A DNA stretch of 59,949 nucleotides, the filler included. It is 10 parts of 10 records of this genome, joined end to end, with 100 filler letters (N's around TTAATTAATTAA, not from the genome) between each part and the next. Parts side by side here need not be neighbours in the genome. Positions count along the whole stretch, not along the records: positions 52,761 to 59,949 come from SRR31147125_173485; 9 more parts are not named here. One strand, written 5' to 3'. Position numbers and translations under genes: made by a program. Every line of letters begins with the position of its first letter. The first letter of the stretch is position 1. Below, piece by piece: positions 1 to 59,949 of this stretch. The notes under the pieces are model-generated. The model ran no database searches and was not told the origin of the DNA. It was given only the letters and a program-made list of their open reading frames with translations.

Positions 1-1028
1 CAGGCACCGGAGCAGCTGTTAAAAATAAAGCAGATATGACTTTGCGCAATGTTATTATTGATTCTTATGGAGAAAGCAGATTTTGTACAGTTGCTGAACA
101 GTACAGTACACTCCGAGTTTATGATTCAATTATTACGTCTCATGGCGTACCATATGGTGAAGGTATTGATAGTCCGAATGGATTGATGGCAACTCCGCCT
201 CCATCACTTGAGATTGGCGGAAACAGCAGAGTTCACTGTACAATGAGTAATTCATACAGCTATTTTAACAACAGCAAGATTATATGTGACGGATGGGGAG
301 CATTATCTACAGAAGTTGCTGAAGGATTTGTTTATCTTGAGGCAAACGACTGCGACATAATAGTAACAAAAAAAGGCTATGGTGCATACGCTGATCCGCA
401 ATGTCATGATTTTTTTAATCGCTGCTATTTTGATATAGATGGTATGGCAGCAATTGTTGCTGGTGAAGGCGATATGACTTTTACAGACTGTGATTCTAGA
501 TGTAAAACATATTTTGCTTTGATGCACTGTGTTTTGGGTTATCCTGAAGAGGTTGGAACACTAATTGTAAATGGCGGAACTATTACATGCGGCAAGGAAT
601 TAGCTTTGATTAAGAGTCATAATGCTAATATCCACTTAAATAACGTTAAAGTTAAGTGTTCTGGCGATACACTATTTAAAACAATCTGGAATGATGATCC
701 ATGTACAACTAAACCAAATAAACCATATGGAGTAAGAATTACATTGACTGATATGAGTTTAAGCGGTGACCTGATTCATGAGGACCCTGATAGAGATCTT
801 TGGCTGACTTTAGAGTCAACTACATTAACCGGGGCAATTAAAAACGGTATTTTGGAAATGGACGAAGGAAGCAAATGGACTGCTACTGCTGATTCATCTG
901 TGACATTTGGCACAAATGTTAATGTTGCACAAGTAGATGCACCAAAAGGAATTACAATTCAAGCAAAAGGTGACAAAGCAGCTGAATATGATTTAGCCAG
1001 CGGCGGTCGTCTGATTGTAACAGTATAG
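1..1028 (+). CDS. Cys-rich, probable right-handed beta-helix protein of unknown function (probably 5'-partial)
   Basis: 330-aa ORF from 36, probably continuing beyond the window edge. Short beta-strand/Asn/Gly repeats. C-terminus (TTLTGAIKNGILEMDEGSKWTATADSSVT) resembles pectin-lyase/pertactin-like folds. Confidence 0.5.
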   Translation, partial: GTGAAVKNKADMTLRNVIIDSYGESRFCTVAEQYSTLRVYDSIITSHGVPYGEGIDSPNGLMATPPPSLEIGGNSRVHCTMSNSYSYFNNSKIICDGWGALSTEVAEGFVYLEANDCDIIVTKKGYGAYADPQCHDFFNRCYFDIDGMAAIVAGEGDMTFTDCDSRCKTYFALMHCVLGYPEEVGTLIVNGGTITCGKELALIKSHNANIHLNNVKVKCSGDTLFKTIWNDDPCTTKPNKPYGVRITLTDMSLSGDLIHEDPDRDLWLTLESTTLTGAIKNGILEMDEGSKWTATADSSVTFGTNVNVAQVDAPKGITIQAKGDKAAEYDLASGGRLIVTV

Positions 1029-1051
1029 AATAAGATGGATTAGGAGGGAAA

Positions 1052-2098
1052 GTGATGAGAACACGTTATGCAGTGGCTGAGCCCGGCAAAGTTGTTTTGA
1101 AAGAGAAGGAAATTGGTAAGCCCGGTGCAGGTGAATTACTGATTAAGGCTGAATACAGCACATTAAGCCCCGGAACTGAGCACGCATTGATGAACGGTCA
1201 TATTGTACCGTTACCACAAAATATTGGATATAGTATGGCAGCACGTGTTGTAGCTGTCGGTGAAGGCGTTACAGGGATTAAGGAAGGTGACCCGGTGGTT
1301 ACAACCGGCGAACATGCGGAGTATCTTTTGATGGACGCAAACAATGTTTCACCTGCGCCTCACGGAATAGATATGGAACAAGCAGCGTTTTTCAATCTAG
1401 GTCATACTGGAATGTATGCTCTGCGCAGATCCGAACTTCAGCTAGGTGAACCTGCCGTAGTTATCGGACAAGGGTTTGTAGGCGCTATGACGGCTCAAGT
1501 TGCAAAAGCGGCAGGAGCACTGCCTATTATTGTTGCCGATCTTGATGACAGTCGCTTGGAAAGAGCAAAAAAGATGGGCGTGCATTATGCCATTAACACC
1601 AAAAAAGAACCTGATAAACTAAAAGAAGTAGTTGAAAGTCTAGGGCGCGGCGGAGTTCCTGTAGTATTTGAAGCTACCGGAGTTCGTAAGCCGTTGGAGA
1701 TTGCATTTGATCTGGTTTCCGAGCGCGGTCGAGTAATTATGATTTCACAGGCACATGGGGATGATGCTTTGAATTATGAGCATACACTGATGATGAAAGG
1801 TGTAAGCCTAATTGGCACTTATGTAAATTCTAAGCCCTTTGCCCTGAAAAGAACTGATTTGATGATTGACGGAACATGGCCTCCAAAGATGCAAAAGCAG
1901 CTTGCACGTTATGCAAATAAGGACTGCTGGACTAGTGATGAGGATATCCGTGTGTTCTTAAACATGATTTTCTATGGTTTAATCAACATAAAACCGTTGA
2001 TTACCCATAGATTTACAGTTGATGAAATTCCTGAGGCTTATCAATTGGTTCAAAATCAGGATGCGTCCCTATTGGGAGGCGTAATCCGGTGGAAATAA
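1052..2098 (+). CDS. Medium-chain dehydrogenase/reductase (MDR), Zn-ligand-deficient SPGTE-type
   Basis: GroES-like N-terminus with STLSPGTE and NIGYS, Rossmann GQGFVG, VVFEATG, C-terminal KPLITHRF..EIPEAY. RBS GGAGG upstream. Confidence 0.85.
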   Translation: MMRTRYAVAEPGKVVLKEKEIGKPGAGELLIKAEYSTLSPGTEHALMNGHIVPLPQNIGYSMAARVVAVGEGVTGIKEGDPVVTTGEHAEYLLMDANNVSPAPHGIDMEQAAFFNLGHTGMYALRRSELQLGEPAVVIGQGFVGAMTAQVAKAAGALPIIVADLDDSRLERAKKMGVHYAINTKKEPDKLKEVVESLGRGGVPVVFEATGVRKPLEIAFDLVSERGRVIMISQAHGDDALNYEHTLMMKGVSLIGTYVNSKPFALKRTDLMIDGTWPPKMQKQLARYANKDCWTSDEDIRVFLNMIFYGLINIKPLITHRFTVDEIPEAYQLVQNQDASLLGGVIRWK

Positions 2099-2398
2099 GA
2101 AATTATTTAACTATCTATGCTTCAATCGTACATGTCTATGCCTAAACGGCTTTTTACTTAGTTGGAAGCGTTTGATATAATCAAGACATAGTTGTCACAA
2201 AATAAGGAAAATATTTATGGTTTACTATAGTTTTAGTTTACTGATATAATAATAGTAGATAGTTATTTTATAATAGCTGGCTGTAGTAAGGTTTTATTTT
2301 CTCTGTTCGTGATAAGGTGTTTTAAGATTTTGAAATTTAAGACAAAAGTTTAGAGATTGTAATAAAAATCTCTAATAAAAATAGGAAGGAGAAAATTA

Positions 2399-3550
2399 AT
2401 GAAAAGACTATTAGTTTTAATGATGATTTTAACTATGCTGCTCATGGCTTTTGCAGGCTGTACTCAAGATGCAGATGATCCTGTTGAGGAACAACAAGAA
2501 GAAGCTGTTGAACCAGTAGAAGAAACTGCAGAAGAAACTGCAGAAGCAGTGGAGGAACCAACGGAAGACGCTGAGTTCACTTGGAACGGACAAACAGAAG
2601 TTTGGGCTATAGTTCCAACCATCAATGCTGAAGGTCTTATGATCATCTCTGATGGAATGGGTGAAAATCTGGAAGCTGAAGGCTGGACCTATGTAAAGAA
2701 AGACGCGGAAGGTGACCCAACTAATCAAGTAAACTTTGTTGAAGATGCTATTGCTGCCGGCAATGTCGGTGCATTAATGATTGCAGCAATGTCAGTTGAG
2801 ATGCTTGAAGACATAGTTATCGAAGCAAACGAAGCAGGCATTATTGTTGTATATCTTGGCGCAGAACCTGCAACTTACAAGATTGCTTCTGAGGTTTACA
2901 CTGCATATGAAATTACTGGATACTATGCAGTTCTAGCAGCTGAAGCATGGGCAGAACTAAACAGCCCTGCAGCTGATGATGAGGGTATTCCTGTAGCTAT
3001 CGACGTTTATTATGACATTCAAGACGGACAATACCGTTCTAATGCATTTGTTGACAGAACGACTGAAAGTGATACACTTTATGTATACAACACATCGACA
3101 TCATATGGTGACGATGCACAATCTAAAGGATATGCATGGGCAGAAAACCAAATGACTGCAAATGCAGATTTAAGAATCTTCCTGTGTTACGAACCAGACT
3201 GCGCATACGGTGTATGCAGCTATCTAGACCAATATGCTGAAGATACTGGCGCTGATTTAGCAGATTTCTGTGTACTATGCTGCTATGAAGATTCAGACAC
3301 ACCAACTTATCTAGAAAATGCAATTGATGATCCATCATCAACAGCATTTAAAGGCTATATTACTTATGGTACAGCCGAAGGTCCTGTTGCAGTTGCAGCA
3401 AAACTTACAGAAGAGATTACAGGTGTTGCAGACGGAAGCTGGGAATGGGGCACATATTACTATGAAGACATTACTTCATTGACTAGCTTTGGATTTGAAG
3501 CAACATGGTCAATGGGTGAGGAAAACCCTGCTTCTGCGTATAAGTATTAA
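2399..3550 (+). CDS. Sugar-type ABC transporter substrate-binding lipoprotein
   Basis: Signal peptide with lipobox FAGC, acidic linker, PBP type-1 pattern (DAEGDPTNQVNFVEDAIAAG..ALMIAA). Lies directly upstream of the ATPase and permease. Confidence 0.85.
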   Translation: MKRLLVLMMILTMLLMAFAGCTQDADDPVEEQQEEAVEPVEETAEETAEAVEEPTEDAEFTWNGQTEVWAIVPTINAEGLMIISDGMGENLEAEGWTYVKKDAEGDPTNQVNFVEDAIAAGNVGALMIAAMSVEMLEDIVIEANEAGIIVVYLGAEPATYKIASEVYTAYEITGYYAVLAAEAWAELNSPAADDEGIPVAIDVYYDIQDGQYRSNAFVDRTTESDTLYVYNTSTSYGDDAQSKGYAWAENQMTANADLRIFLCYEPDCAYGVCSYLDQYAEDTGADLADFCVLCCYEDSDTPTYLENAIDDPSSTAFKGYITYGTAEGPVAVAAKLTEEITGVADGSWEWGTYYYEDITSLTSFGFEATWSMGEENPASAYKY

Positions 3551-3591
3551 TACTGACGTAGAAATAAGAATTTATTTGTCATGAACCAATG

Positions 3592-3624
3592 TTTGGGGAG
3601 GTTGATTAATATCGCCTCCCTAAA
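3592..3624 (+). terminator. Intergenic stem-loop after the substrate-binding protein gene
   Basis: Imperfect inverted repeat TTTGGGGAGG..CCTCCCTAAA. No U-tract, so possibly mRNA-stabilising rather than terminating. Confidence 0.5.
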
Positions 3625-3653
3625 TAACAAAGAAGGAGAATAGGTGATTCACA

Positions 3654-5159
3654 TTGAGTAACACCCCAATATTAAAACTTGAAAATATTACAAAGGTATA
3701 TCCGGGTGTAGTTGCATTGGATGACGTTTCGGTCGCCTTTCATAAAGGAGAGGTTCACGCTATTGTTGGCGAAAACGGTGCAGGTAAATCTACACTAATT
3801 AAAATAATTGCAGGTGCGATTATGCCGGAAAAAGGATGTATCTGCTATAAAGATGAAACATGCTGCGGTATGAAGCCATCTGAAGCAAGGCAGCGGGGCA
3901 TTGAATGTATTTATCAGGAGTTTAACCTGATAGATTCGCTTTCTGCAGCTGAGAATATCTGTTACGGCAATAAATATGGCAAATTAGTAGACTACAATGC
4001 CATGAACGCAGTTGCGCAAGAGATTTTTGATGAGTTCGGAATAAAAATCAACCCTAGAACAATTGTTTCTAATTTGACAAGTGCTCAGAAGCAGATTGTT
4101 GAGATAGCCAAGGCTGTGACCAAAAAAGCGGAAATAATCATCATGGATGAGCCTACAGCGTCGCTGACTGTATCAGAAATCAAAATTCTAATGAAAATAA
4201 TAGCCCAGCTAAAAAAGCAGGGCGTTACAATTTTGTATATATCTCACAGGTTGGAAGAAATATTTCAGATTTCCGATAGAGTTTCAGTTTTTCGTGATGG
4301 TAAGCACATTAAAACTATGGAAACCAAAGATACTAATCGTAAAGAGCTGATTCAATTAATGGTGGGACGGGAGCTTTCAGAAACCTATCCGAAGCGTAAA
4401 AGCAAGCCGGGTGCAGTTGCACTGGAGCTAAAAAACCTGACCGGTAACGGTGTTAAAAACATTTCGCTTAAAGCGAGATATGGTGAAATTCTTGGAATGG
4501 CTGGTTTAGTTGGCGCAGGACGAAGTGAAATCATGAAGGTTGTCTACAGTGTTGAAAAGAAACAGTGGGGCAAAATTTTAGTTGACGGTGAGGAAGTTGA
4601 AATAAAAAATCCACGTGATGCTATGAAGATGGGAATAGGGCTTATTCCAGAAGACAGAAAATTGGAAGGATGTTTCCTGATGGAGAGTATCCGCTGGAAC
4701 ATTGTTTATAACATTGTGCGAAAGATATCGAAATTTTTAGTAGTTAACACAAAAAAAGAAAAAGAGATTGCTGAAAGTTATTCCGAAAGGCTGCGTATCC
4801 GTACTCCTCATTTAAATCAAAAGGTCTATAACCTATCAGGCGGTAATCAGCAGAAGGTAGTCGTTGCCAAAGCTTTGGCAACGGACTTGGATATAATTAT
4901 TTTTGATGAACCGACAAGAGGCATTGATGTTGGTGCAAAACATGAGATATATGAACTTATGAACGAATTATGCGCTGAGGACAAGTGCATCATTATGATA
5001 ACTTCGGATATGGAGGAGCTGGTTGGCATGTCCGATAGAATTGTAGTTCTTGCGGAAAAGACCATTTCCGGTGAACTTACTCGTGAAGAAATCACTCAAG
5101 AAAAAATACTGGAGCTGGCATCAGTTAGCGCAAATCCGGTTAAAGGTATGGAGGCTTAG
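3654..5159 (+). CDS. Sugar ABC transporter ATP-binding protein (RbsA/MglA family, duplicated ABC domain)
   Basis: Walker A GENGAGKS, MDEPT, YISHRLEE, LSGGNQQK, DEPTRGIDVGAK. Confidence 0.95.
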   Translation: MSNTPILKLENITKVYPGVVALDDVSVAFHKGEVHAIVGENGAGKSTLIKIIAGAIMPEKGCICYKDETCCGMKPSEARQRGIECIYQEFNLIDSLSAAENICYGNKYGKLVDYNAMNAVAQEIFDEFGIKINPRTIVSNLTSAQKQIVEIAKAVTKKAEIIIMDEPTASLTVSEIKILMKIIAQLKKQGVTILYISHRLEEIFQISDRVSVFRDGKHIKTMETKDTNRKELIQLMVGRELSETYPKRKSKPGAVALELKNLTGNGVKNISLKARYGEILGMAGLVGAGRSEIMKVVYSVEKKQWGKILVDGEEVEIKNPRDAMKMGIGLIPEDRKLEGCFLMESIRWNIVYNIVRKISKFLVVNTKKEKEIAESYSERLRIRTPHLNQKVYNLSGGNQQKVVVAKALATDLDIIIFDEPTRGIDVGAKHEIYELMNELCAEDKCIIMITSDMEELVGMSDRIVVLAEKTISGELTREEITQEKILELASVSANPVKGMEA

Positions 5160-5162
5160 GAG

Positions 5163-6170
5163 ATGAAAACGTCTTTTTTTAACAAGTTATTTAGAGAATA
5201 TTTAATGTATGTAGTACTTGTAGTGCTCGTAGCTGTGTTTGCGATATTCGAGTATGAAAAGTTTTTTTCATTGCAGAATATTATTAATATTGTCAATCAG
5301 AATGTTTACTACTTGATAATGGGTGTCGGTGTTACAATGATTATGCTATCAGGTGCATTGGATTTGTCCATTGGATATCAGGTATCAACTCTTGCAGTTG
5401 TTATGGGTGTCATGGCTAAAAATGGGATGTCTACGCCTATGATTATGCTTGCAGGCATTGTACTTGGTGTTTTACTGTCTACAATTAATGGTCTGATTTA
5501 TGCACGATTAAAAGTGTTTCCATTTATTATTACGCTAGCAACTCAGTATGTGTTAAATGGAGCAACATATTTGATTTCTAATTCGAAAACATTCAGAGAT
5601 TTTGATGATGCGTTTAATTTCATAGGCAAATACAAATTTACTATATTTGGCGATGTTAAATTTCCATTAGGAATATTAGTTGCTGTAGTGGTAATTTTAA
5701 TAGGTGCATTTATACTGAATAAAACATATTTCGGCAGGAACATATATGCACTCGGTTCAAATGCAGAAGCTGTTAAATTATCGGGTGTGAGTGTAGGCGG
5801 CATGCGTGTTCTGGTATTTACCGTTGCGGGTTTCTTCTTTGCCCTTGCAACAATACTAACAATCGGCAGAACAGGTGCTTCCAGCTCTGGTACAGGTGTT
5901 GGAGCTGAATTCACTGTAATGGCCGGCGCTATGCTTGGCGGCATCAAAATGGGCGGCGGCGGCGGAAAAGTCAACAACATGGTTGTTGGAATACTGATAA
6001 TTGCTTTGTTAAACAACGGAATGAGTATGATGAGCTTAAGTCAGTATTATCAATATATCGCCATGGGTGTTGTGCTTTTATTTGCTATTACATTGGATAC
6101 TCTGCAAAGCGAAGCAATACAAAGACGTGCAAGTTTAGTTATAGGTTCAGAACCGAAGGAAGAAAAATAA
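5163..6170 (+). CDS. Sugar ABC transporter permease (RbsC family)
   Basis: Multiple TM segments, GALDLSIG, PFIITLA, TYFGRNIYALGSN.EA..LSG. Confidence 0.93.
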   Translation: MKTSFFNKLFREYLMYVVLVVLVAVFAIFEYEKFFSLQNIINIVNQNVYYLIMGVGVTMIMLSGALDLSIGYQVSTLAVVMGVMAKNGMSTPMIMLAGIVLGVLLSTINGLIYARLKVFPFIITLATQYVLNGATYLISNSKTFRDFDDAFNFIGKYKFTIFGDVKFPLGILVAVVVILIGAFILNKTYFGRNIYALGSNAEAVKLSGVSVGGMRVLVFTVAGFFFALATILTIGRTGASSSGTGVGAEFTVMAGAMLGGIKMGGGGGKVNNMVVGILIIALLNNGMSMMSLSQYYQYIAMGVVLLFAITLDTLQSEAIQRRASLVIGSEPKEEK

Positions 6171-6192
6171 TAACTGTGTCATGTGGTGTAAA

Positions 6193-6234
6193 AAACGGCG
6201 ATAGCGATTGTGCTATCGTCGTTTCCTCCTTTTA
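6193..6234 (+). terminator. Probable rho-independent terminator of the ABC operon
   Basis: Hairpin AAACGGCGATAGC-GATTGT-GCTATCGTCGTTT followed by a pyrimidine tract. Confidence 0.65.
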
Positions 6235-6291
6235 CGGATTATTGTTTGATAAAATAGCATGGAGCTGAAATTGAAAGCTGGGTAGACAACA

Positions 6292-6711
6292 ATGAGTGAT
6301 GTGAAAATTTTTATTGATGGAAAAGAGATTAATGCTAAGAAAAATCAGACGATATTGAATGCTGCACTGAATGCTGGTATATACATTCCTCATTTATGTG
6401 CCCATCCAGACCTGCCGCCTGCAGGTCATTGCAGAATGTGCATTGTGGAGATAGATGGAGTAGAAGGGATTGTATCTTCCTGTGAAACTGTGTGTAAGGA
6501 AGGAATGCATATTAATACCCAGTCAAACAAAATTAACAAGCTGAGAAATGTGGCTCTTGAATTAATGCTTGCAGGACATCCGCATGATTGTACATCCTGC
6601 AAGGTATATTTGAAATGCGAATTGCAGGCGCTAATGCAATATCAGGGCGTAGTTCATGCTCGTATGCGTACAATAGAAAAAGAGACGGCGGCTATTGTAA
6701 GCAAAGACCCG
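6292..6711 (+). CDS. NuoG/HydA/FdhA-type Fe-S subunit, N-terminal part (3'-partial)
   Basis: 2Fe-2S ligands IPHLC..GHCRMC..SSC and the His/Cys 4Fe-4S motif HPHDCTSC.....C. Truncated by the spacer. Confidence 0.85.
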
Positions 6712-6811
6712 NNNNNNNNNNNNNNNNNNNNNNNNNNNNNNNNNNNNNNNNNNNNTTAATTAATTAANNNNNNNNNNNNNNNNNNNNNNNNNNNNNNNNN
6801 NNNNNNNNNNN
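6712..6811. other. Artificial contig spacer
   Basis: 44 N + TTAATTAATTAA (stop codon in all six frames) + 44 N. Confidence 0.99.
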
Positions 6812-7247
6812 AAAGTTTCTTTTTCTCCCGGAAGCCCACAACGACTTCATCGGAGCCATCATCGCAGAGGAGCTCGGCGTTGTAGGAATCTGGGCGACGT
6901 TGATCCTGTTCACCATTGTGGTCGGACGGGGTGTTCTCATAAGTCTTCGTGCCAAAGATGAATTCGGTTCATATGTCGCCATGGGTTTGAGCACCCTCAT
7001 CGGCTTGCAGGTGCTCGCCAATCTGGGCGTGGCAATGGGGCTATTGCCCACCAAGGGCTTGAACTTGCCGTTTGTTAGCTTCGGAGGATCCGCCCTGGTG
7101 ATCTCTTTGGCGGCGGCGGGGGTTTTGCTCAGTGTCTCCCGCGGAACGAAAAACCTCGAGGAGACTGTTGCGGAGTCCGGGCGAGTGTCGTCCAGCGGCA
7201 ATGTGCGCAGGCCGACTGGAACAGGGAAGGAAGGAGCGAACTCATGA
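6812..7247 (+). CDS. ftsW: Cell division protein FtsW (5'-partial)
   Basis: FLPEAHNDFI at the contig edge and GLLPTKGLNLPFVSFGGS. Directly upstream of murG. Confidence 0.92.
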
Positions 7248-8346
7248 CAGATACGGAGGGAGGACCTTTCAAGGTAGTGTTCGCTGGAGGCGGGACGGGA
7301 GGGCATGTGATTCCAGCCATCGCCATGGCGGACGAGCTCGTGGGTCGTGGCGGGCAGGCGTGCTTCGTTGGAACCGCTGACCGAATCGAGGCGAAGCTGG
7401 TTCCCCAAGCAGGTTACGATATTCGCTTCATCAAGGCCCGGCCCCTGGCTGGGGGCGGCATGGGAAGGAAAATTGCAGGTTTGGGGGCGGCGCCCATTTC
7501 CGTGATCCGATCAATGGGTTTGCTGGGAGAGCTGAAGCCCCACGCGGTGATCGGGGTGGGAGGCTACGTCTCAGGTCCGGTGGTGCTCGGTGCGAAACTT
7601 CGAGGAATTCCGACTGCATTGCTCGAGCAGAACGCCACCGTTGGACTATCCAACAAGCTGCTTGCAAGGGTGGTACGGCGGGCCTTCGTAACATACGAAG
7701 ATACCATGAAAGCTTTTCCCTACGGACGCGCGGTTCATAGCGGTAACCCCGTGAAACGATCGATTCTAGAGGCGTCCAGGGTCTTGGGGAAAACCGCCGA
7801 GAGGGAATGAGAATAGTAGTGATGGGCGGCAGTCAGGGGGCACAGGCCATCGACGAACGGGTTCCCGCTGCGATGGCCGAGGCCAAGGTCGGTGGAAGAG
7901 TTTCGGTCCTCCACCAGTGTGGAAAGGGGCGCGCCCAAGAGGTCGAAAAAATATACGCCCAGGCGGGCATTGATGTTCAACTCACGGAGTTCATAGACGA
8001 CACTGCCGGGGCGTTTGCGAGTTGTGATCTCGTTGTGGCCAGGTCGGGAGCCACCACGGTCAGCGAGGTTACCGTCATGGGCTTGCCCGCGGTTTTTATT
8101 CCGTATCCTCATCATGCGGACAGGCAGCAGGAAAAGAATGCCGCTCCCATGGTTGAGGCAGGTGCAGCTGTGGTGCTCGATCAGAACGCTACAGACATCT
8201 CGGATCTTGCGGAGGCAATTGGGCGTTTCGTTGAAGACGAGCGGTATCGTAAAGAGGCGGCAAAGGCTTCCAAGGCCTTGGGAAGACCGGATGCAGCGGC
8301 GATGGTCATAGACGGTTTGATGGAGATAGCTGGGGCGGACCGTTGA
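7244..8346 (+). CDS. murG: MurG glycosyltransferase (one apparent frameshift near 7800)
   Basis: GGGTGGHVIP, GGYVS, EQN and GNPV in ORF 7244-7810. GGSQGA, RSGATTVSE and QEKNA in ORF 7807-8346. Joined by restoring one base in a G run. Confidence 0.93.
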
Positions 8347-9315
8347 AGATTTTCAGGAAGAGCGGCAAGGCAAAGGAAAAGGCGAAAGCCCCCGTGTCCC
8401 AAAACCGCAAGCGCAATTCCTCGAACCAGCCCAACCGACGGCGCAGCGATGGAACCGGCAACAACTCCAACGAACGACGGGACGAAGGAAAAGGCCCAAG
8501 CGCAGCATCCGCTCCCTCGCCAAACCGGCCTTGGCAGTGGCCAAGTTTCTCCTGGCTTTGGTTGCCATGGGCTTGACCGTGTGGGGTGGAGTTGCTGCGT
8601 ATCGCCACGCAACCACTGCAGACTATTTTGCAGTTCAGACCATCGAAGTGGAGGGGAACAAACGTTTGTCCGAAGCGGAGATCCTTGAGACCGGTGAGCT
8701 GAGTAAAGGAATCAATGTCTTCTCATTGGATGTGGAAGCCATAGCCGCTCGTCTCGAGAGGCATCCGTGGATCGCCGAGGCCTCTGCCGTTCGCAGGATT
8801 CCCGACAGACTATTCGTGGAGGTGAGTGAGCGCAGGGCGGAAATGCTGGTAGTATTCGATGTTCCTTACATAGTGGACGACGGGGAGATCTTCAAACGTT
8901 GGGTGCCCGGTGATCCTACGGGCTTGCCTATCCTCTCAGGTCTGGGAAGAGAACAGCTCCTCCAGGATCCAGAGGGGTTGGAGAAACCGTGAGGAGTGCA
9001 ATCGCTCTAGCCCGCAGGTATCGTGCCTCAGGGCTTCACCGGACAGCGCCTCTGGCAGAAATTCACAGCGAGGTGGCGGGGGGATTTTCGATGACTGTTG
9101 GAGAGGATCCTTTCTACGTCAAATTCGGCAAGGGGCCCTACCGGACCAAGCTCAAACGCCTGGCAAAATTGCTTTCAAAAATGCGGCGTGACGGCGAAGA
9201 GCCGGCAATGGTTTTCTTTGACAATGAGGTGCGTCCGGATCGCGTCACGGTCAAGGTCAAGGGCCGGGAGGAAGGCCTCTCGTCCCGGTCGATGAAGGTT
9301 TCGGCGGTAAACTGA
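8343..9315 (+). CDS. ftsQ: Cell division protein FtsQ (two apparent frameshifts, near 8490 and 8985)
   Basis: Basic cytoplasmic N-terminus, single TM, POTRA domain (VQTIEVEGNKRLS..LERHPWIAEASAVRRIPDRLFVEVSER). Precedes ftsA. Confidence 0.88.
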
Positions 9316-9480
9316 TTGGCGAACTGATTGTTGTTTTTTTCCCTAATCAGCTGCTTCCCCGTTTGAAACTATTTTCAATGCCAAAAATTTGATCACCGCA
9401 ATACCCCGTGCGAGTGTGAATGATGAGCTGAATGTAGAACCGTTGTTGTTCGGCGAAAAAGCACAAAGGCAGGTAGCAAA

Positions 9481-10713
9481 ATGTCAACGCAAGGTGAGAT
9501 CGTCGTCGGGCTCGACATAGGAACGACCAAGGTTGCGGCGGTTGTCGGAGAGACGACCGAAGACGGCGTCGATATCATCGGGATCGGCTCTCACCCCTCG
9601 TCGGGACTCCACAAAGGGGTCGTGGTCAATATCGATGCCACCTGCACCTCCATTACCAAGGCCATTGAAGAGGCTGAGCAGATGGCGGGGTGTGATATCA
9701 ACACCGTGTACGCGGGAATCGCCGGCGGCCATATTTCTTCCTTCAACAACAACGGTATCGTTGCGGTAAAGGATAGGGAAATAGGCGACGAAGATGTGAA
9801 GCGCGTCATCGAGCAGGCCAAAGCAGTGGCCATCCCCATGGATCGTGAAGTGATCCACGCCATCCCCCAGGGTTATGTTGTCGACGACCAGGAGGGTATT
9901 CGCAGCCCGGTGGGCATGAGCGGCGTGAGACTCGAAGCTCGGGTACACATCATCACCGGAGCCGTGACGTCGGCCCAGAATATCGTCAAGTGCGCTCAGC
10001 GCTGCGGCTTGAACGTGGCGGATATCGTCCTTGAGCAAATCGCTTCTGCCGATGCGGTGCTTCACGACGACGAGAAGGAACTCGGCGTGGCCATGGTCGA
10101 TATCGGCGGTGGCACTACCGACCTGATCATTTATGTAGACGGGGCGGTGGCGCATACCTCGGTGATTTCCGTGGGCGGCAACCACCTGACCAACGACGTG
10201 GCGCTCGGGCTTCGTACCCCTCGAGCAGAAGCCGAGCGGATCAAGCAGCGTCACGGTTGCGCCTTGCTCAGGCTGATAGATCCGGACGAGACCATCGAGG
10301 TCCCCGGAGTGGGAGGTCGTCCACCCAAGGAGCAGCCCCGTCAGGTGCTCGCTCACATCATCGAACCCCGGGTGGAGGAGATTTTCACCCTGGTTCACAG
10401 GGCTATCATGGAGACAGGGTACGCGGATCTTCTTGCATCCGGGCTTGTGATCACCGGCGGGGCAACCCTTCTTGAGGGTATGCCCGAGGCGGCGGAAGAG
10501 GTTACGGGGATGCCGGTAAGAAGAGGGGTGCCTTTCGGCTTCGGCGGGATGGAAGACATGGTAGCAAACCCCATCTTCGCGACGGGGGCGGGTTTGGTAA
10601 ATTACGGTAGAAACATGCCGGACGATCAGGCGAGCATTATCCGGGTCCGTGAGGATCGGGTTTACTCCAAAGTGTTCGGACGGATGACAGAGTGGTTCAA
10701 AGAGATTTTCTAG
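9481..10713 (+). CDS. ftsA: Cell division protein FtsA
   Basis: GLDIGTTKV, GMSGVRLEA, DIGGGTTD, ITGGATLL, C-terminal amphipathic helix MTEWFKEIF. Confidence 0.98.
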   Translation: MSTQGEIVVGLDIGTTKVAAVVGETTEDGVDIIGIGSHPSSGLHKGVVVNIDATCTSITKAIEEAEQMAGCDINTVYAGIAGGHISSFNNNGIVAVKDREIGDEDVKRVIEQAKAVAIPMDREVIHAIPQGYVVDDQEGIRSPVGMSGVRLEARVHIITGAVTSAQNIVKCAQRCGLNVADIVLEQIASADAVLHDDEKELGVAMVDIGGGTTDLIIYVDGAVAHTSVISVGGNHLTNDVALGLRTPRAEAERIKQRHGCALLRLIDPDETIEVPGVGGRPPKEQPRQVLAHIIEPRVEEIFTLVHRAIMETGYADLLASGLVITGGATLLEGMPEAAEEVTGMPVRRGVPFGFGGMEDMVANPIFATGAGLVNYGRNMPDDQASIIRVREDRVYSKVFGRMTEWFKEIF

Positions 10714-10804
10714 CGTCTATTCGCGAGGCGCGTCACCCGAGTTCGGGCGGCGGCGAAAGGCGCAAGAGCATTAGGGCAGCAAAGAGGAAAACCGGGAGGA
10801 CTCC

Positions 10805-12016
10805 ATGCAGTTTGAGCTCGATGGTAATGATCAGCAGGCCAAGATCCGCGTAGTAGGAGTGGGTGGCGGCGGCGGAAACGCAGTTGCCAACATGATAGCG
10901 GAGCAGATGGAGGGTGTCGACTTCATCGTAGTCAACACTGACCACCAGGCGCTGGAGGCCAATCCCGCACCGACGAAAATTCAGATCGGCGGGAACCTGA
11001 CCAAGGGACTCGGTGCAGGGGGTATGCCCGAGGCCGGGCGCAAGGCGGCCTTGGAGGATGTGGCCCGAATCGAAGAAGCCCTGCGAGGTTCCGACATGGT
11101 TTTCGTGGCCGCCGGCATGGGCGGCGGAACGGGAACGGGTGCTGCACCCATCGTGGCCCAGGTGGCCCGCGATGTGGAAGCTCTCACTGTCGGCGTAATT
11201 ACCCGCCCGTTCAGGTTCGAGGGAAGGAAGCGTTTGCGCTACGCCGAGGAAGGTATTTCAGTTCTTGGCGAAGAGGTGGATACCCAGATAGTCATTCCCA
11301 ACGAGCGCCTTTTGGATCTGGAGGAGAACCTGGCCATCAACGATGCGTTCCTCTTTGCAGACAAGGTGCTTTGCAACGCTGTGCGCGGGATCTCAGACCT
11401 GATTACCATTCGCGGAAATATCAACGTGGACTTCGCGGACGTTCGCACCATCATGACCAACCGGGGTCGCGCCCTCATGGGTACCGGCTACGGTAAGGGC
11501 GACGGTAGGGCCGTGGAAGCCGCAGAGATGGCAATCAACAGCCCGCTGTTGGAAGACATCAGAGTGGACGGTGCAACCGGAATCCTAATCAATATCACCG
11601 GTGGACCGGACATGACCATGAAGGAAGTGGCCGATGCGGTTGCCATGGTGGAGGACTCAGCAGACGAGGACGCCCACGTGATCTTCGGCTATGTCTCCTT
11701 GGACGAGCCCTGCGAGGAGGTCAAGTGCACCGTCATCGCCACGGGATTTGCCGGAGACGAGAGCATGCACAGCACCAACGCCAGGCGTGCGGCCCAAACA
11801 CCGAGCCGCGAATATTACGGACGTGGCTCCTCTGAGCGATTCAGCAGGACACCGGCAGCGAGTACCGCTCCTCGTGCTTCCGTGAACCCTGCGGCTTCGG
11901 AGGTTACGGAGCAGGTGCAGATACCGGCGGGAGGCCGAGTTTCAACCGTGCGCGCATCAATGACCTCAGAGGATCACCTGGACATTCCCGCCTTCATTCG
12001 CAAACAAAGCGAGTAG
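10805..12016 (+). CDS. ftsZ: Cell division protein FtsZ
   Basis: GVGGGGGNA, tubulin signature GGGTGTG, NVDFAD, C-terminal LDIPAFIRK. Confidence 0.99.
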   Translation: MQFELDGNDQQAKIRVVGVGGGGGNAVANMIAEQMEGVDFIVVNTDHQALEANPAPTKIQIGGNLTKGLGAGGMPEAGRKAALEDVARIEEALRGSDMVFVAAGMGGGTGTGAAPIVAQVARDVEALTVGVITRPFRFEGRKRLRYAEEGISVLGEEVDTQIVIPNERLLDLEENLAINDAFLFADKVLCNAVRGISDLITIRGNINVDFADVRTIMTNRGRALMGTGYGKGDGRAVEAAEMAINSPLLEDIRVDGATGILINITGGPDMTMKEVADAVAMVEDSADEDAHVIFGYVSLDEPCEEVKCTVIATGFAGDESMHSTNARRAAQTPSREYYGRGSSERFSRTPAASTAPRASVNPAASEVTEQVQIPAGGRVSTVRASMTSEDHLDIPAFIRKQSE

Positions 12017-12082
12017 GTCAGCCCGCAAAGAAGTCCCTGAAAGAGCCCGATTGTTCATAGGACTCCGCGGTTCCAACCGGAT

Positions 12083-12580
12083 TCAGTTGATGGTGATGCT
12101 TTCGACAGTGAAGTTCTCTTCGGCGAAGAAGTCGTTGTCCAGGACGCTGATTGAGGCGGAGTAGTCGCCACCGGAAGCCAGAGAATGTCCTTCGAAATCG
12201 TTGTAGAAGGTCACCGCCAGGTTCAAGCGGTCCTCGCTGAGCGCGAGCATATACTGACCGGAGTCCGAGGGGGTGCTGTCCACTCGAGTACCTTGGGTCA
12301 AGTTATAGCTGACCGAGGTTGCATCGTTGACGACGGCGATGTTGATGGTGCCGTCTGAGAGTAGAGTCAGGAGGTCGGCATCATCGGCTTCGGGGAGTTC
12401 CTCGAGCATGGTCAGGGTGAAGGTGCCGGTGCCGCCGGAGCCGATGGTGACGGTTACCTGTCCGTTCATGTTCTCCTGTAGGGAGTACAGATCGCCTGGA
12501 TCATCGAAGTCGGTTATCAGAGTGCAGCCCGTGGCCAAAAGAAGGACGGCCATGGTCGCGATAGATCTTTTTATGGTCAT
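12083..12580 (-). CDS. Hypothetical acidic lipoprotein
   Basis: Signal peptide with lipobox LATGC. RBS AAGGAG. Beta-rich mature part. Confidence 0.7.
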   Translation of the reverse strand: MTIKRSIATMAVLLLATGCTLITDFDDPGDLYSLQENMNGQVTVTIGSGGTGTFTLTMLEELPEADDADLLTLLSDGTINIAVVNDATSVSYNLTQGTRVDSTPSDSGQYMLALSEDRLNLAVTFYNDFEGHSLASGGDYSASISVLDNDFFAEENFTVESITIN

Positions 12581-12600
12581 CTCAATCTCCTTTTCGCCTG

Positions 12601-13671
12601 TCAGAAGCTCACCGCGGTGCTCAGACCAAGGGAGTCTCCTGTCGCTACTGGAACAACCTTCACGTCGGCTTTGGAGGTGTCCACGGACGCCTCAGCCTCA
12701 CTGTCTTTGTTGGTGATGAGCACTATTACGCCCACCACAGCCGCCGCTGCAGCCACTCCGAAGGAAACGTCGGCGATGATTGCGTTGCGATTTCCGCTGG
12801 TCTTGATGTCGTCACGCTCTGACGCATCGGTCGCATCTTCAAAGTCTTTCTCGTCTCCCAAGGCCATTGTACCGAAGACCGTGCCGGAGACGATTCCGAC
12901 GCCTGCCACAGCTGCAGCGACCCAGAATGCGGTGGGAGGTCCTTCAGACTCGTTGTCTACTTGTATTTCTTCTTCGCCTTCACCTCCACCTTCTTCAGCG
13001 AAGGGATCGGCGAGTGCGCCACCGGCCGCGGGCGAAGCCGAGCCTTCTTCGGCGAAGTCCACTGCGACTTGGGATTTCGCGCCTTCCTCCAAGGTGACCT
13101 GTTTGACCACAGGATCGTACCCGTCGAGATTGAACGCGATTTCGTGATCTCCCGGAATCAGCTCCAGCTTGGCGGGGGTGATCTTGTCGGTGACGGCTCC
13201 GTCCACCATGATTCCGGCCCCCTCGGGTACGGAGGTGACCTCCACCGTGGCCATCATGGCCTTGACCTTGGCCAGGCGCTCCTCGATCTCCGCCCGTTTG
13301 GGCGCTGCCGGGTCTGCAAGGTAAACCTCAAAGTTCTTGATGGCACCCATGAGGTCCCCCGTCTGGATCTGGCATTCGGCAATGCTCTTGAGGACGGTAG
13401 GGTGGGGTTTCAAGTCGTAGGCCGTCTGAAACTCCACCAGAGCTTCCGCATACTGCTTGGCCTCATAGAGCTCTTTTCCTTTGGAGTAGCTCCGGCGAGC
13501 TTCGGCCTGTTGCGGATCCTCGGGTTTTGCCACCTCTGCGGCGACGTCCTTCTTCCTCTTCTTTCTCTTCTTTTTCTTCTTGGCCAGTCCTGTTTCGGGG
13601 ACCGCCACAAAGGCCACGGCCACCAGGACCACGGTCAAGACCTTGAGAAATCGAGCGTAGGTTCCTCCCAT
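12601..13671 (-). CDS. Secreted TPR + PEGA domain protein
   Basis: Signal peptide, TPR helices (GKELYEAKQYAEALVEFQTAY), PEGA (VTSVPEGAGIMVDG..TP..LELIPGDHEI), C-terminal hydrophobic hairpin ending in F. Architecture typical of Myxococcota. Confidence 0.85.
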   Translation of the reverse strand: MGGTYARFLKVLTVVLVAVAFVAVPETGLAKKKKKRKKRKKDVAAEVAKPEDPQQAEARRSYSKGKELYEAKQYAEALVEFQTAYDLKPHPTVLKSIAECQIQTGDLMGAIKNFEVYLADPAAPKRAEIEERLAKVKAMMATVEVTSVPEGAGIMVDGAVTDKITPAKLELIPGDHEIAFNLDGYDPVVKQVTLEEGAKSQVAVDFAEEGSASPAAGGALADPFAEEGGGEGEEEIQVDNESEGPPTAFWVAAAVAGVGIVSGTVFGTMALGDEKDFEDATDASERDDIKTSGNRNAIIADVSFGVAAAAAVVGVIVLITNKDSEAEASVDTSKADVKVVPVATGDSLGLSTAVSF

Positions 13672-13815
13672 TGTTTGCCTCCGCGGTTTCTTTCGATGGG
13701 TTGAATTACACACGAAATCTTAGGAGGTGTAAGAAGGATCGTCAACGTATGGTGTGATGAATTTTTATGTGACCAGTGGCATCTGTTTTGACACCGGGAC
13801 AGGACCTGGGCACCA

Positions 13816-13982
13816 TTGGTGACCATGATGCGAATGGATATACCGGCAATTGTCGTCATCGGAGGCCTTGATCCCTCTGGTGGTGCGGGAGTGCTAGTGG
13901 ATTTTGCGGCGGCAAGGTCCATGGGGGTCCACGCAGCGGCGGTGGTGACTTTGGACACTCTGCAGGACGGTCGTCGCTTTTT
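13816..13982 (+). CDS. thiD: Hydroxymethylpyrimidine/phosphomethylpyrimidine kinase (3'-partial)
   Basis: IGGLDPSGGAGVLVD motif. Exact start codon uncertain. Confidence 0.8.
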
Positions 13983-14082
13983 NNNNNNNNNNNNNNNNNN
14001 NNNNNNNNNNNNNNNNNNNNNNNNNNTTAATTAATTAANNNNNNNNNNNNNNNNNNNNNNNNNNNNNNNNNNNNNNNNNNNN
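13983..14082. other. Artificial contig spacer
   Basis: N44-TTAATTAATTAA-N44. Confidence 0.99.
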
Positions 14083-14520
14083 GGGTCCCTCGATCACATC
14101 GTTGGCGATATTCTCCACAAACACATTCTTCAGGGTTTGAAGGTCGGTGTTGGAGAGACCGTGTTCCTCAGGAACAATAAAAAGATACCCGTCATCATCA
14201 TTCCAGCCCAGGGCCACAGAATTATCATTCTTCAGATTCCAGCGGGCACTCTCTTCCATTGCAGCTACCGACTTGTCCAGATCATTGGAAAAGAGGTAGA
14301 TATCATGCTGATTGGTCATAAACACATGGAGATCCTTCAGATCCCGGATAAGGAGAGTGTTGATGTACTTATTCAACTCCCCGCGGTTCATGACCAGACT
14401 GACATAATTGGTAGAAAAATTGGAAACCAGAAGAATAACAGTGAAAATGAGGATAATCTTGACTGAGATCGGAACGACTCTGACGCCCCCGACATTCTTT
14501 CCTAAAATTTTATCTATCAT
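14083..14520 (-). CDS. Membrane-anchored sensor protein N-terminus, possibly a spirochaete-type adenylate/guanylate cyclase (3'-partial)
   Basis: N-terminal TM (KIILIFTVILLVSNFSTNY) followed by an extracytoplasmic domain. The catalytic domain is not visible. Confidence 0.45.
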
Positions 14521-14663
14521 AATTTATTCTCGATACTTAATTGTACTGCCTATCGAAATTCAAAGCAATAAAAAAATTAGGAGAAACCTCCATACACTGT
14601 TAAATCGTCATTAATACGGAAAATCTCTTGCCACAGCCCTTCCTGAGTTATATCATTTTCAGA

Positions 14664-16010
14664 ATGACAGCTAAAATTGATGAAAATCCAGTCATTCTGG
14701 TGATCGATGATGAAGAAACAATCCGGCAGACCTTCACTTATTTCCTGGAAGATCACAATTACACGGTGCTTTCCGCCGATGACGGCAAAAAGGGATTGGA
14801 AATCTTCCGGGACTTTCAGGTAGATCTTGTTCTGACGGATCTGAGGATGCCCGGGGTAAACGGCCTCGAGGTCCTGCAGACGATAAAAGAGCTCTCCCCG
14901 GAAACTCCCCAGATTGTCTGCTCGGGCACTGGTGTTATCGGCGATGCTGTTGAGGCCCTGCAGATAGGAGCCTGGAGCTACATTCTAAAACCCCTTGAAG
15001 ATTTCTCCGTTCTTCTCCATGCCGTCCGCAATGATCTGGAAAAAGCCCGGTTGAGGAAGGAAAACCGGCAGTATCAGGAGCGTCTGGAAAAGCTTGTGGC
15101 TGAGCGGACAGAAAAACTGATAGAGGCTAACAGGAAACTCAGGCTCCATCAGGAGAATCTGGAGGAGCTGGTCAATGAAAGAACAAGGGAGCTGAAAACC
15201 TCCCTGGAGAACCTGCAGATGGCTCAGACCAGACTGATCGAATCGGAGAAGATGGCCGCACTGGGGGGACTCGTAGCCGGGGTTTCCCATGAAATCAACA
15301 CCCCTGTGGGGATCGGGGTGACTGTGGCCAGTCATCTCGCGGCAAAGGCCGGAGAAATTGAGACCAGATACAGGTCCGAAACCATCACGACCGAAGAGTT
15401 TGAGGATTTCATAAAAACGGTGGGAGAAAGTGCCTCCATGCTCCAGCTGAATATGGAGAGGGCCGCGGATCTGATCCGCAGTTTCAAACAGGTGGCAGTG
15501 GATCAGTCGAGTGAAGAGAGACGGCAGTTCCACATATGCCGGTATATCGATGAAATTCTAATCTCCATGCGATCGGAGTACAAAAAAGCGGGACATGTGA
15601 TCGATGTTTTCTGTCCCGAGCGGATTACTCTGGAGAGCTACCCCGGCGCCTTTGCTCAGATCATAAGCAATCTGATTATGAACTCCCTCAAACACGGGTA
15701 TGATAAGGGAGAAGCAGGGCGGATTTCGATAAAGGTTACAACCTTCGATGAGAGTGTCAGCATCATATACTCCGACGACGGAAAGGGGATACCCGAGGCT
15801 CATATGAAACATATTTTCGAACCCTTTTTCACCACGAATCGAAGCCGGGGCGGCAGCGGCCTCGGACTGAATATCGTCTACAACCTGGTCACCCAGACAA
15901 TGGGAGGTTCTATCGAGTGCAACAGCGCCGAAAAGGAAGGAACCGTTTTTATCATCGAATTTCCCCTTACCCTTCCTCCTGTTCAGGGAAAAGGGATGGA
16001 CACTAAATAG
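14664..16010 (+). CDS. Hybrid receiver-histidine kinase
   Basis: REC (VIDDE..DLVLTDLRMPG..KP), coiled coil, H-box GVSHEINTP, N-box NLIMNSLKH, DDGKG, GSGLGL. Confidence 0.93.
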   Translation: MTAKIDENPVILVIDDEETIRQTFTYFLEDHNYTVLSADDGKKGLEIFRDFQVDLVLTDLRMPGVNGLEVLQTIKELSPETPQIVCSGTGVIGDAVEALQIGAWSYILKPLEDFSVLLHAVRNDLEKARLRKENRQYQERLEKLVAERTEKLIEANRKLRLHQENLEELVNERTRELKTSLENLQMAQTRLIESEKMAALGGLVAGVSHEINTPVGIGVTVASHLAAKAGEIETRYRSETITTEEFEDFIKTVGESASMLQLNMERAADLIRSFKQVAVDQSSEERRQFHICRYIDEILISMRSEYKKAGHVIDVFCPERITLESYPGAFAQIISNLIMNSLKHGYDKGEAGRISIKVTTFDESVSIIYSDDGKGIPEAHMKHIFEPFFTTNRSRGGSGLGLNIVYNLVTQTMGGSIECNSAEKEGTVFIIEFPLTLPPVQGKGMDTK

Positions 16011-16031
16011 GTTTTTCATTATATTCGCAAT

Positions 16032-16379
16032 ATGACAGAACTAACAGATACCCATGCCCAAGAGATAATCAAAACCGGAAAGCTCCCCGCAGAACTGCTG
16101 GAAGGATCGGAAAAAGTCGCCCTGGTGGCCACCCAGGACTGGTGTCCCCAATGGCTTTTTATGAAATCCTGGCTCAAGTCTACGGAACAGGATGGAGTTA
16201 AAACCTACTATATATGTTACAACCGTAAATCCTATTTCAATTCCTTTATGGAGATGAAAGAGGATGAGTGGGAAAACGCTCTCGTCCCCTATGTCCGCTA
16301 CTACCGGAATGGAAAATTCATCGATGACTCCAATTATGTGAGCCGGATGAGTTTTTTATCCGCCTTCGATCAGAACTGA
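16032..16379 (+). CDS. Small thioredoxin-fold-like hypothetical protein (single Cys)
   Basis: TQDWCPQW motif and a later VPYVRYYRNGK segment resembling the Trx cis-Pro region. Confidence 0.55.
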   Translation: MTELTDTHAQEIIKTGKLPAELLEGSEKVALVATQDWCPQWLFMKSWLKSTEQDGVKTYYICYNRKSYFNSFMEMKEDEWENALVPYVRYYRNGKFIDDSNYVSRMSFLSAFDQN

Positions 16380-16447
16380 ACACCTCAAGCTGGAAAATAG
16401 TTTTAGATATATTGGCTTTATTCAAACATTAGTGCTACGATAAATTC

Positions 16448-17520
16448 ATGATGAAAATTGAGAGCATTGAATGGAAAACCATCGGCTGTGGTCTGAAAAA
16501 GCCTTTTAAAACCGCCTTGAGAACCCTCGACTATTTGGAAGTTGTACAGGTAATCGTAAGATCGGATACAGGCGAATACGGAATCGGTGGCTGCGCACCG
16601 ACGGCGGCGATTACCGGGGAAACCATGGGCTCCATAAACGGTGCTCTGGAGATTATCAGCGCCCGTTTGAAGGGTGTGGAAATCGCGGGGCTCGAATACC
16701 CCCTCGAGGTCCTCAACGCGAGTCTAGTGGGCAACACATCGGCCAAGGCTGCGGTGGATATTGCCCTCCACGCTCTTTTTCCCGATCTCTGGGTATTCCC
16801 CTCTACCGCTACCTGGGCGGAGGAAGAGACAGGCTCACCACAGATCTTACCATAAGCCTCAACCCCGCCGAAGAGATGGCCGCCGACGCTGCGGAAGCGG
16901 CAGAAAGAGGGTTCGGAGAGCTGAAACTTAAAGTGGGCGGGCATCCCGATGAAGATATCGACAGAATACTGAAGGTAAGAGAGGCCTTAGGACCGGATGT
17001 AAGTCTCCGGCTTGATGCCAACCAGGGCTGGTCTCCCCGGGATGCTGTCCGGGTCGTGAACACGGCAATGGCGAGGGGTGCCTCCCTGGATTTTTTGGAA
17101 CAGCCCGTGGCCGGAGGTGATTTAAAGGGTATGCGCTGGGTCAGGGAGCGGATCGACATTCCCGTGGTGGCCGATGAGAGTGTTTTCGGTCCCGAAGATG
17201 CGCTGCGTATCATAGAAAATGAAGCCGCCGACGGACTGAATATAAAACTTATGAAATGCGGGGGGATCAACCGGGCCCGGAAGATCCTGGCCCTGGCCGA
17301 GACCGCAGGTCTCTTTTGTATGGTGGGAGCCATGATGGAAAGCCATGCGGGAATAACAGCCGCCGCCCATCTGGGAGCCTCCTCCAGCATCGTAAAATAT
17401 GCGGATCTTGATGTCCCCCTCCTCTGCAGCGAAAAAACGGAGAAGGGGGGCGTTATGTACGACGGACCGAAGATGCGTTTTCCCGACTCCCCGGGGCTGG
17501 GGATGGAGCTCCCGGGATAA
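16448..17520 (+). CDS. Dipeptide (L-Ala-D/L-Glu) epimerase, enolase superfamily (frameshift near 16778)
   Basis: KKPFKTALR, KLKVG, DANQGW, EQP, ADES, NIKLMKCGG, DLD. Restoring one T gives LFSRSLGIPLYRYLGG. Confidence 0.9.
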
Positions 17521-17646
17521 CGAAAAGGGGTGATAGGGGATTATCGCTCAGGACATCCTCTTTACCGGGAATGCCAGCCAGGACTATCCGGAGATCAAAA
17601 AAGACCTCGATCAAACCCGAAAGATGGGGAGAATTAGGCTGGATTT

Positions 17647-18713
17647 TTAGGAAAAAGCCTTTAAGAGTTCCTGATGGAGCTCCTTCCGGAAAATCTTAAT
17701 CTTATTTGCCGTGCTCTCACGTCCGTAGTGGACCCTGTTGGTTAGAGTGACGACTTTGAGCTGACGTTCCGGATCGACCCAGACCGAGGTGCCTGTAAAA
17801 CCGGAATGGCCGAAGGCATTTTCGCTGAAACCTGGTCCGGCGAGGGACTCGGGATCGTCCTGGGTCAGGAACCCCCAGGCCCTGTGGGGAGAAACTCCCG
17901 GGGTCTGGCAGGTTGTCATCCTGCGGACATGCTCCGGAGAGAGTATCTGTTTATCATTCAGGACCCCTTCGCAAAGGAAAAGCTCCAGAATCAGGGCCAC
18001 CGATTCAGCAGTTCCGAAAAGGCCGGCATTCCCCCTTCTCCGCCAAAACACCAGGAGTTTTCATCGTGAACCTCTCCCTGGAGGATCCTTCCCCGCCAGG
18101 GATCATTCTCGGTGGCGGCGCACCGTTCCCGGAGTTCCGGAGCCGGGCAGAAAAAGAGCCCCTCCAGGGCAGCCGGCCGGGTCACCAGCCGGGAAAAGAC
18201 CTCGGAGAGGGAACAGCCGGCGATGCGCTCGAGAATCCGGGTCAAAAGGATGTAGCCTGAACAGGAGTAGAGAACCCCGGTCCCGGGAGTCTGTTCGGGA
18301 ACCAGCGAGTAGAGATGGGCCAGGGCCTTCTCCCGATCAATTTCATCCTCCGTATTAAACAGCCGAAAAATCTCAGGGACTGGAGGCAGGCCGGAGGTGT
18401 GGGTCATAAGAGAGGCCAGGGTCAGATCCGCAGCCTTATCATTCAACTCGGGGATGAAATCCCCGGCCTTCCTCTTCTCCGGAACAATGGATTCCGCTTC
18501 GCAGAGGGCCAGGAAGGAGGTTGTGGTGGCCAGAGGCTTTGTTACAGAGGCGAGGTCGAAGATTTCATCCTCGGTCATGATCTCCTGTTCGGGGTTCACC
18601 CGGGCGAATCCATCGGTTATTGTAAAAACCGGCTTACCGTCCTTCTCGACCTTCAGGACGATTCCGGGGAAGGTCTTATCCTCCAGATGCCTGGTAATTA
18701 TTTTCCGAACCAT
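17647..18713 (-). CDS. Beta-lactamase-family serine hydrolase (AmiE-like; frameshift near 18032)
   Basis: FDLASVTK (SxxK), LMTHTSGLP, YSC, GEVHDEN..G.AGLF, FGHSGFTGTSVWVDP. Confidence 0.88.
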
Positions 18714-18752
18714 GTTCTATCTCCTCACTGTTCCGTTCACCACAGGCGGGTT

Positions 18753-19478
18753 TCAGGATCGGGAAAGTTTCCCCATCACAACCGGCCGCGCAGCGCCGGT
18801 GGCCGCTTCCAGATTGTTGGGCAGGCCGTTATCAAAACACCAGGCCATCAGAGCGAAGGCGGCGGCCTCCTTGAATTCGGAACTCATTCCGGTTTCATCA
18901 CCGGTGAGAATCCTGGTTTCGGGCAGGGCTTTCTGCAAACCTTCCATAATAAGGGGATTGAAGGCCCCGCCGCCGGCAACCACGAGGGCAGAAGGGGTTT
19001 CTGTGAGGAAGTTCCGGCAGGATTCGGCAATCGTCCGTACGGTGTACTCCGCAGCAGTCCGGATCAGATCCGGCCCCGGCTCGAGCCCCGTAAGATATGT
19101 CCGGAAAAACTCACCGCCGAACTCCTCCCGGCCGGTCGATTTCGGCGGAAGCTTAGCCAGATAGGGATGGGTCATCCACTGCTCCAGAACCTCCGTCAAA
19201 ACCCGGCCTTCCCGGCCGATCTTTCCGTCCTTGTCGTAAGCCATTTTCCCGGCGGTGTACTCCGAAACAATGTGGTCCATTATCATATTCCCGGGCCCCG
19301 TATCGAAGGCGACGGGCTCACCGCCGTCTCCAGGAAACCAGGAGAGATTTCCAATCCCCCCGATATTCTGAAAAACCGTCCCGGGTTCGTGTTTTCTCAT
19401 AAGGAGTTTATCCAGAAAAGGAACCAGGGGCGCCCCGCCTCCGCCGGCGGCAATATCACCCACCCGAAAATCGGAAAC
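18753..19478 (-). CDS. anmK: Anhydro-N-acetylmuramic acid kinase (5'-partial)
   Basis: DFR..DIAAGGGGAPLVP, QNIGGIGN, FDTGPGN, PPKSTGREEFG, GGGAFN, KEAAAFA. Confidence 0.95.
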   Translation of the reverse strand, partial: VSDFRVGDIAAGGGGAPLVPFLDKLLMRKHEPGTVFQNIGGIGNLSWFPGDGGEPVAFDTGPGNMIMDHIVSEYTAGKMAYDKDGKIGREGRVLTEVLEQWMTHPYLAKLPPKSTGREEFGGEFFRTYLTGLEPGPDLIRTAAEYTVRTIAESCRNFLTETPSALVVAGGGAFNPLIMEGLQKALPETRILTGDETGMSSEFKEAAAFALMAWCFDNGLPNNLEAATGAARPVVMGKLSRS

Positions 19479-19578
19479 NNNNNNNNNNNNNNNNNNNNNN
19501 NNNNNNNNNNNNNNNNNNNNNNTTAATTAATTAANNNNNNNNNNNNNNNNNNNNNNNNNNNNNNNNNNNNNNNNNNNN
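19479..19578. other. Artificial contig spacer
   Basis: N44-TTAATTAATTAA-N44. Confidence 0.99.
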
Positions 19579-20322
19579 GGGCAGATCTTAAATAGCTCCG
19601 ACATTCGACAGCGCTCACGGGAGTTTGAGAAGAAGCTTGGGATCACCAGAGAGTCCGCTAAGCTATTGGCTAAGATGGCTTCCTCGTTGGATGATGCCAG
19701 CGTGCTTGAATCCAGTGTGGTGAAAAATTTGGAGCAGGTGGCCCGTTTTTGGCAATTGGGCGTGGATTTCCACGACATGCAGGTGGCGGCAAAACATGCC
19801 ACGGGTATTGTGAAGTCTGTGAAGATCTTAGGCGGCGGTAATTTTGAGAGAACAACCGATGTTTCGGTTAGCGAGTCCATTGCTCAGGCCCTATCGCTGC
19901 TTAAAAGTAACCTGCGCTCGGTCCAATTGGAGTTAAATGGTGAACAACTTCCTAATATTTATGGAAATATCACAGAATTAATTCAGATTTGGGTCAATAT
20001 TATAAAAAATGCTTGTGATGCCATGGAGCAGGCTCATACGCCAGAGCCCGCTATTGAGGTTGAGACCCACACCACTGGAAGCTGGATTGAGGTACTGATC
20101 ACTGATAATGGCCCAGGTATTCCTGAGCATTTAAAAGACAAAATTTTTCAACCGAACTTCACCACGAAGAAAAACGGCCTGTCGTTTGGTTTGGGATTGG
20201 GACTGTCCATCGTCATGCGCTTGGTTGAGAGCTATGGTGGTCGGATTTATGTGACAAGTGAGCCGGGCAAGACTCAGTTCCGGATCACCTTGCCGGTGCG
20301 AGAGGGTTATGGAAAAAATTAA
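19579..20322 (+). CDS. Sensor histidine kinase C-terminus (5'-partial)
   Basis: NIIKNACDA, DNGPGI, FTTK, GLGLGL. Confidence 0.9.
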   Translation, partial: GQILNSSDIRQRSREFEKKLGITRESAKLLAKMASSLDDASVLESSVVKNLEQVARFWQLGVDFHDMQVAAKHATGIVKSVKILGGGNFERTTDVSVSESIAQALSLLKSNLRSVQLELNGEQLPNIYGNITELIQIWVNIIKNACDAMEQAHTPEPAIEVETHTTGSWIEVLITDNGPGIPEHLKDKIFQPNFTTKKNGLSFGLGLGLSIVMRLVESYGGRIYVTSEPGKTQFRITLPVREGYGKN

Positions 20323-20785
20323 TATTATCTGCGTGGATGATCAGCGGGAAGTGTTGGATGCTGTTGTACGTGATCTGCAGCCGCTTTCTGAGTGGTTCAC
20401 CATTGAAGAGTGCGAGTCCGCTGATGAGTGCCTGGAGTTATTGGAAGAGCTGGATGATCAAGGCGAACACATCGCTTTGGTGATTTCAGATCATGTGATG
20501 CCAGGCAAAAGTGGGGTCGACATGCTGTCTGAAATTGCTGCTGACAATCGCTATCGACACACTCGCAAAGTGCTACTGACCGGACTAGCCAGCCACCAAG
20601 ACACGATACACGCCATTAATGAAGCGGGTGTCGACCGTTACTTTGAGAAGGCTTGGGATGCCCAAGAGCTGCTGCAAACCTGCAAAACCCTGGTGACCAA
20701 ATTCCTTTTGGATGAAGGCATAGACTACCAAAATATGATGGGGGTGCTGGATGTGCAGGCCCTTTATCAGAGTGGGCGCGTCTAG
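20309..20785 (+). CDS. Response regulator (receiver domain)
   Basis: CVDDQ, VISDHVMPG, LLTG, FEKAW. Overlaps the kinase stop codon. Confidence 0.92.
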   Translation: MEKINIICVDDQREVLDAVVRDLQPLSEWFTIEECESADECLELLEELDDQGEHIALVISDHVMPGKSGVDMLSEIAADNRYRHTRKVLLTGLASHQDTIHAINEAGVDRYFEKAWDAQELLQTCKTLVTKFLLDEGIDYQNMMGVLDVQALYQSGRV

Positions 20786-20797
20786 TTTGATTCCATG

Positions 20798-20829
20798 GTC
20801 CGCTCCTTGTAGGGAGCGGACGACTTTTC
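20798..20829 (+). terminator. Probable rho-independent terminator
   Basis: GTCCGCTCC-loop-GGAGCGGAC followed by GACTTTT. Confidence 0.65.
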
Positions 20830-20947
20830 TCGGTAAAAAACCTTAATTAGACTCTGGTATTGCCTTGTATAAATTGCGTACAATGCGCAACCTATTTTTG
20901 CATTTGTTTTGCAAATATTTTAACCCAATCACACTGTAAGAGCCGCC

Positions 20948-22642
20948 ATGACCCTGGAAGATAAGAAACGTCCCCTCTACCTGCCCTACGCAGGCCCTAT
21001 TCTGTTAGAGACCTCTCTGCTCAATAAGGGCAGTGCTTTTACCGAGCAAGAGCGAAAGGACTTTAACCTGGAAGGACTTCTACCCAGCGCCATTGAGACC
21101 ATTGATGAGCAGGTAAAACGCGCCTACAAACAGTTTCGCGGCTTTGAGTCAGACATCGACAAACACATCTACCTACGCAATATTCAGGACACCAACGAAA
21201 CGCTTTTCTACCGTTTGTTGAATGAGCACATCACAGAGATGATGCCGGTGATCTACACGCCAACCGTGGGCCATGCCTGTGAAATCTTCTCTGATATCTA
21301 TCGTCGAGCTCGTGGGCTGTTTATCTCCTATCCCGACAGAGACAGAATTGATGACATTCTGAACAATGCCACGCGACATAACGTGAAGGTTATCGTTGTG
21401 ACTGATGGCGAACGAATTTTAGGCTTAGGCGATCAGGGCATTGGGGGTATGGGCATCCCTATTGGTAAGCTCTCCTTATACACGGCCTGTGGTGGTATCA
21501 GTCCTGCTTATACTTTGCCTGTGGTTCTTGATGTGGGAACCAATAATCCACAACGCCTGGATGACCCTATGTATCTGGGATGGCGCCATGAGCGTATCTC
21601 AGGTGATGAGTATGCTGAGTTTGTAGAGAAGTTTATGCAGGCCGTCAAAGTACGTTGGCCCGATGCTTTGATCCAATTTGAAGATTTTGCACAAAGTAAT
21701 GCGATGCCTCTATTGGAGCGTTACAAAGACCAAACCTGCTGCTTTAACGATGATATTCAAGGCACTGCGGCTGTGACTGTGGGCTCCCTGTTGGCTGCTT
21801 GCTCTGCCGCTGGTGGTCGTTTGCGCGATCAAAGGATCTGTTTCTTAGGCGCTGGCTCGGCCGGGTGCGGCATAGCCGAAGCCATCATTGCCCAAATGGT
21901 CTCTGAAGGACTTTCCGATCAAGAAGCCAGAGCCCAGGTCTTTATGGTTGACCGCTGGGGCCTGTTATTGGATGACACCCTAAATCTGTTGCCGTTCCAG
22001 CAAGCCTTAGTCCAAAAGAAAGCAAGCTTGTCTGCCTGGTCCGTGGATTTTAGCTCTGTTTCACTGCTGGATGTGGTTGCCAACGCTAAACCTACTGTTT
22101 TGATTGGTGTATCAGGTGCTCCTGGCTTGTTTACCGAGCAGGTGATTAAAACTATGGCGGAACACTGTGAACGCCCCATAGTGATGCCCCTATCGAACCC
22201 AACTAGCCGTGTGGAAGCACGCCCCGTGGATGTGATTCACTGGACTGAAGGTAAAGCTTTGGTCGCTACGGGAAGCCCATTTGCTCCAGTTACCTATCAG
22301 GAACAGCGTTTAGAAATAGCTCAGTGTAACAACAGCTATATCTTCCCTGGTATTGGCTTAGGTGTACTAGCGGCTAATGCTAAGCGAGTGACAGACAATA
22401 TGTTGATGGCCTCAAGCCGGGCCTTGGCTGAGTGCTCGCCACTTGCACAGGATGGTGAAGGCCCCTTATTGCCACCACTTGAAGCGATTCACGAAGTGAG
22501 CAAACACATCGCCTTTGCTGTCGGTAAAGCCGCTATGGCTGATGGCGTGGCCGTGGTGACAGAGGATGATGTCTTGCTTAAGGCGATTGATGACAGCTTT
22601 TGGAAACCTGAGTACCGAACCTACAAACGTACCTCCTTCTAA
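20948..22642 (+). CDS. maeA: NAD-dependent malic enzyme
   Basis: [55 protein letters not shown]. 564 aa. Confidence 0.97.
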
Positions 22643-22646
22643 AATG

Positions 22647-22676
22647 AAAAGGTCGCCTCAGCGGGCGACCTTTAAA
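22647..22676. terminator. Bidirectional terminator between convergent genes
   Basis: AAAGGTCGCC-TCAGCG-GGCGACCTTT. Confidence 0.75.
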
Positions 22677-22679
22677 TCT

Positions 22680-23348
22680 CTACTCAACGCTGGCCCTATC
22701 CAGCAAGCCATCACTAAGCCGGCCAGCCCAACGGCTTACGATTATTCGCGTTTCCCTAACCAGAGTGATTTTGTCCTGGCGTTGAGGTTTATTCCAACTA
22801 TCGGCTTCTTGATAGTCTTCGAATACTGCCAGTAATTCGCCAGAAAGTGAGTCCCTGACCTCCATTCGAAGGGTCATGTCACCGGCACTTCTGGCATAAA
22901 CTTTTTGTTGGCTGGTAACTAAGGTTTCGTCCGGATTCACCAAGTAAACATCCACCAGTGCTGGTGTGAGTTTAAGTACTCCGGAAGCTGCCTGTGTCAC
23001 TACTTTATAGCGCTCCTCTTGTTCAGTTCGGCGTACAAAGTACTTTTGAAATAAGTGCTGCAATTGTTCAGCAGAGCTCTCTAATCGCCGTTTTAGAGTG
23101 GTTTTGGAGTCTTTCCAGAATTTGTAGGGTTCTTCACGATAGTTAACCGTTGCTTCATCCAGCATGAAGGAGTGATAACCGGAAAAATCAACGCCAGGTC
23201 TGACCCAAAGGTGGTCAATCTGATTGCCATTAACCTCAACCAGAGACGGATCGGGAGAGGGGGCGGGAGTGGTGGCACAGGCAACCACAGAGCTCACCAA
23301 TATCACTATCGATAACAATTTGGCTTTTGCGCCATTAAGTTGTTTCAT
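22680..23348 (-). CDS. Lipoprotein, DUF3313-like
   Basis: Lipobox VVAC, PGVDFSGY, SAGDMTLRMEVRDSLSGELLA. Confidence 0.7.
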   Translation of the reverse strand: MKQLNGAKAKLLSIVILVSSVVACATTPAPSPDPSLVEVNGNQIDHLWVRPGVDFSGYHSFMLDEATVNYREEPYKFWKDSKTTLKRRLESSAEQLQHLFQKYFVRRTEQEERYKVVTQAASGVLKLTPALVDVYLVNPDETLVTSQQKVYARSAGDMTLRMEVRDSLSGELLAVFEDYQEADSWNKPQRQDKITLVRETRIIVSRWAGRLSDGLLDRASVE

Positions 23349-23361
23349 GGAAATCTCCTTG

Positions 23362-23781
23362 TCACTCTTCTAAGGGGAGAGTTAATGAATCACAGTGAAG
23401 CTTCTTAAGCACTTCTCTGTTGGTGTGCTGCAGGTGCCAAAATGAGTGATGTTCACCCATGATCACCAGATCTGCAGCGCAAGCCTGTTGATGGGCCAAG
23501 ATCTGGTCTGCTATTTCACCGTGACACAAAAAAAGCTCGCTAGGAGTCGGCGAAAGGTTTTGGCAAAAATGCTCTAGCTGCTGCTGACGGACTTTCATGG
23601 TCTGTTCATGAACGCCTTCCAAACCTAGCTCAATCTCTTCTAGCGTGTGTCCTGCCAGCCCCGGCTCAACATAGATGACAAATAAAGAGGCATTTAGCTT
23701 CCTGGCAAGCCGACAAGCTTTGCTCAGCACCTTTTCACTTTGTTTCGTTAAATCTATGGCAACTAGCAGTTTTTGATACAT
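23362..23781 (-). CDS. Universal stress protein (UspA family)
   Basis: MYQKLLVAIDL, ADLVIMGEHH, C-terminal CDSLTLP. Confidence 0.88.
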   Translation of the reverse strand: MYQKLLVAIDLTKQSEKVLSKACRLARKLNASLFVIYVEPGLAGHTLEEIELGLEGVHEQTMKVRQQQLEHFCQNLSPTPSELFLCHGEIADQILAHQQACAADLVIMGEHHSFWHLQHTNREVLKKLHCDSLTLPLEE

Positions 23782-23783
23782 GG

Positions 23784-24176
23784 CTAACCTACAGTGGGCT
23801 TTTGAAACAGATAGTAACCTGCGGCTACTGCTGCTAAGCATAGTCCAACATTCAGTAGCATGTTTAAGCCTAATTTAAGTAATGCGCCTTGATGCAGGAG
23901 CGCTAAGTTATCCATTGAAAAGGTGGAAAAAGTTGTCAGTGCACCCAGCATCCCTACACTAATTAGTGCACGCCAGGGGCTGCTGGCAATCTGGGCTTGC
24001 TCTAGCAGAATAAACATAGCCCCCATGATAAAAGAGCCCAGTAGGTTGACGGTCAGGGTTCCGTACGGAAAGCCTTTGCCGAATAGGGTGAGGCAGAGAT
24101 CTGAAATAATAAAGCGAAGACAAGCGCCCACGGCGCCGCCAATGGCAATAAAGCCCAAGGTTGGTAAATAGCCCAT
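23784..24176 (-). CDS. crcB: Fluoride efflux channel CrcB/FluC
   Basis: GGAVGACLR, FPYGTLTVN, GMLGALTTFSTF. Confidence 0.95.
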   Translation of the reverse strand: MGYLPTLGFIAIGGAVGACLRFIISDLCLTLFGKGFPYGTLTVNLLGSFIMGAMFILLEQAQIASSPWRALISVGMLGALTTFSTFSMDNLALLHQGALLKLGLNMLLNVGLCLAAVAAGYYLFQKPTVG

Positions 24177-24285
24177 ATCAAAAAAGTAACTAATTGAAAG
24201 ATAGAGCAAGTGTAGGGATGTGCTCACGCGAAAGCTAGAGCAAGCGATGAGAAGTTGTTAAGCTGGCGCCTCTTTAGAGGAGGGC

Positions 24286-24555
24286 GTGATGAAAGGCGCT
24301 TGGTTTGTTTACATGGTGGAGTGTGCCGATGGCTCACTCTATACGGGCGTTGCGACGGATGTGGCCAGGCGGCTGGAAGAGCACAATAGCCAAAGCCACA
24401 AAGCGGCTCGTTACACCCGCAGTCGCCAGCCTGTCACTTTGCGTTATCAGGAGGCAGCCGAAAGTCGCTCCCACGCCTGCCAGCGAGAATGGCAAATTAA
24501 AAAACTGACTCGCCGGCAAAAATTACTTCTATTAAATCAAGCCACTGGCTCTTAG
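24286..24555 (+). CDS. GIY-YIG nuclease family protein (UPF0213/YhbQ-like)
   Basis: WFVYMVECADGSLYTG..RRLEEHN..ARYTR..REWQIKKL. Confidence 0.9.
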   Translation: MMKGAWFVYMVECADGSLYTGVATDVARRLEEHNSQSHKAARYTRSRQPVTLRYQEAAESRSHACQREWQIKKLTRRQKLLLLNQATGS

Positions 24556-25473
24556 CGCCAACAAACCTAAGGTTGTAGTAAAGGCGCTAAATATAGTGGT
24601 GACCGCAATGATGTCGGCGGCCAGATCGGCATCCCCATCCATCTGTTTGGCCATCACAAAACTAGCTGTGGCCGCTGGTGTGGCCATCATCAAATAGAGA
24701 ATCCCCAAAGAGAGGCCTCTAAAACCAAGCAGCGCACCGCAAAGCACTGCCAACCCAGGCAGGACCACCAATTTTGCAGTAGAAGCTTGAATAATCAGGC
24801 TACGGTTGCCTTTGAGTCGATCTAAGCTGAGCGAGCCGCCTATACACAAAAGCGCCAGAGGCAGTGTCATGTTGGCGAGGTAACGGCCACTGGTGATCAG
24901 CCATTCGGGCAAGCTAAGGTTCAGAAGCGCCAGAAAAAGGCCAAAGGCGATGGCCAGAAAGAGCGGGTTGCTTAGCATGGATTTGAGCGTACCTTTGAGC
25001 AGGTTCTGCTCTGGCTTTTGTTGAGCCGCACTTAATACCAGAATAGCCAGCAGGTTATAGACAATCACCATGATGGCCAGGTAGACGCCTGCAGGTGCCA
25101 ATGCATCCTGACCAAATGCGTTGACTATGGTGGCCAGACCAATAATTCCCATGTTGCCACGGTAAGCACCCTGTACAAAAACACCCCGCTGCGGTCCAGC
25201 CATCTTGCGGCTAAACCACCACAGCAGAGCCACGGAAAGTAAGATGATAAAAGTGGCTCCGGCAAGCAGCTTAGGCTGAATCAAAGCGCCCACATCGGCT
25301 GTCGCTACATTTAAAAAGAGCAGGCAGGGCAGGGTGACATTAAAGACCAGGCTAGAGCCGCTGCGGATAAACTCCTGTGAGATTAAGCCTCTCTTGTTAA
25401 AGAGGTAACCTAAAACCATCATAAAAATGATAGGTGTGGTAACAGAAAGAGAGAAGCTAAAGGCTTGAAGCAT
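24532..25473 (-). CDS. AEC (auxin efflux carrier/malate permease) family transporter
   Basis: About 10 TM segments, VFNVTLPCLLF, RGNMGIIG, NPL, LPLALLCIG, PAATASFVMAKQM. Confidence 0.9.
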   Translation of the reverse strand: MLQAFSFSLSVTTPIIFMMVLGYLFNKRGLISQEFIRSGSSLVFNVTLPCLLFLNVATADVGALIQPKLLAGATFIILLSVALLWWFSRKMAGPQRGVFVQGAYRGNMGIIGLATIVNAFGQDALAPAGVYLAIMVIVYNLLAILVLSAAQQKPEQNLLKGTLKSMLSNPLFLAIAFGLFLALLNLSLPEWLITSGRYLANMTLPLALLCIGGSLSLDRLKGNRSLIIQASTAKLVVLPGLAVLCGALLGFRGLSLGILYLMMATPAATASFVMAKQMDGDADLAADIIAVTTIFSAFTTTLGLLALRASGLI

Positions 25474-25551
25474 GCGGTAACCAGTCTGTGGAAAAAGTTA
25501 AAGCCTACCTGATGTGGCTTGGGCTTTATGGGTTCAAAGGTAAGCTTGTTC

Positions 25552-25651
25552 NNNNNNNNNNNNNNNNNNNNNNNNNNNNNNNNNNNNNNNNNNNNTTAAT
25601 TAATTAANNNNNNNNNNNNNNNNNNNNNNNNNNNNNNNNNNNNNNNNNNNN
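25552..25651. other. Artificial contig spacer
   Basis: N44-TTAATTAATTAA-N44. Confidence 0.99.
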
Positions 25652-28600
25652 GGTGGAAGTACGTTTACATCTCATGAGCAATACATAGTCAGTCAGGCTA
25701 TCGCGGACGCAGGTGTCAGGATCCTTTCTTATGAAAACGGAAACCAGATCACAGCCGGTACCGCAATGGTTACACTGAATAAAGGGCAAACTGCTGATAT
25801 CGCCGCTTCGAGCATTACTGCTACTTCAAAAGTTTTCGGTACAGGTGCGTTTACTGTCAAATCTCGTGGTAGTGATATTGGTGGAAGTCTTGTTCCTTCT
25901 AACTATGCCGATATCAAGTTTGCAGCAGTTGTAACTCGTGGTGGCGGAAACGTAATAATCGATGTGCTGTCACTGCAGGATGGTAATACTATCAACATCT
26001 ATGAAGACGATAGTACTACTCCCAAGGCAACACAAACCATCAATAGAAATCAGCATCACAGGTTTGATGTTTCTATTTCCGTTCCAGGATTGGTTCGTGT
26101 AGAATCCACTCAGCCGATTCTTGCTTACTATAATAATAATGGAATAACTGGTGATGATTTCTATCCGTTACCGCCACTAGATTTTGAATATTATGGTGTT
26201 CCATCTGCAACTTGTCACGTGATCTGCATGGAAGATAATACAGAGGTTACGGTTTACAAATCCGATGGAAGCAAGTGGGAATTTACCTGCGATGCAAATG
26301 AAGTGAAAACTGAAGGTAATGACTCTTTGGGTAATGGTCGGGCTTTCCGCTTGGTTTCTAATAAGCCTGTTGCAGCAGCGGGTGTGGCTGATAGCAGCGG
26401 TGGAGAGGCTGAAGCTTTAGTTCCGAAACGTATGATGGGTAATTTCTTTGGTATAACTCATGATGCCGATTATGTTGTTTTGGCATCGAGATCTCAGAGT
26501 GCAACTTATAAAGTTTATAATTCGTCGGGATCCCAAAAAGCATCTGGTTCATTCAGTGGTTCCGGCGGAACGGGCTATCCTGGTAAAGTTAGACTTACTA
26601 ATTTGGTCGCTGGTGATACAATAACAACAACCCTTCCTGCTATGGCTTGGTATGATGAAGCTTCACAAGATTTAGAAACAGGTATTTATCCATGGATGCA
26701 AGGAGCTGATGGCGAAGATCCTGCATACGATGGAATCGTTGCCGGTATAGCTTATGACATGAACAGAAACGTTTTCTATTCTGAAAACGGATCTTCCAAA
26801 CAGATGTTTAAATGGGATGTTGCTGACTTTGGTGACACTTGGACAAAAACTGCTGTAACAGTATCTGGCAGTACTGAAGAGTGTATTGATATGGCAACAG
26901 ATGGTTACAATCTGTTCTGTCTTGGCAAATGGGATGGAAAGGTGCATCGTTATCGTATTGATGACGCTACTTCTTTCACAAAGACAGGTATGTTTACAGC
27001 GGCTACAACAGAATCATACGAAGGTGTAGCAGTTCATGATGGAATTCTGTATGTTGGTGGAACAGCCAATGGAAGCAAAAAAGTAACAATGTATCGTATT
27101 GCTGATTGGGATCAGTCTGTTTCAAGTTGGAACGAGCAACCGATCGGCAGTATGAATATTTCTTCCGAGGTTTCAGCTAATATTGGGACTCTTTTTTCAG
27201 ATGGTCGCTACCTTTATACTCATGATCTCGGTCATGGTGGTGATAACTTAATCTTCGCTCATGCACTTCAACCTCAATATGTTGCCTATCAGGCCGAAGG
27301 AAATGCAAGAGCAGAATATGTCTCATCTGCTGGTGTTAACGATAGATTCGAGGACAACATTTTGGATGCAGGATGGACTGTAAGAAATGGTTCCTGGTCT
27401 GAATCTGCAGGCTCTCTACGTATGAGTTCAAACACTAATGAAGCAAAAATAATTTCTGCTTTTGATACTTCATCAAACAAGCATTATATGGCCAAGGTTG
27501 ATATCAAGGCTGGTACAGTGTCACAATATGCTGGTGTTGTATTTGGATATGAAAGTGATTCAGATTTCCATGCATGTATGGTCTGGGCTAATCCAAGTGG
27601 AACGATAAAAGAACTGGTGTTTATCGATGGAGCACCAGTGGATCAGGATGGATTGATTACCGTGATAATCTTGGTTTCGATTCATCAAGTTGGCACAATG
27701 TGAAAGTTGTAGTAACTGGCAATACATACTCCTGTTATATTAACGATACTATGGTTGGCCGAAAAACAGGAGACTCTGTTCTTGCTATGTCTTCTAATGA
27801 AGGTGTAGGTTTGCTTGCTAGTTATTCTACAATTGAGTTTGATAATTTTGAAGCAAGTTACCTTGTTGGTGAAATGGATGGTAGTTCATGGAAATTAGCA
27901 GCAAAGGGTGCGACGGATAATGCCGCTCCAGATCAGGTTGTTGCTTCAGGAAATTCTCCAGCATATTCCACATGGACCAATACTTCTAATGTTCAAGTAG
28001 ACTGGAATACTCCAGATTCTAATGGCACTAACTATTCATTCCAGATTGCAGCTATTGATGGACAGCATAATATTTCAAGTGGATTTTTAAACGGTAATTT
28101 CGATGGTGGCGTTGGGCCAATGGCTTATAATGCCTTTATCGATGATTCGCAGACAGTTCCCTATGATGATGATTGTTCTGATGGTGTATGTTCATTCAGA
28201 TCTGAAGGCACGGGAACGTTGGCTGGATATAATATTTCTGGCAATGGTTGGTACATGAAGAGCAAAGGAAATGGTTCGTTTGACAAAATGTTAAATATGA
28301 GAGTTCCTTTACTTAGTCAGAATAGTAAATCGTTTGTATTTGAGTTTGATTATTCTTGCATAACAGCCACAGGGTCAGATAATGCTGGTTGGCATACTCG
28401 TTTCAGGCCTAATAGTGGATCTTCTGGCGATTTAACTGACGGAAGTGCAAAAGCTTATCTTACAGATGGTGGTGTCATAACAAAGGACCTTACCAATTTC
28501 ACATGTTCCGCAAATGAAAAAGGTCATATAGTTGCAGTTATCTCAACTCCTGCTGATGGAACATCAAAAGTCTATGATTGGCGTATTTGGGACATGAGCT

Positions 28601-31293
28601 CAAGTACTAATACTCAGGAGCTTATTATCGATAACATGATTGTGCGTGAGCGCAGTAATGCTACTATTACAACTCCAATGGCAGCATATCATGTAAAAGT
28701 TGATAATAATCCGGTATATTCTGGAGCAAATCCGGATGATACGACTACAGCTACAAACTATACTTCAGCTTCTCTTGCAAGTGGTGTTTGGTATGCTCAT
28801 GTTCTGGGACGAGATTCTGCGAACAACTGGAGTCAATCCAAAGATTATGGACCATTCTATATTGATAATGATACGCCTGGAACACCTGTAGTTCAATGTA
28901 CAGGATTTAATAGTGAGCAATGGACAAGTAACTCAAGTACTACATGTACTTGGGCGGGAACTGTTGGTCCAAGTCCTGGTGTTTATAAAACATGTTATAC
29001 CACCGATACAGATCCAGCTTCTTGTTCGTCATGGACAGAACATGCTAATACTGTTGATGGTCGGAGATGGATTAATAATAGTATTGGCCAAGGCATATCC
29101 TATTTACATATTTATGCTGAAGATACTGGTGGTGTATCAGTTTACACTAAGTTTACATTTAGTGTTGATTCTTCAGTTCCTGCTACACCAACTATTAGTT
29201 GTACTAACTATGATTTTGTGGACTCACAGTGGGGTAAGAGTCTATCAACGACTTGCTCGTGGACTCAAACAACCGGTCCGTCTCCAGGTAACTTCTATTG
29301 GTGTGTAGATCAAAGTGATACTTGTGACCCAATTGTTGATGGTTCGCTCGATTCAAATGCGAGTGTGTATATCGAAAAAACGTTCTCTGGTATATACTTC
29401 TTTAGAACAATTAACAAAGATACTGGTGGAACCTCCGGTATGGCAAAGATCACTTTAAAATGGATCTCACTCCTCCTGACAAGCCTGGTGAGCCATGGGT
29501 TTACGATGGAGCCACAAAGCTCACGGAAACTGCTGATGATACGCCGACATTCATTTGGGCAGCTTCTGCTGATTCACACTCAGGGCTGAGAGATGTACAA
29601 CGGTATCATTTGTTCTGGTCAACTACTCCAGGTGGAACAACGTTTGATCAGTGGTTGGACGCTAGTGAAGGAACATCGTACACTGTTGGGGATAAAGGAG
29701 ATGCTTCTCTTGCTGGTAATACCACTTGGTATACAAAAGTTATTGCTTATGATTCTGTAGGTAACGCTTCTTCTTTCTCTGAAAATGGTAGTATTCATAT
29801 CGTTGCCGTAAATACACCTGACGCACCGAGTGTATTAGCGAACATGGACAAATCTCTTATTTCTAATGCTGGTTCTGTGAAAGTTATTATTGACCCTACT
29901 AACAATGATGCAGATGCGACATTTGCTGTAAAAGAAGTGAATGTTACAGATTCTTGGATGCGTTCTGATGGAACTCTTGGAGCAAGTGAAGGCGATGCAG
30001 CATGGAAGAAGTTTAGCGACTGGAACAGTACCAATGGTTTTGATGTTAACTATATAAGAAGTTCTGCTACAAGTAATATCAATAGACCATTAGATGATAA
30101 TACCAATTATGGCTTTAGAGTTGCTGTATTTTTCCCAGGTTTAGAAACCTCACCTCTTGGTGCTTTGGGTGAAGCAACTACTCTTGATCGATCACAACCT
30201 GCAAGTACTTACAAGATGAAAGCTACACCTGATACGGGCAATGATAGAATGCTTGTATCTTATAAAAATGGTGGCTTTTTCATGGAAGCGGAGGACTTTG
30301 AAACGAATTCAGGAATGACGTTCTATTCTGATCAGGGTGCATCTGGTGGTTCGTATATGAAACCTACTGGATCAGGACAGTACATTGAACAAAAATTCTA
30401 TGTTACTGACGCTTCGATTCACTTCATTCACGTTCGTTCCTATGCTACCAGTTCTACTGACAATGTTATATCATGGCAGCTTGATGGCGGATCACAAACT
30501 GGTTACAGTATTAGTCCTCCAGGAGGGACTCATAACTGGGGTTGGAGTAATGGTGCTCTCTTGCATTCTAACTTAAGTGTTGGATGGCATACTCTGAGAA
30601 TGTACTATAATAAACCAACCATAATAGATACGATCTACATTGGTACAAGTCAGATTACTGGTGATGACAGGTTGATGGTTGATTCTAACTATGGTGTCCA
30701 CCAAACGCTGTATCGTAGTACAAATCACACTGCTGGTTTTGAGCCGGTAGACGGTGTCTTTGATGACTTTACTAGCGATACAATGAGTAATTACACTTCA
30801 ATTTGGGCTGCAAATGATACATGGAGTATTGAAAACGGAAAGATTCATAACTTAGGAACAGTCAATGAAGACATTGCATTAGTGTATAATCATAACTTTG
30901 ACAACTTTGTTGCTGAAGTTGATGCAATGACCACCGATGATGATGGTATGGGTCTTGTTCTTCGTAGGTCTTCATCAAGTAATTACTATGTCTTTGCGCT
31001 GCGTCCTCAGACGAATGAAGTGTTTGTGGAACGCAATGATCATAGCTTGTTCTCAGCATGGAAAACCAAAACTTTTGTATCTGATAAGAACACTTGGTAC
31101 AGGCTCAAAGCAGTTGTTAGAGGAGCTGAATTTAAGCTTTACGTAAACGACATTATGCTATTCAGTTTTAGAGATAACTCTATGACAGAGTCTGGATTGA
31201 GCGGTCAAGTTGGGTTCCAGTCATGGATGAACCAACCTGCTGCTTATTTTGATAACTTTAAGGTTGCTCCTCTGTTGACACCTGGAGCTTATG
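25652..31293 (+). CDS. Giant multidomain surface/secreted protein (partial at both ends; frameshifts near 27600 and 29455)
   Basis: Reading frame open at both contig edges, about 1880 codons once two single-base losses are repaired. S/T/G/D/N-rich with IgGFc-binding-like, propeller-like, two ConA/DUF1080-like, Ig/FN3-like and CBM-like (MEAEDF) segments. Confidence 0.75.
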
Positions 31294-31393
31294 NNNNNNN
31301 NNNNNNNNNNNNNNNNNNNNNNNNNNNNNNNNNNNNNTTAATTAATTAANNNNNNNNNNNNNNNNNNNNNNNNNNNNNNNNNNNNNNNNNNNN
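31294..31393. other. Artificial contig spacer
   Basis: N44-TTAATTAATTAA-N44. Confidence 0.99.
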
Positions 31394-31973
31394 GAGTGTA
31401 AAGAAAGTATTGATGATCATTGGCGATTACGTAGAAGACTATGAGGTAATGGTGCCTTTCCAGGCACTATCGATGGTAGGCCACACCGTCCACGCGGCCT
31501 GTCCCGACAAGAAGGAGGGGGAACAGGTGCGGACCGCTGTGCATGATTTTGAGGGAGACCAGACCTACAGTGAAAAACCCGGACACAACTTTACGCTGAA
31601 TGCCACTTTTACAGATGTCAAGGCAGAGGATTACGACGCGCTGGTCATCCCGGGCGGGCGCGCACCGGAATACATTCGTCTGAACGAGACCGTGTTGGAA
31701 ATGGTTCGGCACTTTTCGCAGGCAGACAAGCCCATTGCTGCCATCTGTCATGGCGCACAGGTGCTGGCCGCAGCTGGCGTCATCGAGGGGAAAGCGTGCT
31801 CCGCTTATCCGGCTGTGGGCCCGGATGTAACTCGTGCAGGGGGAAAGTATGTCGATATCCCTGTGGATCAAGCCCATGTGGACGGCAGGATGGTGACTGC
31901 GCCGGCATGGCCCGCTCATCCTGATTGGCTTGCCAAATTCCTGCAGGTGCTTGGAACGAAAATTGAACCCTAA
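31394..31973 (+). CDS. DJ-1/PfpI family protein (start codon probably clipped by the contig edge)
   Basis: [17 protein letters not shown], nucleophile elbow AICHG, TAPAWP. Confidence 0.93.
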
Positions 31974-32059
31974 CGTGAAGTGGAAAACTGTAGTTTAGCG
32001 GCTCACCATTGTCTGCCCTGCTACCAATGAGATCAGTATTAATGTCGCGTTGCGAAGTA

Positions 32060-32455
32060 GCCCTTTTGACTATCTTTTTGTAAAATTTTGTATCGACGAC
32101 CATACCCGGAAAGGAAGGTGGCAATTCGGACTTTTGAATTTCTGAGAACCCGTTCTTTTCATAAAAACGGTGTGCCGCTAAAAACATTGGTGTTGTGCCC
32201 AGAAAAATTTCATTCACGTTTTTGGATTCGCACCATTCAAGGAGAACTTTTAACAGGTTTTCTGCAACTCTTTTTCCGGAGCCTCGGAATTCTTGTTTGA
32301 CAAACATTTTTCGTAAAGCTCCTTGACCTATTCCGATATCCAGCAATGAAATGGAACCGACAACCTCTGATTTGTATAACGCCACCCAGAAATTACCATT
32401 GCAGATTTGATAAAAACTCGGAATGTCGAGCAAATCCGGCTGATCTTTCAGCTCA
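32060..32455 (-). pseudogene. 5'-truncated GNAT acetyltransferase
   Basis: DQPDLLDIP..GNFWVA..ALRKMFV..FRG..FLGT..AAHRFYEKNGF. No recognisable N-terminal segment or good start. The frame runs on antisense into pfpI without a timely stop. Confidence 0.65.
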
Positions 32456-32510
32456 AACGGATACCAGTGAAATTGCCAAGGATGCCGCTCAAACTTGACA
32501 GTGGAATAAG

Positions 32511-32777
32511 TTAAGCCATATATGTGCCGCCCGTATTATCAGGCGTTAATGTTCCGTCGGTTTCAACAAGCATTGCCGTGACTTCATTTTCGCAAACAGG
32601 GCGATGCTCAGTGCCTTTGAGGGTGTACAAAAAACTGTGTAACTGGTTATCTATATCTACAAACACTTGCCCGGTTACATGATTCTCGATTACCGATTGA
32701 GCGAAAAATGAATTAAATTCTACCTGTTCTATCAGTTTTCTCACTTTGTGGAAGAATGGCGGCTGAATTTCATGCAC
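32511..32777 (-). pseudogene. Apparent chimeric remnant: GNAT-like N-terminus joined to a cupin C-terminus
   Basis: FAQSVIENHVTGQVFVD (GNAT-like start) followed abruptly by KGTEHRPVCENEVTAMLVETDGTLTPDNTGG (cupin second motif and tail). Confidence 0.45.
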
Positions 32778-32861
32778 TTTTAATCCTCAACTCGACGCAT
32801 AACACTTAAGCCTCGATACCATGATACAGCCAATACGCATCTGTGTGAAATCCGTAGCTGA

Positions 32862-33188
32862 TTAAGGGGACGTTACCGGTCCGAACTTCAGGCAACGAAC
32901 CGGCCTGACCAGCGTGCCAAGGAGTTGGACAAAACGTTTTGATGTTGAATCGTGACTGATCTGGACGCGAGACGGTTCGAAAGCTTCAATACAGAGATTT
33001 CCTTTTCCACGGATCGATACCTGTTGGCCACCTCTGATGATCCTTTCTCCGCCAGTGCCATCTGTAAGCCAGGCAACACCGGAGAGGCAGGTGATCTCCA
33101 GACCGCGTCCCTTGTATGCCAACACCTGTCGTTTTTCCATTTGGATGTGCAGGGGGCGTGAACTGAGTAACGTGGGCAGTGCACTCAT
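32862..33188 (-). CDS. DUF2917-like small cupin-fold protein
   Basis: ITCLSGVAWLT..G.E.II.GG motif. RBS AAAAGGAG. Divergent from the MocR regulator. Confidence 0.7.
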   Translation of the reverse strand: MSALPTLLSSRPLHIQMEKRQVLAYKGRGLEITCLSGVAWLTDGTGGERIIRGGQQVSIRGKGNLCIEAFEPSRVQISHDSTSKRFVQLLGTLVRPVRCLKFGPVTSP

Positions 33189-33275
33189 TGTGAAACTCCT
33201 TTTCACAGGATGGGCAATTGTTATTGGTGAATTTAAACGAATTGAAGCAGAAGCTGTAGGGACAGAGGTTGATTA

Positions 33276-33320
33276 TTGGATGGATACAGTTTATTTTTTC
33301 GAAAAACTGTATCCATCCAA
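33276..33320. promoter_or_regulatory. Probable MocR-family operator (perfect 17-bp inverted repeat)
   Basis: TTGGATGGATACAGTTT-N11-AAACTGTATCCATCCAA, plus a further AACTGT at about 33330, in the divergent intergenic region. Confidence 0.7.
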
Positions 33321-33435
33321 TTTGGCCTGAACTGTGTATTTTATTTGTGGTTCAATTGGATTATGTTTTTTCATAGTTTGTGTCCCCCCAAGCCGGATGG
33401 GCCAGAGTAGCCGGCGTTCGATCAAGGAGTCGATT

Positions 33436-34911
33436 ATGCGAAATGAGATGCCCCGATACGAACAGGTGGCCAGTCGTATCCGCCATTTGATCGAAAACGG
33501 CAGCCTCAAGGAAGGTGAACGCCTCCCTTCACTCAGGCGGTTGAGCAAAGAGATGCGGGTGAGCATCAACACCGTAAAAGAGGCTTATTGGCGCCTGGAA
33601 AACCAGAACCATATTACCGCGGTGCCCCAATCCGGATTCTATGTGAAGAAGCAGCCGCTGCTCAATAGTAACGGCAGCGCGATCGATCCAACCAAAATGG
33701 ATCCCCAGGAGATCACCCTGTGCCAAATCTTCGGTGCTTACCAGGAGGCCGGGCAGGCTACGCCGGAGATCCAATTGGCCGTGTCGCATATGGATCCGAA
33801 ATTTTGGCCTTCCGAAATCTTCGGACGCTATTTTCAGGAGGCGGCCCGCAAGCAGCCGGAGGAGGTTTTCACCTATCTCATCGCGCCTGGAAGTCGTGCG
33901 TTGCGTGAACAGATCGCCAAGCAGGGACTTTCGTGCGGGCTGGATATCTCACCGGAGGAGGTGGTGATCACCAATGGTTGCCAGGAGGCGCTCTTTTTAG
34001 CCTTGATGACCATTTGCGAACCGGGAGACACGGTCGTTCTGGAGAGCCCGGTCTATTTCAGCCTGCTGGACCTGCTGCAGCAACTGAAGTTGAAGATCAT
34101 CGAGATTCCAGCCACCGACGACGAAGGGATTCGCCTGGAGACCTTGCAGTTCGTGCTTGAGAACCAACCGGTCAAGGTGATGTTTTCCATTCCTCATTTC
34201 AACAATCCCATGGGGTTCAGTCTTCCGTCATGGAAGAAAAAAAACTGGTGCAGCTTCTTGCTCGCTATGATGTACCGTTGATCGAAGACGACATATACGG
34301 CGATCTGAGTTTCGGGGCGAGACCCGAGCCGTGCAAGGTTTACGACAGCCGGGGGGAAGTGATCCTGTGTTCCTCGTTTTCCAAGACCATCGCCCCGGGC
34401 CTGAGGGTTGGCTGGATGCTACCGGGCAAGTACACCCCTATGGTCAACCGGATGAAAACCCTGGTCAACATATCCAGTACACCGATCAACCAAGTCGCCG
34501 TGGCGCGTTTTTGAGAGAGGGGGATATCAGCAGCATTTGCGGAGAGTGCGTCGGAAACTGCAAAGCCATATCGAGGCGTTTCGCACATGCATCCTGAAGC
34601 ATTTCCCATCCGGCACCAAAGTGACACGTCCGGATGGCGGCCTCTTCGTGTGGATCGAACTGCCGCCTGAGTTCAACTCCGATGTGTTGTATCGCAAGGC
34701 GGTGCAGGCCGGCATTCTCTTTGCCCCCGGCTCGCTTTTTACCATCAAGGGAACCTATAACCATCACCTGCGCCTGAGCGCTGGAACGTGGAATGCGCGC
34801 ATCGAGAAAGCGATCATCGACCTGGGACGTTTGTGTACCAAAATGAAGGGCACGCGCAACGCGGATAATGTTAATCGGGTTGAGACGGTTCAGTCAATGA
34901 CGTTGAGTTGA
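33436..34911 (+). CDS. MocR/GabR-family PLP-dependent transcription regulator (three apparent single-base losses, near 34240 and 34510-34525)
   Basis: GntR wHTH (GERLPSLRRLS..VSINTV..AY..LE..PQSGFYV), aminotransferase domain (NNPMG, IEDDIY, SSFSKTIAPGLRVGW). RBS AAGGAG. Confidence 0.92.
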
Positions 34912-34931
34912 GGTTTTAACACTACCGATTT

Positions 34932-35025
34932 GGGCGGGGGATAAACCCCGTCCCTACACGGTTTTTGTTTGGCGAGAATTTCTGTTTGCTATCACTTTTA
35001 GTAGAGGCGGGCTTTATGCCCGCCC
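34932..35025. repeat. GTAG-family REP doublet (REPIN-like)
   Basis: Minus strand GTAG-GGACGGGGTTTATCCCCCGCCC (34932-34957) and plus strand GTAG-AGGCGGGCTTTATGCCCGCCC (35001-35025), inverted, with a 43-nt spacer, between convergent genes. Confidence 0.7.
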
Positions 35026-35034
35026 GTCGCGGCA

Positions 35035-36207
35035 TCACTCGGCAGCGCACATCAGTTCGGCGATATCCTTCACCTGAATTTTTTCTTCGAGCCCCTCCAC
35101 TTTTACCGCGTCTTCGAGCATGGTCAGACAATTTGGGCAGGCCACAGCAAGGATATTCGCGCCAGTCTCTTGCGCCTGCCGTACCCGGATTCGGGCTGGA
35201 CTGCTTTCGCTGCCGCCCAACAGATCGGTGAAGTAGTTACCGGATCCGCCTCCGCAGCAGAGGGCGCTCTTGCGGTTGCGTGCCATTTCCACCAGTTGCG
35301 CACCGCCGATGGCCTGAAGAGCCTTTCTGGGAGCTTTGTATTCGCCATTCCAGCGTCCAAGAAAGCATGGGTCGTGGTACGTGACGGAGGCGCCGTCAAG
35401 TTCGGGCGGTTTGATTCTGCCTGCCTTGATAAGACCCGGAAGGATTTGTGTGTAGTGCATCACCTCAAAGTAGCCGCCGAAGCGCGGGTAGATGTTTTTA
35501 AATGCATTGTAAGCATGGGGCGACAGGGTGATGATCTTTTTTACACCCAGCGTTTTGAATCGTGAGATGTTTTTTTCGGCGACCATTTCCAATAAGCCGT
35601 CTTCACCGAGCATTTCAACCTCGTTCCCGTCGTCGGTCTCATCGTTGCCCATGACACCGAAGGAGACCTCGGCGCTTAGCATTACCTTTGCCAGGGATGC
35701 CGCTGCAAATTGTGCGCGGCTGTCGTAGGCGCCTTCGCTGCCGACGAAAAAGAGGAACTCCTGATCTTGATAGGGGGGCAGGGCGAGACCTTCCATCCAG
35801 TCACTGCGCTTTTTGGCTGCAATGCCGAAAGGGTTGCCGTGGAGCTGGATGTTCTCCAGATACTTTTTCACCGCCGGTGGCATGCGTCCCTGTTCAACCA
35901 TCTCAGTGCGGGCTGCAATCAACATGTTCAGAATATCATCGGAGAAGGAGAGCGGGCATTTCTCTTCGCAGTTTTTACAAGCCACACAAGAGTAGACGAT
36001 GTCAGCCAGATGGTCGGAGAGTTCTATCTCACCGGTCAACCACGCCCGGATCAGCCAGAGGCGGCCTCCATTGGAGTAGCTCTCCAGGCGGTGTCGGGCA
36101 TAGGAGGGGCAGTTGTCGACATCTTCCCAATCCTGGGGGAATTTGCAATAACCACAGCGAAAACAACGGTGAATCACATCTTTGTATTTGTATTCTGTCA
36201 GTGCCAT
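35035..36207 (-). CDS. Fe-S oxidoreductase with CCG domain (GlpC/HdrD-like)
   Basis: CFRCGYC..CP, CVACKNCEEKCP, YHDPCFLGR, CCGGG, ACPNC. Confidence 0.92.
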   Translation of the reverse strand: MALTEYKYKDVIHRCFRCGYCKFPQDWEDVDNCPSYARHRLESYSNGGRLWLIRAWLTGEIELSDHLADIVYSCVACKNCEEKCPLSFSDDILNMLIAARTEMVEQGRMPPAVKKYLENIQLHGNPFGIAAKKRSDWMEGLALPPYQDQEFLFFVGSEGAYDSRAQFAAASLAKVMLSAEVSFGVMGNDETDDGNEVEMLGEDGLLEMVAEKNISRFKTLGVKKIITLSPHAYNAFKNIYPRFGGYFEVMHYTQILPGLIKAGRIKPPELDGASVTYHDPCFLGRWNGEYKAPRKALQAIGGAQLVEMARNRKSALCCGGGSGNYFTDLLGGSESSPARIRVRQAQETGANILAVACPNCLTMLEDAVKVEGLEEKIQVKDIAELMCAAE

Positions 36208-36621
36208 CAGGCCACCTCCCAATTCCCTGGATTCATGATGCCGTTGGGGTCAAGCAGATGCTTTACTTTTTTCATCATCCGGAGCGTGTTGTTATCCATC
36301 CGGTCCATAACGAGTTTCTGTCCGAATACGGCCGGTTTCCAAAGGGTCCCTCCCAGCTCCAGCACCATCTCGTCGGTCTCGTGCAGCGCCTCCCGGGCAT
36401 GGCGCACCGTCTCCTCATCCGCCCGGTTGAAGGCGAAGGTCCAGGAGAACATCATCCCGTGACCGCTGCCGATCACCCGCCCCAGAACCGTATAGGGGAT
36501 GCCGTGCCGTCCGGATATCTCACTGCCGCGGCGATAGCACTCCGGATAGAAAGAGACGGGAACAATCGCGCCGACATACTCGAATCCACCTCCTTTTCTC
36601 CAGTCTGAGGTTTTACTGACT
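36207..36621 (-). CDS. FAD-linked oxidoreductase C-terminus (GlcD/VAO family; 5'-partial, probable frameshift)
   Basis: Ends with KKVKHLLDPNGIMNPG. Stop overlaps the start of the Fe-S partner (TGATG). Confidence 0.85.
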
Positions 36622-36721
36622 NNNNNNNNNNNNNNNNNNNNNNNNNNNNNNNNNNNNNNNNNNNNTTAATTAATTAANNNNNNNNNNNNNNNNNNNNNNN
36701 NNNNNNNNNNNNNNNNNNNNN
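36622..36721. other. Artificial contig spacer
   Basis: N44-TTAATTAATTAA-N44. Confidence 0.99.
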
Positions 36722-36747
36722 AGCTTGCCCCGGAGCACGCTTTTCGC

Positions 36748-38473
36748 CTACTCACTTTCCTGCCGATAACGTTGTTCGATCTCATCGGAGAGTTGATCGG
36801 CAAATGAGGACAGATCGTGTGCACCAGAATGGTATTTCTCCAATTGTTCAACGCTCATCGCCAAATCATGATCACCGAATATCGCAAAAATCCAGTGCGA
36901 GAAATCATGCCGATGCAGATGGCCGGAGATGATGTCAGCCCCCTGCTTTCTGACGCTTTTTGCAAGTCCATGTAGGGAATAAACCGGTTCCCCGACAGCG
37001 GCCCCGCTCCGGGTATAAACAAACGCCTGTTCATCGTGCAGGCGGGTATCGAAATATTTGTTTCGGTGTCGGACGTGCATGGTCAGGCGAGGAACAACAG
37101 AAAACCGAACCGGCTTTTCTGCCGCCTCTTCGGTCGGAGGCAGCAATACCGCTTCCGTTCTCTTCAGATTGGCAAGGATATCGCCCCAGTCATCCCCAGA
37201 GTCCGGGTCCTTGAAACGGCTGATTGCAGCTACCTCTCTGTCTTCGGTGATCCTCGTGGCCACCAGCACTTCCGCTCTCTCAACAACTTTTTCAGGCAGC
37301 ATCGAAGGCTGGTAGGTGACGAGGATATACGATTCGAGATCGGGGTCAAGCATGCTCTCCTCCAGCTCATCGTCCAGGAAATAGTGACACTCATCGACGA
37401 GGATGGCGTGGGGGTAGCCTCGGTCCCTGCGGTATTTGGCGGTAAGCGGCATCAGCTTCCTGATATAGACTTTCTTCTCTTCAAAACTCAACTGCGACAA
37501 ATTGATAATGAGGCTCAGGCCCTGCCGAAACAGCGACAGCATATACTGTAATTCGGGAAGGGGGTACCGGCACCGACCACCAGCGTATTGGGCAGTGTCG
37601 CCAGGCTCCCGTAGTCCCCCTCCGGATCGATCACAATGACCGTGTAGCGCTGCTGGATCAACTGTTCGCAGAAAAGGCCGGCGATCCACGACTTACCGCT
37701 TTTCGAGTCCCCGACAATGAGGATATTTCGCCCCCGGTTGGCGATCTCGAACGACGACTGGCCCGCTGCAGACTCCAGTACCAGGTTGCGATGACTCATG
37801 CCCCGTGTGGGAAGGCGATTGTGTGAAGAAACCGAGCGAATATAGTCCGCCACGCTGGCCGGGTCGTCGCCCTGAATCACATAATCCGCTTCCGCTTTCA
37901 AAAATTCCGGCGCCCAGCCTACGGTAACGCCATATTCGCAGTCCTTGATGAGTTCGTAGTCATTTTCCGCATCCCCGATACCGATCGTGTTGTGAATGGA
38001 CGTCCCGAGGATATCGAGCATCTCCTCAACCCGCTCGATTTACTTATCATTCTGGGAAGGATCATCATCCGGTTGTTATTGAAGACGATCATTAACGGTA
38101 ACGCCTTCTGCCTGATGATGGAAAGCACCGTTTTGTCGTGCTCTGCATCCATATCGAGCAGACAGCGACCGACGACGAATTCGATGCCGCGATCGCTGAG
38201 TTCATGCATCATCAATCCGAAAGGCGGTGGCCCGAGCAACCTGCGGTGCCCGTTGGCAAGCAGAATGACCCCACCGTTTTCGGCCACGACGCCATCCACA
38301 AAGCTCAGATCACCGATCATCCTCCGCAGTTCACGCAGGATGCGGCCGGTGACAATCACTATGTACAGACCGGATGAACGGGCCTCAGAAATAGCCTCCC
38401 GGACACGTTCATTGAGGACATTGTTTTCAGCGATCGTGCCGTCGTAATCGACCGCGATTGCTCGTAACAGCAT
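36748..38473 (-). CDS. HAD-IIB phosphatase fused to a P-loop ATPase and a C-terminal helical domain (frameshifts near 38025 and 37560)
   Basis: DYDGT, VTGR, AENG, SK, GDAEND. Then Walker A GDSKSGKS, IDPEGDY, Walker B ILVDECH. Tail HRHDFSHWI..GD..LA. About 575 aa when repaired. Confidence 0.85.
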
Positions 38474-38931
38474 CAGCTTTCCAGTGGTGTACCTTTGAAC
38501 GGGTTCATAACCAGAACCGGACAATGGGCATGTTTCACCACGCGCCTGGCGACGCTGCCGAGCAAGATGCTTTCCAGTCCCTTCGTCCCATGAGTACTGA
38601 TAATGATCAGATCACCATTGTTTTCTTTGGCATACTGTACGATATCCCGGACCGGTTCACCCGTAACCACCTCCCCCGTGGACCCCTCACAGCGCTCCTG
38701 CATGGCTGCAACCAGCTCTTTCATCCGCCGCTGCATTTCCTTTCTGTAACGTGTCTGAAACTCGGCGGACAACGGCGCTCCCAGCATCGCATCGCCCGAT
38801 ACCAGATTCACGACATTGACAAAATTCAATTTCGCAGACAGGGCTTCGCCTATGTATGCCGCATAATTCACGAGTTTGTCCGTATTTTCATAGAAATCCA
38901 CCGGTACGACAATTGTTTTGATGTGTTCCAT
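38473..38931 (-). CDS. Universal stress protein
   Basis: IVVPVDF, DLIIISTHG..G...ILLGSVARRVVKHAHCPVLV. Stop overlaps the HAD start. Confidence 0.93.
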   Translation of the reverse strand: MEHIKTIVVPVDFYENTDKLVNYAAYIGEALSAKLNFVNVVNLVSGDAMLGAPLSAEFQTRYRKEMQRRMKELVAAMQERCEGSTGEVVTGEPVRDIVQYAKENNGDLIIISTHGTKGLESILLGSVARRVVKHAHCPVLVMNPFKGTPLES

Positions 38932-39157
38932 TGTGTCCACCTCATTCGGTTACTGAGACCTCTAGTTCCCGGCCGGTCCTTTCCGCTTCCGCCTCAATCT
39001 TTATGGACAAAGACCGAAAGCGCGACACAGCAGCTGCAGTCTCATGCTTTTATTTATTTGCCTGCATATTGCGTGCCACCCGGTGAGTCTCCATCCCGGC
39101 ATATGACTGGCATGTGATATGCAATAAAGAACAAGATACAGAACACTGGAGGTTACG

Positions 39158-39766
39158 ATGATTTCATTTGCTATCTTTCCGTGCAGGTTTACCGACAGCG
39201 CCAGAGTATTGGGTGAGTTGTCCTATACCTTGTCCATACCCGTGCACACAGATCAGATGATCCTGACCGAATTGGCGGATCAACTTGATAGAGACGTCGG
39301 CTACCTGAAGAAACGACTGTTCGGGTGGGCAAACCGGGCAGGCTTCGCCGGAATGGAGAAGAACCTGCTTATCGACGCAGTGCAGGACCGCATCAACAGT
39401 CTGCAGACTGAACCCGACGACCATCTGTACTATGGTTTCTTTACGTCGCTGATCGGTCAGTCCTCCGGCCTGCCGCATCGGTTGCTGATCTACAGCGAAG
39501 AAGACCGCCGGGTTACGCGCGGCATGCGCATGGAAAAGCTGACGTATTCCAAGGCATTGAAAATAGTCAGGGAGCATGATCGTAAAGCCGCCTGCTGGAC
39601 CAGATTCCTGTTCGATCGCGATCCCTACGACCCGGCTCTGTACGATATCGTCGTCATGTATGAAAATCAGGATTTGTTCGACGTGGTTTCATACATCTGC
39701 ATCATAGCCGAAACGGACGATCTGAAGAACTCGCAGCATCAGACAGGCAGCTTATATTGTGCATAG
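39158..39766 (+). CDS. Cytidylate-kinase-like family protein (degenerate)
   Basis: REHDRKAACWTRFLFDRDPYDPALYDIVV pattern. No intact P-loop seen. Confidence 0.65.
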   Translation: MISFAIFPCRFTDSARVLGELSYTLSIPVHTDQMILTELADQLDRDVGYLKKRLFGWANRAGFAGMEKNLLIDAVQDRINSLQTEPDDHLYYGFFTSLIGQSSGLPHRLLIYSEEDRRVTRGMRMEKLTYSKALKIVREHDRKAACWTRFLFDRDPYDPALYDIVVMYENQDLFDVVSYICIIAETDDLKNSQHQTGSLYCA

Positions 39767-39856
39767 TTCTACCGAATACCGCGAAAAGAGGTGTCCGTCA
39801 CAAGACATTACTGGTATTACATCACCAGATTCCGCGTACCAGCAGGAGCAACCGAT

Positions 39857-41311
39857 ATGCGCATTCCGATAAGCCTGAGGAGCAGACTGTTTGTTATTTT
39901 CCTGGCGATGTTTCTAATCGTTCTGGTCTGCAGCATCAGTGCCGCATGGAACGCATACCGGGTCAACCGCATGCTTGCCGGTACCATGCACAAGGATCTG
40001 GCGTTGTACAAAAGCACCCAGGAAATGGCGCTGGCGCTGGCCAACCAGAAAGGCTACCTTACCTACTATTTCGTGGACGGTAACGAAACATGGATCGATT
40101 CCCTGGAACACTATCAGCAGCAGTTCCACAAAAAACTCGAGGATGCCCTCGCGCTCGATATCGACGACCAGCAGGATAGTTCGCTGCAGGCAATTAACCG
40201 GGAATACGACAACTATCTGCAGGCCAAGGACAGGGCCATAGAGGAATATCTGTCAAGTCCGGGCCCCGAGTTCATTTCAGGCAACCATGAACGCCAGCGA
40301 CAGTTTTTTTTCACGCTTCTCGAAGCATGCCGTTCTTTCAGCGACTACCAGTGGCAAGAGATTTCCGAATCCAGGGAAGTTGCAATTCAACGCTCGAACA
40401 AACTTGCCCTGACTGCCATGTGGTCGATGGCTGCCTTCATCGGATTGTGCGGTCTTTTTCTTTTTGTCCTCTATCGACAGATTCTTGCCCCTATCCATAA
40501 ACTCGCTGTGGAAACCGGGGGCACTGCTACCGATCATTCACTCAGCGATGTCGACTCATTGAGCCATACGTTGAAAGACATTAAAAAAGATATTGACGCA
40601 ACCCATTCTGAACTGCACAAAAGCAGGAAGAATCTTATCCAGGCAGAGCGGATGGCGGTAGTCGGTGAACTTGCCGCTGGTGTCGCCCATACTATCAGAA
40701 ATCCGCTGACATCGATCAAGATGCGCATGTTCTCACTGTCCCGTTCACTGGATCCGAATCATGAACAAAATGAAGATCTGCAGGTAATTTCAAGTGAGAT
40801 CGAACGCATCGATAAGATTGTCAGCAATTTTATCGTATTCGCACGTCCGCCGAAATTGAAACTCGAGTCTCACAGCCTGGAAGAGTTGATCCGTTCGGTC
40901 TGCGTGCTGATGAAATATCGACTTGCGAAATACGATATGAAAATCGTTTTTGATTATAATTCCGGATTGTCTGAAATCATGGTGGACGGCGATCAGATCC
41001 GGGAAGCGTTGCTCAACCTGCTGACAAACAGTTGCGAAGCAATGGAGCCCGGGGGATCCATCCGCATCGCCGGCTCACGCGAACATCATCCACAACTTGG
41101 AGAGCTTATTGTTTTATCGATACGGGACAATGGCCCCGGCATTTCAGCTTCCATTGTGGATAAAGTGACGCAACCATTTTTCACCACCAAGGAAGAGGGA
41201 TCGGGGCTTGGTCTTTCCACCGTTGTCAGAATCGTCGAAGAGCATGGGGGGGAGCTTGCCATCCCCGTCGTTGACCACGGCTGTGAAATAATCATCAAAC
41301 TGCCTGCCTGA
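39857..41311 (+). CDS. Membrane sensor histidine kinase
   Basis: Two TM segments flanking a helical sensor, H-box [38 protein letters not shown]. Confidence 0.93.
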
Positions 41312-41321
41312 AGGAACAGCT

Positions 41322-41965
41322 ATGAGCTTGATACTGATCATTGACGACGACAGACAATTGTCCATCAGTTTCTCGAAAATCCTGACGCAGGAAGGCTATA
41401 CTACGGCTACAGCAGGCAACGGCCGTGAAGGCATCGAACAAAGCACGACGCTGTCACCCGACCTGGTTATTCTCGACGTTCGCCTCCCCGATATGAGTGG
41501 ACTCGATGTATTCGATGCCATCCACGCACAATTCCCGAAGCTGCCGGTGATCATTATCACCGCCTTCGGCAACACGGAAACAGCAATCAACGCAATTCAG
41601 AAGGGGGCGTACGATTTTATCTACAAACCGTTCGATGTACCCGAAATACTGCAACTCGTCGAAAAGGCGATCGTCATCGGTCACTGCATGACCTCCCCTG
41701 TCGAGGTAAATCCGTGCGCCGAAAACTTCTCCGGACGGGATGCACTGGTCGGGAACAGCAGACAGATGCTCGAGGTTTACAAGTCCATCGGCAGGGTAAG
41801 CTCCACCGACGCCACCGTGCTGATCCGCGGAGAATCAGGAACCGGCAAGGAGCTCGCGTCCCGCGCGATCTACAACCACTCGAGCCGCACGGACATGCCG
41901 TTCATGGTCATCAATTGCGTGGCAATCCCCGAAACCCTGCTTGAAAGCGAGCTTTTCGGCTACGA
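41322..41965 (+). CDS. Sigma54-dependent response regulator (NtrC family; 3'-partial)
   Basis: REC domain, then GESGTGKE and LLESELFG. Confidence 0.95.
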
Positions 41966-42065
41966 NNNNNNNNNNNNNNNNNNNNNNNNNNNNNNNNNNN
42001 NNNNNNNNNTTAATTAATTAANNNNNNNNNNNNNNNNNNNNNNNNNNNNNNNNNNNNNNNNNNNN
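41966..42065. other. Artificial contig spacer
   Basis: N44-TTAATTAATTAA-N44. Confidence 0.99.
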
Positions 42066-44734
42066 AAGGGTGTGTGCGGGGCGGGGTTGAGGGGCGGAAC
42101 GAACAAACGAACGGTCCGGCGGGACAGGAGCCCACGCGAACTGTGTGACGATGGAGGGGCACACTCCTACTCATATGGCGTCGCTTTCGGGTCGTATGGA
42201 CATTCTTCGAGTGCTTGGGGTGAGGGCACGTGATGTTTCTTCCACTCACGCTCAACGCACCACCACCTCAGCCCAAAGTTGGCAATCGCATTCGTATAGG
42301 ACATGAATCCTTCACACAGCTTGTACGCAAACTGAACCTGCAGATGGAAGCCGGGTTCGCGTTTGAATCGTTTCGTCTTTTTGAGTATTGTGACATGACA
42401 CTTCACTGAGACAGTGGAGGTCCTGGTCTTGCGCGTCGTGGCTCTATTCGTCTCGATCACCGCGATTTCTCTGGGTTCGTCCGACTTCTTCAGGTGCGCA
42501 GATCCGGGCCCTTTGGGCTGCTGTCGTGTTCGTTGTGTCTGATGTGGTTGATGATTCCACAGGGGCTGCGCATTGCTGCAACAGAAGGGGGTGATCGTGT
42601 AGTCAAACCTCTCCCTCCGCTTCCACCCCTGCGTCGAAGGCGTCCTGGGGGTGCCGATTCAACGTCCCTGGCTCCACCTTCTCCCTCTGGGTCCAGAAAC
42701 AGGCACGCAGAGGGATTTGGACGGTTGTTAGATTTGTTCTGACGTGTTTGGCGTGGCTGGCTCTCTAGTGATGGCTCACCTATGGGCCCGTCGCCACGGA
42801 TCCCAGGTGCTGAGACATTGCTTGAGAAGGCAGTTGGTGATGGAGGAGAGATTAACTGGGAACGGGTATGTGAGGATGGGATTGGACCTTGGTTGGACCT
42901 TGGTCTCGCTGATGTGGCACGGCCCATCCAGGTGGAAGACGACGTACAAGGCTTGTTGTATCAAGCGACACAGAGGAAGGATGCAAAGATGGCTGCTCGT
43001 ATACAGAAGCGACGTGATAGAGATGCCGCCAAGAAAGCTGAGGTACTGGTGCACCCTCTCAACAGACTGCGTGTGATTGATGTTCGCGGATCGCACCAGG
43101 CACAAGCGGCCGTAGAAAGTGAGATTCCATCTGGCCGTGTGACTTCTGTTAGGGAAACGCTCGAGGTTGTCCCAGGTTTGTGTCCTCAATCGATTGGAGA
43201 GGTTCCTTCCCCGTGCGAGAACTGATGGCACGATGACATCTCAGATGATGTGTCGGAGATGGGATCGGAAACGACGCGGAGTGATGTGACGTCCACCATC
43301 TCTGATGGCGAGGGGCATGAACTTAAGACATATCTCGAGACAGTAATGCAAGAGGCCGAGAGGGTTGATAAGGCCCAAGGAGACAATGTCGACGATGAGG
43401 ATTTCTGGTCTCGCGTTGAGGATGAGTGCGTGTCGACACACCTGGGGTGACATTGTTCCTCACACACCTTTTGGCAGGTACTGGAAGAAGAAAGATAAGC
43501 AATCCCCTGATTTTTCACTGGCTGCACAGCGGAAACGAGACGCGGAGGTACGTTGTTTCGTTTTCTCTTTGTCCTTGTTAATGGGGGAGGGATGAGTACA
43601 GTCCGCAGCTGCCTTGGCGAAGGCGAGAGAGGAAGAAGCGCGGCGTCTGGTGGAAGATGATCGAATTAGAGAACAGAAACAAAAGGAAAGAGAGGAGCGT
43701 CGGCAACGAAGGAAGGAGCGGAAACGATTGGAACGAAGTGAACGAAAGATCAAAGAACAACAAGAGCGTCGAGTTCAGAGGGAGAAGCGTCGTGATGCCC
43801 GTAAGAAACTGACTTCATCTGCGGGATACGGTGTGTAGGGGAGGATGGAGGGATGGATGAGTGGATTCTCATAGGATCGCCGCCGCCAGATGATTCACTC
43901 AGCGATCTCGATAGTACTGGATCCTCGATTTTGTCTAGCTGTTCCAGTCTCTCTGATGAAGACGTCCTCTGGCTTCAGCGCAAGCGAGAACAGCTTCAAG
44001 CTGCGCGTAGTCGGGCAGAATCCCTCAAGGATGTGAAAGACAGAGTGTCGGAACGTCAACGTGCCTCCTCCGTGCCCATGGTGGACTACGACGAGGGCAG
44101 GGAGGGCCCCCCTCAATCCCCTAAGTTGGCAAACCCACTCGTGCGGGTTGCACTGGGTGAACGTGGCCGATCCTTATCGGACCACACTCTTCTCACCCCG
44201 GCCGACAACACCTCTGATCAATCGCTCTCCTCTCTGCGTCACCCTTCTTCACTCACTCCACGGCGTCGTTCGGGTTCGGGCGGACATGGGACAGCGTTTT
44301 GGAGTGCACTGGAGCAACGTGAAGACAGTCTGCCTGGAGTCCTCAAGGGTGTTCAGAAGCTACGGGCCGAAGAGTCTCCTCGTTCCACATCTCCTTCCTC
44401 TCCTTCCTCTGTTGTTCCCATGACACGCAAGCATTCATGGAACGCACCACCTCCTCGGCCACCACGCACAACCTCTTCTCGTATCCCGATTCCGATCGAA
44501 ACAGCTCCCGTCCCCGACTATTCCCAGGACGACCCACAACTTCAACCCGAGACCGTGGATGCATTCCAAGTGAGACGAACAAATCGCAGGATATCGTCCC
44601 ATGGGGCGCGATGGTGGGAATTCTGCTCTGATGAAGAGGAAACGGTGGAGATCGAGGCGAACGGGGATCTGGAAACGGGAACCGAATTCGAGGAGTACGC
44701 CGCCTCATGGGCCGATCCCTCGTTTGTAGTATAG
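42066..44734 (+). CDS. Multi-exon eukaryotic gene, hypothetical protein with a charged coiled coil and Ser/Pro-rich tail (5'-partial)
   Basis: The short plus-strand ORFs join in frame through GT-AG introns, e.g. 42494-42560, 43043-43099, 43176-43244 and 43831-43874. Confidence 0.6.
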
Positions 44735-44811
44735 AGTTTGTTTGCTTGTTTGTTTGTACACACATCCTTCAGGTGTTCTTCCCATCGCACAGGGCAAAGG
44801 TGAGGCGATTG

Positions 44812-45255
44812 TTATGGATTCCTGTCCCGTTGCAACACGTGCACTTTGTACTCTTTCCTTCGAGGTGTACGTAGGCTCGGTCGACGTTGCGCTGGGCCAA
44901 TGTGTGTGAAGAAGAGATAACGGGCCCTCTTCCCGTCTTCCCCACGTACCAGGAGACTACCGGTTCCTTTGCATACTTTGCACGCGAAGCCGCCCTGAGG
45001 GGTCGTCGCCACTTGATGGTGGGAGGCGGGACTCGGGAGAACCGGTTGAGGAATGGGCCCTTCCGATGTACGGGAGTTCTCAGAGGGTCGAGGGGTGAGT
45101 GAGGTCTTGTCGTCGTTGTCGTTGTCGTCGTTGTCGTTGTCGGGATCCACTTCTCCTTCTTCTTCCTCCACTTCTCCTGTTTCCTTCACATACCCTTCCT
45201 CCTCAACGAGTTCGGGTGGATCATCTGCAAGGGATGGCAACCTGCGGTGACTCAT
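44812..45255 (-). CDS. Hypothetical eukaryotic protein, acidic/Pro-rich (3' structure uncertain)
   Basis: ATG at 45255, acidic low-complexity stretch, CKVC motif. Confidence 0.4.
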   Translation of the reverse strand: MSHRRLPSLADDPPELVEEEGYVKETGEVEEEEGEVDPDNDNDDNDNDDKTSLTPRPSENSRTSEGPIPQPVLPSPASHHQVATTPQGGFACKVCKGTGSLLVRGEDGKRARYLFFTHIGPAQRRPSLRTPRRKEYKVHVLQRDRNP

Positions 45256-45314
45256 TTGTAAGGGGGGAGAGGGAGAGAGCTCGAAACGACAAATACAGCC
45301 ATCACACTTGTACA

Positions 45315-46732
45315 TCACAGAAAAACGAATCTGTGACGCCACCACAACCATCCAACAGTTACTGCGAAGATGCCTGCTACCGTAGCGATGCGACCTGGAC
45401 GCAGCAAGCTTGTGGATTGGGAGTGTCGCAACTCGTTCAGACGCGTGCGGTCGATAGGGAGATCCCAGTGTTTGCACATCCCTTGGACGTGACCCATTCC
45501 CACAATCCCCACAATCGCACTGTACAGAAAATCAGGAATTAATACATCCACTTTGATCACCTCCTCTCTGCGCACCGACACGGCGGTACGGCTTGTAAGG
45601 AGGCGACAAGATATTGATCTCGTTCTGTGATGAGAGGATGTACAAGGGAGGGAAGATGTTCCCCCAATTCCTGTGGTGGCGATGATGACGATTAGCAGGA
45701 TGGGATGCAACAGACAACAGATCTGGGCACCTGAATCATCTCTGTAAGAAGATCCGTGTTCTTCAGCTTCTCAATGTCCTCCTCACTAACATCGCCTCCC
45801 GTGAGGAGAAAATAACAAAACTTCACCTTCTCCCATAGAGAGAGGGCGTGCCATGCTCGTTTAAGTGTGATCCAAGAGATGTCAAGACGTACAAGCGACA
45901 AAAACACCCCCACCCATTACCCCAGGAAGGATACCATCACATCCCGATCTCCAAGAACGATATTCGCTCCACATCGCGCAGCCTCGATGGCAGCCGCACG
46001 GAATTCCGCTCCAGGAGTGATCTTGAGATCCTTTCCCACCTACAATCAGGAGGATTCGGATGAGCACCAAGAAGGGAGCGAGACGATCCTGGACACCTTC
46101 TGCAAGAACCACGCATAGATTACGTAGAAGAGGCCTACAGTTCCACCCTGCTGTTTCAGGATGTTCAAAATGCCTTTCAGTGTCATCTACCCAACACCAA
46201 CACATCAGAGAAAGAAACGTTTCCCACACATCACCTCTGTGGTCGCCACGCCGTGATAGTCATCGAAGAGCATGCGAACCCTCCGTCGACACAGTTCTAC
46301 CACCACCACGTCCGGATGAATGAGACGGATGACACGCTGAGCGTCCTCGACACTGTTGTGGGAGACGTGTGCGGTGCCCACGAGGTAGACAGGAGTCCCC
46401 GAACGTGTTTGAAGACAAGTACACGATTTGGGCAGGAGAGTCAGATCGGGGGTGTCTGTGGGGTGAGGGATAGCAAGGAGGAGAGAGGGACGCTTGAGGA
46501 AGGCCCCAGATCCCCAGTTGGTTCCCCTCGCACACGTACCTCCTTCTGTTTCATGAGAAGCCTCCTGGGACAAAGCCTTCGTTAACAAGGTTGGGTTGAG
46601 AGACGTTGGGAAGTCCGGTGCACATCGAACGACCATCTGTTCCTGTTGAGGAGGTTGTGGTGGTAGTGGTGGTGGTGGTGGTGGAGAAGGTGAGGGAGAG
46701 GGTGGTTGGTCGTCGAGTCCCCCAGGCGCCAT
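45315..46732 (-). CDS. TraB-domain protein (TRABD-like), multi-exon
   Basis: Exons encode VYLVGTAHVS..S, VVVVELC..R, PGAEFRAA..LGDRD, ITLKRAW..LS.WEK and VGIVGMGHVQG, with a C-terminal TM tail. Confidence 0.88.
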
Positions 46733-46812
46733 CCCTGGTGACAAGGAAAGAGAAGAGACTGTTCCGTTTCCCGCCCATTCCCTCTTCCCCCCCTCCTCCC
46801 CCTCTGCCCCCT

Positions 46813-47118
46813 ATGCCTCCTCGTCTTATTGACCTGGAGGAGGGGCTTCCCCTTCCCCAGGATTCAACTGAGGAGCCTGTGACCTTGTTGAACGTCCGTC
46901 TGGGACAACTTCCGGATGATGACGTCGTTGATGTGCTGGCACAAGTTCAAGAGATTGAAAGAGAGTTGTTTGCCGTGACATGGGATCTGGATGCATTCTT
47001 GGATACTATAGACGCGAGGAACCACCGGGACACGATGATGGTGGCGTGGCTCCCATCGTGGCCTTCCCCCTTTTCCCCTTCGTCCCCTTCGTCCTCCTCG
47101 TCCTCCTCGTCCTCCTCG
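46813..47118 (+). CDS. Possible GNAT/RimI-like acetyltransferase N-terminus (3'-partial)
   Basis: VLAQVQEIERELFAVTWDLDAF resembles the RimI first motif. Ends in a poly-Ser repeat at the contig edge. Confidence 0.4.
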
Positions 47119-47218
47119 NNNNNNNNNNNNNNNNNNNNNNNNNNNNNNNNNNNNNNNNNNNNTTAATTAATTAANNNNNNNNNNNNNNNNNNNNNNNNNN
47201 NNNNNNNNNNNNNNNNNN
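47119..47218. other. Artificial contig spacer
   Basis: N44-TTAATTAATTAA-N44. Confidence 0.99.
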
Positions 47219-47247
47219 TGGGGTGTGGGGTGTGGGGTGTGGGGTGT
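47219..47247 (+). repeat. (GGGGTGT)4 tandem repeat at the contig edge
   Basis: Four G4 tracts separated by TGT. Confidence 0.85.
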
Positions 47248-47451
47248 GCGACGGGATCTGACTTCTACCCAGTCAAGTATTCATTTTGTTCCTCAGATCA
47301 TAGTCAACAACGTGAGTTCCTCCCTCGTTCGGTACGTGAGTGAGATAATCCATCCACCAATATGCCACAATCTAATGCAATGATCGAAGACGTTACCTGG
47401 GGCTTTGTCTCTCCGTCAAGTATTTCATCCCCGATACGGTGCTGCACTATA

Positions 47452-50400
47452 TCAAGGAGCATCGTCTATACGAAGCGAGACCCCCCGTATCCGTTGACAA
47501 AACGTCCGCGCCTCCTCATTGCGACCCTGCTTCTTCAATACGAGGATAAGATTGCGCAATGATGCCTTGAGGTCACGATGAGTCGGCTCAAGGAACCTCT
47601 CACGGAGTTCGAGGGCTTGACGGTGTAGAGGCTCGGCTTCGCCGTATCGGCCTTGCGCCTCCAACATTGTTCCCAGATTGGTGGCGTAGGTTGCCACGTG
47701 GAGGTCGTCGGGGCATGTACCACCCGACTGTGCCATCTCCAGGGCACGACGATAGAGCCCCTCCGATTCACTGCATCGTCCTTGCTCCTCAAAAAGTCCT
47801 GCCAAGTTATTCAAACGGACGGCAACCTCCGGTCCACCGCCGTCCACTGCCTCCCCAATTGTAATGGCGCGTTTGTCTAACAGAGAGACCTCTTAACAAA
47901 CCGACACACCCAGACAGGGACGGACGTACACAGGGTTTCTGCCTCAATGTGCAGGCCCAGTTTCTCCAGAAGTACGGCCAAGTTATTTGCACTCTTCCCA
48001 ACCTGAAGAAACAAGAAACCCGAGGTTACACATCTACACACACACGCACACACACACCTGCGGGTGGACATGCCCGAGAGTTGTTTCACGAATGGTCAGA
48101 GCACGTCGAAAGAGAAGTTCTGCATCCGAATAGCGGCCTCCAACTTGCAGAAGCACCGCAAGGTTGTTGAGAAGTGGAGAAACTTCAAGATGATTGGAAC
48201 CAAAGGCGAGTTCACGGACACGAATCGCACGAACGAAGAGTTGTTCCGCCTCGGCATACTTGCCCCGCGCCTGGAGCACCAGTGCTAAGGAGTTGATTGC
48301 CGTCGCATAGTCGGGATGGTTCTTTCCAACTACATTCTTCGTGATCTCAACCGCACGGCGTCCCAGGGGCTCTGCCTCATCAAAGAGACGACGTCTCTTG
48401 AGAAGTTCCACGGCACGAGTAAGACAAACGGCAACATGGGGATGATCCGTGCCCAATGCGGATTCGACATGGGAGAAGATTTGTTGAAGCAGGAGGTCCA
48501 ATTCCTTAGAGGTGTTTCCGCCAACGCACCCCGCAATATGGCAGGCCAGCCGCCACAGCTCACAATATTCTCCGATATGATTCGCGCCAACTTCGCGCTC
48601 GCGGATGGCAAGGGCCCGTCGTAGCAGTCCCGTAACTTCGTCGTCATTGGATCTGCTTTGCTCGGCAAGAATTCTCGCTAATTCATCAAGTGTCGCGATA
48701 AGGTAGGGACTATCGTGTCCATGCATCTGCTCTCGGGTACGAAGCAATGCTCGGCACTGCTCCTCGTCATAGCTGTGTGGCCGCATGCCCTTTTTGACCA
48801 CGGGGACGGTCGCAAGCACACGGACCGGCCGGGTTTCGCTGATACGTAACCCAGAAATGGTAGCGACGCGTCGCATAAGGGACGAGAACCGAAGTGAGAG
48901 CAACTGGGTCCAGAACTCGACCACCGTACTGGTTTGAGACGAATCCGAGGGCCAACGGAACTTGGACTGAAGGTGGGGCACAATAACTGTTCGCCAGTAG
49001 TGTCGTCGACTGGCGATGTCACTTGCCTCGTCGTCGCTGATACACAAGCAATCCACATGTCGTTGAGCAACAGCAACATAAGCGGCATCGTCACTCTCCT
49101 GTACGCTGCGCCACTCACTCCAGAGTGCAATCTTGACGACGCGAGCAACCATTTCCTCCATCACAGCTCGACGAACTGTTGAGGCATGATGAGGAAGGGC
49201 GTCCAAGACGCATCCCAGAAAACAGATATTGATTCCGTGGTGATGAAGTAGGTCCGTCACATCGTCACCGCACACGGTGTCAGGGTGTGGGTGTTGGAGC
49301 AGATCGTGAATGACAAGAGGAATGGCGTCGCACAATATGGCCTCGAATGCATCCACAACGGCTTGTTCATCGTTCCCGTCACCAAACTCCGTAAAGGCGT
49401 CCGAATTAAGTGGCACGGGGTTCACGGCAACACACTCTGGTCGCAAGCGAGAAGCATACGGCCCGTCGTGGTGGGGGACACGGGGATCAAGAGAAAAAGG
49501 GGAAACAATCGTCCCGTGTTCGCCGCGTAGTATCGGCCCGAGGAACTCACATGTCCTTGAAAATCCACAGAGCCAAGAACATCCACAGAACCACCTGGAC
49601 CGCGTCCCACACGATGCTGCTTGAGGTTGAGGTGATCACAAACGCGCTTGAGCAGTGTGGTGAGCACGGGATCGGCAGCACTCACAAACGTGGCCGTCGC
49701 ATCGTCCTTGTCGTCCATCAAGCCTTGTGCAAGGGTTGTGGACGAGACGGGAGGGACCGATGACACCATAATGCGATGGCCACGATATGTGAAGCAAGCG
49801 GCAAGAGGAAGTGACAAAAAGGGGCCGGCGACGCGCGTCAAGGCATGAAGGCTGCGATATTCATGACCTGCATCCTTCATGACACGACGGACACGATCAT
49901 CACTTGTCTGAGCAGGAGAGTCCCGATCGGGCCAGAGGCGTACAAGGAGACCACGAGCGATGAATGGAGGTGTCGCACGTATCCGTTGCAGGTCAACACT
50001 CTTGTGCATATCCTCTACGAGTGATTGAACCAGTGGATGGGCTGTTTCGAGCATGTCTTGTTCGAGTCTCCTAATCAAGGCAAACGGCGCGTGAAAGATT
50101 CCGGATGCTTTGCTCAAGGTCTCTTGGAATTCCCTGGCCCAGTCTCGAGCGTGGGACTCACTTTCTCCCACCATATAACCGGTGTGAGATCGATCCATAA
50201 GACTCTGCCCGTCCCCATGTTCCTGTTCCTGTTCCTGTTCCTGTTCCAGTCGATCGCGTTGCCGCTGAAAGCCCTGGCGCCGTCCACCCTTGAAGCCCAG
50301 GTCGATCATGTGTCCCGAGAGGTCCACTATGAAGCCCGGGGAGGGATCCTCCGGTCTAGGTGAAGTGGTAGAACTGGTGGCCGGATGCGGGGGCACAATG

Positions 50401-50937
50401 GCAGCGTGCAACTCCTTTGCATCGTCCACAGCCTGCCGCAGTGCATCCACCCACGCCACACCCTCAACATCGCTCTCTGCACGAAGAACAAACGTGCGAG
50501 AGTGGTGTTCACCCATTACGTGGATCTGAAACACACGTGGGTTCTCTGTCTCCCCAATCACCTCCGAGACGGAACACAAGGGGATGATTCCTCGAGGAGA
50601 GGGTGTGTCAATGGTCATCCCAGAGGAGTCCGCCGTTGTTTGGATCTGGGTTCGCGTCTGGGTTTGTGTCTGGTGTTCGGCCTCCTCATCAAAGTCTTGG
50701 GTTTGGTGGAAGAGTGAGAGGATGAAGGACAAGAAACAAGGAACAAGGTCTCACGTACAAAGAAGAGCATCTGCTCGAAGGACAAAACTGTTTGGGACAG
50801 AGAGAGAGGCGGTTCGTTCCATCGCAATGTTACCCCGTAATTCCCGTGGACACACACCTGCGTCGTTGCCAACGATGATGAAGTGCAGGAGACTTCTTAT
50901 GCAAGACACCTCGGTGAAGAACAATCGGAATGCTCAT
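47452..50937 (-). CDS. PH + CLU (clustered mitochondria) + kinesin-light-chain-type TPR protein, multi-exon (frameshift near 49500)
   Basis: PH (GVLHKK..WQRR.FVL..LLYF..PRGII.L..WVDAL), CLU (RDWAREFQ, AGHE, YRGHR, LNLKQH, GRYY..RLFP, LRPE..PLNSDAF, LHHHGINI), TPRs (HPDYATAINSLA..GKYAEAE.L..RA). Introns include 48003-48057 and 47877-47929. Confidence 0.85.
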
Positions 50938-51119
50938 CTCGAAAGAGAGAAGAGGGAGAGGAGAGGAGAGGGGGGGGGCAAAGAGGGAACCATCATGGGC
51001 AAGTCATGTCTATACAAGACCCGCTCCGCATCAACACCACGAACATGTTCGACCATGTATCCCTGCCTCCCTGCCTCCCTCCACACACCCCTTCAACCTT
51101 TTCCAGCACCCCTTCGCCC

Positions 51120-51905
51120 TTATGGCTTGGCCTTGGGCTTGGCCTTAGGCGATGGCTTGGCGGCAGCCTTGGCCTTGGCCGCTGGTTTGGGAGACGCAGC
51201 CGCGGGCTTAGCGGCGGCAGCCTTGGGTTTAGCGGCAGGCTTGGCAGCAGCAGGCTTGGGGGAAGCAGGCTTGGCAGCAGGCTTAGGAGAAGCCTTAGCC
51301 GCAGCGCCACCAGATGACGGACGCGCCGCAGCAGGTTTGGGCTTGGGTGGGGTGGTGGCGCGCTTGGCTTCCACGGAACCTTGGGACTTGCGCTTCACAG
51401 CTTCCTTCCCCTTTTCCGTCTCGGCGCCTGCTTTCGATTGTTTCTCCTTGAGGGCTGCTTCACGTCTCTCACGTGCGGAGTCTTGCTTCTCTTCAATGGA
51501 GCGTTCGATTTCATGTTGTTCTCCCTTCATCTTCTCCGCTACTTCCTTCGCCTTCGCGACTTCAGCTCCCGCCTTCTCCGCCTTTTCACGTTCTTGTGCT
51601 GTGCGACGTTCGCGTGCAGAGTCTTGTTTGTCGTCTATCTCCTTGGCGGCATCGTCGCTCTTTTCTGTCGCCTTCATGCGTACCTCTTCCACCTTCTTCG
51701 CACGTGCTTCCAACTTCTCCTTTTCCAGTCGAGCCTCCTCATCGCGTTTCTCTGCTGCTCGCCGTTGTTTGTCATCGAGTTCCTTGGCTATCTCGTCAGG
51801 GCCTTTGGAGCCTCGCGACTCAAGGCGCTCCTTCAATTTGACGGGTACAGGACCTCCAGCGGCGGCGACGTCCACCTCGATAACATCTCCCTTCTTGCCG
51901 GACAT
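51120..51905 (-). CDS. Coiled-coil protein with three 47-aa stathmin-like repeats and a Lys/Ala/Pro-rich tail
   Basis: 261 aa from the ATG at 51905. Repeats start at DDKQ, DDKQ and EEKQ, 47 residues apart. Tail of PKPAAK-type repeats. Confidence 0.65.
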   Translation of the reverse strand: MSGKKGDVIEVDVAAAGGPVPVKLKERLESRGSKGPDEIAKELDDKQRRAAEKRDEEARLEKEKLEARAKKVEEVRMKATEKSDDAAKEIDDKQDSARERRTAQEREKAEKAGAEVAKAKEVAEKMKGEQHEIERSIEEKQDSARERREAALKEKQSKAGAETEKGKEAVKRKSQGSVEAKRATTPPKPKPAAARPSSGGAAAKASPKPAAKPASPKPAAAKPAAKPKAAAAKPAAASPKPAAKAKAAAKPSPKAKPKAKP

Positions 51906-52204
51906 AGCGGTAGAGCGTGCGAGCAGAGGGGGGATGGATGGGGTGGGGGTAAAGCAGGCGAAGGCGAGCAGAGCAAGCGAAGGGAAATGAGTAGCCCACG
52001 TACCCGTCACCTCCCCACCCCATCCCTCTCTACGTCATGTGAAAGACAGAAGAAACATGTGGGGGACGGGAGGAACATGGGGCGAGGGCAGGGAGGGCTG
52101 GGGCAGGAAGGGGGGAAGCTGTTGAGGGATGTGGCGCCATGCGTTTTGCCATGCGCCAGCGAACGCATGGGGATGGGGATCGTATACACCCTTTGTTGAT
52201 TCAC

Positions 52205-52660
52205 TTATGAACTCGTGGGTTCTTCGGTCGTCTGTGCCCTTTGTAGGAATGGTGCTCCTCGTTCCATTCGCTCCACCTCTCGAACAATCGCCCTCGTGGG
52301 TGTATAACAAAATTTGTCTATAATGGAGAGTCGTGTGGGTATTTCTGGATGACAACACCACCACCAACGACGACACATACCACTCCGAACCCAGGCGTGG
52401 AGCATCTTACCTTCCCAGATCTTTGCTCGGAGTGTTTCGGGAGACGTTTGATTCACGAATCGACCATAGAGGTGGTTGATTTGGTTCTGATTGTGTCGGA
52501 GGAAGCTGGAGGACGGATGGACGGACGAGTGAGGTGTGGGGAACACACAAGACGACAGCACTCCTTACAGATATGCATGGGTTCGGCCGTGTGTGGTAAG
52601 GATCTGTAAGGCTCGCCCTCGGAAGGCTCTGTGCAGTTCCTGGACAACAGCTGCAAGCTT
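52205..52660 (-). CDS. Partial multi-exon eukaryotic gene, unknown product
   Basis: Open frame from the contig edge (KLAAVVQELHRAFRG..) to a GTAAGG donor, then a further exon-like segment. Boundaries uncertain. Confidence 0.3.
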
Positions 52661-52760
52661 NNNNNNNNNNNNNNNNNNNNNNNNNNNNNNNNNNNNNNNN
52701 NNNNTTAATTAATTAANNNNNNNNNNNNNNNNNNNNNNNNNNNNNNNNNNNNNNNNNNNN
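52661..52760. other. Artificial contig spacer
   Basis: N44-TTAATTAATTAA-N44. Confidence 0.99.
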
Positions 52761-55297
52761 GGGAGATCGAGGAATGCGACAGCCATGTCGTCACGATGAG
52801 TATCCCCTTCGGGTTTCCCCATTTCCCGCCGAGCTGTAAGCCCAAAAGCCCGATATTCCATCCGGATTTCGATCCTGCGGCAATCTGCATCGGTGATTTC
52901 TGGGAGAAAAACCGCTCTATCGTTGAACTGATCAAGCACATCAGGGAAATGATAGCAGGTGAAGTCTATTCAACCTCCAATGCATTCAACGAAGAAGCCG
53001 CACGCTGGTATGCTGAAAAATTCGCCAGACCGGAGCAGGATGTGTCGGAACCGTTCCTCGATCCGCTACCGCCTTCTGCAGAACCCGATGAACCGGTGGG
53101 GAATGATTTCACTTCATTGCTCGACGACGAAGTGGACGACGTGGTCGGTGACGACCTGCTTGGTGATTTCGAACCCGGCACCGACAGCCCCGTCCCTGCC
53201 CTGAGTTTCGCCGATGAACCCGCGGCCCCGGGTGACGGCCAATCGGAAGAAACCCTCGACAGTCTGTTCCAGGAGTCTGATTTCGATTTTGAATCCTCCG
53301 CACCTTCCGAAGAGACAAAGGAAGGGGACCTGCTTCCGTCAGACTTCGGTGGAGAGCTCGAAAAAGAAGTGGTGAAGGATGACGTTGATATCAAATATCT
53401 CCAGGAGCTGACCGAGAGCAAACGCTACTTCGGGCTAGACAGAGAACTGTCGCAGCTTTCTGAAGACACCGTCTTCGATGGCAGAGATGCATTCGCCGAA
53501 GAAGCTGCAGATGCTCTCGAACAGGCTCAATCACTCTACACCCGTGCACTGGAGTATGAACACAAGGGGGAACCGGAACGGGCACTCAGATGTTTCAAAC
53601 AGATACCCGACTACACCACCGACTATCCGGGTCTGCAACAGGACATCAACCGAATAGCCCAGGCACTCGAGCTCCTTGGCGACTGGACGGAACCGGCTGC
53701 GGAAGAGAAGAAGGTTGCACAAGTCGAAGAGTTGACTGAGGCGGAGACAGAAGAGGAATCCGAAAGAACGCAGAAACCGCCCCCGGCCCAGCCGGCTGAA
53801 TCTCCGAAAGACAGACCAGCGGCGGGTACTCCCGAGTCACGCACATTCTTTGAAAACGACAATCAGGGGAAATCCCGCCTGGTTCCGATAGCGATTGGTA
53901 TCATCATCCTGCTGATTGGCGCGGCAGCCGGAATTAACTATTATCTCAGCACAGACAACTACGAGAAAGCCTCACGCTATTATGCAGACTGCAGGACCTC
54001 GCTCGAAAAGAATCGCTTCACCGATGCCGAGCAGCAATGCGAGTCGGCACTGGGAGTGGTGAAGCAGATCTTTTTGTTCAAAACATCCGATCGTGATCAA
54101 TTGACCGGCGAAATCGAGAGGACGCTCAGGTCGAAGCCGCTCAGGGAGGGACTGGCCGGTAACCTCCCGCTGGATGGAAACTATTACCCCCAGAAGGTTG
54201 TGCAAAACATCCAGACCTTCAGAAAATTCAAAGCCGAGGGAGACTCATTCTTCGCCAGTGAAAAATGGCAGCACGCCGTATCGAATTACCAACAGGCGCT
54301 GGAAATTGCCACAGACGAAGAATCCATCGATCGTCAGCAGGCCTTCCTGATCTTGGAGAATATCAAACTGGCCAAGTTCAGGATAACTTATGAATCCGCC
54401 CGTTCGTATGTAAAACGCAAGAAATGGGTTCTGGCCACCAACGATTTCAACACCGCATTCGAGCAGTTGAAATCACTCGATACAGACGACAAGGCGTCAA
54501 TCATCGATGACATTACGAACCAGTTGAGCACCATTGCACTGGCAACTGAGAAGGAGAAAGGTGATACCGCTTTCCGGGACGCGCGATGGCATGAGGCGGC
54601 ACTGCACTATCGCAAGGCTCTCGAGATCGCCCGACAGGCTCCCGCTGCAGACGAGGATGCAATTTACGAACTGAAACAGCTTGTCGTAAAAGGAGATCTC
54701 TACAGTATTATCTCCACGGGAAAATCCGCGTTCAGGAAGGCACAGTGGGACATGGCAATAGACAGCTATGATCAGGCCATCACGCTCCTGGAGGACAATC
54801 GCGAACTGCTCAAACAAGCAAACACTGAGGAGAACAGGAAGAAACTCGCCCGCATCCTGCTCCAGGCAGCAGTGATCAGGGATAAGCAGAGCGCGGCGCG
54901 ACACCTCAAGGAACACGAATACGGCGAGGCTATCGCGAAACTCAAGGCGATCCACGACTCTATCACAACCAGTGAATTCGAACAGGAGCAGGTTTTCGTT
55001 GCCGCCCTGGAAGAGGCTGAGCAGTCGATTGAACAGGCGCAGAAGGATCGACTGCTGTCAGATAAGATCAGTTACCTGGAAGAAAATTTTGAAGCACTCT
55101 TCACCAAACATTATACAGGAGCCCCCCCCGAATCCCTGACCGAGCGCACCGTCATTTTCGAGAAGCGGGAGGGTGATATCCTGCTGTTCAGGTTACAGTG
55201 TGTTGAGATCGGCCATGGCAGACCGCTCCAGTTGGTCATGAAGTACGCCTACAACCTGAAGACCGGGACGTGGCGCTTTCACAGCGACGCAGAATAA
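52761..55297 (+). CDS. Ubiquitin-conjugating enzyme (E2/UBC)-like domain + acidic linker + TM + TPR protein (probably 5'-partial)
   Basis: IPFGFPHFPP.C...SPIFHPDFDPAAICIGDFW..SIVELI..I..MI....NAFNEEAARWY. One TM at about 53880-53945 and multiple TPR pairs. The frame is open back to the contig edge. Confidence 0.8.
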
Positions 55298-55328
55298 AGA
55301 CCGGGTCGGAATCGAGTACTGCGTATCC

Positions 55329-56300
55329 TCAGATCAGAAAACGGAATTCACCTTTGCCGAGCAGATCGTGGAGATGGAGTATGCCGAGCAGACACTGCTC
55401 AGCATCGACCACGGGCAGTACCGTTACCTCATGGTGCTGCATGACGCTCAGTGCATCGACTGCCAGCATATCATAAGAAATCGTAATCGGATTTCTGGTC
55501 ATCAATTCAGCAACCGGAGTCGCACCAAGATCAATGCCGGATGCCACGTATCGTCGCACATCACCATCGGTGACAATGCCATCGACCGACTGCTTCGCTC
55601 CGGTCACGATAACCGCACCGAGATTTTTACCGTTCAACTCAGCCACGGCTTCCTGAACACGTGCATCGCTGACCACACTCGGAACTCTTTCGCCGGTAAG
55701 CATGACCTCCGAGACCTTGACTTTGAGACGGGCCCCGAGACTTCCGGCCGGATGGTTGAAACGAAAATCCTCCGCCTTGAAGTGATTTCGATTCATCAGC
55801 ACGACCGCAAGCGCATCTCCCAGAGCCAGGGTTGCGGTTGTACTGGTGGTCGGCGCCAGCCCGAGCACGCAGGCCTCCCGCGGAATCGATATATCAAGTA
55901 CGACATCCGCTGCTCTTCCAAGAGTGGAGGAAACACCACCGGTCATCGCGATCACCGCTCTGCACCGCCTTCCAAGGTTTGCGAGCAGGCTGTTTAATTC
56001 ACTGGTTTCCCCAGAGTATGAAATCGCCAGTACCACATCTGTCTTCTGGACCATACCCAGATCACCGTGCATTGCCTCGACCGGGTGCAGGAAAAAGGAA
56101 GGGGTACCCGTTGAATTCAAAGTCGCACATATCTTCTGCCCGATAATACCGGATTTCCCGATTCCCGTGATTATCAGTCTGCTCGGGCAGTCGAGAATCA
56201 ACTCCGCAGCTTTGATAAAGTCCGCACCAATGCGTTGCCGCACTGCGGCCAGCCCTTCTTCTTCGATCAGCAGTACTTCCTGTGCCTGCTCAATGGTCAT
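55329..56300 (-). CDS. kdsD: KpsF/GutQ family arabinose-5-phosphate isomerase (SIS + CBS)
   Basis: TGIGKSG, STGTPS, EAMHGDLG, SYSGET, APTTST, HPAGSLG, CBS pair. Confidence 0.93.
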   Translation of the reverse strand: MTIEQAQEVLLIEEEGLAAVRQRIGADFIKAAELILDCPSRLIITGIGKSGIIGQKICATLNSTGTPSFFLHPVEAMHGDLGMVQKTDVVLAISYSGETSELNSLLANLGRRCRAVIAMTGGVSSTLGRAADVVLDISIPREACVLGLAPTTSTTATLALGDALAVVLMNRNHFKAEDFRFNHPAGSLGARLKVKVSEVMLTGERVPSVVSDARVQEAVAELNGKNLGAVIVTGAKQSVDGIVTDGDVRRYVASGIDLGATPVAELMTRNPITISYDMLAVDALSVMQHHEVTVLPVVDAEQCLLGILHLHDLLGKGEFRFLI

Positions 56301-56513
56301 ATCCGACCCCCTTCATGTGAAAACTGGTTGTACTCGTAAGTTCCGCTCCCGTATAACAGCCTGGATTGGCCACTTTATCTCCCCGTTTATACGGATATGT
56401 CTTGACACATAATCACTCCGGGATTCTTATATGAGGCTTGGCAATTTAGAGCATCATGCATACATTAGCAACCGGTAAATGTGCACAATAATAACAATAG
56501 AAACGGAAAAATC

Positions 56514-57677
56514 ATGTCAAGTTACCTTTTTACTTCAGAATCAGTCTCCGAGGGACACCCGGACAAAGTGGCCGATCAGATTTCCGACGCCATCCTCGAC
56601 GCGATCCTCGCCCAGGACAAACATGCGCGGGTGGGCTGTGAAACGATGGTTACCACCGGTATGGTCCTGGTAGCCGGAGAGATCACCACCTCGGCGTGGG
56701 TGGATATCCCCGACGTGGTGCGCCAGACCATAAAGGAGATTGGTTACAACTCGTCGGACATGGGCTTCGACTGGCAGTCATGTGCGATCCTGACGTCCAT
56801 TGACAAGCAATCCTCCGACATCGCCCAGGGCGTTGACGAAGGCACGGGAGTAGACCTCGACCAGGGAGCGGGAGACCAGGGCCTGATGTTCGGGTACGCC
56901 TGCAGCGACACTGATATGCTGATGCCGATGCCAATCTACTATGCGCATCAGTTGACCATGCGCCAGGCGGAAGTCCGCAAATCAAGCCGCCTTCCCTGGC
57001 TGCGTCCCGACGCCAAGAGCCAGGTTACGGTCCAGTATGTCGACAACGTTCCAACCCGGATCGACGCCGTCGTCCTGTCCACCCAGCACGATGAGAGCAT
57101 CGCCTACGAGGATCTCAAGGAAGGGGTCATGGAGGAGATAATCAAACCTATTTTACCCGTCGATATGATCGACGCCGATACCACGTTCTTCATCAATCCA
57201 ACCGGGCGTTTCGTCATCGGCGGTCCCGTCGGCGACTGCGGAGTCACCGGCAGGAAAATAATCGTCGACACCTACGGCGGAAAAGGCTCACACGGCGGCG
57301 GCGCATTCTCCGGAAAGGATCCCTCCAAGGTCGACCGCTCTTCATCGTATATGGGCAGATATATAGCGAAAAACCTCGTCGCCGCGGGCATTGCCAGTGA
57401 GCTTGAAGTGCAGGTCGCCTATGCAATCGGCATATCCCAGCCGGTTTCGGTAAACATCAACAGTTTCGGAACCGGAAAAATCAGCGACGACAGGATCAAA
57501 GACCTGGTGGTCAAGCACTTCGATCTCAGGCCGAAATCGATCATCCAGCAACTTGATCTGCTGCGCCCGATCTATCGCGAGACCGCCGCCTACGGGCACT
57601 TCGGTCGCAATTGTGATAATTTCTCGTGGGAGCGCACGGACAAAGCCGAGGGGCTGAAAGCTGCCGCCGGACTCTAA
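56514..57677 (+). CDS. metK: S-adenosylmethionine synthetase
   Basis: [28 protein letters not shown]. Confidence 0.99.
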
Positions 57678-57711
57678 TCAATTCAGAAAGAAGCACAGAA
57701 CAGGATTTATC

Positions 57712-59010
57712 ATGACCTCACCCACCAACGATTACAAAGTAGCAGATATGTCCCTGGCAGACTGGGGACGCAAAGAAATAGCCATCGCAGAGACGGAAAT
57801 GCCCGGCCTGATGAGTCTGCGCGAGCAGTATAGGGGCCAGCAGCCGCTGAAAGGGGCACAGATCGCCGGTTGTATCCACATGACCATTCAGACTGCCGTG
57901 CTGATGGAAACCCTGGTTGAACTCGGAGCTGAAATCCGCTGGTCCTCGTGCAACATATTCTCGACCCAGGATCATGCGGCTGCTGCAATGGCCGCAGCCG
58001 GAAACCCGACCTTCGCCTGGAAAGGCGAGAGTGAAGAGGAATTCTGGTGGTGCATCGACCAGACAATTTTCGGCCCCGACGGATGGCGCCCCAATATGAT
58101 CCTCGACGACGGTGGCGACCTCACCCTGGTCATGCACCAGAAATATACGGAGCAGATGGAGCAGGTCCGGGGAATAACCGAAGAGACCACAACCGGTGTT
58201 CATCGCCTCAACGAGATGGCAGAAGACGGAACACTGCTGTGCCCGGCTTTCAACGTGAACGATTCGGTCACCAAGTCGAAGTTCGACAACCTCTACGGCT
58301 GCCGCGAATCGCTGCTCGACGGGATCAAGCGGGCAACCGACGTGATGGTGGCCGGCAAGGTTGCCGTGGTCGCAGGATACGGAGATGTCGGCAAGGGATG
58401 CGCCCAGGCGCTGGCCGGGATGGGAGCGATCGTGCTGGTCACCGAGGTAGACCCGATCTGTGCACTCCAGGCCGCGATGGAAGGCTACCGGGTTGTGACG
58501 ATGGAGGAGGCTGCGCCAATCGGGAATATCTTCGTCACCTGCACCGGCAACGTCGACGTCATTACACGGGCCCATATGGAGCAGATGCCCGACGAAGCGA
58601 TTGTCTGCAACATCGGTCACTTCGACTCTGAAATAGATATCGCGTCGATCAGAGAACTCGAATGGGACTCGATCAAGCCCCAGGTCGATCATGTGACGTT
58701 TCCCGACGGCAAGAAGATCATTATCCTTGCCGAAGGACGTCTGGTCAACCTCGGCTGCGCGACCGGCCACCCCAGTTTCGTGATGAGCAACTCATTCACT
58801 AACCAGGTGCTCGCTCAGATCGAGTTGTGGAACAACGGGGATGCCTATGATAACAACGTCTACTTCCTTCCCAAGAAACTCGATGAGATGGTAGCGCGGC
58901 TTCACCTGTCGAAAATAGGAGCCAATCTCAGCACCCTGACTCAGAAACAGGCCGACTACATCGGCGTCGGTGTCGAGGGACCCTTCAAACCGGGTTATTA
59001 CCGCTACTAG
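57712..59010 (+). CDS. ahcY: Adenosylhomocysteinase
   Basis: [43 protein letters not shown]. Confidence 0.99.
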
Positions 59011-59034
59011 GGTACATACTCAAGCGTTCACCTA

Positions 59035-59078
59035 CCAAAAAAGGAGCAGTCGGCAGCGCCGTTCTGCTCCTTTTTTGG
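59035..59078. terminator. Rho-independent terminator after ahcY (bidirectional shape)
   Basis: CCAAAAAAGGAGCAG..CTGCTCCTTTTTTGG. Confidence 0.85.
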
Positions 59079-59170
59079 TTCACCATACAGCCAGTGCATG
59101 CTCCGGCACCTCTGATGTCCTGCAACAGGTCAGAGCGGCCCGCACCGCATCCATTTTTGCCACACTGCCA

Positions 59171-59198
59171 CAAAAAAAGGCGCAGAACTCCTATGAGC
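59171..59198 (-). terminator. Rho-independent terminator after dsrD
   Basis: AAGGCGCAGA..TCTGCGCCTT hairpin followed by a T7 tract on the minus strand. Confidence 0.8.
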
Positions 59199-59238
59199 TC
59201 TGCGCCTTGAACAAACTTCGGAAAAACAGGTAGTGCGT

Positions 59239-59475
59239 TTATTTTTCCTCGTTCTGAATACGACTCGGATCCGCATACATCGTTGTAGATCCAGACGACC
59301 AGAACATCAAGCGGCCTTCACGAACGAGCTCGTTGGCCACGTTCTTGATCTTGCGCGGTTTCGTATCCGGGTCGCACTTGTAAAAATCTTTTATATACAA
59401 CTGCGGCTTTGGTGATTTTGCTGCTTTTTCACAAATCGCATCTTTTAGTTCATCATCACTCAGAGGCATTTCCAT
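59239..59475 (-). CDS. dsrD: Dissimilatory sulfite reductase D protein
   Basis: K.QLYIKDF..PRKIKN...LV.EG.L.FWSSGSTTMY. Directly downstream of dsrB. Confidence 0.95.
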   Translation of the reverse strand: MEMPLSDDELKDAICEKAAKSPKPQLYIKDFYKCDPDTKPRKIKNVANELVREGRLMFWSSGSTTMYADPSRIQNEEK

Positions 59476-59559
59476 TCTCCTTTTTTAATGTGACCAAAAG
59501 GGCATCAAAGCCTGCTCCGCAGTGCGAAGCAGGCTCTCGATCAGCAGAAAACCAGTCAA

Positions 59560-59949
59560 TTACTTGATATGGCTGGAATACTTAAACTGAGTGGTTGTAC
59601 GCCAGGTGTCATACGCAAGGCGATAATCATCGATGCTCTTTTCTGTAAATGGGATATCGCATTTCTCATAGAAGCGCTCCCAACCAATCCTCTCCGCCCA
59701 CTCACCAACGCGCTCATACTTGCGTGCGTCTTTCGCGTAGGCTTCAACGATCTTCCTGATAGCCTCAACCGTTTCCGGCCAGCGAGGCGGGGTGTTCGGC
59801 AAGAACGGAATAACGAGCTTGGAGAACTTTGGTGCAGAACGGCTGTTGGAAATCTTTCCACCAACCAGAATTGCAATGCCGTCACCTTCCGGATCCGCCA
59901 GCGGCATAGCCGGACACATGGTGTAGCAGTTACCACAGAACATACAGCG
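59560..59949 (-). CDS. dsrB: Dissimilatory sulfite reductase beta subunit (5'-partial)
   Basis: CMFCGNCYTMCP, VGGKISN, PNTPPRWP, ARKYERVGEWAERIGWERF. Confidence 0.97.
   Translation of the reverse strand, partial: RCMFCGNCYTMCPAMPLADPEGDGIAILVGGKISNSRSAPKFSKLVIPFLPNTPPRWPETVEAIRKIVEAYAKDARKYERVGEWAERIGWERFYEKCDIPFTEKSIDDYRLAYDTWRTTTQFKYSSHIK

What the first reader, a model, noticed from the sequence alone, without database searches (positions are those of the whole stretch)
52761..55297. Bacterial membrane protein with a ubiquitin E2-like N-terminal domain and TPR array: candidate transmembrane Ubl-conjugation or signalling system in a dsr-carrying bacterium
Seen: the first ~85 visible residues follow the UBC/E2 pattern (P..FP..PP, IFHP, Cys in AICIGDFW at codon 52886-52888, downstream W, terminal N.EAA.WY helix). 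A long acidic linker, a helical/TPR unit, one TM and ~450 aa of TPR-like repeats with a small C-terminal domain follow. The contig is clearly bacterial (intronless, kdsD, metK, ahcY, dsrBD). Established: E2s carry a Ubl on this Cys, and characterised bacterial E2s mostly occur in E1/Ubl/JAB operons such as antiphage CBASS Cap2 and Bil systems. Inference: type-II topology (E2 inside, TPRs outside) in a housekeeping neighbourhood suggests a receptor-like E2 coupling an envelope cue to cytoplasmic protein modification, an architecture I do not know to be characterised. No E1, Ubl or JAB gene is visible, but the upstream DNA is missing.
Basis: partly seen in the sequence, partly recalled or inferred. 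Interest (0 to 1): 0.8.

Follow-up and report, generated by a model that had tools for sequence, protein, structure and literature searches.

The report
Orphan membrane-anchored E2-like protein
This is a membrane protein found in most sulfate-reducing bacteria of one order, whose inner end has the fold of a ubiquitin-conjugating enzyme, but it has no ubiquitin machinery and related species have lost the key cysteine, so it probably serves as a docking module rather than a tagging enzyme.

Summary
Frame 52763-55297 is open to the contig edge and lacks about 53 N-terminal residues. It encodes a UBC/E2-like domain, an acidic linker, a TPR unit, one membrane helix, 447 aa of helical repeats and a small beta domain. 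Full-length orthologues (800-913 aa) reach Pfam UQ_con. An AlphaFold model (pLDDT 82.8) matches eukaryotic E2s (Foldseek E 5e-7, TM about 0.7), with the Cys and HP residues on the E2 active-site motif.

The interpretation as a receptor-like E2 is not supported. The gene sits in a fixed housekeeping block (SecDF-CxxCxxCC-HAD | gene | KdsD-MetK-AhcY-DsrDBA) in 80 related loci, so the missing upstream DNA most likely holds HAD, not E1/Ubl/JAB. Orthologues in the same genomic position carry Arg, Ala or nothing at the Cys site. Among 150 cluster representatives it is Cys in only 88, while His, Pro and Trp nearby are invariant. The Asn of HPN is Asp. No dedicated E1 or Ubl was found in ten genomes.

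The domain is related to the E2 of bacterial E1-Ubl-E2 operons. Best reading: an E2 fold reused as a docking module on an envelope-spanning scaffold. The scan found this family before on two other genomes, and I found no paper on it.

The parts
52763..53038 (+). UBC/E2-like domain, 5'-truncated at the contig edge. It corresponds to residues about 54-145 of full-length orthologues, and about 53 N-terminal residues (helix 1 and the first strands) are missing.
   Evidence: Pfam UQ_con E 9.7e-4, 19.2 bits, residues 10-88 on profile 49-130/140. Aligned with 38 full-length N-domains. The model of orthologue L001 has pLDDT 82.8 and matches E2 structures.
52859..52867 (+). His-Pro-Asp, the counterpart of the E2 HPN motif, with Asp in place of Asn.
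   Evidence: Aligned to HPN of UBE2C. Among 150 representatives His is 150/150 and Pro 150/150, while the third position is Asp 125 and Asn 21.
52886..52888 (+). Cys codon at the position of the E2 active-site cysteine.
   Evidence: Aligned on the Cys of the ICLD motif of UBE2C. It is Cys in 117 of 120 close homologues but in only 88 of 150 cluster representatives. It is replaced in syntenic orthologues.
53039..53383 (+). Acidic low-complexity linker.
   Evidence: 31% Asp+Glu and 6% Lys+Arg over residues 89-250. Its length varies among orthologues.
53387..53686 (+). Cytoplasmic helical/TPR unit.
   Evidence: Pfam TPR_1 and TPR_2 best stretch at residues 255-280, TPR_1 41.2 bits against a cut-off of 27.8.
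53879..53947 (+). The single transmembrane helix.
   Evidence: The only Kyte-Doolittle window above 1.6 (maximum 2.71) in this protein and in five orthologues. Most of the 150 representatives show one such span.
53954..55087 (+). Predicted periplasmic helical-repeat (TPR/MIT-like) region. It holds a covarying Cys pair at 53990-53992 and 54038-54040.
   Evidence: AlphaFold model pLDDT 92.7, all helices over residues 1-386. Only generic TPR matches. The Cys pair is present together in 59 of 70 Cys-type rows and absent in 29 of 29 Arg-type rows.
55088..55294 (+). C-terminal small domain: a helix plus a four-stranded sheet.
   Evidence: Strands at 395-406, 409-418, 425-434 and 439-443 of the model. 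No fold search was made on it alone.
55329..56300 (-). Convergent neighbour kdsD/kpsF (arabinose-5-phosphate isomerase family). It is the most constant neighbour of the gene.
   Evidence: NCBIfam kpsF 329 bits against a cut-off of 204. Adjacent in 68 of 80 loci and in L081 and L085-L088.

Best explanation
The gene encodes a bitopic inner-membrane protein that is present in most genomes of the order Desulfobulbales.

Shown:
- Its N-terminal domain is a true classical-type UBC (E2) fold.
- That domain is related to the E2 of bacterial E1-Ubl-E2 operons.

Inferred:
- In this protein the fold has been taken out of a conjugation cascade. It now works mainly as a non-covalent docking surface, in the way UEV and RWD domains do.
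- The surface is formed by the invariant PFGFPHFPP loop, the HPDFD loop and the Trp.
- It is held on a long acidic tether and a short TPR unit at the cytoplasmic face of the membrane.
- The 447-residue helical-repeat ectodomain with its small beta domain binds a partner in the periplasm or envelope.
- The protein would therefore link an envelope component to a cytoplasmic one as a scaffold. It would do so without forming a thioester.

The Cys kept in the window's clade is read as an ancestral residue under weak constraint, not as a required nucleophile. Neither partner is known. The fixed position beside secDF and kdsD is the only hint, and it is a weak one, towards export or envelope biogenesis.
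For: Fold:
- The model has pLDDT 82.8.
- Foldseek gives at least 387 PDB matches at E<=0.001. All the listed rows (ranks 1-50) are E2s, with TM 0.63-0.72.
- UQ_con matches 39 of 39 N-domains, and none matches Prok-E2, RWD or UEV.

Origin:
- hhalign of the family against a 189-aa E2-like protein gives 95.2% probability and E 2.5e-8 over 108 columns.
- That protein lies in an operon of ThiF-E1, a 74-aa ORF, a YukD-like protein and the E2.

The Cys is dispensable:
- Among 150 representatives it is Cys 88, Arg 38, Ser 6, Ala 3, Lys 3, Phe 2, His 2, Asn 2, while His86, Pro87, Trp100, Pro72, Pro76 and Ala132 are 150/150.
- At least 18 state changes are needed on a tree of 123 rows. Inside the window's own clade of 69 rows the states are 58 Cys, 3 Ser, 2 Asn, 2 His, 2 Phe and 2 Ala.
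- Positional orthologues between HAD (or DUF4388) and KdsD carry Arg (L087 Desulfobulbus sp., L088 Desulfogranum mediterraneum), Ala (L085) or no equivalent (L081).
- Two of 79 readable species loci have Ser.
- The Asn of HPN is Asp in 125 of 150.

No cascade:
- The neighbourhood is housekeeping in 80 loci.
- HAD, CxxCxxCC and SecDF lie upstream in 13 of 13 closest loci.
- YukD was found in 0 of 5 genomes, with the control ringing in 2.
- ThiF above cut-off is 2-5 per genome in six Cys-type genomes and 0-3 in four non-Cys genomes.
- The one JAB-E1 found sits in its own Multi_ubiq/Prok-E2_E operon, in 1 of 5 genomes.

Core gene: the domain is found in 212 of 300 genomes of the order.
Against: - The Cys is kept in 117 of 120 close homologues, down to about 30% overall identity. 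This could reflect selection for a nucleophile in this clade.
- Ser, the commonest replacement inside the clade, is also a nucleophile.
- No binding partner was found, so the docking role is inferred from what is conserved and what is not.
- No RWD or UEV family match supports a pseudo-E2 class (0 of 39).
- Absence of a dedicated E1 or Ubl was checked in only ten genomes and by Pfam models. An unrecognised Ubl, or a housekeeping MoeB/ThiF acting in trans, is not excluded.
- The PF00240 search rang in no control genome, so it shows nothing.
- Topology rests on a hydropathy scan and a crude Lys/Arg count. That count favours N-in in 4 of 6 proteins, ties in 1 and goes the other way for the window's copy.
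- The tree is FastTree only, with several long branches.
Confidence: 0.6

Rival explanations
1. It is a working membrane-tethered E2 in the Cys-bearing lineages, including the window's. It would be charged in trans by a housekeeping ThiF/MoeB-type E1 with a ThiS/MoaD-like or unrecognised Ubl, and it would modify proteins at the membrane. The Arg/Ala lineages would be derived pseudo-enzymes.
For: - The Cys lies exactly at the E2 active-site position, next to an invariant His-Pro.
- It is Cys in 117 of 120 close homologues and in 58 of 69 rows of the window's clade.
- The basal rows of the tree carry Cys, and some carry HPN.
- The domain is kin to an operonic E2 that has its own E1 and Ubl.
- Every genome checked but one has ThiF-family proteins.
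Against: - There are eleven non-Cys rows, in several separate places, inside the same clade.
- Syntenic orthologues work without the Cys.
- Asp replaces the Asn of HPN. From memory, that Asn is needed for isopeptide formation in classical E2s.
- There is no E1, Ubl, JAB or RING gene in 80 neighbourhoods.
- ThiF counts do not differ between Cys and non-Cys genomes.
- YukD was found in 0 of 5 genomes.
Confidence: 0.2
2. The Cys is a thiol switch or sulfur carrier rather than a Ubl acceptor. The E2 fold would present a reactive cysteine that senses redox or sulfide state, or carries a persulfide, in a sulfur-metabolising cell.
For: - The gene is fixed a few kilobases from dsrABD (54-55 of 80 loci).
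- From memory, E1/Ubl chemistry descends from sulfur-transfer systems; the abstract of PMC1779556 links ThiS/MoaD to sulfur incorporation (listing).
- A second cytoplasmic Cys (position 78) changes together with the first: Cys in 70 of 70 Cys-type rows, Val/Ala/Ile in 28 of 29 Arg-type rows.
Against: - Desulfobulbaceae orthologues in the same dsr-linked position lack both cysteines.
- Position 78 aligns with a buried Val of the E2 strand, so its change looks structural.
- The whole block is syntenic across the order, so linkage to dsr carries little weight.
Confidence: 0.08
3. It is a eukaryotic E2 sequence that entered by contamination, or by recent transfer into one bacterium.
For: - The best matches by Pfam, PDB sequence and fold are eukaryotic E2s.
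- Other pieces of the window look non-bacterial.
Against: - The domain is the N-terminus of one continuous bacterial ORF on a contig with kdsD, metK, ahcY and dsrDB.
- 242 species genomes encode a relative.
- 212 of 300 genomes of the order have the domain, mostly as one copy.
- Identity to eukaryotic E2s is only 15-22%.
- A bacterial operonic E2 is at least as close.
Confidence: 0.01

Closest known systems
Classical ubiquitin-conjugating enzymes (Pfam UQ_con PF00179; for example UBE2C, Rad6, UBE2K, Ubc9)
   Same: - The fold is the same: N-terminal helix, beta meander, active-site loop, then helices.
- The YPxxPP-like loop, His-Pro, a Cys at the aligned active-site position and the following Trp are shared.
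   Different: - Identity is 15-22%.
- Asp replaces the Asn of HPN.
- The stretch from the Cys to the Trp is three residues shorter.
- Only two helices follow the Trp in the model. From memory, classical E2s have three.
- The domain is fused to about 700 further residues with a membrane span.
- There is no ubiquitin, E1 or E3.
- The Cys is lost in many orthologues.
E2 proteins of bacterial E1-Ubl-E2 operons (Iyer, Burroughs and Aravind 2006, PMC1779556, passages read; example here L084 9409-9978)
   Same: - Profile-to-sequence match at 95.2% probability.
- HP(N/D), Cys-x-Gly-x-Trp and the C-terminal N-x-(D/E)-A-x-x-W-Y helix are shared.
- The example comes from the same phylum.
   Different: - The operonic protein is 189 aa, soluble, and encoded beside a ThiF E1 and a YukD-like protein.
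- The window's family stands alone in a housekeeping block and is membrane-anchored.
UEV and RWD domains (non-catalytic UBC-like modules such as Mms2, TSG101 and the GCN2 RWD domain; named from memory)
   Same: This is what the protein most likely works like: a UBC fold used for binding without a thioester. The Arg, Ala and other variants lack the Cys, as UEVs do.
   Different: - No Pfam UEV or RWD match in 0 of 39 members.
- His-Pro is retained, and the window's copy still has the Cys.
- From memory, those families are eukaryotic and soluble.
Antiphage E2s: CBASS Cap2, Bil and the Multi_ubiq/Prok-E2 operons (papers seen only as search listings: 10.1101/2022.03.31.486616, PMC10557695, PMC11601596)
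   Same: These are bacterial proteins of the E2 superfamily.
   Different: - There is no detectable relation to Prok-E2_E (hhalign probability 0.2%).
- The family is not in a defence island.
- It is not next to an E1 or JAB gene.
- It is vertically inherited and syntenic. The one such operon seen (L089) is a separate island present in 1 of 5 genomes.

Membership tests
Classical E2 / UQ_con (PF00179) | UBC fold | tested here: met
   The AlphaFold model of orthologue L001 residues 1-145 has pLDDT 82.8. Foldseek gives at least 387 PDB matches at E<=0.001, the listed rows (ranks 1-50) are all E2s, and TM is 0.63-0.72. The window's copy holds only the last two thirds of the domain.
Classical E2 / UQ_con (PF00179) | Score at or above Pfam's gathering cut-off (27 bits) | tested here: inconclusive
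   The family straddles the cut-off. The window fragment scores 19.2, L001's N-domain 25.8, L039's full protein 28.4, and distant kin 30-45. 39 of 39 members match at E<=1, best 1.2e-8.
Classical E2 / UQ_con (PF00179) | HPN motif with Asn | tested here: not met
   The window has His-Pro-Asp. Among 150 representatives the third position is Asp 125 and Asn 21, with His and Pro invariant.
Classical E2 / UQ_con (PF00179) | Cysteine at the active-site position, conserved in the family | tested here: not met
   It is present in the window (52886-52888) and in 117 of 120 close homologues. Across the family it is Cys in only 88 of 150, and it is replaced in syntenic orthologues.
Classical E2 / UQ_con (PF00179) | Forms a thioester with a Ubl handed over by an E1 | not testable with these tools
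   This needs biochemistry.
Classical E2 / UQ_con (PF00179) | A cognate E1 and Ubl encoded nearby or in the genome | tested here: not met
   None in 80 neighbourhoods. YukD was found in 0 of 5 genomes. Only housekeeping-size ThiF sets are present. The PF00240 search is uninformative because the control rang nowhere.
Bacterial operonic E2 (E1-Ubl-E2 gene clusters) | Sequence relation to an operon-encoded E2 | tested here: met
   hhalign gives 95.2% probability and E 2.5e-8 over 108 columns against the L084 E2. Only one example was tested.
Bacterial operonic E2 (E1-Ubl-E2 gene clusters) | Encoded in a cluster with E1, Ubl and often JAB | tested here: not met
   The block SecDF-CxxCxxCC-HAD | gene | KdsD holds in 13 of 13 closest loci and broadly in 80 loci.
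UEV / RWD non-catalytic UBC-like domains | Match to the family models | tested here: not met
   0 of 39 members match any UEV or RWD Pfam model at E<=1.
UEV / RWD non-catalytic UBC-like domains | UBC fold lacking the active-site Cys | tested here: not met
   The window's copy keeps the Cys. The feature is met only in sister lineages (Arg 38, others 24 of 150).
Prok-E2 families of defence operons (for example PF14462) | Sequence relation | tested here: not met
   hhalign probability is 0.2% against the Prok-E2_E protein of L089. No Prok-E2 model matched in 39 members.
TPR repeat proteins | Pfam TPR model above cut-off | tested here: met
   TPR_1 scores 41.2 bits against a cut-off of 27.8, and TPR_2 33.6 against 27. 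The ectodomain model gives only generic TPR matches with TM below 0.2.

The most novel reading that the evidence does not exclude
In the Cys-bearing lineages, including this one, the protein is a true transmembrane E2. Its periplasmic repeat domain would gate a cytoplasmic thioester (or, in the Ser variants, an oxyester) transfer of an as yet unrecognised small modifier charged by a housekeeping ThiF/MoeB enzyme. That would make it a chromosomal, non-defence protein-tagging pathway in bacteria. The Arg-type orthologues of Desulfobulbaceae would then record, within one orthologous group, the conversion of an enzyme into a pseudo-enzyme.
Probability: 0.15. Interest if true: 0.85.

Novelty: new variant of a known kind. 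Interest (0 to 1): 0.5.

Why it matters
From memory and from the search listings, bacterial E2-like proteins known so far sit in mobile operons with E1, Ubl and JAB genes, mostly for phage defence. Here a classical-type E2 fold is a vertically inherited core gene of a whole order (212 of 300 genomes). It is welded to a membrane-spanning repeat protein and has no cascade around it.

Two things follow:
- It gives a natural series (HPN+Cys, HPD+Cys, HPD+Arg/Ala/Ser) for asking how an E2 becomes a binding module. That is the same step that gave eukaryotes UEV and RWD domains.
- It points to an unknown envelope-spanning protein of sulfate reducers and their relatives, whose partners on both sides of the membrane could be found by pull-down.

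It also warns against the automatic name 'ubiquitin-conjugating enzyme E2', which RefSeq gives even to an Arg-type orthologue.

Tried and rejected
- NCBIfam on the whole protein gave nothing (best E 0.013).
- No whole genome is held for the window, so partners were sought in the genomes of related loci.
- The PF00240 ubiquitin search found 0 of 5, but the control rang in no genome, so it shows nothing.
- Prok-JAB rings in 5 of 5 genomes at E<=0.01, and also in 9 of 14 control genomes, so it is not informative.
- The ectodomain gave only generic hits. Foldseek found generic TPR proteins (31 at E<=0.001, TM at most 0.19). VIA-align over 48,161 chains gave a best Z of 11.2 on three-helix, MIT, TPR and Bro1 pieces, below the level that tool gives for helical repeats. 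The ESM Atlas gave scores of at most 0.82 on generic TPR clusters. No functional lead came from any of these.
- I considered the divergent cNMP-binding/DUF4388 gene as a partner. It is present in 61 of 80 loci. It is absent from all 13 loci closest to the window and from L081 and L085. I therefore dropped it and sent no complex prediction.
- In the distant 1054-aa homologue L082 the neighbours are unrelated: QueH, an AMP-binding enzyme, MGMT, a TPR protein and an ABC transporter.
- Literature searches found nothing on this family. 'ubiquitin-conjugating' with 'Desulfobulbaceae' gave 0 papers. 'cable bacteria' with 'ubiquitin' gave 1 irrelevant paper. 'Desulfobulbales' with 'ubiquitin' gave 1 irrelevant paper. 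The E2/TPR/transmembrane search listed 15 of 18 papers, none relevant by title or abstract.
- In PMC1779556 the term TPR occurs 0 times, and the passages read describe no membrane E2.
- No sequencing-run or read-laying search was made.
Full report
WHAT IS IN THE WINDOW

The window is not one stretch of genome. It is ten pieces of 5-7 kb, with G+C from 0.395 to 0.579, joined by spacers of 44 N, TTAATTAATTAA and 44 N. The finding lies on the last piece, 52761-59949. Nothing to its left is genomic context.

The reading frame is open from 52763 to the stop at 55295-55297, which gives 844 residues. The ATG at 52796 listed is internal. Full-length homologues are 800-913 residues long and begin about 53 residues earlier.

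The rest of the contig carries a KpsF/KdsD-family isomerase on the other strand (329 bits), metK (607 bits), ahcY (645 bits), DsrD (96.9 bits) and the C-terminal part of dsrB (191 bits).

CHECK OF THE OBSERVATION

- The motifs PFGFPHFPP, IFHPDFD, AICIGDFW (Cys codon at 52886-52888) and NEEAARWY are in the sequence.
- Residues 89-250 are 31% Asp+Glu.
- Pfam TPR_1 matches at residues 255-280 (41.2 bits, cut-off 27.8).
- One hydrophobic span lies at residues 369-397.
- The last 447 residues fold with pLDDT 92.7 into helical repeats followed by a helix and a four-stranded sheet.

The truncated window copy reaches only 19.2 bits on Pfam UQ_con (E 9.7e-4, cut-off 27). The family as a whole is clearly E2-like.
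- 39 of 39 N-terminal domains match UQ_con (best E 1.2e-8). None matches a Prok-E2, RWD or UEV model.
- The full-length orthologue in L039 scores 28.4 bits.
- A profile of the 39 domains finds 235 PDB sequences at E<=10. The 60 best listed are almost all named E2 enzymes, and the best is UBE2C at 6.2e-5. His-Pro aligns on HPN, and the Cys aligns on the Cys of the ICLD motif. I recall that this is the catalytic cysteine.
- An AlphaFold model of the complete domain of the close orthologue L001 has pLDDT 82.8 and pTM 0.74.
- Foldseek gives at least 387 PDB matches at E<=0.001. All the rows listed (ranks 1-50) are eukaryotic E2s, with E from 5e-7, TM 0.63-0.72 and 15-22% identity.

THE FAMILY AND ITS SETTING

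The protein search found 320 homologues at E<=0.001 among the 8000 candidates scored. The 120 listed come from Desulfofustis, Desulfoprunum, Desulfocapsaceae and unnamed metagenomes. Most are unnamed, and some are called 'ubiquitin-protein ligase' or 'ubiquitin-conjugating enzyme E2' by automatic annotation.

In one genome per species, 242 genomes encode a relative. The best 80 loci are all labelled as Desulfobulbales lineages or by unspecific names. A profile of the domain matches 212 of 300 genomes of the order, mostly once per genome. It matches 9 of 401 genomes sampled across the phylum.

The neighbourhood is a fixed housekeeping block. Of the 80 loci, many of which are cut by contig ends, the counts are:
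- SecDF in 72
- a CxxCxxCC protein in 76
- a HAD hydrolase in 76
- KdsD in 68
- MetK in 62
- AhcY in 61
- DsrD, DsrB and DsrA in 55, 55 and 54

A divergent cNMP-binding/DUF4388 gene is present in 61 loci. It is absent from all 13 loci closest to the window. In those loci SecDF, CxxCxxCC and HAD lie directly upstream on the same strand. The DNA missing from the window's contig is therefore most likely HAD, CxxCxxCC and SecDF, not E1, Ubl or JAB.

THE DECISIVE POINT: THE CYSTEINE

Among close homologues the motif HPDFDxxAIC is found in 117 of 120. One of the other three is a fragment without the N-terminus, and two have Ser. Among the 79 species loci that could be read, 77 have Cys and 2 have Ser. 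L078 was out of register.

The wider family looks different. A profile search of 1.84 billion cluster representatives gave 1216 proteins at E<=0.001, 621 at 1e-10 and 147 at 1e-30. In all 150 listed, the domain is at or near the N-terminus (starting within the first 35 residues). Most are 650-1040 residues long with one hydrophobic span.

I aligned these 150 to the family profile.
- The active-site column is Cys 88, Arg 38, Ser 6, Ala 3, Lys 3, Phe 2, His 2 and Asn 2, plus six rows with other letters.
- His86, Pro87, Trp100, Pro72, Pro76 and Ala132 are 150 of 150.
- The residue after His-Pro is Asp in 125 and Asn in 21.

The non-Cys proteins are orthologues, not distant paralogues.
- L087 is labelled Desulfobulbus sp. 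and L088 is Desulfogranum mediterraneum. RefSeq calls the L088 protein 'ubiquitin-conjugating enzyme E2'. Both carry Arg.
- L085 carries Ala, and L081 has no equivalent residue.
- All four lie directly beside KdsD and the dsr genes. L087 and L088 also keep SecDF, CxxCxxCC, HAD and a DUF4388 gene upstream.

I built a FastTree tree of 123 rows. These were 115 of the 150 representatives (the 35 shorter than 650 residues were left out), seven locus proteins and the window. The tree needs at least 18 changes of state at this column.
- One clade of 36 rows holds 29 Arg.
- The window's own clade of 69 rows holds 58 Cys, 3 Ser, 2 Asn, 2 His, 2 Phe and 2 Ala, in several separate places.
- The basal rows carry Cys.

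The tree has long branches and no bootstrap support, so the order of events is tentative. The count of changes does not depend on the root.

NO CASCADE

- In five genomes with Cys-type proteins, ThiF-family matches above cut-off number 2 to 5. In five more genomes (one Cys-type, four non-Cys) they number 0 to 3. There is no extra E1 in the Cys-type genomes.
- YukD-type Ubl was found in 0 of 5 genomes, and the control rang in two known genomes.
- The ubiquitin model PF00240 found nothing, but its control rang nowhere, so that search shows nothing.
- The only JAB-E1 fusion found is in G001. It lies about 860 kb from the gene, in its own operon of Multi_ubiq, Prok-E2_E, JAB-ThiF and DUF6527, next to a type III restriction enzyme. 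That frame is in 1 of 5 genomes.

WHERE THE DOMAIN CAME FROM

One genome of the phylum sample (G374, locus L084) has a soluble 189-residue protein with HPN and a Cys. The family profile matches it (hmmsearch 1.1e-9; hhalign 95.2% probability, E 2.5e-8, 108 columns). The match includes the C-terminal N-x-(D/E)-A-x-x-W-Y helix.

That protein lies in an operon of ThiF E1 (E 1.5e-49), a 74-residue ORF, a YukD-like protein (26.6 bits, just under the cut-off of 27) and the E2. This is the kind of bacterial E1-Ubl-E2 cluster described by Iyer and colleagues in 2006 (PMC1779556, passages read). That paper's text has no occurrence of TPR, and the passages read describe no membrane-anchored form.

The Prok-E2_E protein of the defence operon is unrelated at this level (probability 0.2%). 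More distant kin of the domain score higher on UQ_con, up to 45 bits. They occur with FHA, MIT, TPR or three membrane spans.

TOPOLOGY AND ECTODOMAIN

There is one span, no signal peptide-like start, and 370-420 mostly acidic residues before the span. This argues for N-in.

A crude Lys/Arg count around the span favours N-in in 4 of 6 proteins, ties in one, and goes the other way for the window's copy. In that copy two basic residues fall inside the counted span.

Two cysteines 16 residues apart, just after the span, are present together in 59 of 70 Cys-type rows and absent together in all 29 Arg-type rows. This fits a periplasmic disulfide, but it is inference.

The ectodomain gives only generic TPR, MIT and Bro1-like matches.

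READING

The fold is real and the Cys is in the right place. However, orthologues in the same genomic slot do without the Cys, the Asn of HPN is Asp, and no E1 or Ubl goes with the gene.

I therefore read the domain as an E2 fold taken from a bacterial conjugation operon and reused as a docking surface on an envelope-spanning scaffold (confidence 0.6). A working E2 in the Cys-bearing clade is the main rival (0.2). A thiol switch or sulfur carrier is a minor one (0.08). Contamination or recent eukaryotic transfer is excluded.

The partners are unknown. Linkage to secDF and kdsD is only a weak pointer to export or envelope biogenesis, because the whole block is syntenic across the order.

EARLIER NOTES AND LITERATURE

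Two earlier reports of this scan, on other genomes (e1-3956603 and e1-4324414), reached the same reading. I had stated my reading before seeing them. I then tested their two claims here: Arg in a sister group, and kinship with E2s of YukD-type operons.

Five literature searches found no paper on this family. Papers of subscription journals are not in the library. I recall a 2008 survey of the E2 fold and a 2011 paper on prokaryotic RING and ubiquitin systems by the Aravind group. I did not see either, and they may bear on the claim that the family is undescribed.

Noticed in passing
window 1-52760: The window is ten unrelated contigs (G+C 0.395 to 0.579) joined by N/TTAATTAATTAA spacers. The piece just before the finding (47219-52660) has long low-complexity ORFs, for example a 296-aa Lys/Ala/Pro-rich frame at 51120-52010 on the minus strand. 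These do not look bacterial.
   Followed up: no
L084 9409-11777 (genome G374): This is an operon of a ThiF-type E1 (424 aa), a 74-aa ORF, a YukD-like small protein (94 aa) and a 189-aa E2-like protein with HPN and Cys, followed by a DUF4870 protein. It is a bacterial Ubl-conjugation cluster in a genome of the same phylum. Its E2 is the nearest stand-alone relative seen for the window's domain.
   Followed up: partly
L089 4131-6614 (genome G001): This is a Multi_ubiq, Prok-E2_E, JAB-ThiF fusion and DUF6527 operon. It lies next to a type III restriction helicase-endonuclease and a RhuM-family gene, so it is probably a defence island. It is unrelated to the membrane E2-like gene of the same genome.
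   Followed up: partly
proteins P0245, P0257, P0258, P0242, P0248-P0250: Distant kin of the domain occur in other architectures. One is UQ_con plus FHA (250-336 aa); a cluster member of one of these is from Spartobacteria bacterium LR76. Others are UQ_con plus MIT, and UQ_con with HPN and Cys followed by about three membrane spans. Their gene contexts were not examined.
   Followed up: partly
window 53990-53992 and 54038-54040: Two cysteines just after the membrane span are gained or lost together across the family: both are present in 59 of 70 Cys-type rows and both absent in 29 of 29 Arg-type rows. This suggests a periplasmic disulfide. Their loss coincides with the loss of both cytoplasmic cysteines of the E2-like domain.
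   Followed up: partly
L014-L080, about 300-1300 bases upstream of the gene, minus strand: A divergently transcribed gene for a cNMP-binding plus DUF4388 protein of about 352 aa is present in 61 of 80 loci. It is missing in all 13 loci closest to the window, and it is shortened to a 210-234 aa form in the Arg-type loci L087 and L088.
   Followed up: partly
genomes G498, G523-G536, G611: About 16 genomes of the order show two matches to the domain instead of one. In G498 the two are identical in score and on different contigs. I did not look at whether these are paralogues or assembly duplicates.
   Followed up: no
L082 5781-10418 and L083: These are 1054- to 1059-aa distant homologues that score 30.4 bits on UQ_con yet have no Cys and a shorter active-site loop. 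They are followed on the same strand by a 473-aa TPR protein, in a quite different neighbourhood.
   Followed up: partly
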